The notes under the pieces were generated by a model that was not told the origin of the DNA, did not search any database, and saw only the letters and a program-made list of their open reading frames with translations. From an uncultured Pelagibacteraceae bacterium (GTDB lineage: Bacteria > Pseudomonadota > Alphaproteobacteria > Pelagibacterales > AG-422-B15), in contig CABYLU010000003.1 in assembly GCA_902519835.1 (NCBI GenBank), positions 24,916 to 88,915 on the forward strand: 64,000 bases of DNA, read 5' to 3'. A program made the position numbers and the translations under genes. Shown piece by piece: positions 1 through 64,000 of the stretch. The number at the start of each line of letters is the position of its first letter. Within the stretch, counting starts at the first letter, position 1.

Positions 1-795
1 AATATTATTTTTATTATTAATTTTTTTTAATTTATAAAAATTCCATATTTCACTATTTAAACCAGTGCTATATTTTCCATTAGTAACAATCAAATTTATT
101 TTTCTATTTGCTGTTATCTCTTCAAGCAAGTTTATTATGAAATTCTTTGATACATTTATATCACTCCATTTTTCATCTATATGAAATAATACTGTACTTT
201 GTTTTTTAATTTTTAATGGTATAAATATCTTTTTAATTTTACTTTTAAATTTATTAACCGAATTGGGCTTTATATATACTAATTTAGTTTTTTTAATATT
301 AAGAGCTTTATTAAAAAGTTCTCTATAATGAGTACCCATTTTGGTCTTAATATCAACTCCCTGAATATTTATTGAATTTATTATTTCTGTAGATTTGAAA
401 ATCTTATTTGAGAGGAATAGGGGGTATTTGTATATTGTTTTATTTGACATCTTTCTAATCTTAGTTGGATTGATTGCGTGAATATTTTTTGACTTACAAA
501 AAAGAGAGATTGTTAAGTTTTTCCAGTCAGATTTAAGTATAAATATATGTTCGAAGGATATTTTTCTTAAAATTGAAATAAATTTCAATGTTTGACTTAA
601 ACTATTAATATCATCTAAGTTATAAAGACGATCAATATGGCCATCTTTTTTAAGTATTTTAGCGTATTCTCTATTTCTGTCTGAGCAAATTAAGGTTATA
701 TGTGCTTTTTTGTCTATCATACGTAATTGACTAATGCCACATGTAGACACTATCAAATCACCTATACCGTCGTTTCTTAATACTAAATAATTCAT
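1..795 (-). CDS. Glycosyltransferase family 9 (LPS heptosyltransferase-like); C-terminus lies beyond the window edge
   Basis: Absent from the supplied ORF track because it runs off the window. My manual minus-strand translation from the ATG at 795-793 is stop-free for 265 codons down to nt 1: MNYLVLRNDGIGDLIVSTCGISQLRMIDKKAHITLICSDRNREYAKILKKDGHIDRLY... The N-terminal LVLRxDGIGD-type motif and the later VLFHIDEKW block look GT9-like. Confidence 0.55.
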   Translation of the reverse strand, partial: MNYLVLRNDGIGDLIVSTCGISQLRMIDKKAHITLICSDRNREYAKILKKDGHIDRLYNLDDINSLSQTLKFISILRKISFEHIFILKSDWKNLTISLFCKSKNIHAINPTKIRKMSNKTIYKYPLFLSNKIFKSTEIINSINIQGVDIKTKMGTHYRELFNKALNIKKTKLVYIKPNSVNKFKSKIKKIFIPLKIKKQSTVLFHIDEKWSDINVSKNFIINLLEEITANRKINLIVTNGKYSTGLNSEIWNFYKLKKINNKNNI

Positions 796-1002
796 TATTT
801 TCAATTAGTTATATAATTTTAGTCAAGTATCACTTTATTTTAATGTATAAAATTATTTAATTAAAACAAAGCATTGAAATTAAACTAAATATTATATTTT
901 ACATAATATATATTATACGAATATAATTATATAGCTAATTCTTAATATTTATAAAAGCTCAAAATACTTCATTCTATTTTAAAATAACAAAGGAGTAAAT
1001 AT

Positions 1003-1458
1003 ATGGAAGAAGCAATGCAATTATATCAACTAGCTCAACCTGAAATAGCTACATTTACTATCTATCAAATGGGTAGAGCTGCCAATGCAATGGTATTTAT
1101 AGGTACAATACTTGCAATTTGGCTTTCACTAAGAATGGCAATACAGGTCCGAGACAGATCTGATATGAATGTGGCAACTAAAGTATTGTCGTCACTATTT
1201 GGAGTTCTAGTTGTTTATGGAACTTATATTGCATGGACTGTTAATCAGGGAATCATTACTGGAACTTATACAACATTGGAAAGAATTAAAGAAGTAATGC
1301 CAGATGGATATGAAATGTCTGCTGCCGCTGAGGGATTTCTTGAGTATTACTCAAATTTCAGTGAACCACAGGCCTATCCAGGTTTAGCAGGATCATTGTT
1401 CCTGCTTGTAGTTCTTATAATGATTTTAGGAACTATTTGGGGTCCAAAAAATAATTAA
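1003..1458 (+). CDS. Small integral membrane protein of unknown function (three hydrophobic spans)
   Basis: 151-aa ORF with AAGGAG 7 nt upstream of the ATG and a hairpin directly downstream. Three hydrophobic segments: ANAMVFIGTILAIWLSL, LSSLFGVLVVYGTYIAW, GSLFLLVVLIMILGTIW. I recognise no family. Confidence 0.6.
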   Translation: MEEAMQLYQLAQPEIATFTIYQMGRAANAMVFIGTILAIWLSLRMAIQVRDRSDMNVATKVLSSLFGVLVVYGTYIAWTVNQGIITGTYTTLERIKEVMPDGYEMSAAAEGFLEYYSNFSEPQAYPGLAGSLFLLVVLIMILGTIWGPKNN

Positions 1459-1466
1459 TAATTAAA

Positions 1467-1503
1467 TTATAAGCCCAATTTTTTTTAAAAGTTGGGCTTA
1501 TAA
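1467..1503. terminator. Hairpin between convergent genes (probable bidirectional terminator)
   Basis: Perfect 12-bp arms TTATAAGCCCAA (1467-1478) and TTGGGCTTATAA (1492-1503) around a T8A4G loop. It sits between the stop of 1003..1458 (+) and overlaps the stop of 1498..2553 (-). There is no clean U-tract on the + side, so strength is uncertain. Confidence 0.5.
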
Positions 1504-2553
1504 GAAGTATTGATTGATGGGCCAACTATATTCTGTAGATGGTTTTTTATTAATTGCTATATCTAAAAAATACTTAGTTACAATTTTCTCATTATAACTT
1601 TTATGACCCCTCTCCCATCCCTTCTTCGCAATTCTTTTTGCTTCATTTTTATTAGAAACATAGTAGTAAATCTTTTTTCCAAAATCGTTTAAATCGGCAG
1701 AATCAAAATAAACAACTTCATCATTTGAAAATAAGTCTTCTAATTGGGAATTTTTATCTACAAATATACAAGATCCATTTCCAAGATATTGCGATATTCT
1801 ATCTGAACTATAATATTTTAGGTGAGGCTTTCTACTTAGGTTTAAGCTAATTGGTGATTTACTAATTTCCCTTTCAAATTCAGCTCCCCAGACAGGTTGA
1901 ATATTGTTATAACCAAAAAAATTTGTTTTAATTTCAGGATATTCACTTTTTATAAAATCTAGAAAGACCTCTCTATCATAATCAGATTTTTTTGTTTTTA
2001 TCTTACCGGAACCGACTCCGTAACTTAACGCATAAAATATATCATGTTCAAAAGAATTATTTTCAAAAATCTTTAACTGCTCTATTGATGAGTCAAATAT
2101 ATTTGGGAAAAATGATATTGAGTTATTATCATTAAGGCATGACTTAATTGATTCATCGGCATTAGTAATGAAAAAAGCATCAATTAAATTAGTTCTTTTT
2201 GTAAATTTATTTTTTGTATCATCTAAATAATAATTATCTACGCTCCACTCAATTATTTTAATATCCTTTTTAATCGTTTTAAACTCTTGAAGTGTTCTAT
2301 TGTGAATTTTATCTGCGTGACCCAAAACAACAATGTCAGGATCATAATTTTTAAAAGTTGCTAATAATTCTTTATTGAGAGAATTATTATTGTTTAATTT
2401 ATTCAATCTATTCATTCTACTCATATCTCTATCACTGAATAAGCAGATATTGTGTCCATTTCTAATAAAACCATTATTAATTTTAAAACAATGATTCCAA
2501 AATAGACGTCCTTGCTGTTTTTGGACAAAATTTGAAATGTGTAGTATTTTCAT
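1498..2553 (-). CDS. CgeB-like / Glyco_trans_1_2-type glycosyltransferase
   Basis: The C-terminal block SDRISQYLGNGSCIFVDKNSQLEDLFSNDEVVYFDSADLNDFGKKIYYYVSNKNEAKRIAKKGWERGHKSYNEKIV resembles the CgeB/DUF3880-associated GT domain. The tracked start at 2568 is a TTG. I prefer the ATG at 2553 (MKILHISNF...). Confidence 0.55.
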   Translation of the reverse strand: MKILHISNFVQKQQGRLFWNHCFKINNGFIRNGHNICLFSDRDMSRMNRLNKLNNNNSLNKELLATFKNYDPDIVVLGHADKIHNRTLQEFKTIKKDIKIIEWSVDNYYLDDTKNKFTKRTNLIDAFFITNADESIKSCLNDNNSISFFPNIFDSSIEQLKIFENNSFEHDIFYALSYGVGSGKIKTKKSDYDREVFLDFIKSEYPEIKTNFFGYNNIQPVWGAEFEREISKSPISLNLSRKPHLKYYSSDRISQYLGNGSCIFVDKNSQLEDLFSNDEVVYFDSADLNDFGKKIYYYVSNKNEAKRIAKKGWERGHKSYNEKIVTKYFLDIAINKKPSTEYSWPINQYFL

Positions 2554-2558
2554 AGCTA

Positions 2559-3302
2559 ATGACGTCAATTAAAAAAATTTATTTGTGTTTATTTTTAGTT
2601 TTTTGCTCATCTTACACTTTAGCAGATACAATTGATCTAGAAAGGAAATTCAATATTTATGCCAAATTACCATTGGTTCCTAAAGTTTCAGTAATGGAAA
2701 TTGCTACATCTTTAAATATTAAAAATCAAAAATATTTCTATGATTTTAGTATTAGATCCAAAAACATTGTTGAATTCATTAATCAGGTTAATGGAAACGG
2801 TCAGGTAGACGGTGTAATTGATAACATATACAGACCCACTAACTACTTGTATAAGTATACTCGTAAAAAAAAGGAAAAATATGTTGAAATGAGCTACTCA
2901 AACAATGCAGTTGAAAAAATCATTAATTTACCAAAAGTTGATAAATCACAACTATCCATTGTTAGTGACGACATGTTAGTTGGAACAATTGATCCTTCTT
3001 CATTTTTCCTAAATTTACTTGATTATGACAAAACTGAAGAATGCAAAAATAAATTCAAAATATTTGATGGCAAACGAAGATATGACGTAGTTTTTACAAA
3101 TATTACAAAAAATAATAATTCAATTGAATGTGAAGCAAATCAAATCAGACTTGGTGGATATAAAAAGGATGAAAAGGTTTCAGATGTATTTGCTGCATCT
3201 GACTATATAAAAGTAATTTATTCTGAAAACAATAATAATGACTTCATCGGATATGAAGCAAAGAATGGGCCTATTAAAATTATTATTGAGGAGATTAAGT
3301 AA
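2559..3302 (+). CDS. Secreted protein, DUF3108-like
   Basis: N-terminal signal peptide (MTSIKKIYLCLFLVFCSSYTLA). The size and Y/K-rich beta-type sequence are reminiscent of alphaproteobacterial DUF3108 proteins. Family assignment is from memory only. Confidence 0.45.
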   Translation: MTSIKKIYLCLFLVFCSSYTLADTIDLERKFNIYAKLPLVPKVSVMEIATSLNIKNQKYFYDFSIRSKNIVEFINQVNGNGQVDGVIDNIYRPTNYLYKYTRKKKEKYVEMSYSNNAVEKIINLPKVDKSQLSIVSDDMLVGTIDPSSFFLNLLDYDKTEECKNKFKIFDGKRRYDVVFTNITKNNNSIECEANQIRLGGYKKDEKVSDVFAASDYIKVIYSENNNNDFIGYEAKNGPIKIIIEEIK

Positions 3303-4296
3303 GTTTCCTTTCTATGCTGTCTTTAAGATTTTCAATCCCCTCCCCCGTTAGAGCACTTATAAATATTCTATTTTGAGTTTGCTTAAAGTTTGAATTACTT
3401 AAATCAATCTTATTATAAACATTTATCATTTTAGATATCTTATCTTCACTTACACCTGTTTCCTTCAAAATACGTTTTGTAGTTAATATTTTATCGTGAG
3501 CATTTATATCATTTACATCAATTACATTTATTATAAAATTTGCTGAATTAATCTCCTCTAATGTTGCGTGAAATGACTCTATTAACTGAGTGGGAATATT
3601 ATTTATGAATCCAACAGTATCAATTATACCAACTTGATGATCATTTAAATAAAACTTACTTATTTTTGTGTCTAACGTTTCAAATAATTTATTTTGGCTT
3701 GACTGTTTTTTCTTTGTTAGCTTATTAAATAATTTTGTCTTACCTGCATTTGTATAGCCAACAAGTGCGAATGTTTGAAAGTTACTATTTAGTCTAGATT
3801 TCCTTTGTATTTTTCTGCGAGCTTTAACTTTAACTAACCTTTTTTTTATTCTAACAATCTTAGACTGGATTAATCTTTTGTCTAATTCAATTTGAAGCTC
3901 ACCAGGTCCTCCAATAAATGTTGTTCCTCCTCTTTGTCTTTCAAGGTGTGTCCATGCTCTTACTAATCTAGATTTCCTATAAATCAATTCTGCTAGCTCT
4001 ACTTGTAATCTACTTTCTTTTGTTGAGGCTCTTTTGCTAAAAATTTCAATTATTATACCAGATCTATCAGTAACTTTGATATTAAGTAATTTCTCTAAGT
4101 TTCTTTGTTGAGATGGGGATAGATTATTATTAATAATTAATAAATCTATTTTATACTTAATTATCTTATCCTTTAACCTTAATAAGTTTCCTTTACCTAA
4201 AAAAGTCGAGGGATTCTTCTGTTTAATTTTTATTATTTCTTTAATTATTACTTCTATATTTAAATTTAAAACAAGACTTTGAATTTCATTATACAT
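3295..4296 (-). CDS. hflX: GTPase HflX
   Basis: G motifs GYTNAGKTKLFN, DTVGF and NKID. HflX N-domain blocks LSPSQQRNLE, VTDRSGIIIEIF, LQVELAEL and WTHLERQRGG. The first ATG is at 4296, but N-domain-like sequence continues upstream to ~4377 without an NTG start (see findings). Confidence 0.9.
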   Translation of the reverse strand: MYNEIQSLVLNLNIEVIIKEIIKIKQKNPSTFLGKGNLLRLKDKIIKYKIDLLIINNNLSPSQQRNLEKLLNIKVTDRSGIIIEIFSKRASTKESRLQVELAELIYRKSRLVRAWTHLERQRGGTTFIGGPGELQIELDKRLIQSKIVRIKKRLVKVKARRKIQRKSRLNSNFQTFALVGYTNAGKTKLFNKLTKKKQSSQNKLFETLDTKISKFYLNDHQVGIIDTVGFINNIPTQLIESFHATLEEINSANFIINVIDVNDINAHDKILTTKRILKETGVSEDKISKMINVYNKIDLSNSNFKQTQNRIFISALTGEGIENLKDSIERKLT

Positions 4297-4367
4297 TTCA
4301 AAAGTTTCATTATTAAATTCTCTTCCTATTTTAGGATGTACGATTAAACTTCTTGTTGTATTTTTTT

Positions 4368-5219
4368 TTATGATAATTTTACAGCCTCCATGTAAGCTTT
4401 GCTAAAAATACTGGCATACTTCCCTACTTTACCATTGCCTATTTTAAAATTATCAACACTTACCACTGGCATTACGTATTGAGTAGCGCTTGTTATGAAG
4501 GCCTCATCCGCTTCTTTAATTTCATCAATATTAAATTTTTTTTCTTTTAATCTTAATTTATTTTTTTTTAAACCTTTTATCAGTGATTGCCGTGTTATAC
4601 CGTTCAAAATAGAGTTTGATAATGGAGTTGTATATAAAATATTTTTCTTTAGTATCCATGCTGTACTTGAGCTTCCTTCTGTTACAAAACCATCTTCATC
4701 AATTAACCATGCTTCCTGACAATGATGATCATTAGCCTCTTGTTTAGCTAAAACTGGAGCTAATAAATTAATTGTTTTTATATCAACTCTTTTCCACCTT
4801 AAATCTTTTACTGTCTTTACATTAATTCCTCTTTTAAAAATATTGTCATAAGTGTCTAGAGAAATACCTTTAGCAATCATAACTAATGAAGGTCTTGCAT
4901 TTTTTGGAAATTTAAAATCTCTTTCAGCTACACCTCTTGTAATTTGTAAATAAATTAAGCCATCATCAATTCGATTGATTTTTATGAGTCGTTTAATATG
5001 GAAGTAGTATGACAATTTGTTAATTGGAGAGTTCATTCGTACTTCTTCTAAAGATCTAAATAGACGATTTATATGACCATCGTAATCAACAATTTTTTTA
5101 TTAATAATACCAAATACTTCATAAACACCGTCAGCAAATTGATATCCTCTATCTTCAATGTGAACATAAGAGTCTTTGTGTTCACAATAATTGCCATTTA
5201 CGTAAGAAATTCTGGACAC
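4368..5219 (-). CDS. dat: D-amino-acid (D-alanine) aminotransferase, fold-type IV
   Basis: The blocks EDRGYQFADGVYEV, DLRWKRVDIKTINLLAPVLAKQEA and VTEGSSST closely follow the Bacillus Dat pattern. 283 aa. Confidence 0.8.
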   Translation of the reverse strand: MSRISYVNGNYCEHKDSYVHIEDRGYQFADGVYEVFGIINKKIVDYDGHINRLFRSLEEVRMNSPINKLSYYFHIKRLIKINRIDDGLIYLQITRGVAERDFKFPKNARPSLVMIAKGISLDTYDNIFKRGINVKTVKDLRWKRVDIKTINLLAPVLAKQEANDHHCQEAWLIDEDGFVTEGSSSTAWILKKNILYTTPLSNSILNGITRQSLIKGLKKNKLRLKEKKFNIDEIKEADEAFITSATQYVMPVVSVDNFKIGNGKVGKYASIFSKAYMEAVKLS

Positions 5220-6610
5220 TAATAAGCCTCTCTTATTTTAAATAGATCTTCTGCATTTTTTAAATCTTCAGTCATACAGAAAAATAGTATTTCGTCATTT
5301 TCTTCAATAATAGTTTCTTTATTTGGAATAATTATTTGGTCCTTTTTTTTCATAAGTCCAATCCTCATTCCATTTGGTAAGTTTGATTCTTTGATTGATT
5401 TATTTAGCAATTTTGACGATTTAAGTGCCTGAGCATGAATCAGTTCTGCTTGATTATTGCCTATGGAATAAACTGATTCTATTCTTCCACGATGTACGTG
5501 TTTTAATATTTTTGAAACTGTAATTTTTCTTGGATCAATTACCTTACTTATTCCTAAAACATCTTTTAATTTATTATATTCTGAATTATTTACTAAAATT
5601 AGAGACTCGCAATTATTTTTTTTGCCGACAGCTGAAATAATTATGTTAGTTTCATCATCATTTGTTAAAGCCAGCATCATATCAGTGTCTCCGATATTAG
5701 CTTCATCTAATATATTTTGATCTAGGCCATCTCCATTTAAGACTAAAGTATTTCCAAGTTGATCAGCAATATACTTTGCTCTTTCATTATTGTTTTCAAT
5801 AATACATACTGAAATATCTGAGTGATGTATTTCTATATCTTTTGCCAGATTAAAACCTATATTTCCACCGCCAACAATAATAATTTTTTTTATTGGTTTT
5901 TCATTTAAGCCGAAGGCACTCATAGTTCTTTTAACATGATTTTTATCAGAAAGAATATAAACAAGATCTCCATTTAGAAGAGAGTCGCTTTTTTTTGGAA
6001 TAAACAAATTATCTCCACGATTTATTCCTAAAATAGAAGCCCGCAAATCTTTATCTTTATTTGAGTTTTCTTGGAATAATTCATGAATACTTTTCAAATT
6101 TGTATCAATAAGTGGGCAATTTTCATTTATCGGTAAGCTCAATAATTCAATTTCATCATTTAAAAATGGCACAACATCGTAGGCACCAGGTGCTTTTAAT
6201 TGTCTTTCAATAGATTTGGCAACTTCTAATTCTGGACTAATTATTAAATCAATTGGCATATTATCAGCGTTATAAAGATCTCTCCAAATAGGATTTAAGA
6301 AATCTTCAGATCTCAATCTGGCTATTTTTCTAGGAATTTTGAAAAAGGTATGTGCCATTTGACAGGCAACCATATTAATTTCATCATGCAAAGTAACAGC
6401 TATGATCATATCTGTTTCTTCAGCTCCAGCCTTTTTTAATATTGATGGATTTGACGCTGAGCCATTAATAGTTTTAAGATCAACTTTTTCTTTTATATCA
6501 TTTATAAGTTCCAAAGATTGATCAATTACAGTAACATCATTTTTTTGCGAAACTAAATGTTTCGCTATACTTGTACCGACTTTGCCCGCTCCACAAATTA
6601 TAACTTTCAT
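5219..6610 (-). CDS. trkA: Trk potassium uptake system NAD-binding protein TrkA
   Basis: Two Rossmann GxGxxG motifs (ICGAGKVG, IVGGGNIG), each followed by a TrkA-C-like segment. 463 aa. Sits in the conserved position next to ntrX. Confidence 0.9.
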   Translation of the reverse strand: MKVIICGAGKVGTSIAKHLVSQKNDVTVIDQSLELINDIKEKVDLKTINGSASNPSILKKAGAEETDMIIAVTLHDEINMVACQMAHTFFKIPRKIARLRSEDFLNPIWRDLYNADNMPIDLIISPELEVAKSIERQLKAPGAYDVVPFLNDEIELLSLPINENCPLIDTNLKSIHELFQENSNKDKDLRASILGINRGDNLFIPKKSDSLLNGDLVYILSDKNHVKRTMSAFGLNEKPIKKIIIVGGGNIGFNLAKDIEIHHSDISVCIIENNNERAKYIADQLGNTLVLNGDGLDQNILDEANIGDTDMMLALTNDDETNIIISAVGKKNNCESLILVNNSEYNKLKDVLGISKVIDPRKITVSKILKHVHRGRIESVYSIGNNQAELIHAQALKSSKLLNKSIKESNLPNGMRIGLMKKKDQIIIPNKETIIEENDEILFFCMTEDLKNAEDLFKIREAY

Positions 6611-7941
6611 TTTTTTAAGTCTTCTGTTAAACCGAGTTGTTTAAGCTTTCTGTGTAATGCGGATCTTTCCATACCAATAAATGAAGCTGTTTTAGATATA
6701 TTTCCATCAAACCGGTTTATTTGTGATTGGAGATAGTTTTTTTCAAATACTTTTCTAGCATTTTTAAGAGGCAAGGATATAACATTTTGGTTCGTTATTT
6801 CACTATCATGGGACGTGTCTACATCCTCTTCATATTTATCACCAAGTATAATGTGTCTTTCAATTATATTTCTTAATTCTCTTATATTACCAGGCCACTC
6901 ATAATTTATATACTTAGATTTTATTATTGGTATTAAATCAATATGTCTTTTAATATCCCCTGTAAATAATTTAGTAAAATATTTAATTAAATCGTCAATA
7001 TCATCTAATCGCTCGATCAATTTCGGCAATATAATACTAACCACATTTAAACGATGAAATAAATCTTTACGAAACGAACCTTCATCAATCAGTGTTTCAA
7101 GATTTTGTATTGAGGAGCATATAATTCTGCATTTAAGGTCGATAATTTTGCTTCCCCCCACTTTCGTGAACTGTTTATCAGTTAAGACTCTTAAAATTTT
7201 TGCCTGAGTCTGCAACGGCATTTCACCTACTTCATCAATAAATATAGTTCCATTTGAAGCTAATTCAAAGTAGCCTTGCTTGTCGACATCGTTTTCATTG
7301 TAACCAAAAAATTCTTTTTCTATATTTTCAGGCTCCATCAATGCAGCGTTTATTGCAATAAATGGACCATCATTAAAGTTTGAGTATTTGTGTATTTCAC
7401 GTGCCACAATATCTTTGCCTGTTCCAGAATCTCCATAGATCATTACCCTGCTAGTAGTTGGTGCAACCTTTTTGATTAAATTTCTAACTTTATTAATAGC
7501 TAAAGACTCTCCAATAAATTTATAATCGTAAATATTTTCATGTTTTAATCGTTCATTCTCAGATTTGATTTCATACAATTCTATAGACCTACTCACAGAT
7601 AACAAAAGCCGTTCAGTTGTAAAAGGTTTTTCAATAAACTCGTTAGCACCTTCTTTGATTGCCTTGACAGCCATTTCAATATTACCATGACCAGATATAA
7701 TAATAACCGGCGTTAAAGTCGTTTCCCTTAGTTTTTTTAATATCTCAATTCCATCTAGGTCAGAATTAGTTAACCAAACATCAAGTATTATTAAGCTATA
7801 ATTATTATCAGACAATTGTTGCAAGGCATCTTTAGAATTATGCGCGATTGATGTGTTATAATTTTCATCACTTAAAATTGCCTTTATATTATTGGCTATA
7901 TCGACTTCATCATCGATTATGAGTATTTTTTTCTTATTCAT
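6607..7941 (-). CDS. ntrX: Response regulator NtrX (REC + AAA+ + HTH)
   Basis: Receiver (ILIIDDEVD...IILDVWL), Walker A GDSGTGKD, Walker B IFIDEVGEM, and C-terminal HTH ISKTASFIGMERSALHRKLKQLG. There is no GAFTGA loop (FGYNENDVDKQGYFELA in its place), as is typical for NtrX. Confidence 0.85.
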   Translation of the reverse strand: MNKKKILIIDDEVDIANNIKAILSDENYNTSIAHNSKDALQQLSDNNYSLIILDVWLTNSDLDGIEILKKLRETTLTPVIIISGHGNIEMAVKAIKEGANEFIEKPFTTERLLLSVSRSIELYEIKSENERLKHENIYDYKFIGESLAINKVRNLIKKVAPTTSRVMIYGDSGTGKDIVAREIHKYSNFNDGPFIAINAALMEPENIEKEFFGYNENDVDKQGYFELASNGTIFIDEVGEMPLQTQAKILRVLTDKQFTKVGGSKIIDLKCRIICSSIQNLETLIDEGSFRKDLFHRLNVVSIILPKLIERLDDIDDLIKYFTKLFTGDIKRHIDLIPIIKSKYINYEWPGNIRELRNIIERHIILGDKYEEDVDTSHDSEITNQNVISLPLKNARKVFEKNYLQSQINRFDGNISKTASFIGMERSALHRKLKQLGLTEDLKK

Positions 7942-9725
7942 ATTTTGTTATCAAACTTAATATCAACTTTCGCTCCTTCAGTTCCATCATTTCTATTTTC
8001 AATATAAAATTCAGCATTATGATCAAATAATATCTTTTCAACAATCGCTAGACCTAAACCAGAGCCGCCTCTTCTTTTTTTTGTAGTAAAATAAGGTTTT
8101 ATAAGTTCATTTTTTTCATATTTTAATCCTACACCATTATCTAATATTAAAATATTTAAATAATCATTAGTAACTGAAGACTCTACAATGATATTACCGA
8201 CAGATACATTTGCCTCTTGTATTGATTGAATTGAATTAATTATAAGATTTTGAAATACTCTTGATATCTGAGATTTATCTATCAACATTTCATATTTATT
8301 TCTTGAAAAATTACATTCAAAATTAATCATTTTATAATTATCTCTATAATCATTAATTATATTGATAATAATTTCATAGATATCTTGTTTCTCTAATATT
8401 GGATTTGGTAGCCTCGCGAAGTTTGAAAATTCATCAACTAAATATCCTATTTCATTAACCTGACGCCTTATAGTTTCTATACAATCAGTAATTTCATTAT
8501 TATCAATTGCTGTATTTTTTATTTTCTTTTCCAATCTTTCGGATGAAAGTTGTATAGGAGTAAGTGGATTTTTAATTTCATGTGCAATTTTTCTAGCTAT
8601 ATCAGACCAAGTTTCATGCTTTTCTGAAATTAAAATTTGTTTGCGTTGTCTTATTATATCAGCACTCATTTTATTAAATGACTCTGCCAAACGATTTAAT
8701 TCTACGTAATCATTTGTTTTTTCAATTTTATCTTCATACTTACCTTTACTGATATTATTGGTAGCTTTTATTACCATCGATAAAGGCAAGACAATTTTTT
8801 CTGCAAATTTTAATCCTATAAATGTGGAGAGTAGAATAAGCACTAATGATATAACAATGTAGATAAGTACAAAAATAAGGCTTATTTGATCTCTATTATT
8901 TTCAAGAAATGTATACTCATTTTTAGCCGAAACAGTGTCATTTAAAGCGCTTATCACATTTGCATCCATGGATCTGCCTGCAAATAAGTATGAATTTTCA
9001 TAATTTTTTAACTTAACCAGTGCATAAACTTTGTTAACTATAGTTGATGACATAATGGCCATTTCCCCTGCATCAGCTCTTACAAATGAATTTTCTGGCG
9101 GACTATATTGTAGAATATTGTTATCAAATGCTTTTGCCGAAATAGCACCCTGTCTAGTAATTACATATACCTCAGGAAGTGCTCTAATTAAAGATTGAGT
9201 CCTTAATGCAATTGCTAATTTATTGTTATCATTTGATAGAACATCACTTGAAGAGTTAAGATCGTTGTACATTGCGTATACATCACCTTTAATAGTCTCT
9301 TTATGCTCTTCCAAGTAACTTTCAGCAACAAATACTGAATTATTAATTACATTGTTAATTTTTGAATTAAACCAATCATTGATACCAAAATTAATTAATA
9401 CCAAACCGATAATACCAAGAAAAATAGATGGCGTAAGTGCAATGAGTATAAAATATAATGTAAATTTACTATTAAGTGTGCTTATTTTTTTTCTTCTGAC
9501 CCTTAAATAGATTGGAAATAATAGGTAAATAAGTGAAAATATTAATATTAAAGTTAAAAGAGCTGCAAATAATATATATATATTTGAATACTCAAGTGTA
9601 CTAGCTGTATTGGTTCTCTGATAAAAGAGTAAGACAAAAGATAAGCCAATAAATATTAACGAACCTAAAATCAACAAAATAATACGCAGATTCAAAACTG
9701 AAATATTAATGTATTTATTGTTCAT
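7938..9725 (-). CDS. ntrY: Sensor histidine kinase NtrY (short form)
   Basis: N-terminal TM segments, a HAMP-like linker, H-box AHEIKNPLTPIQLSSERL, and HATPase GGSGLGLAIVEKI. It overlaps ntrX by 4 nt. At 595 aa there is no room for a PAS domain between HAMP and the H-box. Confidence 0.85.
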   Translation of the reverse strand: MNNKYINISVLNLRIILLILGSLIFIGLSFVLLFYQRTNTASTLEYSNIYILFAALLTLILIFSLIYLLFPIYLRVRRKKISTLNSKFTLYFILIALTPSIFLGIIGLVLINFGINDWFNSKINNVINNSVFVAESYLEEHKETIKGDVYAMYNDLNSSSDVLSNDNNKLAIALRTQSLIRALPEVYVITRQGAISAKAFDNNILQYSPPENSFVRADAGEMAIMSSTIVNKVYALVKLKNYENSYLFAGRSMDANVISALNDTVSAKNEYTFLENNRDQISLIFVLIYIVISLVLILLSTFIGLKFAEKIVLPLSMVIKATNNISKGKYEDKIEKTNDYVELNRLAESFNKMSADIIRQRKQILISEKHETWSDIARKIAHEIKNPLTPIQLSSERLEKKIKNTAIDNNEITDCIETIRRQVNEIGYLVDEFSNFARLPNPILEKQDIYEIIINIINDYRDNYKMINFECNFSRNKYEMLIDKSQISRVFQNLIINSIQSIQEANVSVGNIIVESSVTNDYLNILILDNGVGLKYEKNELIKPYFTTKKRRGGSGLGLAIVEKILFDHNAEFYIENRNDGTEGAKVDIKFDNKI

Positions 9726-9759
9726 TATGGACAGTTAATAAGCTATATAATATTTTACT

Positions 9760-10902
9760 ATGTCTTATAAAAAATCAAAAATTGCTTGTGTCGTATTAGC
9801 ATCAGGAAATGGCTCAAGATTTGACAGCTCAAAATCAAAACTCTTTTATAAGGTGCATCGCACTCCAATTATAGAAATAACGCTTAAAAATATAACAAAA
9901 TATTTAAACAAAGACTCTATATATATTACTATTCCAAAAAAAATAACTAAAAACGAAAAAAATTTATTATTGAAATACACTGAAAATCAATTGGTTTATG
10001 GCGGCAAAACGAGATTTGCCAGCCTCAAGCAGGCTATAAAAAATATCAATTCAAATAATTACGAATTTTTAATGATCCATGATGCAGCGAGACCTACATT
10101 TACAAAAAATATTATAATTGAACTAATATCGAGCATGAATAGTAAAAAATATCATTGTGCGGTACCAGCATCTAAAATTGAAGATACAATTAGAAAAAAA
10201 AATAGATCAATTAATAGAAATAATTATAAATACTATCAAACACCACAAGTATTTAAATTTAAATTTTTTCGAGATAATCTTTCAAAAATAAAAATTAATC
10301 CTACCGATGATCTCGGTGTCATCGAAAGAAACAAAAATTTAAAGATAAAGTACATTGAGGCTAGTAAAGAAAACATAAAAATAACAAAAAAAAATGATAT
10401 TGATACTTTAAAAAAGATTCTTAATTTTAATATTAAATATGGGAGTGGCTTTGATATACATAAACTTAAAAGCGGAAATTATCTATCATTAGCTGGATTA
10501 AAAATTAGATGCAACTACCAGGCTATTGGCTACTCTGACGGTGATGTTGTTATACATTCTTTAATTGATGCCTTGCTTGGAGCAAACAATAAAAGAGATA
10601 TTGGCACATATTTTCCTCCAGAAAAAAAATATAAAAACATTTCCTCAGTAGTTTTATTAGATGAAATAAAAAAAATAATCAAACTAGATAATTCAATTAT
10701 TAGCAATATTGATTGTACTATAATTTGTCAAAAAATAAGGCTTGAAAAATATAAAAAATTAATCAGAAAAAATATTTCTTCATTAATGAAATGTGATGAG
10801 AAAAATATAAATGTGAAAGCAAAGACTGCAGATAACATTGGTATTATAGGTAAATCTAAAGCAGTTGCTTGTTGGACTACAATAAAAATAATGAATTTAT
10901 GA
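9760..10902 (+). CDS. ispDF: Bifunctional IspD/IspF (MEP cytidylyltransferase / MEcPP synthase)
   Basis: N-terminal IspD (VVLASGNGSRF) fused to C-terminal IspF (GSGFDIHKL, GYSDGDVVIHSLIDALLGA). This fusion is typical of alphaproteobacteria. Confidence 0.9.
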   Translation: MSYKKSKIACVVLASGNGSRFDSSKSKLFYKVHRTPIIEITLKNITKYLNKDSIYITIPKKITKNEKNLLLKYTENQLVYGGKTRFASLKQAIKNINSNNYEFLMIHDAARPTFTKNIIIELISSMNSKKYHCAVPASKIEDTIRKKNRSINRNNYKYYQTPQVFKFKFFRDNLSKIKINPTDDLGVIERNKNLKIKYIEASKENIKITKKNDIDTLKKILNFNIKYGSGFDIHKLKSGNYLSLAGLKIRCNYQAIGYSDGDVVIHSLIDALLGANNKRDIGTYFPPEKKYKNISSVVLLDEIKKIIKLDNSIISNIDCTIICQKIRLEKYKKLIRKNISSLMKCDEKNINVKAKTADNIGIIGKSKAVACWTTIKIMNL

Positions 10903-11363
10903 TTTTTTTAATCAAGGTCTTTGTTACAGTATTTGGAATTGGTTATATCCGAATTGCACCAGGCACTTTTGGCTCACTATTCGCGATTCTTGTGTGGTAT
11001 ATTTCAATAAACTACCTAAATATTTATTTCTTTTATATTATAATTATAATAGTTTTTATTTGTTCATTTAAAGCTATCAATATTTATTTAAGAAAGGAAA
11101 ATAAAGACGATCCCTCGGAGGTTGTAGTTGATGAATTTATTGGTCAATCATTACCATTAATCTTTTTATTACAATTTAATGTATACGAGGTTTTATTGGC
11201 TTTTAGCAGTTTTAGATTATTTGATATTTTTAAGATTTATCCAGTTAATAAGGTAGAAAATATTAAAGGTGCTAATGGTGTAATTATGGATGATGTTGTT
11301 GCCGGCATTTATTCTCTTATAATAATTATGTTCTACAAAATAATTTTATTTTTAAATGCTTAG
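10899..11363 (+). CDS. pgpA: Phosphatidylglycerophosphatase A
   Basis: Motifs PGTFGSL, DPSEVVVDEFIGQ and MDDVVAGIYS. The tracked start at 10869 is a TTG. I prefer the ATG at 10899, which forms an ATGA overlap with the ispDF stop. Confidence 0.85.
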   Translation: MIFLIKVFVTVFGIGYIRIAPGTFGSLFAILVWYISINYLNIYFFYIIIIIVFICSFKAINIYLRKENKDDPSEVVVDEFIGQSLPLIFLLQFNVYEVLLAFSSFRLFDIFKIYPVNKVENIKGANGVIMDDVVAGIYSLIIIMFYKIILFLNA

Positions 11364-11847
11364 TTATATAAAAAAGATCAAGAAATTAAGAAAAGAAAAA
11401 CTGTTTAGTATTTGTCTAGCCGAGTCGTGCACTGGTGGTATGATTAGTAGCAAATTAACCAGTATTAGTGGATCCTCAGATTTTTTTGATGGCTCTGTTG
11501 TTTCATATTCTAATAAATTAAAAAAACGTCTTTTAAAAGTCCCTGAAACAACAATTAATAAATATGGAGCTGTAAGCCATCAGACTGCTTTATCAATGGT
11601 CAAAGGTTTAAAAAAAATTAGCAGTAGCGAAATATTAGTATCTGTCACTGGAGTTGCGGGGCCTGATGGAGGAAGTTCAAAAACACCAGTTGGTTGTGTT
11701 TATTTTGGACTGGGTACAAAAATAAAAAATAAATATTATTATACAACAATTAAAAAAATTTTTAGAGAAAGAACGAGGAAAAGAATTCAAGAAAAGAGCA
11801 CTGAGTTCATATTAAAAGAAATTATTAAGAATTTATCAAAAATCTAA
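11356..11847 (+). CDS. CinA C-terminal-domain protein (nicotinamide-nucleotide amidohydrolase PncC-like)
   Basis: Motifs LAESCTGGMISSKLTSISGSS, VSYSN and VTGVAGPDGG. 163 aa. Confidence 0.85.
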   Translation: MLSYIKKIKKLRKEKLFSICLAESCTGGMISSKLTSISGSSDFFDGSVVSYSNKLKKRLLKVPETTINKYGAVSHQTALSMVKGLKKISSSEILVSVTGVAGPDGGSSKTPVGCVYFGLGTKIKNKYYYTTIKKIFRERTRKRIQEKSTEFILKEIIKNLSKI

Positions 11848-12287
11848 TATATTTCATTTGCACGACTAATAAACGCATCGACCATTTTTTGAAAAGCAAG
11901 ATCAAAAAATTTTCTCATAAGGATATCAAAAAGTGTAATATTTAATTCAAAATCAATTTTAAATTGAATTTCACATTCAGACTCGTTTACAGTTACAAAT
12001 TTCCAATTATTTTCTAAATATTTAAAAGGCCCATCTAAGTTCCGAACATTTATTTGACTTTTATCTTTATGAAGCTTAACTTCACTGCGATAGGTATAAA
12101 CAAATTGATCGTAACCGATCTCTAGGTCAGCAATAACAATTTTAATATCATCTTTTATACTTGTATTGATTATTTTAGAATTGTTACACCACGGAAGAAA
12201 TTCATCATAACGGTCAATATCGGCAACTAGATCAAACATTTGATCTTTTGAATAATTAACAGTTTTGCTTTCTTCTTGCTTAGGCAT
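11844..12287 (-). CDS. SRPBCC-fold protein of the RatA/COQ10 family
   Basis: 147 aa, immediately downstream of and overlapping lipA, as in many alphaproteobacteria. General SRPBCC pattern (DRYDEFLPWC). Confidence 0.7.
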   Translation of the reverse strand: MPKQEESKTVNYSKDQMFDLVADIDRYDEFLPWCNNSKIINTSIKDDIKIVIADLEIGYDQFVYTYRSEVKLHKDKSQINVRNLDGPFKYLENNWKFVTVNESECEIQFKIDFELNITLFDILMRKFFDLAFQKMVDAFISRANEIY

Positions 12288-13203
12288 TCAACATTATATA
12301 TTTCAATCTCTTAAAGTCATCTTCTGCATGATATGACGATCTTGTAAAGGGTGATGAAGATGCTATTTTAAACCCCCTACTCATAGCTTCTTCATAAAGT
12401 TTGTGAAAGTAATCGGGGCTATGATATTTAATTACCGGATGATGGTTTCTTGTGGGTCTTAAATATTGACCAATGGTAATGAAATCCACATCATTATACC
12501 TCAAGTCATCCATTAATTTCATAATTTCATAAAATTTCTCGCCTAAACCGATCATTATTCCAGATTTGGTAAATAGATTAGGGTTTAATTTTTTAATATT
12601 CCTGAGAATAGATAGTGAGTGTTTATAATTGGCGCCTGGTCTTACAGTTTTATATAAAGACTCAACAGTTTCTAAGTTGTGGTTAAATACATCTATTTGA
12701 CATTTAGATAGCAATTCAATCGAATTTTTTTTATTTCTAAAATCAGGAGTTAATATTTCAATAGTCGTGTTAGGACATTTTAATTTTATTTCATTAATTG
12801 TGTTTGAAAAATGTTTAGCTCCACCATCATTAAGATCGTCTCTATCGACAGATGTAATTACTACATGAGATAATTTTAATTTTTTTACCGAATTTGCAAC
12901 TCTTATAGGTTCCATATGATCAACATGGTTTGGTTTGCCAGTACTGATATTGCAGAAACTGCATGCTCTCGTACAAATATCTCCAAGTATCATAAATGTC
13001 GCATGGGATTTTGCCCAGCAATCAGAAATATTGGGGCACATCGCTTCTTCACATACAGTAACAATTTTATTTGATTTTAAGGTTTTCTTTATTTCGTTAA
13101 TTTTATCTATTTGGATCTTAACCTTTATCCACTCAGGCTTAACTGGACTGTCAATTGTAGAAAATTTCTTTCTTAAAAGAGCTTTAGATATATTATTTGG
13201 CAT
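12280..13203 (-). CDS. lipA: Lipoyl synthase
   Basis: Auxiliary cluster CEEAMCPNISDC plus radical-SAM CTRACSFCNI. 307 aa. Confidence 0.95.
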   Translation of the reverse strand: MPNNISKALLRKKFSTIDSPVKPEWIKVKIQIDKINEIKKTLKSNKIVTVCEEAMCPNISDCWAKSHATFMILGDICTRACSFCNISTGKPNHVDHMEPIRVANSVKKLKLSHVVITSVDRDDLNDGGAKHFSNTINEIKLKCPNTTIEILTPDFRNKKNSIELLSKCQIDVFNHNLETVESLYKTVRPGANYKHSLSILRNIKKLNPNLFTKSGIMIGLGEKFYEIMKLMDDLRYNDVDFITIGQYLRPTRNHHPVIKYHSPDYFHKLYEEAMSRGFKIASSSPFTRSSYHAEDDFKRLKYIMLNA

Positions 13204-13252
13204 CGATACATGATCATAAATAATGGTAATTCAATGTAATTTCAAGTGGATA

Positions 13253-13585
13253 CTAATTGTCAAAAAATATAATGAATTCGTTATTTTTTCCGTAGCCTAG
13301 AACGTTTCTTATCTGTTCATCAACTAGATCGGTATTTTTGTCATGTTTTTGCAAAGAAGAGATTTTAACCTCGTATAAACTATTGCTGCTTTTTATATTT
13401 TTTACCTTTGTCTCAAGATTCGCAATTTCTGCATTTAGTCTAGAATGAGATAAGAGGCCGTTATTTCCATCAAAAATATTGAATAATAAATATATTAAAA
13501 TTAATGGAAGAAAAAAATAAGAATAATAATTCTTAATGGCCATCATTAATGTAGCAATCTTATTCATGTTGAGTAAGAGAATCAT
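13253..13585 (-). CDS. ftsB: Septum formation initiator (FtsB/DivIC-like)
   Basis: One N-terminal TM segment followed by a coiled coil (LNAEIANLETKVKNIKSSN). Conserved position upstream of eno. The exact start (13585 or the internal ATG at 13567) is uncertain. Confidence 0.6.
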   Translation of the reverse strand: MILLLNMNKIATLMMAIKNYYSYFFLPLILIYLLFNIFDGNNGLLSHSRLNAEIANLETKVKNIKSSNSLYEVKISSLQKHDKNTDLVDEQIRNVLGYGKNNEFIIFFDN

Positions 13586-13683
13586 ATTTGGCGAATCAGG
13601 ACAATTTCAATGAATAAAAAAGGTAGAAAAAAAATAAAAAAAATGCTTTTGGACTCTTTTTGTTCTCTTTAATAAGTATTGTA

Positions 13684-14952
13684 TCAGTAGAACTTATTGA
13701 TTTTTAATGATTTTTTAGAATTAAAAAATTCCTCAATTCTAATTAGTTGGTTGAATTTAGCAATTCTATCAGAACGAGACATTGACCCTGTTTTAATTTG
13801 ACCAGAATTAGTTGCTACTGAAAGATCAGAAATAAACGTATTTTCTGTTTCACCAGATCGGTGAGAGATAATAGTTTCTAAACCATTTATTTGAGCAAGT
13901 TCTATCGCCTTCATGGTTTCAGTTAACGTTCCAATTTGATTTACCTTTATTAAGACAGCGTTTGCAGCTTTCATTTTTATGCCTTTTGAAATTAAATCTA
14001 TATTAGTTGTAAATATATCGTCCCCAACAACTTGTATTTCAGATCCATAATTATGATTAAATTTTTGCCATGCTTTCCAGTCATCTTCTGCAAAAGGGTC
14101 TTCAAGTGAAATAATAGAATATTTTTTACACAATTTGATTAAATAATCAGAAAATTGATCACTAGAAAATGATTTTTTCTCTGATAGGATTTTATATTTT
14201 TTATTATTATAAAATTCAGATGCCGCAACATCCAATGACAAAAAGAAATCTTTTCCTAATTTATATCCTGTTTTTGTAATCGCCTCTTTTATTAGTGCGC
14301 AGGCTTGGTCCTCATTTTTTAGATTTGGCGCAAAACCACCTTCGTCTCCAACTGCAGTTGATATATTCTTTTTTTCTAAAATTTGTTTAAGTGTGTGAAA
14401 AACTTCGGATGCTTTTCTAATAGATTCTGTAAACGTATTGCATTTTACAGGTATAATCATGAATTCTTGAAATGATAAATTATTATTTGCATGGGCTCCT
14501 CCATTTATAATATTAAGCATAGGTGTTGGCATTCTAAATGCCTTGGAGCCACCTAAATATTTGTAAAGTGGAATGCCCAAATACTTTGAAGCAGCGTCAG
14601 CACAGGCAAGTGAAACACTTAATATCGCATTGGCCCCTAACCTTTTTTTATTTGGCGTTCCATCTAATTCTATTAAAGTCTCATCAATTTCTTCCTGCTC
14701 AAGAACATCATAACCAGAAATTGTATCAAAAATTACGGTATTGACATTGTCTACTGCCTTTAAAACAGATTTTCCATGATATGACTTCTTTTTATCCCTT
14801 AATTCAAAAGCCTCATTTTTACCAGTTGATGCACCAGATGGAACAGCAGCTCTACCCATAATACCGTTTGGTAGAAAAACGTCTGTTTCAACAGTAGGGT
14901 TGCCTCTGCTGTCGAATATTTGTCTGGAAACTATATTTTTTATAAAATGCAT
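13684..14952 (-). CDS. eno: Enolase
   Basis: Full-length 422 aa with SRGNPTVE, PSGASTG and SHRSGETE blocks. Confidence 0.97.
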   Translation of the reverse strand: MHFIKNIVSRQIFDSRGNPTVETDVFLPNGIMGRAAVPSGASTGKNEAFELRDKKKSYHGKSVLKAVDNVNTVIFDTISGYDVLEQEEIDETLIELDGTPNKKRLGANAILSVSLACADAASKYLGIPLYKYLGGSKAFRMPTPMLNIINGGAHANNNLSFQEFMIIPVKCNTFTESIRKASEVFHTLKQILEKKNISTAVGDEGGFAPNLKNEDQACALIKEAITKTGYKLGKDFFLSLDVAASEFYNNKKYKILSEKKSFSSDQFSDYLIKLCKKYSIISLEDPFAEDDWKAWQKFNHNYGSEIQVVGDDIFTTNIDLISKGIKMKAANAVLIKVNQIGTLTETMKAIELAQINGLETIISHRSGETENTFISDLSVATNSGQIKTGSMSRSDRIAKFNQLIRIEEFFNSKKSLKINKFY

Positions 14953-14977
14953 AAATATCTATGTTATCTCTAGATAC

Positions 14978-15805
14978 TTATTTTTCTTTGACTAAATTGT
15001 CAATTTCAATGAGTTTTTTTATCAAATCATTCATATCTTCTAATTTGACCATATTTGGTCCATCGGATGGAGCATTATCTGGATCATTATGAGTTTCCAT
15101 AAATACACCTGCAACACCAACTGCAGTAGCAGCTTTTGATAGAGCCGGCACATACTTTCTATCTCCCCCACTTTTATCACCCATTCCTCCGGGTGATTGC
15201 ACGGAGTGAGTTGCGTCAAAAATTACAGGGTAGCCTATCTCACTTTTCATAATTTCAAGTGATCTCATATCAGAAACTAAATTATTATAGCCAAATGAAG
15301 CTCCTCTTTCAGTCAAAAGTATTTTCTTATTGCCGCTCTCTTCAATTTTTTTAGAGACATTAATCATGTCTAATGGAGCTAAAAACTGGCCTTTTTTAAT
15401 ATTTACTATTAAATCAGTTCTTGCTGCAGCAATTAATAAATCAGTCTGTCTGCATAAAAAAGCTGGAATTTGTACTATATCAACATAATTTTTTACTTTC
15501 TCACAGTCAGATACATTATGTACGTCTGTTAAAATATTTATCTTATATTCGTCTTTTAGAGATTTAAATATTTCCAATGAAGCATCAATTCCTAAACCTC
15601 TCTCAGAATGTAAACTGGTACGGTTGGCCTTATCAAAAGAGGTCTTATAAACAAAATTAATTTTTAATTTTGTAGTAATTTCTAAGAGCGCCTCAACCAT
15701 TTTTTTAGCATGACTATGGGATTCAAGAACACATGGTCCAGCTATTAGATTTAATTTATCATAATTAGAAAATTCAAAATTATTCAATTTTACTGTTTTA
15801 TTCAT
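14978..15805 (-). CDS. kdsA: 3-deoxy-8-phosphooctulonate synthase
   Basis: 275 aa with blocks [18 protein letters not shown]-type ([10 protein letters not shown]) and DATHSVQ. Confidence 0.95.
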
Positions 15806-17427
15806 CTTTGTATCTTTTTTGCTGCATCTATAAATGACTTAAATAAAGGATGTGGTTCAAATGGTTTTGATTTTAATTCAGGGTGATATTGCACTCCAAT
15901 AAACCATGGATGATCTTTCAATTCAACAGTTTCAGGTAACAGTCCATCCGGTGAATAACCAGAAAAGATGACACCTTTGTTCTCAAATTCTTCAGCAAAT
16001 TTATTGTTAACTTCATATCTGTGACGATGTCTTTCATTAATAATTTCGTCTTTATATATATTATATATTTTACTGCCCTTTCTTAATTTTGCTTCATATG
16101 ACCCAAGTCTCATCGTTCCGCCAAGGTCGTCATTTTTAGATCTCTTTTCGGTCGTATTATCCGAAGTTGTCCACTCCGTCATGAGGCCGACAATTGAATT
16201 ATTGCAATTAGAGAATTCACTCGAATTTGCATCCTGTATGCCTAATATATTTCTTGCCATTTCTATAACTGCAAGTTGCATTCCAAAACATATTCCAAAA
16301 TAAGGTATTTTGTTTTCTCTCGCATACTTAATTGCTGCAATTTTTCCTTCCGAACCCCGTTCACCAAATCCTCCAGGAACTAAAATGCCATGACAATTTG
16401 CTAATAAGCTTGACGTATTGGAACTATTTAATTCTTCAGACTCAAACCATTTTAATTCAACCTTTACATTGTTAAAAATTCCACCATGAGATAGTGCTTC
16501 ATTCAGTGATTTATAAGCATCAGCAAGTCCTGTATATTTGCCTACTATTCCAATTACGACCTTTCCTTCAGGCTCAAGAACATGTTTAGAAACTTGAGAC
16601 CACATTTTAAGATCTATAGTTTTATTTGTATTTAAATTGAAATATTCTAGAACTCTTTTATCTAATTCTTCATTATAAAAATTAATTGGAACTTCGTATA
16701 TTGAATTTGCGTTTATTGCTTGAATTACACAGTTATGTTGAACATTACAGAATAAACCAATTTTTTTTCGTTCTCCTTCAGGTATTATTCTGTCAGATCT
16801 GCACAATAGAATGTTTGGCTGTATACCCAAACTCCTCAATTCTTTTACTGAATGTTGAGTAGGTTTTGTTTTTAATTCGCCTGAACTTGCAATGTATGGT
16901 ACCAAAGTAACATGAATAAATAATGAATTTGCATGTCCATTATCATTGTGAAATTGTCTAATAGCTTCTATAAAAGGCAAGCTTTCAATATCACCAATTG
17001 TTCCACCTATCTCACATATCACAAAATCTTCTTTCTCAAGATCGTTTGAAATAAATTCTTTAATCTCATTTGTAACATGTGGAATAACTTGTACTGTAGC
17101 ACCCAAGTACTCCCCTTTTCTCTCTCTTGTTATAATTTTTTGATATACTCTTCCAGAGGTAATATTGTCAGATTTTTTAGAAACTACGCCAGTAAATCTT
17201 TCATAATGACCAAGATCTAAATCCGTTTCTGCACCATCATCAGTAACATAAACTTCACCATGTTGATATGGACTCATTGTGCCTGGATCAACATTTAGAT
17301 ATGGATCTAATTTTCTAATCCTTACTTTATAGCCATGATGTTGAAGTAAAGAAGCTAAAGAAGCAGAAGCTAAGCCTTTACCAAGAGATGAAACCACGCC
17401 GCCTGTTACAAATATAAATCGCGTCAT
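15802..17427 (-). CDS. pyrG: CTP synthase
   Basis: 541 aa. Motifs [13 protein letters not shown] and the GATase Cys block GICFGMQ. Confidence 0.97.
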
Positions 17428-17469
17428 GGAAGTATCTTATACTACAGAGTCTTTATTAAATCAAAGGTA

Positions 17470-17781
17470 TTAATCTAGTTGTGGTAATTCAGGTAAATCT
17501 TCAATTAAATCGTCTTTCGTTTGCTCTGTGCCTGTGTCTTCAAAATTAAGCGTTCTATCTGATGATTTTAAACTTAAAACAGTTAGGCTTATACTTGTAA
17601 TAACAAATAATACAGCAATAATTGCGGTTGTTCTTGTTAATATGTCAGCACTTCCTCGAGGAGACATGCCGTCACTACCGCCCCCAATGCCAAGTGCACC
17701 GCCCTCTGCTCTTTGAACGAGTACAACAATAATTAATACAACTGCAAGTATAGCGTGGATTATTAATAAAGATGTTTCCAT
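17470..17781 (-). CDS. secG: Preprotein translocase subunit SecG
   Basis: 103 aa with two TM segments and the GGG-rich loop (QRAEGGALGIGGGS). Conserved position next to tpiA. Confidence 0.85.
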   Translation of the reverse strand: METSLLIIHAILAVVLIIVVLVQRAEGGALGIGGGSDGMSPRGSADILTRTTAIIAVLFVITSISLTVLSLKSSDRTLNFEDTGTEQTKDDLIEDLPELPQLD

Positions 17782-17801
17782 AAAATGAGTTATATATCTA
17801 A

Positions 17802-18542
17802 TTATGAGTAAGAATCAATTATTTTACTAAAATCTTTTGATTTTAAAGACGCGCCACCCACTAAAGCACCATCTACTTGATCTAAATTTAAAATATCACT
17901 AGCATTGGAAGGATTGACTGACCCTCCATATAATATTGAGATATTTTGACTTTTAGATTTACCAATTTTTTTTGAGAGTAAATTTCTAATATCTAAATGT
18001 ATACTATTGATTTCACTGATTGTTGGGGTTTTACCTGTCCCGATGGCCCATACAGGTTCGTAAGCAATAATAAGATTTTTTATATTTATTTTTTTTGGAA
18101 GTGAGCTGAGCTGACTATTGAGAATCTTTTTTCTAATCTTTATTTCACTTAATTTCTCGCCTATGCAGTAAATAATTTTTAAATTATACTTGCTTGCAAT
18201 ATCAATTTTTAAATTAAGTTCTTTTGATGTTTCTTTCTGATACTCCCTTCGTTCGGAATGGCCTATTATGACATATTTGCATCCCGTGGATTTAAGCATT
18301 TGAGCACTGATACATCCAGTAAATGCACCTTCATTTAAGTGATGACAGTCTTGGCCCCCAAAATCAATTCCAGTATTTGTGTTAATGAAATTAGTCAACA
18401 ATGTAAAAGGAGGGCAAATGACAACCTTAGATTTTTTATGTCTTGTTTTTTTAATATGCCTGTCAATAGAATTTACTACCTTTACAGCACCATTTAAGCC
18501 ATTCATCTTCCAATTAGCGATAGTATATTTAACCCTTTTCAT
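17802..18542 (-). CDS. tpiA: Triosephosphate isomerase
   Basis: Motifs ANWKMNG, IGHSERR and AYEPVWAIGTG. Confidence 0.95.
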   Translation of the reverse strand: MKRVKYTIANWKMNGLNGAVKVVNSIDRHIKKTRHKKSKVVICPPFTLLTNFINTNTGIDFGGQDCHHLNEGAFTGCISAQMLKSTGCKYVIIGHSERREYQKETSKELNLKIDIASKYNLKIIYCIGEKLSEIKIRKKILNSQLSSLPKKINIKNLIIAYEPVWAIGTGKTPTISEINSIHLDIRNLLSKKIGKSKSQNISILYGGSVNPSNASDILNLDQVDGALVGGASLKSKDFSKIIDSYS

Positions 18543-18591
18543 TCCTAATTATTCCTTTTATAAACTTTAATTTATACCATCATAGTAAAAA

Positions 18592-20436
18592 ATGTTAGAT
18601 ATAATAAGAAATTTAGTTTCATCGATTTTTGGCAAATTACTTCTTGCTATAATGGTTTTAAGTTTTGCCCTCTGGGGCGTGGGAGATATACTTTCTTCCG
18701 GCAATAGTCAACTTGCTGCAAAAGTAGGTAATGAAAAAATATCACTCGATGAATTTTATATAAGGTTTCAACAAACTGTAAGAGATTATAATCAAAATAC
18801 TAACTCAAATTTAAGCCTTAAAGAAGCTTATGAGTTGAAACTTCATAATCTACTACTACAAGATCTAATTTATTCTAAAATGGTTAATGATTATGCTAAA
18901 AAAAGGGGCATATATTTAAATGAAGAGTCTTTGAAATCAGTGATATCTAATCTAGATGAATTCAAAGACAGCAATGAAACGTTTTCTAATATTAAGTACA
19001 AAAATTTTATTTTAAATAATTTTCAATCTGAAGAAGCTTTTCTGAGAGAAATAGAAAATAGTATTTTTCAAGGTATTATTTTTGAAAGTTTTAATGCTGA
19101 TAATTATATGAATGATGCAATTATCAATAAGCTATATGACTATGAAGGTGAAAAGAGAACAATTAGTTATTTTTTGTTGAATAAGAATGAAGTTAAAATT
19201 GATACAAATAATAATTTAATCAATGATTACTATTTGGATAATAAATCGAATTATCTAATTCCTGAGAAAACTATTATAGACTTTATTGAAGTAAACATTA
19301 ATGACTTTAAAAGAAAAGAAAATATAAATACTGTTGATGCTCAGGATTACTACAGCAATAACATTGATCAATATACTGAAGAAGAAAGCAGAAATATTCA
19401 ATTTATAAGATTTAGCAATGAGACAGATGCTTATGATTTTTACGATGAAGTGGCAGATAAAAATATAAATGATTTAAATGATTACATTAAAATAAATGAT
19501 TTTAAACTTTCAAATATAGAAAAATTTACTGGTGGCACTTTCTCTAAAAATATTTCAGAGTTTATTTTTAAATTAGATATTAATACCTTGAGCGAACCCA
19601 TTAGCTACGATGATTTAGGGTTTTATTTATTTATGGTAAATGAAGTAAATGATGAAAAAGTGATAGATTTTGAAACCGTTAAAAGTGAAATTATAGAATA
19701 CCTAGCTTTAGAGGCTGCATATCAAGATTTTGATGACGCCATTAATATCTTAGATGAATTGCTAATTAATGATTATACCTTTGATGAGATAGTTGAAAAT
19801 CAAGTGAACATCAAATTATCTGAAAATGTTGATTTTGAACAGTTTGTAGTAAATTTAGGGGAAGATAATTCATTTTTGGATGAAAATACTCCAATCGGAT
19901 TTATTTCAGAAATAATAATCAAAGAAAACATTGCCTATATTTATACAGTTAAAGAAAAGCAAAAATCTTACGTGCCTGATTTAGAAAAAGTAAGAGAAAA
20001 AGTAATAATCGACTATGTAGCCCAGCAAAAAAATAAAAACCTTGATAAACTGTCTAATGATATTCTAAATTCAATTAAGTTACAAAATGAAGCTTCGTTT
20101 TCTGAATATGTGCTTAATAATGATTATAATTTGCTAAAATTAGAAAAGATTAATCGTACAAACTTAGACCTTCAGAAGGAAACAGTTTTCAATGCATTTA
20201 ATAATAAACTTAATCAACCATTTAAAATTCTTACCTCTGACGGAGAAATTGGAATTGGTGTTGTTACTGAAATTATTATGCCAAGGAATCAAATTTCTGA
20301 TGATTTTTATAATTCTGTTAAAATAAATATAAATAATAATTTTAATACATCGCTAGTTGATATAATGGCATCTGAAATTATTCAAAACTCATCTTATGAA
20401 ATTTATGATCAAAATATAGATAAACTGTTCATGTAA
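18592..20436 (+). CDS. PpiD/SurA-N-like periplasmic chaperone (peptidyl-prolyl isomerase D family)
   Basis: N-terminal membrane anchor (KLLLAIMVLSFALWGVGD). 614 aa. Conserved position directly upstream of trpE in alphaproteobacteria. The parvulin region is degenerate. Confidence 0.65.
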   Translation: MLDIIRNLVSSIFGKLLLAIMVLSFALWGVGDILSSGNSQLAAKVGNEKISLDEFYIRFQQTVRDYNQNTNSNLSLKEAYELKLHNLLLQDLIYSKMVNDYAKKRGIYLNEESLKSVISNLDEFKDSNETFSNIKYKNFILNNFQSEEAFLREIENSIFQGIIFESFNADNYMNDAIINKLYDYEGEKRTISYFLLNKNEVKIDTNNNLINDYYLDNKSNYLIPEKTIIDFIEVNINDFKRKENINTVDAQDYYSNNIDQYTEEESRNIQFIRFSNETDAYDFYDEVADKNINDLNDYIKINDFKLSNIEKFTGGTFSKNISEFIFKLDINTLSEPISYDDLGFYLFMVNEVNDEKVIDFETVKSEIIEYLALEAAYQDFDDAINILDELLINDYTFDEIVENQVNIKLSENVDFEQFVVNLGEDNSFLDENTPIGFISEIIIKENIAYIYTVKEKQKSYVPDLEKVREKVIIDYVAQQKNKNLDKLSNDILNSIKLQNEASFSEYVLNNDYNLLKLEKINRTNLDLQKETVFNAFNNKLNQPFKILTSDGEIGIGVVTEIIMPRNQISDDFYNSVKININNNFNTSLVDIMASEIIQNSSYEIYDQNIDKLFM

Positions 20437-21908
20437 TGAATTTTTCTCATACTAAAAATCAATATTTAGCATTCTTTAAAAATAAAAATAATTTTATATT
20501 TTTCAAAAAAATAAAAAAATTTAAATCTGACCCTATTCCTGAGTTTATTAATATAGTAGAAAACAATAATTTCAGCTTTCTCTATGAGTCTGTTGAAAAA
20601 GGTAAGGAAAAAGGAAGATATTCAATATGTGGTTACAATACAATTAAAACAATACAAATAAACAATAGAAAAAATGCTAAAGAAGAAAAACTTTCTTCAA
20701 CAAATAAAAATGCATTTTTAAAAATCGATAGAACAATAAGTAAATATAAATTTTTAAAGGACAAAAAACTGCCGCCTATGGCAGGTGCTTTTTTTGGTTA
20801 TATATCATATGAAAATATTTATAATATCGAGGACATATCTAAGTTCAAAAAAAAGAACGCTTTAATGACTCCCGAACTTATACTTTTTATTCCTCAGATA
20901 TTAATTGTATATGATAATGTTTCTAATTCTTTATATATATTAAAACATTTCTTATCTGGTGTAAAAAAAGCTCAAGAATATGAACAAGTTCTTAACGAAT
21001 TAAATGATATAGAAAATAACATTTATAAAAAAATAAATAATCAAACAATTAATCTCAATAAAAAGAAAAGGCTTAAAATTAAATCAAATATAACTAAGTC
21101 AAAATTCATTAATAATATTAAAAAAGCAAAAAAATATATTAAAGCTGGTGACATATTTCAGGTAGTTCCAAGTCAAAGATTTGAAACTAATTTTAAAAGT
21201 AAAGGCAGCTCGCTCTACAAAGTACTGAGATTGACTAACCCCTCACCTTTTATGTACTATTTTAATTTACCTAATTTTCAGATTGTTGGCTCAAGTCCAG
21301 AGATTCTGGTCAGACTTAGATCTGATTTAATAACTTTACGACCTATCGCTGGTACAAGGCCGCGAGGCAAAAACATAAAACAGGACCGAAAGTACGAATT
21401 GGATTTACTTTCAGATGAAAAAGAAACATCGGAACACTTAATGTTGTTAGATCTTGGTCGAAATGATGTCGGCAAAGTAGCAAAAAAATCAACTGTAAGC
21501 GTAACTGCCAAATTTATAATTGAAAAATACTCTCATGTAATGCACTTGGTTTCTAATGTAACTGGAAAACTTAAAAAAAATATTAGTACAATTGAAGCAC
21601 TAATGGCAGGATTTCCAGCTGGAACAGTATCGGGTGCACCAAAAATAAGGGCAATGCAAATTATAGATGAATTAGAGAGTGATGTCCGAGGTATTTATGC
21701 AGGTGGAATTGGCTACATCTCCCCTGATGGAGATATGGATACTTGCATCGTTTTAAGAACAGGGATAATTACTAAAAATAAATTATATGTTCAGGCTGGA
21801 GGCGGTGTAGTTTATGATAGTGATCCAGAACTCGAGTATATGGAGACTGTAAATAAAGCTAAAGCAGTATTAAATGCTGCTGAAATCGTACTTGGAAATA
21901 ACCTATGA
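20436..21908 (+). CDS. trpE: Anthranilate synthase component I
   Basis: Chorismate-binding blocks LRPIAGTRPRG, LLSDEKETSEHLMLLDLGRND and GGIGYISPDGDMDTCIVLRT. TAATG overlap with the upstream gene. Confidence 0.93.
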   Translation: MNFSHTKNQYLAFFKNKNNFIFFKKIKKFKSDPIPEFINIVENNNFSFLYESVEKGKEKGRYSICGYNTIKTIQINNRKNAKEEKLSSTNKNAFLKIDRTISKYKFLKDKKLPPMAGAFFGYISYENIYNIEDISKFKKKNALMTPELILFIPQILIVYDNVSNSLYILKHFLSGVKKAQEYEQVLNELNDIENNIYKKINNQTINLNKKKRLKIKSNITKSKFINNIKKAKKYIKAGDIFQVVPSQRFETNFKSKGSSLYKVLRLTNPSPFMYYFNLPNFQIVGSSPEILVRLRSDLITLRPIAGTRPRGKNIKQDRKYELDLLSDEKETSEHLMLLDLGRNDVGKVAKKSTVSVTAKFIIEKYSHVMHLVSNVTGKLKKNISTIEALMAGFPAGTVSGAPKIRAMQIIDELESDVRGIYAGGIGYISPDGDMDTCIVLRTGIITKNKLYVQAGGGVVYDSDPELEYMETVNKAKAVLNAAEIVLGNNL

Positions 21909-22480
21909 TATTGCTAATAGATAATTATGATAGCTTTACTTATAATTTAGTACATTATGTTGAAGAACTAGGACATAACGTTCAAGTTTATAGAAATGAT
22001 AAAATATCATTAAAAAAAATATCAAAACTTAATCCCAAAAAAATTATAATATCACCTGGCCCCTGCACTCCTAATGAAGCGGGTATTTGTATAGACCTTA
22101 TTAAAAGATTTTATGATAAAATGCCTATACTTGGTGTATGTTTAGGGCATCAATCTATCGGACAAGCATTCGGTGCAAAGATAATTAAAGCAAGTAAAAT
22201 TATGCACGGTAAAACTTCAAAAGTTTCAAACCTAGGCTCACAAATATTCAAAGGGCTTCCTTCTTCATTTGAAGCAACTAGATATCACAGCTTGGTAATT
22301 AAAAATGGAACACTACCTGAAAATTTCAAAGTAATATCTGAGACTATTGATGATAAAAAAAATGTAATAATGGGAATTGAGCATAAAAATTATCCCTGCT
22401 ACGGAGTTCAATTTCATCCTGAAAGTATAGCCTCTGTTCCATTTGGCAAAAAAATAATGAAGAATTTTTTAAATTTATGA
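21905..22480 (+). CDS. trpG: Anthranilate synthase component II (glutamine amidotransferase)
   Basis: GATase-1 blocks GVCLGHQ and GVQFHPES. 191 aa. Confidence 0.92.
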   Translation: MILLIDNYDSFTYNLVHYVEELGHNVQVYRNDKISLKKISKLNPKKIIISPGPCTPNEAGICIDLIKRFYDKMPILGVCLGHQSIGQAFGAKIIKASKIMHGKTSKVSNLGSQIFKGLPSSFEATRYHSLVIKNGTLPENFKVISETIDDKKNVIMGIEHKNYPCYGVQFHPESIASVPFGKKIMKNFLNL

Positions 22481-23487
22481 CTGATTTTAAAGAATTCATT
22501 CAATTAGCTTACGAAGATAGTTTAGATTTAAAATCCACTAAAAAGGCCTTTATGCAAATCATGAATGGTGAAATAAGTGAGATACAAATAAGCTCATTTA
22601 TTTCATTGCTCCAAAAGTCAGGTGTGAAATCACATCATGTAATTGCTGCTTTAGAAGTAATGAGAAAAAAAATGCTATCGATCAACGCGCCACTAAATAC
22701 AATAGATACATGTGGTACGGGAGGAGATGGAAAAAATAGCTTAAATATCTCAACAGCAACAGCTTTTGTTTTGGCAGCTTATGGTATGCCGGTAGCTAAA
22801 CATGGAAATCGAGCACTAACATCAAAATGCGGATCTGCTGATGTTTTAAAAGCATTAAATATAAATATCGATATGGAAACTTCTAAACTAGAAGATTGTC
22901 TCAGAAAAACAGGAATATGCTTTATGTTTGCACCTAATCACCATCCTGCCATGAAGCACGTTGCTAAAGTTAGGCAATTGCTTGGAATTCGAACAATTTT
23001 TAATATGTTGGGTCCTTTATTAAATCCTGCCAATGTTAGAAATCAAATAGTCGGCGTTTATTCCAAAGAAGTTTTTAATATTTATAAGGATGTTTTTGAA
23101 AGAGAAGATAAAAATATTTGCTTAATAGCAGGTCATGACGGGAATGATGAAATATCTCTAAGTGGCACTAATTTAATATTTACAAAAAAAAATGGTATTA
23201 TGCATTTTGATCCCAAAATGCTTGATTGTCCAAAAATGATAGATGATGAAATTAAAGGAAGTGACGCAATATTTAATGCTGATCGTATAATTGAAATTTT
23301 TAAAGGCAAAAAAGATACTTTTTACAATACTGTATGTGCTAATGCTGCATTCGGTATTCTCATAAATCAATCTGAGGATTTTAATGAAAAAAATATTTTA
23401 AAAGCTTTTAATGAAGTTCAATTAACTATTAGAAGTGGAGAACCTTTGAGAATTATTGATCAATTATCTAAATTTACAAATTTATAA
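22477..23487 (+). CDS. trpD: Anthranilate phosphoribosyltransferase
   Basis: Motifs CGTGGDG and AKHGNRA. 336 aa. Confidence 0.93.
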   Translation: MTDFKEFIQLAYEDSLDLKSTKKAFMQIMNGEISEIQISSFISLLQKSGVKSHHVIAALEVMRKKMLSINAPLNTIDTCGTGGDGKNSLNISTATAFVLAAYGMPVAKHGNRALTSKCGSADVLKALNINIDMETSKLEDCLRKTGICFMFAPNHHPAMKHVAKVRQLLGIRTIFNMLGPLLNPANVRNQIVGVYSKEVFNIYKDVFEREDKNICLIAGHDGNDEISLSGTNLIFTKKNGIMHFDPKMLDCPKMIDDEIKGSDAIFNADRIIEIFKGKKDTFYNTVCANAAFGILINQSEDFNEKNILKAFNEVQLTIRSGEPLRIIDQLSKFTNL

Positions 23488-24275
23488 TGTCAATATTACA
23501 AGAAATATATGAGTATAAAATTGATTTTGTTTCAAATCAAAAAGAAATAATTCCTCAATCAAAAATTGAAAGTAAATTGAATATAGACAATATTAACTTT
23601 CCTTTCTTTGAAAAATTAAATCATCAAAATAATCAAATATCTATTATAGGAGAAATAAAAAAAGCCAGTCCCTCTTTAGGTAAATTTACTAATGAGAATA
23701 TAAATTTAATCGATTTTGCAAAGGCGTATGAAGACAATAATATTTCGTGCATCTCAGTTTTGACAGACGAAAAATATTTTAAAGGAAAAGTTGATGATTT
23801 AATTGAAATTAGAAAAGAAGTGCAACTACCTATACTAAGAAAAGATTTTATAGTCGACGATTACCAAATATATGAAAGCAAATTAATTGGAGCAGACTGT
23901 ATCCTGATTATATTATCAATGTTAAGTCAAGATGATGCAGATAGATTCGCTGAATTAGCATATGAACTAAAGATGGATAGTATTATTGAGGTACACGACT
24001 ATGATGAACTGCAAAGAGCGAAGTCTATGAATTCAAATATGATAGGTATAAATAATCGAAACCTAAATAATTTTGTAACTAATTTAGATACCACAATAAA
24101 TTTGTCTCAACACTTAGATAATTGTGACAAACTAATCATCTCTGAAAGTGGCTTTCATAGCAAACGTGACATAGCAAAAATTTATACAACCACAGGTATA
24201 AGCAACTATTTAATCGGTGAATTTTTAATGAAGTCAGATAATTTACCCAACCATATTGCAGAATTATTAAATTAA
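23487..24275 (+). CDS. trpC: Indole-3-glycerol-phosphate synthase
   Basis: Motifs IGEIKKASPS, LTDEKYFKG and LRKDFIVD. 262 aa. Confidence 0.93.
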   Translation: MSILQEIYEYKIDFVSNQKEIIPQSKIESKLNIDNINFPFFEKLNHQNNQISIIGEIKKASPSLGKFTNENINLIDFAKAYEDNNISCISVLTDEKYFKGKVDDLIEIRKEVQLPILRKDFIVDDYQIYESKLIGADCILIILSMLSQDDADRFAELAYELKMDSIIEVHDYDELQRAKSMNSNMIGINNRNLNNFVTNLDTTINLSQHLDNCDKLIISESGFHSKRDIAKIYTTTGISNYLIGEFLMKSDNLPNHIAELLN

Positions 24276-24338
24276 AAAATTACGTAATATCAATAAGTTA
24301 TTGAAATTAATGAATTTATTTTCATTGAAACTATAAGA

Positions 24339-24353
24339 GAACATTGATAGAAC
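24339..24353. promoter_or_regulatory. Alphaproteobacterial SOS (LexA) box GAAC-N7-GAAC
   Basis: GAACattgataGAAC lies 21 nt upstream of the lexA ATG and matches the direct-repeat GTTC-N7-GTTC / GAAC-N7-GAAC operator known for alphaproteobacterial LexA. Confidence 0.7.
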
Positions 24354-24373
24354 ATTATTTAAGGATCGAATCA

Positions 24374-25051
24374 ATGTTAACAAAGAAACAAAAAGAATTA
24401 TTAAATTATATTCAGAAGTTCCAAAGTAAAAATGGTGTCACTCCTTCTTATGAAGAGATGAAGTCTGCACTTAATTTAAAATCAAAATCAGGAATCCACA
24501 GATTAATTTTAGCACTCGAAGAACGAGGATTTGTAAAAAGATTAGCCCATAAAGCAAGAGCGCTTGAAATAATTAAAGATGGAATATCTAACATTAGGAT
24601 TTCTGAAAAAAATAAAAATAACTTGGTTGTTGGTAATTTTATAAATAATGCGAATGATGATAATCATAAATTAAGCACTCTTCCACTTTTGGGAAAAATT
24701 GCCGCTGGTACTCCAATTGAAGCTATTCAACAGAATGATACATCTGTTGATGTTCCAAAAGAGATGATGCCAATAGGTGAAAGTTATGCATTAACAGTTG
24801 AAGGTGATTCAATGATCAATGAGGGTATTCATAATGGAGATACAGTTTTAATAAAAAAAACTAATATTGCGGATAATGGTGAAATTGTTGTTGCCTTAAT
24901 TGATGACAATGAAGCAACTTTAAAAAGAATTAGAAAAAAAGGTCAAAGTATAGCGCTTGAAAGTGCTAACCCTATTTATGAAACACGGATCTTATCTGCT
25001 CATCGTGTCAAAATTCAAGGTAAATTAATTGGTCTTCTTAGAAAATATTAA
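24374..25051 (+). CDS. lexA: Transcriptional repressor LexA
   Basis: N-terminal wHTH (LTKKQKELLNYIQ...PSYEEM), cleavage region KIAAGTPIEA, S24 peptidase (VEGDSM...ATLKR). The tracked start at 24344 is a TTG inside the operator. I prefer the ATG at 24374, preceded by AAGGA. Confidence 0.93.
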   Translation: MLTKKQKELLNYIQKFQSKNGVTPSYEEMKSALNLKSKSGIHRLILALEERGFVKRLAHKARALEIIKDGISNIRISEKNKNNLVVGNFINNANDDNHKLSTLPLLGKIAAGTPIEAIQQNDTSVDVPKEMMPIGESYALTVEGDSMINEGIHNGDTVLIKKTNIADNGEIVVALIDDNEATLKRIRKKGQSIALESANPIYETRILSAHRVKIQGKLIGLLRKY

Positions 25052-25098
25052 TTATATTTTTCTTTAATTATCTAATAAATAGTTTAATTAATATGTGA

Positions 25099-26421
25099 AT
25101 GCCTAGAAATAAAAATACCTCTAAAATAAAAACTGCAAAGCTAATTATAAATAAAAATACTTACGAACTTCCAATATATGATTCTACAGAAGGCGAGTCT
25201 GTCATAGATATTTCTAAACTGCACTCACAAGCAAAATTATTCACTTATGATCCAGGATTTACTTCAACAGCTTCGTGCGAGTCAAAAATTACATTCATTG
25301 ATGGTGATAAAGGAATTTTAAGATATCGTGGGTATGATATAGAAGAATTAGCGAATAAAAGTGACTTTATAGAAGTTGTAAATTTATTAATTTATGGCGA
25401 TTTACCCAATAAGGAACAACTAAAAAAATATAAAAGACTTATTACTCGTCACACACTTTTGCATGAACAAATTATAAATTTTTTTCAAGGTTTCAGACGT
25501 GATGCTCATCCAATGGCAATGATGGTCGGAGTTATGGGTGCACTATCCTCATTTTATCAAGACACCTTGGATATCAATGATGCCCATCAAAGACAAGAAG
25601 CAACTAGAAGAATAATTGCTAAGTCATCAACCATCGGTGCTATGGCGTATAAATATTCAATTGGTCAAGCTTTTGTCTCTCCAAAAAACAACTTATCTTT
25701 TTCAGAAAATTTTTTACATATGTGTTTTAGTAATACGGCAGAGGAATACAAAATTTCTCCTGTTATATCTAAAGCTATGGATACAATATTTATTTTGCAT
25801 GCAGATCACGAACAAAATGCTTCAACATCTACAGTGCGTTTGGCTGGCTCATCTGGTGCTAATCCATTTGCTTGTATTGCTGCAGGAGTCTCCTCTTTAT
25901 GGGGACCCGCTCATGGAGGAGCGAATCAAGCAGCCTTAGAAATGCTTGAAGAAATTGGATCAACAAAAAAAATAAAAAAATATCTTAATAAAGCAAAATC
26001 AAAAAAAGATCCATTTAAATTAATGGGATTTGGACACAGGGTTTATAAAAACTACGATCCAAGAGCGAAGATTTTAAAAAAAATATGTAAAAATGTTTTA
26101 GCTCATGTAGGTATAAAAAATGATCCAATACTTAAACTTGCTATGGAGCTAGAAAAAATTGCTTTAAATGAAAAATATTTCATAGAAAAGAAACTATACC
26201 CTAATGTCGATTTCTATTCTGGAATAATTCTTAGAGCAATAGGATTTCCACCTGAAATGTTTACAGTTATTTTTGCTATAGCTCGAACAGCTGGATGGAC
26301 TGCTCAATGGACAGAGATGATAGAAGATCCTATTCAGAAGATTGGAAGACCAAGACAGTATTATACTGGCAATAAATCACTTAAATATGGCACTAAAAGA
26401 TCTAGAAAAAACACTAGATAA
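25099..26421 (+). CDS. gltA: Citrate synthase
   Basis: Motifs [14 protein letters not shown] and [10 protein letters not shown]. 440 aa. Confidence 0.95.
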
Positions 26422-26423
26422 CT

Positions 26424-27248
26424 TTACTGAGCTGCATCATAAATTTTCAATTCATATTTTTTAGCATATTGTAATACTTTTCTTTTCTCATGAATCAATG
26501 TGTGTTTTGGATAAATTGCAATTCCATTTAAATTTGCCTTTTTAATTAGCCTAAGCGTATTTAACCCAATCACAGGTAAATCAACTAATTTACTTTGACT
26601 CTTCTTGGGTATCTTTACAAGCATACCAGCTTTAAATTTTAATTGATTAAGGTTCTTTCTCACATCAAATACTCTATTTAATAAATTATCTGTTCCTTCA
26701 GCAGCCTCAATTGCAATTATATATCCGCCCACACAAACCACTGCTTGAGCATTATCAAACTTAGATATTTCATTTAAGAGTTTTTCAGATTTACCAACAT
26801 CAATTGCATCTTTATTAGAATTTAATTCATCTAATTCTTCTGAATTAAAAAAAAATGATTTTGAGACTTCTCTTGGAGATATAATTTTAAAGCCATTTTG
26901 AATAAATATTTCTAAAACACTTGATAGAATCTTACCATCACCGAGTTGATACGAATTTAACAGTATGGGTATATATTTTTCAATTTCACCATCATTTTTA
27001 AAGTGAGATAAATTAGGTCTATTTATCTTGCCTAGAAAAAGTAAAGTTTTAATCTTATTTATCTTTAACGTTTCAAAAATTTTTTTTAATTGAAATATTT
27101 TAAAATTATAAATTTTCTTATTTTTTATTTGATTATTATTTAGATTAATAAATATGGAATTATTATTAAACTTTTTACATTCTGTAAAAAACGCTTTTGA
27201 AATCATGTCGTAACCACCAATTATAGCCAATGATTGATTATTTTTCAT
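26424..27248 (-). CDS. lpxI: UDP-2,3-diacylglucosamine pyrophosphatase LpxI (DUF1009)
   Basis: 274 aa, directly downstream of lpxA as in alphaproteobacteria. Carries the AQAVVCVGGYIIAIEAAEGTD block. Confidence 0.75.
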   Translation of the reverse strand: MKNNQSLAIIGGYDMISKAFFTECKKFNNNSIFINLNNNQIKNKKIYNFKIFQLKKIFETLKINKIKTLLFLGKINRPNLSHFKNDGEIEKYIPILLNSYQLGDGKILSSVLEIFIQNGFKIISPREVSKSFFFNSEELDELNSNKDAIDVGKSEKLLNEISKFDNAQAVVCVGGYIIAIEAAEGTDNLLNRVFDVRKNLNQLKFKAGMLVKIPKKSQSKLVDLPVIGLNTLRLIKKANLNGIAIYPKHTLIHEKRKVLQYAKKYELKIYDAAQ

Positions 27249-28017
27249 ATTTACATAAACCTCTTGAACTTTTTTTATTCAGAAAGATAAGCAATTTCTT
27301 TATTAGGGGGTTATCATTATTATTAAGTTTATTAATTTCTTTAGATATTGTTTCACCAGTAAATATTTTTTCAACAGCTTGTGAATACTCTCGGATTTGA
27401 CTCTTGGTAAAATCGGCCCTTTTTAATCCAATAATATTTACACCGGCAATCTTCGCTCTATTTCCGATAGCTAAGCTATATGGAATGACATCATTTTCTA
27501 CAGCTGACATACCACCAATCATAGCAAGACTACCAATTTTACAAAATTGATGCACAGCTGAAATACCACCTATTACAGCACTTTCTTCAACATAAACATG
27601 CCCTCCAAGTGTTACTTGGTTTGCAAATATTACATTATTTTCAATAACACAATCATGTGCAATATGAACACCAGTCATAAACAATGAATTGTTGCCAATT
27701 ATTGTTTCCATATTATCACCTTCAGTTCCAAGATTGGCTGTACAGTGCTCTCTAAAGATGTTGTTGCTGCCAATAGTAAGTCTGCTTTTCTCTCCGCGGT
27801 ATTTTAAATCTTGAGGAATTGAACCAATTGAACAAAAAGGAAAGAATTTATTATTTTCAGAAATATCTGTATGACCATCAATATAAACTGATGAGTAAAT
27901 TATATTATTGTTAGCTATTTTAACATTATCCCCAATGACTGAGTAAGCGCCTATTGAAACATTCTCCCCCACAATAGCGTTTTTAGAGATTATCGCTGTT
28001 TTATGTATATTATTCAT
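27238..28017 (-). CDS. lpxA: UDP-N-acetylglucosamine O-acyltransferase
   Basis: Left-handed hexapeptide repeats throughout. 259 aa. Sits in fabZ-lpxA order. Confidence 0.9.
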   Translation of the reverse strand: MNNIHKTAIISKNAIVGENVSIGAYSVIGDNVKIANNNIIYSSVYIDGHTDISENNKFFPFCSIGSIPQDLKYRGEKSRLTIGSNNIFREHCTANLGTEGDNMETIIGNNSLFMTGVHIAHDCVIENNVIFANQVTLGGHVYVEESAVIGGISAVHQFCKIGSLAMIGGMSAVENDVIPYSLAIGNRAKIAGVNIIGLKRADFTKSQIREYSQAVEKIFTGETISKEINKLNNNDNPLIKKLLIFLNKKSSRGLCKYEK

Positions 28018-28468
28018 TATTACGATCCATTATCATTGCACTCCATTTAGAACTGCATACCAATTCCTCTTTTTCATTGTACGAATTACCTTCAAATCTC
28101 CAAACTCTACCTTTCGAACGTAACGCTACAACATTTGCCTCTATTTTCTCATTTGGGAATACGGGTTTGCGAAACTTTGAGTTTTCTATGTTCATTAAAT
28201 ATACAATTTTATCAAAAGTTTCTTCTCTTATACTATATGCAATTAATGCTGCTGCTGTCTGAGCCATCATCTCAATAAGTATTACGCCTGGAACGACTGG
28301 ATGGCCTGGAAAATGCCCAGTAAAGAAACTTTCTTTATCTTTAAAAGTATTAATACCTGTAGCTCTATTTAATTTTTGTATATTATTGAGTTCTTCTATG
28401 TACAAAAATGGCTCCCTGTGTGGTATTAATTCTTTGATTTCAGAAAGACATATTTTATTTTTTTCCAT
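28010..28468 (-). CDS. fabZ: 3-hydroxyacyl-ACP dehydratase FabZ
   Basis: Motif HFPGHPVVPGVILIEMMAQ. 152 aa. Confidence 0.95.
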   Translation of the reverse strand: MEKNKICLSEIKELIPHREPFLYIEELNNIQKLNRATGINTFKDKESFFTGHFPGHPVVPGVILIEMMAQTAAALIAYSIREETFDKIVYLMNIENSKFRKPVFPNEKIEANVVALRSKGRVWRFEGNSYNEKEELVCSSKWSAMIMDRNNE

Positions 28469-29435
28469 ATATTTTTTTGTAATTTTTTATAAATTTGTAT
28501 TTATTTATCGCAGGGTTTCCCATAACCGTCTCACCGTCACCAATACTTTGGAATACACCACTTTTTGCGGCTATATGAACATTGTTTCCAATCTTAATAT
28601 GTCCAGCGATACCGGCTTGACCGCCAGTTAAAACGTTATTACCAATTTTGGCACTTCCGGCTATACCCGTCATAGCAGCAAATGCGGAGTTATTACCAAT
28701 TTCTACATTATGCGCTATATGACAAAGATTATCTAAATAAGTGTTTTCACCTATTATAGTATCACTGAAACTTCCTCTATCAATCGTACAACCTGAACCT
28801 ACAGAAACTTTCGACTGCAACAATACTCTTCCAATATGATATATATTTATATTTTGATTGCTAAGAAAAAATCCAAATCCTCTTTGACCTATTGATGCAT
28901 TGCTTCCTATGTAAATATTTTCACCTAAAATTGAATTTGAAATAACAGTATTTGAACCAATTATGGATCCGTCGCCAATAATGCAGTTAATTTTTAGAAC
29001 TGCCCCATGATTAATTTTTACATTTTTTCCAATTATTACGCCCTTTTCAATAGTGACATTATTACCAATTTCGCAGTTTTCTCCTAATACTGGATCGTCA
29101 AAATTCATTTTTTCCTTTTCATCATAGTCTCTATAGAAAATATTTGATATTACTGCCACAGACTCTTGCACATTGCTCACAATAAATATTTTTTGATTAG
29201 AATTTAATTTATTTGCTATTTTCTCTGTACATATTACTCCCGATTTCAGTGGCAAATTGTCTTCTAGTTTTTCATTATCGTACAGAAAGGAAAGTGCATT
29301 ATCAGAAATGTTACCGATACTCACAAAACTATCAAAATAATCATCTTTTGAAACATTGACGGTTTTACAATTAATTGAAGACTTGATTGTATCACTGCTA
29401 ATAGGACCTAATTTCTTAAAAAAACTAGGAACCAT
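28455..29435 (-). CDS. lpxD: UDP-3-O-acylglucosamine N-acyltransferase
   Basis: N-terminal LpxD domain followed by long hexapeptide-repeat region. 326 aa. Confidence 0.9.
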   Translation of the reverse strand: MVPSFFKKLGPISSDTIKSSINCKTVNVSKDDYFDSFVSIGNISDNALSFLYDNEKLEDNLPLKSGVICTEKIANKLNSNQKIFIVSNVQESVAVISNIFYRDYDEKEKMNFDDPVLGENCEIGNNVTIEKGVIIGKNVKINHGAVLKINCIIGDGSIIGSNTVISNSILGENIYIGSNASIGQRGFGFFLSNQNINIYHIGRVLLQSKVSVGSGCTIDRGSFSDTIIGENTYLDNLCHIAHNVEIGNNSAFAAMTGIAGSAKIGNNVLTGGQAGIAGHIKIGNNVHIAAKSGVFQSIGDGETVMGNPAINKYKFIKNYKKIYGKK

Positions 29436-29440
29436 TCTTT

Positions 29441-29992
29441 TTAATCAACAGATACTTCAATATTTGGAAGCTTTTTATTTAGAGCTTTTAGGGCCTCTTC
29501 AGTAATATCCATGTTTTCAGCATTTAGTAAAACAGAGTTTTTTTCTAAAAGAACAGTAATTCCCATATCATTTGATATTTCTTCTAGAATTGGTTTCAAT
29601 GAATTTAAAACTTCATTTCTTGATTCAGATACAATTCTATCGATTGACATTAATTTTTCTTGTCTTGTAACATTATAATTTTGAACTTTATTCTCATATT
29701 CTTTTCTTTTTTCATCAAATGCAGCTGGCGCCATTATTTGTTGTGACTCAATTAATTCATTTTGCTCGTCTATTAGATCTTGGTCTGTATTTTTTATCTC
29801 TTCTTCTATTTGCTTAGCAATATCTTCTATTTGCTTAGCCGCATCCACTGCTGCATCGGACTCTGACAAAATATAATTCAAATCTATTACACCAACATTA
29901 GTCTCTGGATATTGTGCATGTAAAGGACTCATGAATAGTTGAGTTAGCAATATAATAACAAAAATATATTTGTATTTTAAATTTAATTTCAT
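29441..29992 (-). CDS. Periplasmic chaperone Skp/OmpH
   Basis: Signal peptide followed by a coiled-coil-rich 183-aa protein, between bamA and lpxD. Confidence 0.75.
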   Translation of the reverse strand: MKLNLKYKYIFVIILLTQLFMSPLHAQYPETNVGVIDLNYILSESDAAVDAAKQIEDIAKQIEEEIKNTDQDLIDEQNELIESQQIMAPAAFDEKRKEYENKVQNYNVTRQEKLMSIDRIVSESRNEVLNSLKPILEEISNDMGITVLLEKNSVLLNAENMDITEEALKALNKKLPNIEVSVD

Positions 29993-29994
29993 GT

Positions 29995-32256
29995 CTAAAA
30001 ATTATAACCTATATCAAAATATAAACTATCTGTAGTGTCGGTGTTTTCACTTTCCAAAATTGTAGCATAAATAACATTTATGGGGCCAATTGCAGAGTCC
30101 CAATTAAAATTTAATCCTAAAGATGAACGAATTTCATGATCATCAATAATATTAGAATACGCTGGGTTTTCTAAGCCCCATACACTTCCAACATCAAGGA
30201 ATAATGTACTATTAATGTCGAATGCATCTAAATTAAAATCAATATTTGTTTCAATTGATGTCAAATAGTAATATTGCCCACCGGTGTAAGAATTGCCAGT
30301 TCTCGGACCAACTTTACCCGACTTAAAGCCCCTAAGTTTTTTGCCTCCTAATTTAAAATTAGATGATAATGGAGCGTATTCACTATTATAGCCGTTTAAG
30401 CTACCAGCTTGAAATTTAAAAGCACCAATTAATCTATCACTTAGTCTATTATAAATATTATAATCTAATCTATTTTTTATATAATAGCTTGTTCCTCCCA
30501 AGCCTGCAATATCCTGATCAATTTCAAACAAAAAACCTCTGGATGGTTTATATCTACTATTTCTCATGTCATATTTTAAAGTATAACCAATTGTAGAAAT
30601 TGTATCAGTTCCTGCAAGCAACCGTTCATACTGTGTGGCATTAGAGTCAGCTTTCACTTGTGATGTAAAAAGGGAATATCTAGTGCTTAAATATGTACTG
30701 GCAGAAAGAGGAAACTGTATAATAAAACCTAATCCTATATCTTCAGTCTCATAATTAACAGACGAAGGATCTGTAAAATTACTATAAAGACTTCCAGTTA
30801 AAGCAAGATCTTTATTGTTAAAATACGGTTCAGTAAATGATATATCATAAGTATTTCTTGTATTTGAGAAACTAGTTGTAAAATTTAGCTTCTGCCCTTT
30901 GCCAAGGAAATTTGTTTCCTTTAATCCCAAATTTAATGAAGTGGAATTTGCACTTGAATAACCAGCGCCTAATGAAGCTTCTCCTGTATTCTTCTCTTCA
31001 ACAACTATCTCTAAATCTAATTTATCAGGATAATTAGTTTTAACTTCTTTAATATCAACTTCTGAAAAGAAATTTAATGCCCTAATAGAATCTTTGGAGT
31101 AGTTTATAGAAAATTTATTATATGCATCACCTTCTGATAAAGAAAACTCTCTTCTTATTACCTTGTCTACAGTTCTAGTATTTCCAGCAATATCAATTTC
31201 ATTAATGTAAACTCTTGGTCCTTCATTTATGTCGAAATTAACATTAACTTGTTTTTTTTCATTGTTAACGTTTAGAGAGGGATTTATTTCAATAAAAGTA
31301 TATCCACTTAGTTCAGCAAAATTTTTAATTTGTTTGACCGAGTCTTTAATTTTACTTGCATTGTATAAATCTCCCGCTTTAAAGGATATTTGGTTATAAA
31401 TTGAGTCTGAGTTTATTTTGTCTAATTTGTTGTTAACTTCTATACCTCCAAAATCGAATTTTTCGCCTTCATTAACAGACAAAATAATCTCAAAATCATT
31501 CTTATTTATTGAGAGTTGTGCAATAGCTGAAATAAATCGAAACTCTGGATAACCATTGCTATTATAAAAATCAGTTACCAGTTGTTTGTCATACTCTAAT
31601 TTATCAGGATCGTACCTGTCAGCTGAAGAAAGAAATCGCAAAAATGTCTTTTCTTTAGTTTTCATAATAGATTTGATTTTAGATGATGTAAAAACTTCAT
31701 TACCAAGAATTATGATTTTTGAAACCTCTGCGATATCAGACTCAGTGATTTCATAGGTTAAATTTATTCTATTATTTTCTAGTAGTTCTACTTTTGGTTT
31801 TATTTCAGTAGATAACCTTCCAGATCGTTGGTATAGAGATAACATTCTCTCAGTATCTTTTTTTACTTTACTCTTTGAATAAACAGATCTTTCTTTAAGT
31901 GAAATTTCAATGAGTAAATCTTCATCTTTGATTTTACGATTACCAGAAAACTTGACTAAATTAATTGTGGGATTTTCTTTTACAGTTATTTGAAGACTAT
32001 TTTTATCAAATACAACTTCAATATTAGAAAATAGATTTGTATCAAATAAGTCTTTTAATATTTTATTTCCTAGCTCTTCTGTATAAACATCATTCAAATC
32101 TATGTTAGAATAGGATATAACTGTTTCGATATCAATTCTTTGAGTACCCAATACGTCAATTTTTTTAATTTTATTGACATCGCTAAAAGCTATTGTTGTA
32201 AAACTAAAAAGTAAAAATACAACGAAATAGAATCTTATTTTAAATAAATAAAACAT
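29995..32256 (-). CDS. bamA: Outer membrane protein assembly factor BamA
   Basis: 753 aa with a POTRA-repeat region and an Omp85 barrel. Ends in an aromatic residue (...FDIGYNF). Confidence 0.95.
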   Translation of the reverse strand: MFYLFKIRFYFVVFLLFSFTTIAFSDVNKIKKIDVLGTQRIDIETVISYSNIDLNDVYTEELGNKILKDLFDTNLFSNIEVVFDKNSLQITVKENPTINLVKFSGNRKIKDEDLLIEISLKERSVYSKSKVKKDTERMLSLYQRSGRLSTEIKPKVELLENNRINLTYEITESDIAEVSKIIILGNEVFTSSKIKSIMKTKEKTFLRFLSSADRYDPDKLEYDKQLVTDFYNSNGYPEFRFISAIAQLSINKNDFEIILSVNEGEKFDFGGIEVNNKLDKINSDSIYNQISFKAGDLYNASKIKDSVKQIKNFAELSGYTFIEINPSLNVNNEKKQVNVNFDINEGPRVYINEIDIAGNTRTVDKVIRREFSLSEGDAYNKFSINYSKDSIRALNFFSEVDIKEVKTNYPDKLDLEIVVEEKNTGEASLGAGYSSANSTSLNLGLKETNFLGKGQKLNFTTSFSNTRNTYDISFTEPYFNNKDLALTGSLYSNFTDPSSVNYETEDIGLGFIIQFPLSASTYLSTRYSLFTSQVKADSNATQYERLLAGTDTISTIGYTLKYDMRNSRYKPSRGFLFEIDQDIAGLGGTSYYIKNRLDYNIYNRLSDRLIGAFKFQAGSLNGYNSEYAPLSSNFKLGGKKLRGFKSGKVGPRTGNSYTGGQYYYLTSIETNIDFNLDAFDINSTLFLDVGSVWGLENPAYSNIIDDHEIRSSLGLNFNWDSAIGPINVIYATILESENTDTTDSLYFDIGYNF

Positions 32257-32264
32257 TACATTAC

Positions 32265-33105
32265 TTAATTACCAAGATATAAATTATTATCAATCCAATT
32301 ATTAATATTCTTAATATCTATGATTTTTGGATTAACGATATTTGAATTTTTACCAAAAAACTTATCCATATTAACTTCATTTAATTTTACGATATCAAGA
32401 AATTTTATTCTTTTCTTTATAAATAAATTAACCAAAATCTCATTCAAGTAATTAAATATATGAGGTGCTAAGCCGCCAATTTTCATTACTTGATAGCCTA
32501 GTTCGATTGCTGGAAACTTATCTTTATCTATTGGAATAAATTCAAGGTTCGAATAATTAGTCAATTCGATGCCACTATAAACATTAGAATATTTATTAAA
32601 TCCAAAAAATAAAGATGAAATAGGAACTCGCATATCTGGCTTGTTTAATAGTGCTGTACTAATACCATTTTCATAATTTATTAAGGCATGAACAATAGCT
32701 TGAGGGTGTATTATAGCATTAATTTCACTGTTTTTCAGATTAAATAAATATTTAGCTTCTATTATTTCAAGTGCTTTATTCATCATTGTAGCTGAGTCAA
32801 TTGAGATCTTGCTACCCATATTCCAAACTGGATGTTTGATTGCTTGCTGAGGTGTTACAGAGCTCAATTTCTTTTTTTTATAATACAAGAATGGTCCACC
32901 TGTTGCCGTGATGGTAATTGATTTATATTTTCCTAAATTTTGACTTAACAAATGATAAATTGAATTATGCTCTGAATCTAAAGGTATAATTTTAGTTTTA
33001 AATTTTTTTGATAAACTTATAAATTTCGTTCCAAGAGTAATTATGCATTCTTTATTCGCAATACCAACAATCTTCCCTGATTTTAATATCTTTAATAAGA
33101 GATCT
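32265..33105 (-). pseudogene. dxr: dxr (DXP reductoisomerase) fragment lacking the 5' NADPH-binding region
   Basis: The tracked ORF (32265..32951) starts at a TTG. In-frame homology continues upstream: ...ASLDLLLKILKSGKIVGIANKECIITLGTKFISLSKKFKTKIIPLDSEHNSIYHLLSQ... The N-terminal ~100 aa, including the GSTGSIG motif, are absent. The frame runs into the ftsK fragment and a stop near 33150. Confidence 0.85.
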
Positions 33106-33109
33106 AAAG

Positions 33110-34039
33110 ATGCTTGAATTATCAGTATATGAAGGTGTTCCTCATCTAATCACTCCAGTTGTGACTGATCCAAAAAAAGCAATTGTTGCACTTAAATGGG
33201 TCGTTAGAGAAATGGAGTCTCGATACAAAAAAATGTCCTTGTTAGGTGTTAGAAATATTGAAAACTATAATCAGAGAATGGTTGAAGCTATCAAAAAGTC
33301 GGAAAAGATAGTGAGATCAATCCCATCTGGAATAAACCCAGAAACTGGACAGCCAACAACTACACAAATTGAAATCGAAAATAAAAAGATGCCTTTTATT
33401 GTAGTTGTTGTTGATGAGATGGCTGACTTGATGATGGTTGCAGGAAAGGAAATTGAACACGCAATTCAAAGACTATCACAAATGGCAAGAGCAGCGGGAA
33501 TCCACTTAATTATGGCCACTCAAAGACCGAGTGTTGATGTGATTACAGGAACTATTAAAGCTAATTTTCCGAGCAGAATTAGTTTTCAAGTAAGCTCGAA
33601 GTTTGATAGTCGCACCATTCTTGGTGATGAGGGGGCAGAGAGACTGTTAGGCAAAGGCGATATGTTAATGATGACTGCTGGTGGAATTACATCGAGAATA
33701 CACGGTCCATTTATATCAGATCAAGAGATAGAGAATATTGTTCGTGCACTTCAAAAACAAGGTAATCCAGAATATGATGAAGAAATATTAAAAGAGGAAG
33801 AAATTGAGAATGATCTTGGAGTAGTCTCCGACGGTGATCACGATAATTTGCTACAGGACTCTCTGGATGTTATAAAAAAAGAAGGTAAAGCATCTACGAG
33901 CCTGTTACAAAGAAAACTACAGATTGGATATAATCGTGCAGCAAGAATAATGGATCAACTTGAGGAAAGTGGATACATAAGTGCTGCAAATCATGTAGGT
34001 AAAAGGGAAATTAATTTTGATAAATTTAATTCCTCATGA
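33110..34039 (+). pseudogene. ftsK: ftsK fragment: C-terminal part of the motor domain plus gamma domain only
   Basis: Begins at MLELSVYEGVPHLITPVVTDPKKA, which is mid-motor in full-length FtsK. Walker B VVVVDEMADLMM and the gamma wHTH LLQRKLQIGYNRAARIMDQLEESG are present. The TM domain, linker and Walker A are missing. The upstream in-frame sequence is non-homologous, with a stop at 33038-33040. Confidence 0.85.
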
Positions 34040-34605
34040 AGCCATTAATTTTAACTATTTTCTATTTTTTTTTTCTTATCAATAATTCTTCGTCTAATCC
34101 GATCGTTAGAAGTATAGAAGATAATTGGAATGAAATAAAATCAATGTCAGGTCAGTTTGAACAAATTGATCAAGAAGGAAATATTTTTAATGGACAATTT
34201 TTTTTTGCAAAACCTTTTAAATCAAAGTTCATCTATGATGGTAGAGAAGAAGATATCATCACCAATAAAAGTTTGATGGTAGTGGTGGATAAGGAAGGTT
34301 ATCAAATTGATAGTTTCCTTATCGGTGACAGTATTTTGAAAAAACTTTTATCGGAAGATATCCTAATAGAAAACGATTTCGACATAATATCGCTGACAGA
34401 TGAAAACAATTTTTATCATCTGATGCTTAAAGTTAAAGACGACAAGTCTAATAATCAAATTAAATTTGTATTTGATCGACAGTCTTTAGATCTCAAAAAA
34501 TGGGAAATTTATGATGAATTTGACAATAAAACTGTTTTTAAGTTTACAAAAATAAAAAAAAATATATTTATAAGCCAGAATTTATTCGTGGTTAAATATA
34601 ATTAA
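34036..34605 (+). CDS. lolA: Outer-membrane lipoprotein carrier LolA
   Basis: Signal peptide, the block SGQFEQ...GQFFFAKPFKSKFIY, and the conserved ftsK-lolA adjacency with a 4-nt overlap. Confidence 0.75.
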   Translation: MKPLILTIFYFFFLINNSSSNPIVRSIEDNWNEIKSMSGQFEQIDQEGNIFNGQFFFAKPFKSKFIYDGREEDIITNKSLMVVVDKEGYQIDSFLIGDSILKKLLSEDILIENDFDIISLTDENNFYHLMLKVKDDKSNNQIKFVFDRQSLDLKKWEIYDEFDNKTVFKFTKIKKNIFISQNLFVVKYN

Positions 34606-34640
34606 ACCACAGGCAGGTTTTATAAAATATTTCAATAGCA

Positions 34641-35999
34641 ATGACGGTTAGTTCAAATAGTGAGCTCAAGCAATGGCTTGAGTCAAACAAAATATCTGAA
34701 GTAGAATGTATTTTTCCTGATATGGCTGGATCCTCAAAGGGAAAAATTCTTCCTGTTCAAAGATTTTTAAAATCATTAGAAGACCAGAGTCTCAAACTCG
34801 CTGACTCGGTTTTTGGTCAAACAGTTTCTGGTAAATGGGTCTATGAGAGCGAAGTGATTGATTATGTCGAAGAAGATTTATTTATGTCTCCTGACCTTTC
34901 AACTTTGAGAAAAATTCCTTGGAACAAAGAACCAACAGCACAAATTATTTGTGATCTTAAATATGGCACCAGTGAAGCATCAGAAATCGCACCACGCCAG
35001 GTTTTAATTAAAATTATTGGATTATTAAAAGAGGAAAATTTAAAAGCAATTGTCGCACCTGAATTAGAGTTTTATTTATGTGAGCAAAATCTTGATCCTG
35101 ATTTACCTTTAAAAACACCTGTTGGAAAGTCTGGTCGAAGAGAAACAGGCAGCCGTGTCTTTGGAATAGATGCTGTCAATGAGTTTGATGCTTTAACTGA
35201 CGATATTTACGATTATTGTGAACTAATGGAGATAGGGGTGGATACACTTGTACATGAGTCTGGTCCTTCTCAAATAGAAATAAATCTAAATCATGGTGAT
35301 CCTCTAGCACTTGCAGACCAAGCGTTCATGTTTAAAAGAGCAGTCAGACAAGTTGCATTAAAGCATGGTATATACGCAACGTTTATGGCTAAGCCGTATC
35401 AGGGTCAGCCTGGAAGTTCAATGCATATTCATCAAAATCTGGTTTCAACTAAGACAAATAAAAATCTTTTCAGTGATCAAGAAGGAAATAATTCAAAAGA
35501 ATTTTTGCATTTTATAGGAGGTCTCCAGACATATTTACCAGATGCAATGCTCTTGTTTGCTCCTTATGTTAATTCATACAGACGATTTGTCATTGATGCC
35601 TCAGCTCCAATTAATACCCACTGGGGTATCGAAAATAGAACTGTTGCTTTTAGGGTGCCAACGTCATCACCTGACTCAAGAAGAATAGAAAACAGAATAC
35701 CTGGAGCAGACACAAATCCATATCTTGCTCTAGCGGCATCACTTGCGTGCGGGTATCTGGGATTAAAAGAAAAATTAGAGCCAGAAAAACCCACTGCAGG
35801 AGATGCATTTGAAAGACGACATAATATTCCGAAATATCTTCCTGATGCATTAAAACGATTAAAAGTGAGTAATGAATTATCTGAAACTCTGGGTAAGGAG
35901 TTTGTTACTCTTTTTACAGAAATTAAACAAACAGAACATGATGCTTATCAAAATGTTATCAGTGCATGGGAGCGAGAGCATTTATTGCTCAATGTTTAA
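34641..35999 (+). CDS. Glutamine synthetase-family gamma-glutamyl-amine ligase (PuuA/GmaS/GlnA3-like)
   Basis: GS catalytic-domain blocks PELEFYL, GSSMHIHQNL and NRTVAFRVP...RIENRIPGADTNPYLA. 452 aa. The substrate cannot be read from the sequence. Confidence 0.8.
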   Translation: MTVSSNSELKQWLESNKISEVECIFPDMAGSSKGKILPVQRFLKSLEDQSLKLADSVFGQTVSGKWVYESEVIDYVEEDLFMSPDLSTLRKIPWNKEPTAQIICDLKYGTSEASEIAPRQVLIKIIGLLKEENLKAIVAPELEFYLCEQNLDPDLPLKTPVGKSGRRETGSRVFGIDAVNEFDALTDDIYDYCELMEIGVDTLVHESGPSQIEINLNHGDPLALADQAFMFKRAVRQVALKHGIYATFMAKPYQGQPGSSMHIHQNLVSTKTNKNLFSDQEGNNSKEFLHFIGGLQTYLPDAMLLFAPYVNSYRRFVIDASAPINTHWGIENRTVAFRVPTSSPDSRRIENRIPGADTNPYLALAASLACGYLGLKEKLEPEKPTAGDAFERRHNIPKYLPDALKRLKVSNELSETLGKEFVTLFTEIKQTEHDAYQNVISAWEREHLLLNV

Positions 36000-36000
36000 T

Positions 36001-36660
36001 TTACAATAGCTTTTTATTTAAAAAGTAGCCTTTGTTATCTTCAAAAACAATCAGATCTTTAAGTAACAGATTTATCTCAATTTTTTTTCTCAAGGAATAT
36101 ATGTGAGTTTCAAGAGTATGCGTATCTATATCTTCATTATAACTCCATACTTTCTTTAACAAGTCTTTTTTAGAAATATAGACATTACTATTATCTAAAA
36201 GGCTATTAAAAATTTGAGACTCTTTTTCTGTAAATCTTAAATAAAGATTATCGTTAGAGAGAGTTCTCATGCTTGGGTCATAAGTAAAACTGTTAAAATT
36301 TAATTTTCGCGCAGCTTGTGAATTGATTTGCTCTAAAGTAGTAGAAACTCTTTGATATAGATCTCTAAATTGTAGCGGTATGCTCAACAAAACAATTTTA
36401 CTCTTCAGTTTATCCGTTTCTATCAAATCACTATCGCAATTAATTATAAAAATCGTATCAAATTTAATTGTGTGGGATAATTCTTTCACCACAAATTCAT
36501 TATCTGCAATTAAAATACTTTTATTATTTTTATCTAAATCATTTTTATCAGTAAGTTGAAATTCCAAATTGCCAAAAATATTGTTGGACTCAATTATTTC
36601 AGAAATAATAGGCCTTAATTTGCCATTTCCAAGTGTGACTGGGATTACTCTTTTTTCCAT
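36001..36660 (-). CDS. OmpR/PhoB-type winged-helix transcriptional regulator with a degenerate, non-canonical N-terminal domain
   Basis: The C-terminus carries a Trans_reg_C pattern (LRFTEKESQIFNSLLDNSNVYISKKDLLKKVWSYNEDIDTHTLETHIYSLRKKIE). The N-terminal ~110 aa lack a recognisable DD...D...T...K receiver signature. Confidence 0.65.
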   Translation of the reverse strand: MEKRVIPVTLGNGKLRPIISEIIESNNIFGNLEFQLTDKNDLDKNNKSILIADNEFVVKELSHTIKFDTIFIINCDSDLIETDKLKSKIVLLSIPLQFRDLYQRVSTTLEQINSQAARKLNFNSFTYDPSMRTLSNDNLYLRFTEKESQIFNSLLDNSNVYISKKDLLKKVWSYNEDIDTHTLETHIYSLRKKIEINLLLKDLIVFEDNKGYFLNKKLL

Positions 36661-36685
36661 TATTTATATGATTATAATATAGTTT

Positions 36686-37180
36686 GTGAATTTATTGGTA
36701 CAAAATAATTATCTCCATTCTGATCTAGGTCGATTTTCTTGTGCAATAGGCCGCGCAGGTCTAACAACAAATAAAATTGAAGGTGATCATAAAACACCTG
36801 TCGGTGAATTTAAATTTAAAAAAATTTATTATAGAAAAGATAAATTAGGTGACATGCTTTTCAAATTACCTTTTGCGGTAATTGAAAAAAATGATGGGTG
36901 GTGTGATGATCCAAAAAGTAAATTATACAACCAACATATCCAATTTCCTTTTGATGCAAGTGCTGAGAAATTATTCAGAGATGATGATCTTTATGATCTG
37001 CTATTTGTTATTAATCATAACACAGACCCAATTGTACCAGGTAAAGGTAGCGCAATCTTTTTGCATATTAGTAAACCAAATTTTGAGGGAACGGAAGGAT
37101 GCGTAGCAATAGAAAAAGAGAATATTATTGAATTAGCAAAGAATATAGATTTAACAACAAAGCTGATTATAAAAAATTAA
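36686..37180 (+). CDS. L,D-transpeptidase catalytic-domain (YkuD) family protein, no signal peptide seen
   Basis: The motif GSAIFLHISKPNFEGTEGCVAI matches the H...(S/T)xGC active-site pattern. GTG start. 164 aa. Confidence 0.65.
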   Translation: MNLLVQNNYLHSDLGRFSCAIGRAGLTTNKIEGDHKTPVGEFKFKKIYYRKDKLGDMLFKLPFAVIEKNDGWCDDPKSKLYNQHIQFPFDASAEKLFRDDDLYDLLFVINHNTDPIVPGKGSAIFLHISKPNFEGTEGCVAIEKENIIELAKNIDLTTKLIIKN

Positions 37181-37830
37181 TTTCGTTCACCAAAAATATG
37201 GGTGCCAATTCTTATGTGAGTGGCGCCGCACTCTAAGGCAACTTGATAATCTCCTGACATACCCATACTTAAACAATTTAAATTAAATTTTTTTCCTAAA
37301 TCTGCCAAATTTAGAAAATGTGTTCTTGGGTTTTCATTAATCGGAGGTAGGGACATTAGTCCAACTATATTTAAATTATAGTTGGATTTACAATCAGAAA
37401 TAAATTCATCTGCTTCATTTAATAAAACCCCTGATTTTTGTGACTCATTTCCTGTATTAATCTGTATGAAATATTTACGCTTAATATCTCCTGATGCTTC
37501 AAGCTCAGCAAATTTCTTCACTATTTTTTTTCGATCAATAGAATGAATAACTTCACAATGTTTATGAATTTGCTCAACTTTTCTACTTTGAATACTGCCA
37601 ATAAAATGCAGATTCATATTTGAATTAATTTTTTTTAATTCAGGCCACTTACTCTCAATTTCCTGTATTTGATTTTCTCCAAATGATAGATGACCCTCAT
37701 CGATAACCTTTTGAATATCTGAAGCTGACTTTTTTTTACTAACAGCTATTAATTCAATATCTTGGGAGTTTCTGTTAGCGCTTCTTAGAGATACTTCCAA
37801 ACTGCTTAAAAAATTTTTATATCTACTCAT
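37177..37830 (-). CDS. yggS: PLP-binding homeostasis protein YggS
   Basis: 217 aa with AVSKKKS (PLP lysine), HFIGSIQSRK and the GMSGDYQVALECGATHIRIGTHIFG blocks. Confidence 0.9.
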   Translation of the reverse strand: MSRYKNFLSSLEVSLRSANRNSQDIELIAVSKKKSASDIQKVIDEGHLSFGENQIQEIESKWPELKKINSNMNLHFIGSIQSRKVEQIHKHCEVIHSIDRKKIVKKFAELEASGDIKRKYFIQINTGNESQKSGVLLNEADEFISDCKSNYNLNIVGLMSLPPINENPRTHFLNLADLGKKFNLNCLSMGMSGDYQVALECGATHIRIGTHIFGERN

Positions 37831-37834
37831 AAAA

Positions 37835-37866
37835 AAAATGCCCTACAAATTAATGTAGGGCATTTT
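37835..37866 (-). terminator. Rho-independent terminator downstream of the porin gene
   Basis: Arms AAAATGCCCTACA (37835-37847) and TGTAGGGCATTTT (37854-37866). On the minus strand the hairpin is followed by a run of 8 T. It lies 27 nt after the porin stop. Confidence 0.8.
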
Positions 37867-37892
37867 AAATTAAAAACTAATAATCTAAATTA

Positions 37893-38849
37893 TTAGAATC
37901 CAACTACGTAGTTAAATGTCCACGTGTCGGTATCATTAGCTGATCCACCAGCTTCATCTGTCTCAAGGTAATCAATACCGAAAGAAGCGGCACCCATTCC
38001 TTTATTAACAGATACTCTCATGTAATCAGTATCAGTAGTGAAATCTCTATCAGCGAACTGAACACCAACGTCCATTCCTGCTACAGATGTACCTACACCC
38101 ATGTGAGTTTCTTCAGAACCGTCGTCTGAGTCATACACAGCGTAACCTAAGTTAAGGCCAGCTATTGAATAACCAACAGTTAAGAAGTTTGGATCCTTAT
38201 CAGCAGTAGTGCCTTTGTAATCAATTTGTGATACACCAGCAGCGATTGTTGCGCCCATGATTGATCCTTTAGCAGCATATGACATTGTAGAGTCATAGCC
38301 CTCAGTAGCTGCACTACCAACAGTGATTGGATCTGTAGTAGCATCAGCTGCAACAGCTGCTGTACTATCAGCTTCCATACCTTTAGTAACTTTAAATGAT
38401 ATTCCACCCATAGAGTTTGAGTATGCAATTGAGTTACCAGATACGCCGTCACCATCGTCATAAACTCCAGCTCCGCCGCCTTTACCACTAAATGCAACGT
38501 TCCAGCAATTTACTAGTGAGAAACATGCTGGGTTTGAGTCCATGCTATCCACAGCAGAGTCTTGACCGATACCTAGACCGATAGTACCCATACCTGTGTC
38601 GAAGTTGACATCAGTTTTGATGCCAGTAGCAGTAACAGACATTGTTAAGCCAACGCCCATACCGTTATCCATAGAGTCGCTGTATGATACGTAGATAGAG
38701 TTAGTAGAGAATGTAGAAGACATTCCTCCACCATCAGCGTCCTGTATGATACCAGCGAAATAACCGTTAATAGCCATTTCAGAATGAGCTGCACCAGCAG
38801 CCATAACTGAAGCTAATGCGGTTGCTCCGATTATTTTTGATCTATTCAT
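37893..38849 (-). CDS. Outer-membrane beta-barrel porin-like protein
   Basis: Signal peptide MNRSKIIGATALASVMAAGAAHS, G/S/T/D/A-rich alternating sequence, and a C-terminal ...WTFNYVVGF (terminal Phe). Codon usage is noticeably GC-richer than neighbours, with a strong terminator. The tracked start at 38879 is trimmed to the ATG at 38849, which is preceded by AAAGGAAA. Confidence 0.7.
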   Translation of the reverse strand: MNRSKIIGATALASVMAAGAAHSEMAINGYFAGIIQDADGGGMSSTFSTNSIYVSYSDSMDNGMGVGLTMSVTATGIKTDVNFDTGMGTIGLGIGQDSAVDSMDSNPACFSLVNCWNVAFSGKGGGAGVYDDGDGVSGNSIAYSNSMGGISFKVTKGMEADSTAAVAADATTDPITVGSAATEGYDSTMSYAAKGSIMGATIAAGVSQIDYKGTTADKDPNFLTVGYSIAGLNLGYAVYDSDDGSEETHMGVGTSVAGMDVGVQFADRDFTTDTDYMRVSVNKGMGAASFGIDYLETDEAGGSANDTDTWTFNYVVGF

Positions 38850-38941
38850 AAAATTTCCTTTCATATGATAATTGATCATAGTTAAATTTAACTGGTAACT
38901 CTTTTATCAAAAATACAGGTTTTTTTTAAAGATAATTTCAT

Positions 38942-38983
38942 AAATATCACATTTTTATGTGTATATGTGATATTTATGTCACA
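38942..38983. promoter_or_regulatory. Nested palindromes (TCACA/TGTGA half-sites) in the divergent porin/lipoprotein intergenic region
   Basis: Perfect 11-bp inverted repeat AAATATCACAT (38942-38952) / ATGTGATATTT (38965-38975) with a 12-nt spacer. Also TGTGA (38966-38970)-N8-TCACA (38979-38983) and TCACA (38947-38951)-N6-TGTGT (38958-38962). Confidence 0.4.
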
Positions 38984-39081
38984 ATCAATTTTTGTTTAAA
39001 AAATAAGAAAAATGGATTAAATCAACTTTATAGTTTAAATATATGACTATTGAACGTAACGCTCTATTTCAATTAAAAATT

Positions 39082-39618
39082 ATGAAAAAACCATTAATTT
39101 CAACAATTTTACTAATGTTTCTCATTTCTTGCGCTCAAATTAAGAGTTTGCAGGATGAACCTGAAACTTATGATTCTCAGTCGCAAAAAGTAGCGACGGA
39201 AAAGGCCCAAGATAGGGATCTTAATTTACCCAGTGGAAGTACAATCATTGAGAACTCTGGTAAGGGTATTTTGGAGTCATTGGGAGTCGGTTCAGTCACG
39301 AGCTTTGAAGTGAACTCAATAACATTTAGTGTGGCATTAGATAAAGTTGGATTTATGCCTTTGATCTCGGTTGATTCAACAGCAGGGATTATCGTTACGG
39401 ACTGGTACAGTCTAGATGATGGCCAAAGTAGAATTAAAATGAATATAAGAGTTGTTGATCAAGAAATGACAGATGAAAGTGTAACGGTATCGTTATTTAC
39501 ACAATCTTTAGATGGTGATAGGTGGATTGACCAAGGAATTAATTCTGAACAAAGTTTAAAAATAAAAGAAAGTATTTTAACTTCAGCTAGGTCATTAGCA
39601 GTTGCTTCAGAACTGTAA
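39082..39618 (+). CDS. Lipoprotein, DUF3576-like
   Basis: Lipobox MKKPLISTILLMFLISC. The block FMPLISVDSTAGIIVTDWY resembles DUF3576, which commonly precedes leuS in alphaproteobacteria. The tracked start at 39043 is trimmed to the ATG at 39082. Confidence 0.6.
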   Translation: MKKPLISTILLMFLISCAQIKSLQDEPETYDSQSQKVATEKAQDRDLNLPSGSTIIENSGKGILESLGVGSVTSFEVNSITFSVALDKVGFMPLISVDSTAGIIVTDWYSLDDGQSRIKMNIRVVDQEMTDESVTVSLFTQSLDGDRWIDQGINSEQSLKIKESILTSARSLAVASEL

Positions 39619-39636
39619 GTCCTTAACTATTGATTG

Positions 39637-42207
39637 ATGTCAGAAAAATATAATTCCAGAGTAGTTGAAAAGAAATGGCAGTCTTATTGGAGTGATCATC
39701 AATTATTTGAAAGTAAGATAGTATCAGATAAAAAAAAGTATTACATCCTTGAAATGTTTCCCTATCCATCTGGAAAAATTCACATGGGACATGTCCGTAA
39801 TTATACATTGGGAGATGTAATTGCAAGATACAAAAGAGCTCAAGGATTTAATGTGATGCATCCAATGGGATGGGACGCTTTCGGACTACCAGCTGAGAAT
39901 GCAGCAATTGAAAATAAAACTTCACCTAAAACTTGGACTTACGAAAATATAGAGACAATGAAAAATCAATTAAAGCAAATGGGTCTTTCAATTGATTGGT
40001 CTAGAGAAATAGCAACGTGCGATAAACTTTATTATCAAAATCAACAAAAACTCTTTTTAAAATTTTACCGAAAAAATTTAATTTACAAAAAAGAATCTCT
40101 CGTGAATTGGGATCCAGTTGAGAATACAGTTCTTGCAAACGAACAAGTGATAGATGGTAAGGGTTGGCGATCAGGAGCCGAGGTAGAACAGAAGAAACTG
40201 TCACAATGGTTTTTCAAAATTACTGACTATGCGGAAAGCCTACTTAAAGCTCTAGACGATATGTCTGGATGGCCAGAAAAAGTTAGAACAATGCAAAAAA
40301 ATTGGATTGGAAAATCTTTTGGTTGTGAAATTGATTTTGTAATTTCTTCAAAATTAAATGAATTTAATGATGAAAAGTTAAGAATTTTTACAACTCGTCC
40401 AGATACAATTTTTGGAGCAACTTTTTGCGCATTATCTCCCTTTCACCCCTTTGTAGATAGAATGATAAAACAGAATGAGACCCTTACTAATCAAGTCAAT
40501 GAATTGAGATCCCAAAAAATTAGTGAAGAATCGATAGCCAAAAATGAGAAAGTCGGAATTCAGACAGAGTTATTTATCAAACATCCTTTTATTGAGAATA
40601 AGCTGCTTCCAGTCTTTATAGCAAACTTCATCTTAATGGATTACGGATCTGGAGCTATTTATGGTTGTCCTGCGCACGACCAAAGAGACTTGGATTTTGC
40701 AAATAAATATAATTTAGAAATAATCCCAGTTATAGATCCATCTGATAGTGTCGAACTTGATAAAAAAACTGCTTACACTGGGAGTGGCAAACTTATTAAT
40801 TCTCAATTTTTAAATGATCTTTCGATTGAAGAAGCTAAGAAAGAAATTATCAAAAGAGTAGAAGAACTTCATATAGGAAAGAAGACCACCAACTTTAGAC
40901 TTCGCGATTGGGGTGTCTCCAGACAAAGATATTGGGGATGTCCAATTCCTATTATGTATAGAGAAGACGGTAAGGTAATTGAAGTCCCTGAAGACCAACT
41001 GCCATTGGAATTGCCAGATGATATTGACTTAAGTGTTCCCGGCAACCCTCTTGACAATCATCCAAAGTGGAAATTCACAAAATGTCCTGAAACAGGAATG
41101 AATGCTATAAGAGAAACAGACACGCTTGATACTTTCGTCGACTCAGCATGGTATTTTTTAAGATTTTGTTCGCCGCTCGAAACAAAAGAACCTTTTAACT
41201 TAGATGAAATTGATTATTGGATGCCAGTTGATCAATACGTTGGTGGTGTGGAGCATGCCATATTACATTTATTGTACTCCAGATTTTTTACTAAAGCGCT
41301 TAACATCAAGGGAATGGATGAGCCTTTTGATAGCTTATTTACCCAAGGCATGGTTTGTCATCACACATTTCAAAATAAGTCTAATGCCTGGGTTTATCCC
41401 GACGATGTAGAAAAGAAAGAATCAAAGTATTTTCAAATATCCACTGGTGAACCGGTCACTATGGGAGAAATTGAGTCGATGTCGAAATCAAAAAAAAACG
41501 TAATTGACCCTGAATCAATAATCAGTACATACGGAGCCGACTCGGCAAGGTGGTTTATGTTATCTGACAGTCCACCTGAAAAAGACATCAATTGGACAGA
41601 CTCGGGTATTAATGGGGCGTGGAAAATATGTCAGAAAATTTGGATGATTGTTCAAAATAATAAGGAAAACCTTAAACAAACTATAAATGACAATAACACA
41701 GCATATCAGGGGAAATCCCTTGATTTTATTAGAATTATTCATCAAAACCTTCATGCCATAACTCAAAGCATTGAGAAATTTCAAATGAATGTTTCAATTG
41801 CAAAAGTTTTTGAGATAGTTAACGCAATTTCTAAATTTCAAATAGAAGATGAGGAAAGCCAAGAAGCGATCAATGAGGCATTGCACATTCTTATTAGAGT
41901 AATCGAGCCGATGGTTCCTCACCTGGCTGAAGAATGTTGGTCATTAGTTGGAAAAAGTGGATCGATTATGGACGAGCCTTGGCCAATAACAAATACAAAG
42001 TATTTAGAAAATAAAGAGGTTACAGTTGTCATTCAGATTAATGGTAAACGGCGAGGGGAAGTTGTTGTTGCAAAAGATGCATCAGAAAAAGAGGTTGAAA
42101 AAGAAATTCAAAATATCAAAAACATAAAAAACGCCTTATTGGAAAAAAATATATTAAAATCAATCTATGTTCCAAATAAGATTCTTAATATTGTTGTTAA
42201 AAAATGA
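39637..42207 (+). CDS. leuS: Leucyl-tRNA synthetase
   Basis: HIGH motif (HMGHVRNY) and KMSKS-type motif (SMSKSKKN). ~856 aa. The tracked start at 39634 is a TTG immediately before the ATG at 39637. Confidence 0.97.
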
Positions 42208-43910
42208 ACAGACACGAACGAAGAAGACAAAAAAAGAATAATAAACTCAATCAGACAATCAACCAAGATTTACTTGAGGGCATAAAGTTTCACACAAACA
42301 AGAATTACATTAAAGCTGAGGCTTTATATAATAAAGTTTTATCAAGTGAGCCTGCAAATTATGAAGCTATAAGGCACTTAGGTATTCTCTATCAAGATTT
42401 AGAACAATACGAAAAGGCTTATAATTATTTTCTCCAGGCATTAAAAGTCAATCCAAAGGGATTTCAGGCTCTTAGTAATTTAGCAACAATACACATGGAA
42501 AACAAAAATTATGAGCTAGCACATAAATGCTTAAGCCAGTCATTTAAAATTAATTCTAGTTATGTACCAACAATTAATAATTTAGCAGGTTATTATCATA
42601 AAATTAATGATCCTAAAAATGCTATTCACTATTCGCAATTATCAATAAAGATACAGCCAGGTAACCCGATAGCTTTAGACCAATACGCTAAAGCCTTAAT
42701 CATTAATAATCGGCCTGAAGAAGCTATTGATATACTTGAAAAATTAAATAAGAATTTTCCTGACAATGACAATTTTAAGCACAACTTGTCAACAGCGTAC
42801 AGAGAGGTAGGAGAGTTCAAAAAGGCAAACAAAATATCTTCCGAGGGTTTTAAAAATGATTATAAAAATATTGCTTACTTATTAGGCTATACTAAAGATA
42901 AAAAAAATAAGCTAAAAGAAGAACATATTAATTATTATGATCATCTGCTGGCAGAAAAAGAACTTAAATCTGAAGATAAAACACTGATTTGCCATTCTTT
43001 TTTTGAATATTTTAAAAATCAAAGTGATTATAAAAAAGCAGGATCATATCTCACAAAAGGAAATAACGCACAATATGCTCTGAAAGAATTTAATTTAGAA
43101 AGTGAAAAGAAATTTTTCAATAAATTAAAAAGTATTTTTTCAAAAAAAATTGATTTTGAATTTGAATGCAAAATTAATAAACAGATACCTATCTTTGTAT
43201 GTGGAATGCCCAGGTCGGGAACGACTCTATGTGAACAAATACTTTCTTCTCATTCAAAAATTACTGGTGCGGGAGAATTAGATTATCTAGCAGAGGTTCT
43301 TAATTTTCGTCTAATTCAACCAACCGAAAATCAAATAAATAATCTCGAATCTATTATTAAAAACCAAGACAGTTTAAAAACTGCTAGAGAGCAGTATCTC
43401 GATAAATTATCCAAAAGAGATAAAGGCGATTCCATTTATATTTGTGATAAAATGCCTCATAATTTTATATTTATTGGATTAATTAAACTGATTTTGCCCG
43501 AGGCAAAAATAATCTTCTGTAAAAGGGATCCTATAGATAACTGTTTTTCATTATACTCACACAAATTTGTGGAAGTTTCACATCAATATTCATACAATCA
43601 AAAAATGTTAGTCCAATACTATAAACTACATCAAGACCTTATGAAATTTTGGTTTGAAAAGCATGCAGATGATATTTTTATTTTAGACAACGAAGAATTA
43701 GTTAACAACCAAGAGACTGTGTCAAAAAAATTAATTGAACATTGTGAGCTAGAATGGGAAGAACAATGTTTAGACTTTCATAAAAACAAAAGGCAAGTTA
43801 GAACAGCAAGTATTGAACAAGTGAGAAAGCCAATTAACAATAAATCTATTGGAGCTTGGAAAAAGTATGAAGACTATTTATCTGAAATGTTATCTGAGTT
43901 AAAATCATGA
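42204..43910 (+). CDS. TPR-repeat protein fused to a PAPS-type sulfotransferase domain
   Basis: The N-terminal ~200 aa are TPR repeats ([47 protein letters not shown]...). The C-terminal domain has a 5'-PSB-like GMPRSGTTL and a 3'-PB-like [18 protein letters not shown] overlaps with both leuS and lptE. Confidence 0.8.
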
Positions 43911-44374
43911 GTAAACTCATAGCAACTTTAGCATTATTTTTTATATTTTTGAGTTGTGGTTTTAAACCAATTTATAAAATTGCAATTGATGATACAGGCA
44001 TTGCTGGTTACTCTATGGTGGTAACTAACCAAGTTGCAAGAGAGGTTATTGAAGAAGTCAATAACACCGTTGTTCAAGGTGAAAATCCAAAATATAAAGC
44101 TCTTCTGAGTATATATGAGGATTTAACTCCGTTAATTGTAAACACTAACGGAACAGTTGCAAAATATAGGATTGAGATAGAAATAAGGTATGAACTTATA
44201 CAAATAGATAACAATGATGTCATTTCTACGGGCACCACGCGCGGTTTTGCTCAATATGATGTTACTGATTCAGAAATAGTCAATGAAGATACCAAAAAAA
44301 GTATGACCAAGATTGCTACTAAAAATGCTATTCAGTTAATGACGTCTAGAATCCAAAGTAGTATTTCGGGATAA
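43907..44374 (+). CDS. lptE: LPS-assembly lipoprotein LptE
   Basis: Lipobox LALFFIFLSCGF. 155 aa. Conserved position between leuS and holA. Confidence 0.7.
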   Translation: MSKLIATLALFFIFLSCGFKPIYKIAIDDTGIAGYSMVVTNQVAREVIEEVNNTVVQGENPKYKALLSIYEDLTPLIVNTNGTVAKYRIEIEIRYELIQIDNNDVISTGTTRGFAQYDVTDSEIVNEDTKKSMTKIATKNAIQLMTSRIQSSISG

Positions 44375-45400
44375 ATGATAATTAAGGAACATCTGTTAGA
44401 AAAAATCATTAAAGACAACGCACAGTTTTTAAATATTTTAATATATGGTCCAAACGAGGGTCTTGTTAAAGACCAAATAGAAAAACTAACAAAAAATTAT
44501 TTATCACAAGGTGAATATGAAGAAATTAGTTTTAATGGAAAAGATTTAGATGACGACCCAGGCTCTCTTGAAGCAATTATTCGATCAGTTTCCATGTTCT
44601 TCAAAAAGAAAATAGTCATAGCTGATGGAATAAAAGATAAACATTTAAGCATAGTTGAAGAAATTGTTTTGAAAGCACCAGAAGAAGGAGTTCTAATTAT
44701 AAGAGAAGGCAGTTTAAGTAAATCTTCAAAAATAAGAAAATTTTTTGAGGAGCACAAAACTTGTCTATCACTTCCATGTTATGAAGATGATAGCCGTTCA
44801 ATAATTAAAAATATTGAGGAGTTTACAAAAAAAAATAAATTTGAATTAAACCGCGATATAAAAAATTATCTATTACAATCACTAAGCAATGACCGCATGA
44901 TAAGCAAACGTGAACTTGAAAAAATTGAAATATTTTATAAGAACTCTAATTCAGAAATTAAGCTTGAAGAAATTAAAATTTTACTCAATGACTCGAGCTC
45001 TCAAAACTTAAATAAAATGAACGAACATGTCATGTTTGGAAATACGTCTAAGAGTTCCAAAGTAATAAATAAACTTTTATCTGAGGGAACAAGTCCAATT
45101 AGCCTCGTTAGAAGTCTGATAAACTACTTATTAAGAGTCCAACAAACAAAAATTGAAATGAAAAAAGGGAATAACTTTGATAGTTCAATAAAGATACTGA
45201 AACCACCTGTTTTCTGGAAAGACAAAGACAACTTTCAAAAACATTGTTTCAAATGGCCCTTGCGAAGCATTGAGTCAAGTCTTAACAGACTTCTGGAAAC
45301 TGAGGTTACATGCAAATTGAACAGTAAGTTAGCAAATATAAATTGTGAAAAATCAATTTTATTAATTGCAAATAATGGGAAGCAATATTTTAAAAATTAA
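44375..45400 (+). CDS. holA: DNA polymerase III delta subunit
   Basis: 341 aa with the N-terminal LIYGPNEGLV pattern. Conserved leuS-lptE-holA order. Confidence 0.8.
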   Translation: MIIKEHLLEKIIKDNAQFLNILIYGPNEGLVKDQIEKLTKNYLSQGEYEEISFNGKDLDDDPGSLEAIIRSVSMFFKKKIVIADGIKDKHLSIVEEIVLKAPEEGVLIIREGSLSKSSKIRKFFEEHKTCLSLPCYEDDSRSIIKNIEEFTKKNKFELNRDIKNYLLQSLSNDRMISKRELEKIEIFYKNSNSEIKLEEIKILLNDSSSQNLNKMNEHVMFGNTSKSSKVINKLLSEGTSPISLVRSLINYLLRVQQTKIEMKKGNNFDSSIKILKPPVFWKDKDNFQKHCFKWPLRSIESSLNRLLETEVTCKLNSKLANINCEKSILLIANNGKQYFKN

Positions 45401-46257
45401 TTTTTTAATTTAGAAGTCACTAATTCTAATTGATCAAGAGACTTATATTCTATTTTAATTGAACCACCCTTTTTTCCTTTGTGATCGATCAAAACGTTTA
45501 ATCCAAGCTTAGCTGTTAAATTATTTTCTAAATCAATCGTATCAGGATCTTTTAATTTAACTTTCTTTACTCCTGGCTTTCTTTGTTTTGCAAGGTCTTC
45601 TGCGGCCCTTACACTTAAATTTTCACTAACAATTTTTTCTGCTAGTTGTTCTGGGAAGGCACTATTCATAATAGCGCGGGCATGCCCTGATGAAATTTTT
45701 CCCTCAGAAATCATATCTTGAATGGACTGAGGTAAGCCAAGTAATCTGATTATATTTGCAATATGACTTCTGCTTTTACCAACGATGTCTGCAAGTGCTT
45801 CTTGAGTATGGCCGTGGTTTTCAATCAATCTTTTGTATCCCGCGGCTTCTTCAATTGGTGATAGATCAGAACGTTGTACATTTTCTATAATTGCGATTTC
45901 TAACGCTTCTACATCATCTAGTTTTCTTACTACCGCAGGAACTTCGTGAAGTTGTGCAATTTGGGCTGCTCGCCATCTTCTCTCACCTGCAATAATTTCA
46001 TATGTTCCAGACTCTGTTGGTGAGGGTCTAACTAATATTGGTTGAACAAGCCCTTTAGATTTTATGGATTCAGCTAATTCATTAATACTATTTTTATCAA
46101 ATAATCTTCGAGGCTGTGACGGGCTTGGTTTTAAATTTGAAATTGAAATTTTTGTTTCTTGATTTAAAGTTTCATTTTGAATTGAGATATTTTTAGTATC
46201 ACCCATAAGTGATGAAAGTCCACGACCTAAACCTTTTTTTGAGATTGATGAATTCAT
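45397..46257 (-). CDS. parB: Chromosome partitioning protein ParB
   Basis: Motifs GLGRGLSSL, IIAGERRWRAA, and the HTH HTQEALADIVGKSRSHIANIIRLL. Confidence 0.95.
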   Translation of the reverse strand: MNSSISKKGLGRGLSSLMGDTKNISIQNETLNQETKISISNLKPSPSQPRRLFDKNSINELAESIKSKGLVQPILVRPSPTESGTYEIIAGERRWRAAQIAQLHEVPAVVRKLDDVEALEIAIIENVQRSDLSPIEEAAGYKRLIENHGHTQEALADIVGKSRSHIANIIRLLGLPQSIQDMISEGKISSGHARAIMNSAFPEQLAEKIVSENLSVRAAEDLAKQRKPGVKKVKLKDPDTIDLENNLTAKLGLNVLIDHKGKKGGSIKIEYKSLDQLELVTSKLKN

Positions 46258-47045
46258 TAAGCTGCCTCCTGTTCTTTGTTTTGTCTTATGATCTCATCCG
46301 CTAATCTTAAATATGCCTGACTACCGGCAGCCTTTTGATCATAAATCAATGCCGGCATACCAAATGAAGGAGCTTCTGAAACTCTTACGTTACGGGGTAT
46401 GATGGTTTCATATACTTGTTGACTTAAATGTTTTTTAACATCGTCAGCAACTTGTGAAGAAAGTTTATTTCTTCCATCATACATTGTTAAAACTATCCCA
46501 TCGATTGTTAGATTTTGATTTAGATTTTGTTTAACCCTATCAATAGTTTTGATTAATTGACTAAGACCTTCTAAAGCAAAAAATTCACATTGAAGTGGAA
46601 CGATTATTGAATCTGCTGCGGTCATTGCCATGACAGTGAGAAGACTTAAAGCTGGCGGGCAATCAATAAAAACAAAACTAAAATCATTTAATGAGTTTTG
46701 GTCTGTCAAAATTTTTTTTAGAGTAAACGCTCTATCATTTACTTCAGCAAGTTCAGGTTCAATGCCTGACAGATCCACAGTAGATGGAATGATTTTTAAA
46801 TTTTCTATTTCAGTATTTTGAATTGCATCAAGTAAATTGCATTGAGACGCAAGAACTTCATAAATTGAATTATTTCTGTTTTGATAATCTATACCTAAAC
46901 CTGTACTAGCGTTTCCTTGAGGGTCGAGATCGATAATTAAAACTTTTTCCCCAATAGCTGCTAAGGCTGTGGATAAGTTTATTGCCGTTGTAGTTTTTCC
47001 CACTCCACCTTTCTGATTTGAGATAGCTATTATTTTATTTTTCAT
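46257..47045 (-). CDS. parA: Chromosome partitioning ATPase ParA
   Basis: Deviant Walker A NQKGGVGKTT. 262 aa. Confidence 0.95.
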   Translation of the reverse strand: MKNKIIAISNQKGGVGKTTTAINLSTALAAIGEKVLIIDLDPQGNASTGLGIDYQNRNNSIYEVLASQCNLLDAIQNTEIENLKIIPSTVDLSGIEPELAEVNDRAFTLKKILTDQNSLNDFSFVFIDCPPALSLLTVMAMTAADSIIVPLQCEFFALEGLSQLIKTIDRVKQNLNQNLTIDGIVLTMYDGRNKLSSQVADDVKKHLSQQVYETIIPRNVRVSEAPSFGMPALIYDQKAAGSQAYLRLADEIIRQNKEQEAA

Positions 47046-47668
47046 TAAGTTGTTGATTTTATTATATTTTTTAATTCCAAAATAAAAGAACCCTTTTCTC
47101 TCTCATTTTCATGCAATACATGATTAAAATCCCAATATTTAGTAGCTTGCACAATCTCCTCATCTATATGTACACCTTTATGCAGAAGCAATGTAGTGTT
47201 TTTTTTGCAAATATGATAACTAATTGATAATAAATGGTTTAATTGGCTGACTGCCCTTGCTAAAATGATATCGAATTTTTTATTTTCAATTTTTTCTACT
47301 TTAATGGGAATCACTTCAGTATTTTTGAGGTCTAATTTATCAATACATTTGTTAAGGAATGATACTCTTTTAGATCTATTCTCACATAAAAAAACCTTAT
47401 TTTTTGAGCCAAATATTAATGAAACTGGTATACCTGGAAGGCCAGCGCCACTTCCAATATCAATAATATCATTTCCATTACTAGTTATAAACTGAACTAA
47501 TCTGAGAGAATCATAGAAATGTCTTGTCCAGATAAAGTCTTTATCATTCTTTGATATTAAATTTTGGTCTTCTGCCAAAATTATTTCCCTGAATTCAGCC
47601 AATTTTTCAATTGTTTCACGTGAAACATTTGGCAAGAGCTCTTTTAGAGCATCAGGCGAATCAATCAT
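47045..47668 (-). CDS. rsmG: 16S rRNA (guanine527-N7)-methyltransferase RsmG (GidB)
   Basis: SAM motif DIGSGAGLPGIP. 207 aa. Sits in mnmG-rsmG-parA-parB order. Confidence 0.9.
   Translation of the reverse strand: MIDSPDALKELLPNVSRETIEKLAEFREIILAEDQNLISKNDKDFIWTRHFYDSLRLVQFITSNGNDIIDIGSGAGLPGIPVSLIFGSKNKVFLCENRSKRVSFLNKCIDKLDLKNTEVIPIKVEKIENKKFDIILARAVSQLNHLLSISYHICKKNTTLLLHKGVHIDEEIVQATKYWDFNHVLHENEREKGSFILELKNIIKSTT
47612..47627. promoter_or_regulatory. parS: parS centromere site (perfect consensus palindrome)
   Basis: TGTTTCACGTGAAACA is a perfect 16-bp palindrome identical to the consensus ParB-binding site. It lies in the 5' part of rsmG (codons ...NVSRETIE...), ~570 bp from parA. Confidence 0.85.
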
Positions 47669-47678
47669 TATTTTGATA

Positions 47679-49547
47679 TTAAGCTAATTTTTGTGATTTA
47701 GCTTTGGTTTTTATATATGATAAAATAATACTAAGGGCTGCAGGTGTAACGCCATCAATTCTTGATGCTTGAGATAAGTTTTTAGGCTTAATTTTTGTTA
47801 GCTTTTCAATGATTTCTGTCGATAAACTGGGAATTAATTCGTATTTAAGATTAGGTGAAATTTCAATTTTTTCTTCTTTAGTAAGTGAAATGATCTCACT
47901 TTCTTGCTTCTTAAGATAGCCTTTGTAATGAGCCTCTGTTGTTATTTGATCAAGAACTTCACTAGTATATTGCTTTAAATTTAAATCAAAGATCTCATCT
48001 ATTTTATCAATATCGATGTTAGGGTAAGCTAATAAGTCAAAAGCTGACCTTTTTTTGCCATCTTGATTAATTTGAACCCCAATCTTTGAAAGTGCATTAG
48101 GTGTAACATACTGATTTTTAACAATTTTATTTAATTTTTCTAGTTCAATTTTTTTATCTGAATACTTTTGATATCTATCAGCTTCAACTAGCCCTAAATT
48201 GTATCCAATGTCCGTTAATCTTAGGTCAGCATTATCTGCTCTCAATAACAGTCTATATTCTGCTCTAGAAGTGAACATTCTGTAGGGCTCCGTGACCCCC
48301 TTCAGGGTTAAGTCGTCTATCATTACTCCAATGTATGAGTCGTTTCTTGAAAAAACATGTTCTTTATTACTAAGAGAGATTGCAGCGTTCAAACCTGCTA
48401 CAAGCCCTTGCGCTGCAGCTTCCTCGTAACCTGTTGTACCGTTTATTTGTCCAGCAAGATAAAGGCCTTTTATCTTTTTAGTTTCTAAGGTTTGATAAAG
48501 TTCTTGTGGATCAATAAAATCGTATTCAATTGCATAACCATGCCTTACTATTTTAGCATTCTCTAAACCATTGATTTTACTTATGAATTCGTCCTGAACA
48601 TCTGGCGGGAGTGAAGTTGAGATGCCATTTGGATATATTAAATCACTATCAAGTCCTTCTGGTTCTAAAAAAATTTGATGCCTCAGTTTATCTGCAAATT
48701 TAACGACTTTATCTTCTACAGAAGGGCAATATCTAGGGCCTGTCCCACTAATTTGACCTGAGTAAATAGCTGATTTTGTTATGTTTTTTTGAATTATGTT
48801 GTGAACGGCCTCATTTGTATACGTCATGTGGCATGGTAATTGTTCATTATGAGTTTTTGTGGTTAGGAATGAGAAATAAGAGTGCTCATCATCAGCTTCC
48901 TGTTTTTCTAGCTTAGAAAAGTCTATTGTATTTTTATCCAATCTTGCAGGTGTCCCAGTTTTTAGACGTCCAATATTAAAGCCGGTTTTATACAGCGAGT
49001 CTGCAAGTCCTATGGAAGGAGAGTCGCCGTGTCTTCCAGCTGGAATAGTTTTGTCGCCTAAGTGGATTAGGCCGTTTAAAAATGTACCAGTTGTGATGAT
49101 GACTTTTTTAGTAGATATTTTTTTACCACTTGCACAAATCACACCAGCAGTTTGTTTACTATCATCAAAAATTAAATCTTCTACAGGATCAAACAAAAGT
49201 TCTAAATTCTGTGTATTTTCAATCTCCTCCTGCATGTGTTTTTTATAGAGCTTTCTATCCGATTGAGCTCTTGGTCCTCTTACTGCAGGACCTTTTGTTC
49301 TATTGAGTAACCTATATTGAATACTCGATAAATCAGCTATACGCCCCATTATTCCGTCCAATGCATCGATTTCCCTTACTAAGTGACCCTTGCCAAGACC
49401 ACCGATTGCAGGATTACAGGACATTTCCCCAATAGTATCAAATTTATGGCTGATTAAGAGGGTTTTTGCACCAACACGTGCGGATGTAGTTGCGGCTTCA
49501 CAACCGGCATGCCCTCCTCCAACTACTACAACGTCATAACTAGTCAT
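47679..49547 (-). CDS. mnmG: tRNA uridine 5-carboxymethylaminomethyl modification enzyme MnmG (GidA)
   Basis: Motif VVGGGHAGCEAA. 622 aa. Confidence 0.97.
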   Translation of the reverse strand: MTSYDVVVVGGGHAGCEAATTSARVGAKTLLISHKFDTIGEMSCNPAIGGLGKGHLVREIDALDGIMGRIADLSSIQYRLLNRTKGPAVRGPRAQSDRKLYKKHMQEEIENTQNLELLFDPVEDLIFDDSKQTAGVICASGKKISTKKVIITTGTFLNGLIHLGDKTIPAGRHGDSPSIGLADSLYKTGFNIGRLKTGTPARLDKNTIDFSKLEKQEADDEHSYFSFLTTKTHNEQLPCHMTYTNEAVHNIIQKNITKSAIYSGQISGTGPRYCPSVEDKVVKFADKLRHQIFLEPEGLDSDLIYPNGISTSLPPDVQDEFISKINGLENAKIVRHGYAIEYDFIDPQELYQTLETKKIKGLYLAGQINGTTGYEEAAAQGLVAGLNAAISLSNKEHVFSRNDSYIGVMIDDLTLKGVTEPYRMFTSRAEYRLLLRADNADLRLTDIGYNLGLVEADRYQKYSDKKIELEKLNKIVKNQYVTPNALSKIGVQINQDGKKRSAFDLLAYPNIDIDKIDEIFDLNLKQYTSEVLDQITTEAHYKGYLKKQESEIISLTKEEKIEISPNLKYELIPSLSTEIIEKLTKIKPKNLSQASRIDGVTPAALSIILSYIKTKAKSQKLA

Positions 49548-49595
49548 GAATAAGTTAATTAAATTAACTTAGACTAATTGCAATCAATTATTTTG

Positions 49596-50891
49596 TTATT
49601 TACCGATGCAAAAATCTTTAAAAATAACTTCTAAATATTCTTCTACATCAACATGACCGGTTATTTTTCCAATTTCTTGAATAGCTAATCTTAACTCCTC
49701 GACCATAAGTTCAGAATTAACTTTTAAATCGATACTTTTTGCACTTAGTAAACTTTGCACAGAATTTTGAACACCTAAGATGTATCGAGTCTTTGTCGGT
49801 ATGGTATCAGTGTAACTTATGAATTTGTTTGATACATGCTCAGCAATTTTATTAATTAAAGTATCAATACCGCTTCCATTTGAAACTGAAATATTGATAC
49901 AACCTACTTGTTTGTAACTATTATGTAAGTCACATTTATTTAGAACTGTTAGTCGATCTTCATGTAACTCAACATTATTTGGATTATCAAATAATTCCAA
50001 AACTAAATTTGCTTCTTTTATTTTACTTTGAGTTATCTCAATTCCTTTTTTTTCGATCTCATCTTCAGTGTCTCTTAAACCCGCAGTGTCTGTTAAAATG
50101 ACTGGAAATCCAGCAATATTTAGCCTTACTTCAATCGCATCTCTGGTCGTGCCCTCCCTATCAGACACAATTGCAACATCACGATCTGCAAGTGAATTTA
50201 TCAAACTTGATTTACCAACATTTGGAGATCCAATGATAGCAACTTTATAACCATCTCGTAATATCTCCCCTTGATTACGTTGTTTTAAATGCTCATTCAT
50301 TTCACCTAAAAGTTTTTCAATTTTTGAATTGATATTGTTAAGAACATTTTCAGGAATATCTTCGTCCGCAAAATCTATATCGGCTTCGAGGTAAGCAACT
50401 AACTCTATTAAAGACTTTCTCCATGATAAATATAGTTTATTCAGTGAGCCGTTCATCTGGGACAGTGCTTGATTATGTTGAACTTCAGTTTGGGCGTTAA
50501 TTAGATCACCCATGGCTTCAATTGCTGTAAGATCCATTTTGTTATTCACAAATGCTCTTTTTGAAAATTCACCAGGTTGAGCAAGTCTTAACTGATCAAT
50601 ATTAGAAAGTGATTTGAGTAAAAGCTGAACAGTTGTATGGCCGCCATGAACATGAAACTCAACAACATCTTCACCTGTGAAACTTTTTGGTTTTGAGAAA
50701 AATACAGCAAGACCTTTGTCAATTAAGTTTCCACTTTCTGGATCATAAAATTCTGATTTTGTTAAGACGTTTGGATCAAAGTGACTCTTTCTAGAAATTG
50801 TTTTAAGAGCGGTAAGCGCTAGATGTCCTGAAACTCTTACAACCGCTAACCCCGCAACACCGCTGGCAGTTGATAATGCAAAAATTGTCAT
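49596..50891 (-). CDS. mnmE: tRNA modification GTPase MnmE (TrmE)
   Basis: G1 motif GSPNVGKSSL, DTAG, NKCD, and the C-terminal CIGK. Confidence 0.95.
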   Translation of the reverse strand: MTIFALSTASGVAGLAVVRVSGHLALTALKTISRKSHFDPNVLTKSEFYDPESGNLIDKGLAVFFSKPKSFTGEDVVEFHVHGGHTTVQLLLKSLSNIDQLRLAQPGEFSKRAFVNNKMDLTAIEAMGDLINAQTEVQHNQALSQMNGSLNKLYLSWRKSLIELVAYLEADIDFADEDIPENVLNNINSKIEKLLGEMNEHLKQRNQGEILRDGYKVAIIGSPNVGKSSLINSLADRDVAIVSDREGTTRDAIEVRLNIAGFPVILTDTAGLRDTEDEIEKKGIEITQSKIKEANLVLELFDNPNNVELHEDRLTVLNKCDLHNSYKQVGCINISVSNGSGIDTLINKIAEHVSNKFISYTDTIPTKTRYILGVQNSVQSLLSAKSIDLKVNSELMVEELRLAIQEIGKITGHVDVEEYLEVIFKDFCIGK

Positions 50892-51208
50892 TTTTTTATT
50901 TGGAGGTTTTCAGCGATACGGTCGTTGATTAGATGTTCATTGATTACTTGGTCCACCTCTTCTTCTGTTTTACACGAGTACCAAACATTATCTGGATAAA
51001 CAACAAGTGTGGGACCAAACTCACAATGATCCAAACAACCTGATGCGTTTATTCTTATTTTCTTATCAGAAACTAATTCTTTTGTTTTTTTCTTCATGTA
51101 GGCTCGTAGCACTGTGGAATTTTTGGAAGCACAACAACCTTTTGGATGACCATCGGGTCTTTGGTTGGTGCAAAAAAATACATGTCTTTCAAAAAATTTG
51201 TTAGTCAT
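50888..51208 (-). CDS. Thioredoxin-like [2Fe-2S] ferredoxin-domain protein
   Basis: 106 aa with a Cys pattern FFCTNQR...GCCASK...SGCLDHCEFGP typical of this family. Confidence 0.75.
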   Translation of the reverse strand: MTNKFFERHVFFCTNQRPDGHPKGCCASKNSTVLRAYMKKKTKELVSDKKIRINASGCLDHCEFGPTLVVYPDNVWYSCKTEEEVDQVINEHLINDRIAENLQIKK

Positions 51209-51238
51209 AAGGTCAAAAAATTATAATATCTTATATAT

Positions 51239-51694
51239 ATGAGCAGCTACGTTTTCAAATCAATCATTGGCAATATTGAGCTTGTCTCAAGTAAAAATAG
51301 AATAATTGCAGTTCATAGAACAAGGAAAAAGCCTAACAAAACAGAGGATAAGCTTTTAAAAAGATCTGCGCTTCAAATTAAAATGTATCTTGCGCGCAAA
51401 AGGCGATCCCTTAATTTTCCAACAAGACAAATGGGCACAAAATTTCAAAACCGTGTTTGGAATTATTTACGAAGGATACCTTATGGTAGAACAACTACTT
51501 ATGGAGACATTGCAAGGAAGTTGAGAACTTCGCCCCGAGCTGTTGGGGGAGCCTTAGGAAGAAATAATCTTATGATGACAGTTCCATGTCACAGAGTAGT
51601 TGGAAGTGACGGCAAACTCACAGGATTTACATCAGTGGGTGGGTTAAGTACCAAAAGAAATTTACTGAACATTGAACAAAAAACTAAAAAATAA
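51239..51694 (+). CDS. ogt: Methylated-DNA--protein-cysteine methyltransferase
   Basis: Active-site PCHRVV and the upstream YGDIA block. 151 aa. Confidence 0.85.
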   Translation: MSSYVFKSIIGNIELVSSKNRIIAVHRTRKKPNKTEDKLLKRSALQIKMYLARKRRSLNFPTRQMGTKFQNRVWNYLRRIPYGRTTTYGDIARKLRTSPRAVGGALGRNNLMMTVPCHRVVGSDGKLTGFTSVGGLSTKRNLLNIEQKTKK

Positions 51695-52211
51695 TCTTGA
51701 AAAGAAAATTAGGGTAATTCCTAATTTTCCAAAAAAAGGTATTCAGTTTCAAGATATAACTTCAATCACAGACAGTAAGCAGCTTTTTACCGAAGTTGTT
51801 AATGAAATTTCTAAATATTGTAAAAAAAATAAATTTACTAAAGTAGCTGGGATAGAAGCAAGAGGCTTCATCTTTGGATCAGCTGTTGCCTACAAGCTTG
51901 GCTTACCTTTTATTCCAATAAGAAAAAAAGGGAAACTTCCAGGGAAAATAGTCAAACAAAAATACAAGTTAGAGTATGGGATGGATGAAATCCAGGTACA
52001 CAAACACTCTATCACTTCTAGAGATAAGGTTTTGATTGTCGATGACTTAATTGCAACCGGTGGAACAGCTAACGCGGCCGCAAAGCTAATTTCAAAACTT
52101 GGAGTTAAAGAAATTGAATTTTTTATGATAATTGATTTATGGAACCTTGAAGGCTCAAAAAAGATTTCTAAAAGTTATCAGATAAGGTCGTTGATGAAGG
52201 CAGAAGGATAG
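51672..52211 (+). CDS. apt: Adenine phosphoribosyltransferase
   Basis: Motifs FPKKGIQFQDIT and the PRPP motif VLIVDDLIATGGTA. Only a TTG start (51672) is available upstream of the conserved N-terminus. Confidence 0.88.
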   Translation: MNKKLKNNLEKKIRVIPNFPKKGIQFQDITSITDSKQLFTEVVNEISKYCKKNKFTKVAGIEARGFIFGSAVAYKLGLPFIPIRKKGKLPGKIVKQKYKLEYGMDEIQVHKHSITSRDKVLIVDDLIATGGTANAAAKLISKLGVKEIEFFMIIDLWNLEGSKKISKSYQIRSLMKAEG

Positions 52212-52212
52212 T

Positions 52213-53478
52213 TTACTTATTCATTGACTGGAAAAAATCGGCATTATCTTTGGTTTCTTTCAGTTTTCCAAGTAAGAATTCAATGGAGTCCATTGTTCCC
52301 ATTGGGTTAAGAATACGTCTAAGAACATACATTTTCTGAAGCTCGTCTTTATCAAGCAGTATCTCCTCTTTTCGAGTACCGGACTTTGTAATATCAATTG
52401 CAGGATATATTCTTTTATCAGCAACTTTCCTGTCCAATATAATTTCTGAGTTACCAGTACCTTTAAATTCCTCAAAAATTACCTCATCCATTCTACTACC
52501 TGTATCAATCAGAGCAGTTGAAATAATAGTTAGTGAACCGCCATCTTCAATATTTCTGGCTGCACCAAAAAATCTCTTTGGTCTCTGTAAAGCGTTTGCA
52601 TCAACACCACCTGTTAATACCTTTCCTGAACTTGGAACAACTGTATTGTAAGCACGACCCAGTCGAGTTATAGAGTCCAAAAGAATAACAACATCTTTTT
52701 TATGCTCCACTAATCTTTTTGCTTTATTGATGACCATCTCAGCAACTTGTACGTGACGCGATGCCGGCTCATCAAATGTTGAACTGACAACCTCTCCTTT
52801 TACAGAGCGTTGCATATCTGTAACTTCCTCTGGCCTCTCATCAATTAATAGAACCATCAAATAACATTCTGGATGATTATCAGTAATTGAATGTGCAATA
52901 TTCTGCAGCAAGACTGTTTTACCTGTTCTTGGCGGTGAAACAATAAGTGCTCTTTGACCCTTACCGATTGGCGCAACCAAATCAATTACTCTTGAACTTT
53001 GATCGCTTGCTGGTTTTTCAGTTTCTAATCTGATTTGCTCATCAGGATAAAGAGGTGTTAAGTTATCAAAATTGATTTTATTTCTACTTTTTTCAGTTGC
53101 TTCGTAATTGATTGTATCAATTTTTAATAATGCAAAATAACGTTCACCATCCTTTGGTGCTCTAATTGGACCTTCAACAGTATCTCCAGACCTCAATCCA
53201 AATCTTTTGATTTGACTTGGACTTACATAAATATCATCAGGACCTGGAAGATAATTTGCCTCCATTGATCTTAAAAAACCAAACCCATCCTGTAAAACTT
53301 CTAAAACTCCCTCACCGTCAATATCTTTGCTGTCACTCGCAAGAGTTTTCAATATTTCAAACAGCATATCTTGTGTGCGCATTGAGCTGGCATTTTCAAC
53401 ACCAAGCTCCTCTGCATAAACAAGAAGTTCTTGTGGGGTTTTTTTCTTAAGGTCTCTTAGTTTTAAGTTTTTAGCCAT
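52213..53478 (-). CDS. rho: Transcription termination factor Rho
   Basis: Rho N-terminal and CSD-like domains. Walker A PPRTGKT. 421 aa. Confidence 0.97.
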
Positions 53479-53555
53479 TCGTTTAAATGATGATGATAAT
53501 GTGGAAAATAGTTTGGAAGCTGCTTTCTAACCGTAATCCTTAAATATAGCAAGTT

Positions 53556-53999
53556 TTATATTGGTTTAAAAATAACTAGAAATACGACAATTATCATCAA
53601 AACTGTTGGAAATTCATTGATAATTCTAAAAAAACGCTCTGATTTTGGCCTTTTATCCTCTTGAAACTCTCTTGTTAATTTTGAGAAATACCCATGAACT
53701 CCAGACATAAGAATCACAAATATGATTTTTAATTGAAGCCATAATTGAGACAGCGCATCAACACCCAAGTTTGATATCAACGCTAAACCAAACAACCATG
53801 AAAATATCATTGCTGGATTCATAATAATTTTAAGTAAACGTAATTCCATTAATTTAAAAGTCTCTGAAGAGTCAGACCCCACTTCTTTACTCCAATGATA
53901 AACAAATAATCTTGGCAAATATAAAAGGCCCGCCATCCAAGCTATAACGCTGATGATGTGCAAACTAAGAAATAAATTATATAAGAAAATTGAATTCAT
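53556..53999 (-). CDS. hemJ: Protoporphyrinogen IX oxidase HemJ
   Basis: 147-aa polytopic membrane protein with LHIISVIAWMAGLLYLPRLFVYH. Sits next to hemH and hemE. Confidence 0.8.
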   Translation of the reverse strand: MNSIFLYNLFLSLHIISVIAWMAGLLYLPRLFVYHWSKEVGSDSSETFKLMELRLLKIIMNPAMIFSWLFGLALISNLGVDALSQLWLQLKIIFVILMSGVHGYFSKLTREFQEDKRPKSERFFRIINEFPTVLMIIVVFLVIFKPI

Positions 54000-55015
54000 C
54001 TTAATTCTTGATCACATTGTTTAAACGTTGCTGGACATATCTTTTGCCTGATATTTCCACTCTCAACTTTCTCTGACTCACTGACTATTTCAGATAAGTT
54101 TTCTATAAATGTTTGATCAATATTTAAAGACTCAGATCTATAATAATGCTTACAGCCTAGTTCGCTTGCAAGTTCTTGGTACTCGATATCTAATTCAACA
54201 AGTGTTTCAGAGTGGTCCGAGACAAACGCTATTGGAACAATAACCAGGGCCCTATCCTCGCTAATTGCATTTTCTATTTCACTTGGTGTTGTTGGTTCAA
54301 GCCATTTAACTGGAGTAACTTTACTTTGGTAAGCCAAGACATGATCTTCATAACCATAAATGCCCTGCATGACCGCCTTAACTGTTTGCTCCACTTGCCA
54401 CTGATATGGATCACCTTTATTAATGATTGATACGGGTAAACTGTGAGCGGAAAACAGAACTCTTACTTTCTTATCTTTGACGTAGTTTATTTTGTCTTGG
54501 ATCAGTTTTTGATGGGCTTTAATTAATTTCGCGTCATATGGATAACAACAGGTGTATTTTGTTTTTGCATTTAATTCCTGGTTTTGGGCTTCTTTGAACC
54601 ACGCGTCCAGAGAAGATTTTGTTGTAGTTGTGGAATACTGTGGATATAGGGGCAGTAAAAATATTTTATCTGGATTATAGTCTTTAACTTTTGAAACGAC
54701 CTCGGCTGTCATTGGATGCCAATATCTCATGCAAACAAATACTTTGTTCTCAATGCCTTTGTTTTTTAACTCTTTCTGAAGGGCCTCTGCTTGGGAGTTA
54801 GTAATTTCAAGAATAGGTGATTTACCGCCTATTTCGGCATAAATTTCAGTAGCCTCTTTAGTGCGACGAGAAGATATAAGCCTTGCCAATAAATACCTGA
54901 AGGGATTTGGAAGTCTAAATATGTTGGGATCATTAAACAGATTAAATAAAAAAGGTTTTACGCTTTCTTGTTTGTCTGGTCCGCCCAAATTAAATAAAAC
55001 GACCGCTGTTTTCAT
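53996..55015 (-). CDS. hemH: Ferrochelatase
   Basis: Motifs LFNLGGP, PLYPQYS and FSAHSLP. 339 aa. Confidence 0.92.
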   Translation of the reverse strand: MKTAVVLFNLGGPDKQESVKPFLFNLFNDPNIFRLPNPFRYLLARLISSRRTKEATEIYAEIGGKSPILEITNSQAEALQKELKNKGIENKVFVCMRYWHPMTAEVVSKVKDYNPDKIFLLPLYPQYSTTTTKSSLDAWFKEAQNQELNAKTKYTCCYPYDAKLIKAHQKLIQDKINYVKDKKVRVLFSAHSLPVSIINKGDPYQWQVEQTVKAVMQGIYGYEDHVLAYQSKVTPVKWLEPTTPSEIENAISEDRALVIVPIAFVSDHSETLVELDIEYQELASELGCKHYYRSESLNIDQTFIENLSEIVSESEKVESGNIRQKICPATFKQCDQELR

Positions 55016-55998
55016 GTTGACCTTATCTGTAAGAGCATTTGCTCAACCTTCTCAATTGATGTCTCGGGTAAAACCCCATGTCCTAAATTAAAAATATGTG
55101 GTCTTTCTCTAAAAGCAAACAATATTTCTTCAATTTTCTGACCAAGATTTTGAGAGTCTTTTAATAGATGTTTAGGATCCAGATTTCCTTGAAAAACAAT
55201 TTTATCGTTTAGCTCGTTAATTTTATCTAAAGGAAAATTATAGTCTAAGGTAATACAGTCAAGCTTATCTATATTTGAATATTTTTTATAACATGCAAGA
55301 TTAGTGTTTCTAGGAAAGCCAATAATGGGAATGTCTTTTATTTTTTTTATACTCTCAATAATTTTTTTTGTAGGTTGAATACACCACTTGTTGAACTGTT
55401 CGTCATTCAAATGTTCTGCTGCTGATTCAAATATTTGAAAAGCATCAATCCCACAATCAATTTGCATTTCTGCGTGCTGAATGATGGCGTGTGTCATTTG
55501 CTCGATTAAGTTGTCTATTAGTGAAGTCTTTTTTACAATATCTTCGAATTTAAGATTTTGACGTTCATTCTTTTCATACAAACAATAAAACAGTGTCGTC
55601 CATGCTCCGCCAGCAAATCCTATTAAAGGGACATCTGTATTTTCTTTAATTTTTTTTATTCCTGTTGCAAGGGGTAGGGTTTTTTCAAGATTATAACTCA
55701 TGTTCTCATTGAACTTTATTACGGGGCCCTGCTCATCATTAAAACTAACACTTGAGCCCGCTGCAAAAGGGGTTATTAAAATATCTGAAAACACAATACA
55801 GGCATCCATACCGTATCTGTTTACTGGCTGCAGGGAAACTTCAAGTATTGCTGAGGGATCAAGAAACATATCCATAAGGTTTGCAAATTGTTTTCTGATA
55901 CTTATATATTCAGGCAAATGTCTTCCTGCCTGTCTCATTAACCAAACTGGTGTTGGGTTTGTTTTTTGACCCTTAAGTGTATCTATAAATATACTCAT
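55012..55998 (-). CDS. hemE: Uroporphyrinogen decarboxylase
   Basis: The conserved N-terminus PVWLMRQAGRHLPEY begins 18 aa after the ATG at 55998 (MSIFIDTLKGQK...). The tracked 63-codon upstream extension to 56187 has no homology and covers the AT-rich spacer. Confidence 0.9.
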   Translation of the reverse strand: MSIFIDTLKGQKTNPTPVWLMRQAGRHLPEYISIRKQFANLMDMFLDPSAILEVSLQPVNRYGMDACIVFSDILITPFAAGSSVSFNDEQGPVIKFNENMSYNLEKTLPLATGIKKIKENTDVPLIGFAGGAWTTLFYCLYEKNERQNLKFEDIVKKTSLIDNLIEQMTHAIIQHAEMQIDCGIDAFQIFESAAEHLNDEQFNKWCIQPTKKIIESIKKIKDIPIIGFPRNTNLACYKKYSNIDKLDCITLDYNFPLDKINELNDKIVFQGNLDPKHLLKDSQNLGQKIEEILFAFRERPHIFNLGHGVLPETSIEKVEQMLLQIRST

Positions 55999-56271
55999 TA
56001 TATTATATATATAATTGTAGTTGTTTATGTTCCTGTGGAATTGTGTATATATAAAAAGTCGCTTTTTGCCCACAATTCGATACACAGAACAATCGCTTTG
56101 AATTATATGCTTTTTAACCTTATACACCGACGTGGAAGAAAACCCCAATATCTCTAACAGGTGAACAAAGTTTGCAAAAATTCTCAATAAAGATAGAAAA
56201 ATAAGTTAAAAATTACAGATGGGTAAAGATAATAAAAGCACTCACAGGTCATAAGGGGTTTATACAGGTTT
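55999..56271. other. oriC: Candidate chromosomal replication origin (oriC) in the hemE-maf spacer
   Basis: This is the largest non-coding gap in the window (273 bp). It sits at the hemE-adjacent position where Caulobacter, Rickettsia and Sinorhizobium origins lie. Flanking genes diverge from it (45.4-56.0 kb all minus, 56.3-59.8 kb all plus). AT-rich runs at 55999-56018 and 56043-56056. Degenerate DnaA-box-like 9-mers: AATTCCACA (rc of 56034-56042), TTGCCCACA (56066-56074), TTATACACC (56120-56128), TTATACAGG (56260-56268). Confidence 0.5.
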
Positions 56272-56877
56272 ATGAACAGAGATATAATTTTGGCATCTAA
56301 AAGCGAAACAAGGATTAAATTATTACGTAACGCTGGCATAAGCTTTGAGTCCGTTGCTCATGGTGTAGATGAGGAAGAAGTCAAGATGTCGATGAGTAAA
56401 AATACTCCAGAAGAGATAGTGGTTAAACTTGCCGAGATGAAGGCCTTGAAGCCCTCCATGTCTAATAAAAGTGCATTTGTCATTGGATCTGACCAAGGTT
56501 TGGATCTGAATGGCGAGCTGATTAACAAGGCTGGGGATAGAAATGAAGCAAAAGAACAGTTGATGAAAATGAGCGGATCTATCCACACACTCATAACTGC
56601 CACAACAGTTGCTCAAGACAATAACATTATTTGGAAGTATGTAGACAGATCTAAAATGCATATGCGAAAGCTAAGCGAGGATCTGATAAAAGAGTATTTA
56701 AATAAAGTCGACGATAATATTCTTGGTCTTGTGGGTGTCTATGCAATTGAGGAGGAAGGAATTAAACTTTTTGAAAATATTGGGAGTGACCTTTTTTCAA
56801 TACAGGGCATATCATTAATTCAATTAACCCAGTTTCTTTGGGACAACAATCTTCTATTTGAAAACAATGGCACATAA
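56272..56877 (+). CDS. maf: Maf-like nucleoside triphosphate pyrophosphatase
   Basis: IILASKSETR N-terminus, VIGSDQ and AYAIEE-type (VYAIEEEG) blocks. 201 aa. Confidence 0.9.
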   Translation: MNRDIILASKSETRIKLLRNAGISFESVAHGVDEEEVKMSMSKNTPEEIVVKLAEMKALKPSMSNKSAFVIGSDQGLDLNGELINKAGDRNEAKEQLMKMSGSIHTLITATTVAQDNNIIWKYVDRSKMHMRKLSEDLIKEYLNKVDDNILGLVGVYAIEEEGIKLFENIGSDLFSIQGISLIQLTQFLWDNNLLFENNGT

Positions 56878-57682
56878 AAAAACAGCAGTTATTGGAGATC
56901 CAATAGATCACAGCCTTTCACCTAAAATTCATAATCACTGGATTGAAAGTGAGAAAATTGACGTAGGTCCCTACAAAAAAATAAATGTAAAAAAAGAAAA
57001 CTTTATTAGGGATGTTGATCGTTTAATAGAAGAGGGCTACTACGGTTTAAATGTTACGATCCCCCTTAAAGAGGACGCATACAGATATTGTGACAACACA
57101 TCCGATGTTGCAAGAACTCTCAAAGCAGTTAATACACTCATAATAAACAAAGATGGTGTTTATGGGGATAACACCGACCCGATTGGTTTTGAAAAATCAA
57201 TTGCAAACAGAGGCATAAATAACAAGCCGTGTTTAGTACTTGGAGCTGGCGGATCAGCAAGGGCAGTTGTATACGCGCTAACACACATGAAGTGTGAGAT
57301 TGGTATTTATAATAGAACAAGAGAAAACGCAGAGTCACTTTGCAGCGATCTGGGTGTTGAGGCAACAATCTTAACAGAAACAACACTTAGAGAGTTTGTC
57401 GGATCCTCACAATTAGTTGTCAACACCACAAGCTTAGGACAACAAGAGGGTGAAGAAAACAATTTAATAGACTTTGATAGCCTGAATTCATCTGCGCATG
57501 TTTACGACCTGATATACAATCCAAGCAAGACAACCTTTCTAAGACACGCTGAGAAAAATGGCTGCACAGTTCAAAATGGACTGGAAATGTTAATCCATCA
57601 AGCTGCACAGTCCTTCAACTTGTGGCACGACACAATGCCTGAGATTGATAAAGATTTAATGAGTGTATTGGGGGTTAGCTAG
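56867..57682 (+). CDS. aroE: Shikimate dehydrogenase
   Basis: Motifs VIGDPIDHSLSP, LNVTIPLKE and VLGAGGSARAV. The tracked TTG start at 56858 is trimmed to the ATG at 56867. Confidence 0.88.
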   Translation: MAHKKTAVIGDPIDHSLSPKIHNHWIESEKIDVGPYKKINVKKENFIRDVDRLIEEGYYGLNVTIPLKEDAYRYCDNTSDVARTLKAVNTLIINKDGVYGDNTDPIGFEKSIANRGINNKPCLVLGAGGSARAVVYALTHMKCEIGIYNRTRENAESLCSDLGVEATILTETTLREFVGSSQLVVNTTSLGQQEGEENNLIDFDSLNSSAHVYDLIYNPSKTTFLRHAEKNGCTVQNGLEMLIHQAAQSFNLWHDTMPEIDKDLMSVLGVS

Positions 57683-58305
57683 TGCTGTTGGTTGGTGTAA
57701 CGGGATCTATTGGGATGGGAAAATCCACAGTTGCTCAAATGTTTAAAGATCATGGTTACGGCGTGTATAATGCTGACGATACAGTTCATTACATCTACGA
57801 AAACGATGAAGAGGTTATAGAAAAAGTAGAGAGACAGTTTCCAGGCTCAACGAAAGATGGTGTAGTCAATCGATTAGCATTAAGAGATATTCTAAATAAA
57901 GACCCTGATAAATTTAGAGACCTAGAACAAATTGTTCATCCTGTAACAAGGAAATACCAAATAATTTACATAAAAAAATTAATTGAAGAAGGAAAGGTGG
58001 GTTGTGTTTTAGACATTCCATTACTCTTTGAAACTGGAGGAGAAAAATATGTAGACGTTTCTGTGGTGGTTACAGCATCTGAAGCAACACAACAATCCAG
58101 AGTGGTGTTGGAGAGAAAAGTACCGTTAGAAATTTTTAATGCTATTAAAGATCAACAAATGCCAGATAGAGACAAATTAAAAAAAGCAGATTACATCATT
58201 TCAACCGACAATAATATTGAAGATACCAAATCAGAGGTACAAGAAGTTGCTGCAAAAATTAAATTGATTAATCCAAAGGCGTGGAATACCTTCTTTAATC
58301 AATGA
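57682..58305 (+). CDS. coaE: Dephospho-CoA kinase
   Basis: P-loop VGVTGSIGMGKST. GTG start overlapping the aroE stop (TAGTG). Confidence 0.88.
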   Translation: MLLVGVTGSIGMGKSTVAQMFKDHGYGVYNADDTVHYIYENDEEVIEKVERQFPGSTKDGVVNRLALRDILNKDPDKFRDLEQIVHPVTRKYQIIYIKKLIEEGKVGCVLDIPLLFETGGEKYVDVSVVVTASEATQQSRVVLERKVPLEIFNAIKDQQMPDRDKLKKADYIISTDNNIEDTKSEVQEVAAKIKLINPKAWNTFFNQ

Positions 58306-59012
58306 GACAAGTCGTACTTGATACAGAAACCACCGGACTAAGGCCTTCAGAAGGTCACAGAGTCATTGAAATTGCTGCAATAGAAATAATTGATTATCTA
58401 CCCACTGGTAAAACATACCAACAATATATTAATCCCCAGCGAGATGTACCTGATTCATCATTTAAGGTGCATGGATTGAGCTACGAATTTTTAAAAGACA
58501 AACCTTTGTTTGAGCATATTGTATCAGAATTTTTAGAATTTTTAGGTGCGGATCCAATTATTGCTCACAACGTGGACTTTGATGTTGGTTTCTTAAATTA
58601 CGAGCTTAATACTTGTGGCAAAGAATCTCTTAAAAATGACAAAATAGACACCGTCTCGATTGCTAGAGAAAAATTTCCTGGCCAGAGTGTTTCACTTGAT
58701 GCGCTCTGTAAAAGATTTGCAATTGATAACAAGCAGAGAGAAAAACATTCAGCTACAATTGATACTGAGCTCTTAGCCCGTGTGTACATAGAACTAATGG
58801 ATGCTCGCGAACTAAGCCTGGATCTAAGCTCCAAGTCAGTAACAGCGAATTCTACCTCATCTTTTGACACTGAAAAGATCAAGAATAGAAATTTAGCACC
58901 CCGGATTTCTGATCAAGAAAAAAAACTGCATGAAGAATTTATTCAAACATTAGGCGAGCACTCTATTTGGAACAAAATTAATCAATCTAAAAATAATCAA
59001 ACAAGTGAATAA
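58302..59012 (+). CDS. dnaQ: DNA polymerase III epsilon subunit (3'-5' exonuclease)
   Basis: Exo I VVLDTETTGL, Exo II IAHNVDFDVGFL, Exo III HSATIDTELLARVY. Confidence 0.9.
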   Translation: MRQVVLDTETTGLRPSEGHRVIEIAAIEIIDYLPTGKTYQQYINPQRDVPDSSFKVHGLSYEFLKDKPLFEHIVSEFLEFLGADPIIAHNVDFDVGFLNYELNTCGKESLKNDKIDTVSIAREKFPGQSVSLDALCKRFAIDNKQREKHSATIDTELLARVYIELMDARELSLDLSSKSVTANSTSSFDTEKIKNRNLAPRISDQEKKLHEEFIQTLGEHSIWNKINQSKNNQTSE

Positions 59013-59817
59013 CAATATTAATCATACTCCTAGCGATAACGGCAATTATCAACAAGTGCCTACGCCAGCCGCATCAGTACTGCTTATACGAGACATTAAC
59101 CAGCAGATAGAAATCTTTATGATTAAAAGATCGATGAAAACAAATTTTGGCGGTGTATGGGTATTTCCAGGGGGAAAAATTGATAATGAAGATATCTCAA
59201 ATAATTATTTAAAATACAGCCCTCATCTTGATGATGCCTTGGCATCTGAAAGACTTGGATTAAAAAAAAATGGCCTTTCATATTGGGCTGCATGTATCAG
59301 GGAGTGCTTTGAGGAAAGTGGAATTCTTCTTGCGAATAAAAAGGGAGTAAATTTAAAAAATACCGTTCTCAACAAGGATGATCTAAAAATAATAGATCAA
59401 TACAAAAGCAAAATTCTACAAGGTGAAAATATTTTTTATCAAATGATAGATACTTTAAATCTAGAATTAGCAACAAATGAACTCGCATATATTTCACACT
59501 GGGTTACTCCAAAAATAGAGAAAAGAAGATACAGCACTAGATTTTTTATAGCCCGTACAACCGATCAGGTAGCCGTACACGATGGAGTGGAGGGAGTTGA
59601 AAGCAAATGGATTAATCCTGAAGAAGCCCTTCAAGAGAGTAAATCTGGAAATTTTCCTATGATTATGCCAACAATAAAAAATCTTGAGATGATTTGTGGT
59701 TTCACTGATACTGCTGAGCTTCTGTCTACTATGAACAACAAAAATAAAAGTGACATACCTAATGTTGAGCCAGTTTTTGAAATTGTGGACGGTGAACCTA
59801 AATTGGTTCGTTATTAA
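59005..59817 (+). CDS. NUDIX-family hydrolase with a split Nudix box
   Basis: GGKIDNE (G-x5-E) is separated by ~30 residues from RECFEESGI (REUxEExGU). GTG start overlapping the dnaQ stop. 270 aa. Confidence 0.65.
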   Translation: MNNNINHTPSDNGNYQQVPTPAASVLLIRDINQQIEIFMIKRSMKTNFGGVWVFPGGKIDNEDISNNYLKYSPHLDDALASERLGLKKNGLSYWAACIRECFEESGILLANKKGVNLKNTVLNKDDLKIIDQYKSKILQGENIFYQMIDTLNLELATNELAYISHWVTPKIEKRRYSTRFFIARTTDQVAVHDGVEGVESKWINPEEALQESKSGNFPMIMPTIKNLEMICGFTDTAELLSTMNNKNKSDIPNVEPVFEIVDGEPKLVRY

Positions 59818-60236
59818 TTATTACTTGTTTTCTTTTTATAGAGTTCAGCAAAGTTCACAGGGTCTAACATAAGTGGCGGTAAAGCACCATCAGCATGTAA
59901 GTCGTAAATAATTCTTCTTGCAAATGGAAAAAGTTGTCTCGGACATTCTACCAGTAAGTAAGCTTCTTTAACATCGTCAGTAAGATTTTCAATTTCAAAT
60001 ATTCCAACGTACTTTAGGTCTACAATATACAAACTCTGATCCGCGCGTGAAGCGTTTACACTTACGTTCAGCTCGACTTCATAAATATTGGTATCTTTTC
60101 TATTTTGTGCTTTGACATCAACGTTTGCATTAATATTGGGTCGATCGCTACCAGGTTGAAATGATCCTGGTCCATTAGGATTTTCAAATGATAAGTCTCT
60201 AACAAATTGTGTAATAATTTTTGTTTTTACATCCAC
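59814..60236 (-). CDS. secB: Protein-export chaperone SecB
   Basis: 140 aa with blocks YVRDLSFENP-type (FVRDLSFENP) and CPRQLFPFARRII. Confidence 0.9.
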   Translation of the reverse strand: MDVKTKIITQFVRDLSFENPNGPGSFQPGSDRPNINANVDVKAQNRKDTNIYEVELNVSVNASRADQSLYIVDLKYVGIFEIENLTDDVKEAYLLVECPRQLFPFARRIIYDLHADGALPPLMLDPVNFAELYKKKTSNN

Positions 60237-60238
60237 TA

Positions 60239-60667
60239 TTATTTTTCCTCTTCATCAATATCAATGAATTCACCTTCAATGGTATTTTTATTTTGATTAC
60301 TTTGCTTACCATATCTAGAAAGAATGTAACTTGCTACTAACTTTATGAAAATTATTCTAGTGAATGGTATCAATCCTAGAAAACCTAAAGCATCAGTAAA
60401 AAATCCAGGAGTAATTAAAAGAATACCAGAGATAAGGATGACTAGCCCTTCAAACATTGTCTGAACAGGTGTTTCTAAATTTTGCAACTGAGATGTTAAC
60501 TTTTGAAATGTACTTATCCCTTGCTGACGGACAAAAAAAACACCCACAATTGCAGTGATGAATATAAGTATTATGGTGTAGAACGATCCAATAATGCTCC
60601 CAATTTCAATAAATAAACTAATTTCAATGATTGGGACTAGTATAAAAAGTGCGATAAATAAAAACAA
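60239..60667 (-). CDS. fxsA: FxsA family membrane protein
   Basis: TM segments plus the signature LLITPGFFTDALGFLGLIPFTR. Confidence 0.75.
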   Translation of the reverse strand: MFLFIALFILVPIIEISLFIEIGSIIGSFYTIILIFITAIVGVFFVRQQGISTFQKLTSQLQNLETPVQTMFEGLVILISGILLITPGFFTDALGFLGLIPFTRIIFIKLVASYILSRYGKQSNQNKNTIEGEFIDIDEEEK

Positions 60668-60734
60668 AATAAGTAAGTAATTGTTGAAAGTTTAGTTTAA
60701 ATACCTAAATAAGGACTCTATAATATTTGATTAA

Positions 60735-61349
60735 ATGAGTGAAGCATTTCAATATATTGATATTCTAATCCTAGCAATAATAGCAGGAATAGTTCTTTTA
60801 CGCCTTAGAAGTGTTCTTGGAAGGCGAACTGGCCATGAAAAAACAGATAAAACTTCATATAACTATGAAACTCCTCAACAATCTTCAGAAGAAAAAGTTG
60901 TAACTATCGAACCAAAAGTTGATTCAGGTTCAAGAGAAGATGGCTGGTTTGACAAAGATGACTTTTTACGCGGCGCATCAAATGCATATGAAACGATTGT
61001 CACAAATTTTGAAAATGGCAATAAAGATGCCCTTAAGCCTTTGCTATCTAATGAAGTATTACACAGCTTCACGTCAGTAATAGATGAACGAAATAGTAAA
61101 AACGAAACTGTAGAATTTAATTTTATAGGTATAGAAAAATCTGAAATTGTTCACAAAGACCTGAAAAAAAATCCTATGGAAGTAACAGTGAGATTTATTT
61201 CAGAAATGATTACATGTATTAAAAACAGTAAAGATGAAGTAATTTCAGGCAGTCTTAATCAGGTGCAAAAGATTACAGACGTTTGGACTTTTGAAAAAAT
61301 AAAAGATAAAAAAACTTCTAATTGGTTATTAACAGCGACCTCTGATTAA
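60735..61349 (+). CDS. Tim44-like domain membrane-anchored protein
   Basis: N-terminal TM (ILILAIIAGIVLL) plus a C-terminal Tim44-like domain (FLRGASNAYETIV...DVWTFEK...NWLLTAT). Conserved neighbour of secB in alphaproteobacteria. Confidence 0.75.
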   Translation: MSEAFQYIDILILAIIAGIVLLRLRSVLGRRTGHEKTDKTSYNYETPQQSSEEKVVTIEPKVDSGSREDGWFDKDDFLRGASNAYETIVTNFENGNKDALKPLLSNEVLHSFTSVIDERNSKNETVEFNFIGIEKSEIVHKDLKKNPMEVTVRFISEMITCIKNSKDEVISGSLNQVQKITDVWTFEKIKDKKTSNWLLTATSD

Positions 61350-61774
61350 TTAATCAAATACTTATTTAACTTTTCTTTTATATTGTCTGGAATTTTAGAG
61401 GACTTCATACTTTTTTGGTCTGTGTTTACCCAAGTAATAACTGCTTCATTTATTATTTCATCGGATCCAGATCTATAAATTTCTTGTGTAAAAGTCATAC
61501 TCGAATTTCCAAGTTTTTTTATTCCTGTGTAAACTTCGAGCTGATCGTTTAATCTTGCAGGACTTTTAAAATTCATTTGCACACCAACCGTGTGAAAATC
61601 GTTATTAGTCTTTTTTACATATTCATCCTGATCAAAACAATCTTCGAGCATCTCACTGAGAGAAATGTCAAAATATGTCAAATAATGTGAATTATAAACT
61701 ATTCTTTGACAATCAACTTCTGAGTAACGAACCTTTATCTTGTTTAAATGAGTTTTTTTTGTTCTCAGTGACAT
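61346..61774 (-). CDS. Acyl-CoA thioesterase, 4HBT/YbgC family
   Basis: 142 aa with a hotdog-fold N-terminal pattern VRYSEVDCQRIVYNSHYLTYFD. Confidence 0.8.
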   Translation of the reverse strand: MSLRTKKTHLNKIKVRYSEVDCQRIVYNSHYLTYFDISLSEMLEDCFDQDEYVKKTNNDFHTVGVQMNFKSPARLNDQLEVYTGIKKLGNSSMTFTQEIYRSGSDEIINEAVITWVNTDQKSMKSSKIPDNIKEKLNKYLIN

Positions 61775-61779
61775 AAAAA

Positions 61780-63084
61780 TTAGAGAATGAACTTGGAAAG
61801 ATCAGTATCTTTAGATAACTCATTCACATTACCTTTAACATAGTTTGCATCAATTGTAATTTTTTCTCCACCTTTATCTGCTGCAGAAAAACTTATATCT
61901 TCTAACACCCTCTCAAGAATGGTATGCAAACGACGAGCGCCAATATTTTCAATAGTTGAGTTTATATCCACAGCTAATGTTGCAATTGCATCGATTCCGT
62001 CCTCACTAAAGCTGATTTTTACATCTTCAGTACCCATCAGTGCCTCATACTGTTTTATCAGGCTATATTTGGGTTCTGTTAGGATACGTTTAAAGTCGTC
62101 TTGTGAAAGTGCCTTGAGATTGACCCTTATTGGTAATCTGCCTTGTAACTCTGGCAATAGATCAGATGGTTTTGACAGTTGAAAGGCTCCAGAAGCTATA
62201 AAAAGTATGTGATCAGTTTTGATTGTTCCGTGTTTAGTGTTAACTGTTGTTCCCTCAATTAAAGGTAACAAATCTCTTTGAACACCTTCCCTTGAAACAT
62301 CACCACCAACCCTTTCACTTCTTGCGCAAACTTTGTCTATTTCATCAATAAATACAATTCCATTGTCTTCGACTGCTTTTTTTGCCTCATTCACAATGTG
62401 ATCAGTATCAATTAACTTATCTGACTCTTCGTTAACCAAGATCTCATAAGAGTCGGCAACTGTTGTTTTCTTCTTTTTAGTTTTTGGTCCCATAGCTTTA
62501 CCAAGCATATCGTTTAGGTTTATCATTCCTATACCAGCACCTTGTCCACCTTGAAGGTCGATTGTTGGAAATGATCCTGTATCTTGAACAGCTATTTCAA
62601 TTTCTTTTTCATTGAGTTCATTATTTCTCAGTTTTTTTCTGAAACTTTCTCTTGTAGCAGGCCCAGAACCTGGCCCAACTAAAGCGTCTAACACACGTTC
62701 TTCAGCAGCTAATTGTGCTTTTGCCTTTACTTCTTTTCTCTTTATCTCACGAACCATTGTAATTGCTATTTCAATCAAATCACGAACAATGGACTCCACG
62801 TCTCTACCTACATACCCAACTTCTGTAAATTTCGTTGCTTCAACTTTTATAAACGGTGCTTGTGCTAATTTTGAGAGCCTTCTAGAAATTTCAGTTTTAC
62901 CAATTCCAGTAGGGCCAATCATTAAAATATTTTTTGGAAGAACCTCTTCTCTCATATCCTCTGGTAATTGCTGGCGTCGCCAACGATTCCTTAATGCTAT
63001 GGCTACAGATTTTTTTGCATCATCTTGGCCGATAATATATCTATCAAGTTCGGAAACAATTTCCCTTGGTGAAAATGCTTGCAT
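61780..63084 (-). CDS. hslU: ATP-dependent protease ATPase subunit HslU
   Basis: Motifs [15 protein letters not shown] and Walker [10 protein letters not shown]. 434 aa. Confidence 0.97.
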
Positions 63085-63087
63085 TAT

Positions 63088-63639
63088 CTAATACTCAATT
63101 TTTTCAAGTGTTACATTGCTGTTTGTGAAAACACAAATTTCGCCAGCAATTTTTAGTGACTTTAAAGCAATTTCTTCAGCGGTAAGATCAGTATCAATCA
63201 GCGCTTTAGCAGCGGATAGTGCATAATTACCTCCGCTACCAATTCCAATAATTGATCCATCAGGGTCTAACACATCACCCATTCCAGTAATTAGAAGTGA
63301 TGTAGAAGAGTCTGCAACCGTAAGAAGTGCTTCTAGACGCCTTAAATATTTGTCGGTGCGCCAATCTTTCGCCAGCTCAACACATGCTCTGGTAAGCTGT
63401 TTAGGATGCTTTTCTAGTTTTGCTTCCAGTCTTTCAAATAAAGTAAATGCATCTGCAGTTGCTCCGGCAAAACCAGCGATAACACTACCATCACCTATTT
63501 TTCTAACCTTTTGGGCAGTGCCTTTAATGACTGTATTTCCAAGGCTAACTTGTCCGTCTCCCGCGACAACAACCTGATTGCCTTTTCTTACACTAATAAT
63601 AGTTGTGCCGTGCCATGATTGACTTTGTTGATTTTCCAT
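63088..63639 (-). CDS. hslV: ATP-dependent protease subunit HslV
   Basis: Active-site region [23 protein letters not shown] with the short alphaproteobacterial N-terminal extension. 183 aa. Confidence 0.95.
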
Positions 63640-63647
63640 GCTGAGTG

Positions 63648-63677
63648 TTATGTGGCTATTTATTTATTAACTTCAAG
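63648..63677 (-). promoter_or_regulatory. Candidate sigma-32 (RpoH)-type promoter for hslVU
   Basis: On the minus strand: CTTGAA (63677-63672)-N16-CCACATAA (63655-63648), compared with CTTGAA-N13-17-CCCCATNT. Only 8 nt separate the -10 element from the hslV ATG, so the leader would be extremely short. Confidence 0.3.
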
Positions 63678-63754
63678 CCCTGACTTTTCATTAAAAATTA
63701 CATTTTTTATAGATAATTCAGTGATTTATTGATAGAAACCGACTGGATTTTGTT

Positions 63755-64000
63755 ATGAGAACAGCAGAGTATAAAAGAGACACGAAAGAAACCTCTATCT
63801 CTGTCGATATTAATATCGACGGAACAGGTAAGTACGATATCAAGACTGGCATAGGATTTCTTGACCATATGCTTGAACAACTGTCAAAGCACTCACTGAT
63901 TGATATGAAGATAAAAGCAACAGGAGATACTCACATTGATTATCACCATACAACTGAGGATACAGGCATTGCAATTGGTGAATGTTTATCAAAAGCATTA
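63755..64000 (+). CDS. hisB: Imidazoleglycerol-phosphate dehydratase (5' part; continues beyond the window)
   Basis: Not in the ORF track because there is no stop within the window. Manual translation from the ATG at 63755: [78 protein letters not shown]..., which carries the diagnostic HisB motifs. Confidence 0.9.

Follow-up and report, generated by a model that had tools for sequence, protein, structure and literature searches.

Where on the chromosome does replication begin in SAR11, the most abundant group of marine bacteria, and could it be at the intergenic spacer between hemE and maf? Coverage-based work reports that SAR11 has one origin and one terminus (PMC9589681), and in our literature search no open paper turned up that describes its oriC. 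Origins linked to hemE are established in Caulobacter and predicted for Rickettsia, Wolbachia, Ehrlichia, and Anaplasma (PMC1914354), and hemE and maf are both among the origin indicator genes of Ori-Finder (PMC3794950). An earlier note on DNA from an uncultured Pelagibacteraceae bacterium had proposed the hemE-maf spacer as a candidate oriC, and here we followed up this proposal in the window (the whole stretch of DNA that was analysed, 64,000 nucleotides) and in related genomes. We conclude that the spacer is very probably the DnaA-dependent chromosomal origin of this SAR11 genome. Because its DnaA boxes are degenerate in this genome, it is the comparison across genomes that carries the case.

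The spacer occupies positions 55999-56271, between hemE (uroporphyrinogen decarboxylase; 55012-55998, − strand; Pfam URO-D, E = 6.6e-76) on the left and maf (56272-56877, + strand; Pfam Maf, E = 4.8e-38) on the right. With the start of hemE at 55998 (its protein begins MSIFIDTLKG...) and that of maf at 56272, the gap measures 273 bp, as previously described, and it is indeed the longest non-coding stretch of a window whose G+C content is about 30% and whose genes are very closely packed, the runners-up being 163 and 158 bp in a ranking where truncated ORFs sit at both window ends. Pfam bore out every gene that had been named for an alphaproteobacterial origin neighbourhood: ParB, Rho, UPF0093/HemJ-like, ferrochelatase, and URO-D (hemE) on the − strand, then Maf, shikimate dehydrogenase, CoaE, and RNase_T/DnaQ exonuclease on the + strand, followed by SecB on the − strand. 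The resulting order, parAB-rsmG-mnmG-mnmE...rho-hemJ-hemH-hemE / maf-aroE-coaE-dnaQ...secB, places the spacer directly upstream of hemE in a conserved arrangement that is common to all SAR11 clades sampled and is also seen around the origins of Caulobacter, Rickettsia, and Wolbachia (PMC1914354). A perfect parS (TGTTTCACGTGAAACA, 47612-47627) lies inside rsmG, adjoining parAB and 8.4 kb from the spacer, and is the sole match with at most two mismatches in the window (0.03 expected), in line with the perfect parS reported before. The gene dnaA is absent from the 64-kb window. Gene orientation was said to diverge from the spacer on both sides, which held for the 3.5 kb of + strand genes on the right; the run of about 10 kb on the − strand to the left is uninterrupted for only 3.8 kb, being broken by two + strand genes at 51239-52211.

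Two further observations concern gene content. The slot after hemH holds a HemJ-type UPF0093 gene in the window's clade and two others, and a HemG-like flavodoxin gene in the remaining clades. Near 33105, two genes that both lack their 5' ends, dxr on the − strand and ftsK on the + strand, abut each other, and in relatives FtsK is full-length (753-760 aa) and has another gene upstream; the junction near 33.1 kb is thus probably an assembly chimera, in which case the origin region and the DNA left of the junction may not be joined in the genome.

The one strong feature visible in this single genome is a run of A/T only at 55997-56016, at the hemE edge of the spacer. This and a second pure A/T run at 56046-56057 lie close to the coordinates given earlier for AT-rich runs. 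By nearest-neighbour free energy, 55999-56013 ties for the least stable 15-mer in the 64 kb, 55997-56016 is the second least stable 20-mer, and among non-overlapping 30-mers the one that begins near 55984-55986 comes second. We propose the A/T-only stretch at 55984-56016, which overlaps the hemE start codon, as the putative DNA unwinding element (DUE); it contains a ATATATATA block that is invariant across clades, and the A/T run ends 17 bp from the first DnaA-box-like site, so that an AT-rich candidate DUE sits beside the boxes.

The DnaA-box-like sites themselves are degenerate in this genome, as the earlier note had found. Three 9-mers match TTATCCACA at 7/9 (1.16 expected per 273 bp) and two match TTATACACA at 8/9 (0.08 expected), namely ATATACACA at 56042 (−) and TTATACACC at 56120 (+); the spacer of this genome contains no consensus DnaA box, the best boxes having one to three mismatches. 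Matches to TTATNCACA with at most one mismatch are marginally enriched (2 in the spacer vs 0.37 expected, P = 0.05), and those with at most two mismatches number 14 against 4.4 expected (P = 2e-4). When a 273-bp window was slid over the whole 64 kb, the spacer ranked top or tied for loose matches, but this box density is not unique to it, and a coding region near 61.5 kb exceeds it in CACA-core matches. There is, then, a cluster of DnaA-box-like sites in the intergenic region whose signal is weak in the single genome and strong in pooled clades. The hexamer ACAGGT does recur three times on the + strand, at 56157, 56244, and 56264, where 0.055 occurrences would be expected (P about 3e-5).

Read from the hemE side, the box nearest to the proposed unwinding region is AATTCCACA (56034-56042, − strand, 6/9; + strand letters TGTGGAATT), which lies 3' of the AT run and, in + strand reading, has the form TGTGnATAA. 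Its CCTGTG core is kept in nearly all clades (CCTGTT in L027 and L035, loci being given here by their handles where they need to be told apart), at +30 to +36 from hemE. It is followed by ATATACACA (56042-56050, − strand; + strand letters TGTGTATAT), with one mismatch to TTATNCACA, found identical in L025, L034, and L032 and lying within 20 bp (56040-56059) where nucleotide diversity (π) is 0.000 in 25 genomes. On the + strand come TTGCCCACA (56066-56074, 7/9), which contains a CCCACAA anchor, and CGATACACA (56078-56086, 7/9 to TTATACACA), kept in the window's clade and in L025 (as CAATACACA). The box TTATACACC (56120-56128, + strand) again has one mismatch to TTATNCACA, and most of its variation in the 25 close genomes falls on position 5, the unspecified N of TTATNCACA, where any of A, C, T, and G is seen. 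A central ACAGGTGAACAA (56157-56168, annotated on the − strand) consists of a reverse box, TTGTTCACC, abutting a weak forward box. Further right, GCACTCACAGGT (56238-56249, +) is a weak box whose CACA core stays constant in close genomes where positions 1-5 vary (GTACACACA, GTACCCACA, ATAACCACA). Finally, TTATACAGGT (56260-56269, +, 7/9) lies beside the maf start and overlaps promoter-like maf matches, and its assignment, either to a weak box or to the promoter or RBS region of maf, is uncertain.

Comparison with other genomes drew on a close set of 24 contigs from uncultured Pelagibacteraceae single-cell genomes (hemE protein 85-96% identical to the window's, marking the window as part of a SAR11 genome) and a distant set of nine further loci from deeply diverged SAR11 clades (hemE 49-80% identical); in L037, a SAR11-like contig of 1.38 Mb, the hemE-maf locus lies in mid-contig. 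Across ten representatives with hemE 49-96% identical, the gap is 273, 275, 275, 276, 276, 277, 280, 280, 281, and 281 bp long. Spacer identity to the distant clades is merely 47-56%, yet short blocks remain in register: CCTGT is followed after 37-39 bp by CCCACAA, then after 48-51 bp by CTTAT, and then, after exactly 39 bp in nine clade representatives, by CAGGTG(G/A)A. These four anchors hold a 37/50/39-bp spacing to within 2 bp, with the DNA between them scrambled.

Several of the window's degenerate boxes have better counterparts at aligned positions in other clades. At the site of the 56120 box TTATACACC, L027 and L035 carry a perfect TTATACACA, L029, L033, and L036 carry TTATCCATA, and L025 carries TTGTTCACA. 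The central reverse box TTGTTCACC (56160) aligns with TTATCCACC in L029, L033, and L036, and at this site L025 and L034 have a perfect consensus TTATCCACA directly abutting GGTGGATGA; the same two clade members have ATATCCACA where the window has the 56238-56249 site. Taken together, the nine spacers contain 22 matches to TTATNCACA with at most one mismatch, against 2.98 expected from flanking DNA, and four perfect boxes against 0.08 expected, whose positions align with the degenerate boxes of the window. An unbiased 5-mer enrichment over five clades returned, after words of the AT run, the box-core words CCACA, CACAG, GTGGA, and ACAGG as well as ACACA, GTAGT, and TAGTA; the recurring ACAGGT is therefore largely the 3' end of box-like sites plus GG.

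A profile HMM built from the spacers of other clades alone, with coding flanks and members of the window's clade left out, had a sole hit in 624 kb: positions 56004-56236, at 64.6 bits and E = 3e-18, in a collinear alignment. As controls, an HMM for the gap upstream of rho found no cross-clade match, and one for the fxsA-tim44 gap recovered its counterpart more weakly (E = 1.4e-8) and partly over coding sequence. Diversity within the clade is also low: π is 0.073 for the spacer in full and 0.013-0.028 in its part 55999-56090, compared with 0.20-0.23 for hemE and maf at their third codon positions, and the left 92 bp of the spacer are less diverse than second codon positions. Other short intergenic gaps nearby show π of 0.024-0.072, however, so low diversity is general in SAR11 intergenic DNA rather than specific to an origin; within-clade conservation was downgraded as specific evidence after this gap control, and the cross-clade tests were used instead.

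According to Richardson (2016/2019), a basal unwinding system (BUS) made up of DnaA boxes and DnaA-trios is reportedly found in Bacillus subtilis and many other bacteria. The left end of the SAR11 spacer has the same kind of layout, with boxes, a short G/C spacer, a trinucleotide array, and an AT-rich region, the triplets being placed 5' of the boxes on their strand. On the + strand the AT run (55997-56016) is followed by the DnaA-trio-like array TTG TAG TTG TTT ATG (56015-56029), a short G/C-containing spacer TTCC (56030-56033; GGCC or TACC in other clades), and the TGTGnATAA-oriented boxes (56034-56050), the polarity, 5' to 3', of a BUS. Over the left 60 bp, close-genome variation falls almost only in the 4-nt spacer (CTCC, TCCC, TCTT), and the triplet array is invariant in 25 close genomes. 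Published rules call for a box with at most two mismatches within 16 bp of the triplets plus a second with at most four. Here, the distance from the array to ATATACACA (two mismatches to TTATCCACA) is 12 bp, inside the published 10-13 bp peak, and AATTCCACA (three mismatches) lies between the two. These two proximal boxes overlap by 1 bp with an 8-bp period, unlike boxes 6 and 7 of B. subtilis.

The trio rule asks for at least three consecutive 3'-NAN-5' triplets with the consensus 3'-GAT-5', and in the window's clade only one of the five triplets has a central A, fewer than the rule asks for. Sister clades do contain such runs, with four TAG in L027 and L035, three in L029, L033, L036, and L037, and TAG TAT TAG in L025 and L034, the aligned arrays of 15-17 nt reading TAG TAG TAG TAG ATG (L027 and L035), TTG TAG TAG TAG TTG (L029, L033, and L036), and TAG TAT TAG TTT ATG (L025 and L034). 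DnaA oligomers need a 5' tail that encodes DnaA-trios beside the boxes (Pelliciari 2021, PMC8287927), and trio#1 is followed on its 3' side by G19 and G20 (PMC10721633). Constant length, anchor spacing, consensus boxes at aligned positions, the polarity of this module, and the HMM match together support the candidate origin that the earlier note had put forward.

The order in E. coli oriC is 5'-DUE...TGTGGATAA(R1)-3'. The SAR11 spacer resembles that origin (245 bp minimal) in size, in having its candidate DUE at one edge followed by a TGTGnATAA-oriented, R1-like box, in carrying boxes in both orientations, and in having one TTATACACA-type box akin to R2. It differs in that it lacks GATC/SeqA, IHF, and Fis consensus sites as well as 13-mer repeats, in its flanking genes (mnmG is 6.5 kb away), and in that all boxes of this genome are non-consensus.

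The hemE-linked origins of Rickettsiales are said to have been predicted by Brassinga et al. 2001 (cited in Ioannidis et al. 2007, PMC1914354). Like these and Caulobacter Cori, the SAR11 spacer is intergenic and directly upstream of hemE in a conserved neighbourhood, its DnaA boxes are degenerate, and an AT-rich stretch lies towards hemE. The right boundary is maf in SAR11, in contrast to a DUF299/COG1806 or CBS-domain gene, and the spacer is 273 bp long as opposed to more than 400 bp. Also unlike the Cori type, it has no TTAA-N7-TTAA CtrA, IHF consensus, or GANTC sites. The absence of a TTAA-N7-TTAA site from the spacer had been noted before and was upheld, and strict sites of this form number zero in nine clade representatives; loose TTWW-N7-TTWW matches (6, against about 2.5 expected in AT-rich DNA) are uninformative. 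The IHF consensus WATCAANNNNTTR occurs in no clade, GANTC (CcrM) is absent from the window's spacer and present as one palindromic site in just two of nine representatives, and GATC (Dam/SeqA) was found in none of the nine. Brilli et al. saw no ctrA orthologue in Pelagibacter and assigned it to a group without CcrM and GcrA (PMC2877005). Missing CtrA sites, which the earlier note took as a difference from the Caulobacter model, are therefore expected and not a problem for the origin assignment. Overall, the absence of CtrA, CcrM, Dam/SeqA, and IHF sites fits the loss of those regulators in SAR11.

Strand skew turned out to be uninformative. Raw cumulative GC skew dips to a local minimum at 33 kb and again at 56 kb. 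When genes were split by strand and their GC3 and AT3 skews compared, coding-strand values were equal for + and − genes, the signal being a coding-strand purine excess, and no replication-associated GC3/AT3 component was found in the window (r about 0.007, P = 0.77). The minimum at 56 kb thus merely reflects divergent transcription, and since no replication-associated skew is detectable, the GC-skew test proposed in the earlier note cannot inform the question here. We rejected GC skew as evidence either way, as it mirrors gene orientation in the window.

Could the spacer instead be nothing but a divergent promoter and operator region for hemE-hemH-hemJ and maf-aroE-coaE-dnaQ, its motifs binding RNA polymerase and a transcription factor, possibly DnaA itself acting as a regulator? 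Each of the two neighbouring operons must have its promoter in the spacer, a plausible maf promoter (TTAAAA-16-GATAAT) lies at 56206-56233, and two of the observations above would sit well with such a region, namely that SAR11 intergenic DNA is generally constrained and that the fxsA-tim44 HMM also recovers its counterpart. Other divergent gaps in the window make do with just 49-163 bp, however, promoter-like matches are not enriched (4 vs 2.6 expected) with none on the hemE strand, and the rho-upstream control gap lacks cross-clade homology. Regulation alone would also leave unexplained at least six CACA-core motifs spread across about 250 bp at distances fixed to the base pair, the triplet array with its AT run, and the synteny with proven origins, and we consider it improbable. 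Caulobacter Cori contains hemE promoters, so promoter and origin functions can coexist in one spacer.

Two further readings would assign the gap, or its left half, to a gene product. A small structured RNA or cis-regulatory hemE leader would suit the position of the left half immediately 5' of hemE and the strong within-clade conservation over 55999-56090, but no Rfam family scores over threshold, whether by gathering score or by E-value (best 18 bits against a gathering score of 112 bits), the minimum-free-energy folds of both strands are no stabler than dinucleotide shuffles (z = +0.70 and +0.23), the spacer has no terminator-like site, and the parts conserved across clades are short asymmetric motifs rather than paired segments; we regard an RNA here as very unlikely. 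Protein coding, either as an N-terminal extension of hemE from a TTG at 56187 or as a small ORF, draws on the hemE frame being open for 69 codons upstream of the ATG in this genome. Yet in relatives stops close the frame after 2-27 codons, and this holds inside the window's clade too (after 20 codons in L020 and 26 in L032), the Pfam URO-D match begins at residue 4 of the short form, and spacer variation has no codon periodicity. The suspicion that the hemE ORF extension is spurious was correct, and a coding role is hardly credible.

Returning to the origin, we infer DnaA binding, the unwinding site, and origin firing from the observed anatomy, conservation, and synteny of the spacer. DnaA would bind about seven weak-to-moderate TTATNCACA-type boxes whose positions are fixed across the 273 bp, with the two closely spaced boxes at 56034-56050 facing the hemE-proximal end. 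From there a DnaA oligomer could grow across the G/C spacer onto the T(A/T)G array at 56015-56029 and open the adjoining A/T-only run (about 55984-56016), where the helicase would be loaded. Forks would then exit co-directionally with the divergent hemE-hemH-hemJ-rho and maf-aroE-coaE-dnaQ operons, and ParB bound at parS, 8.4 kb away, may segregate the origin region.

What sort of element this is and where it lies could have been predicted with the knowledge and tools already available; what the sequence comparison suggests in addition is a compact putative origin without CtrA, CcrM, or IHF sites and with a BUS-like module. A further idea, that SAR11 runs a minimal, regulator-free alphaproteobacterial origin with a shifted recognition code, is speculative, and we think it unlikely. 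It draws on two suggestive patterns: the double-strand box appears extended to tTATnCACAGG, which would account for the recurring ACAGGT, and the single-strand element of the window's clade seems to have moved from TAG trios to T-rich TTG/TTT, invariant in 25 genomes. A shifted code, if true, would imply either a co-evolved DnaA specificity or a second, ACAGG-binding origin factor replacing CtrA-type control.

An origin delimited to about 275 bp would provide a fixed anchor for coverage-based growth estimates from metagenomes (peak-to-trough ratio), and the fragment could serve as a defined substrate for DnaA biochemistry and as a candidate replicator for SAR11 vectors. The hemE-maf spacer would also show what an alphaproteobacterial origin looks like in nature once control by CtrA, CcrM, and IHF has been stripped away.

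Across the 68 called genes of the whole window, coding strands carried a GC skew of about +0.12 and an AT skew of about +0.11 in either gene direction. No replication-associated GC3 or AT3 skew was detectable in this gene set, so finding the origin from skew would be unreliable for this genome. Perfect matches to TTATNCACA, a DnaA-box consensus, were found at two places only in the window (TTATCCACA and TTATTCACA), both within coding sequence: one inside parA (46968, - strand; 9 kb from the hemE–maf spacer) and the other inside mnmE (50542, + strand; 5.5 kb from it). Each of these sites stands isolated.

Among the compared SAR11 hemE–maf loci, L037 (651592-672125) lies on a 1.38-Mb ENA contig of SAR11-like size from a long-read metagenome. 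Many genes are frameshifted in this locus, with hemE, maf, hemH, and mnmG each split, which points to uncorrected long-read errors, and its spacer retains the AT run, TAG TAG TAG TTG TTG, and box-like sites despite the frameshifted genes around it.

Separately, the essential genes dxr and ftsK stand head-to-head at 32265-34039 of the window, each without its 5' part, and meet near 33100-33115. The truncated dxr (- strand) lacks ~100 N-terminal residues and holds only the DXP_redisom_C and DXPR_C domains, and the truncated ftsK (+ strand) begins at a position that corresponds to residue 444 of a 753-aa protein. FtsK of relatives (82-86% identical) is full-length (753-760 aa), and their ftsK has an upstream gene that differs from that in the window and downstream genes that are identical in kind (lolA and a glnA-like gene). 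The junction is probably a chimeric assembly join, and therefore the first 33.1 kb of the window may be discontinuous with the sequence that follows. At the left edge (1-1002), where G+C is very low (21%), a - strand ORF (MNYLVLRNDGIGDLIV...) runs past the window edge, with its 5' portion inside, and by eye resembles a family 9 glycosyltransferase (heptosyltransferase).

After hemH, the window encodes a UPF0093 gene (HemJ-type protoporphyrinogen oxidase family; 53556-53999), as do the window clade (including L032), L036, and L037 in this slot, whereas other SAR11 clades (L026-L031 and L033-L035) carry a Flavodoxin_5/HemG-like gene there; this swap looks like non-orthologous replacement at a fixed heme operon position. 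Finally, in 25 close genomes, nucleotide diversity was 0.024-0.072 in four short intergenic gaps (49548-49595, 51209-51238, 53479-53555, and 60668-60734), which is 3-8 times lower than the 0.12-0.35 seen at third codon positions in the neighbouring genes. Essentially all the intergenic DNA that remains seems to be constrained.
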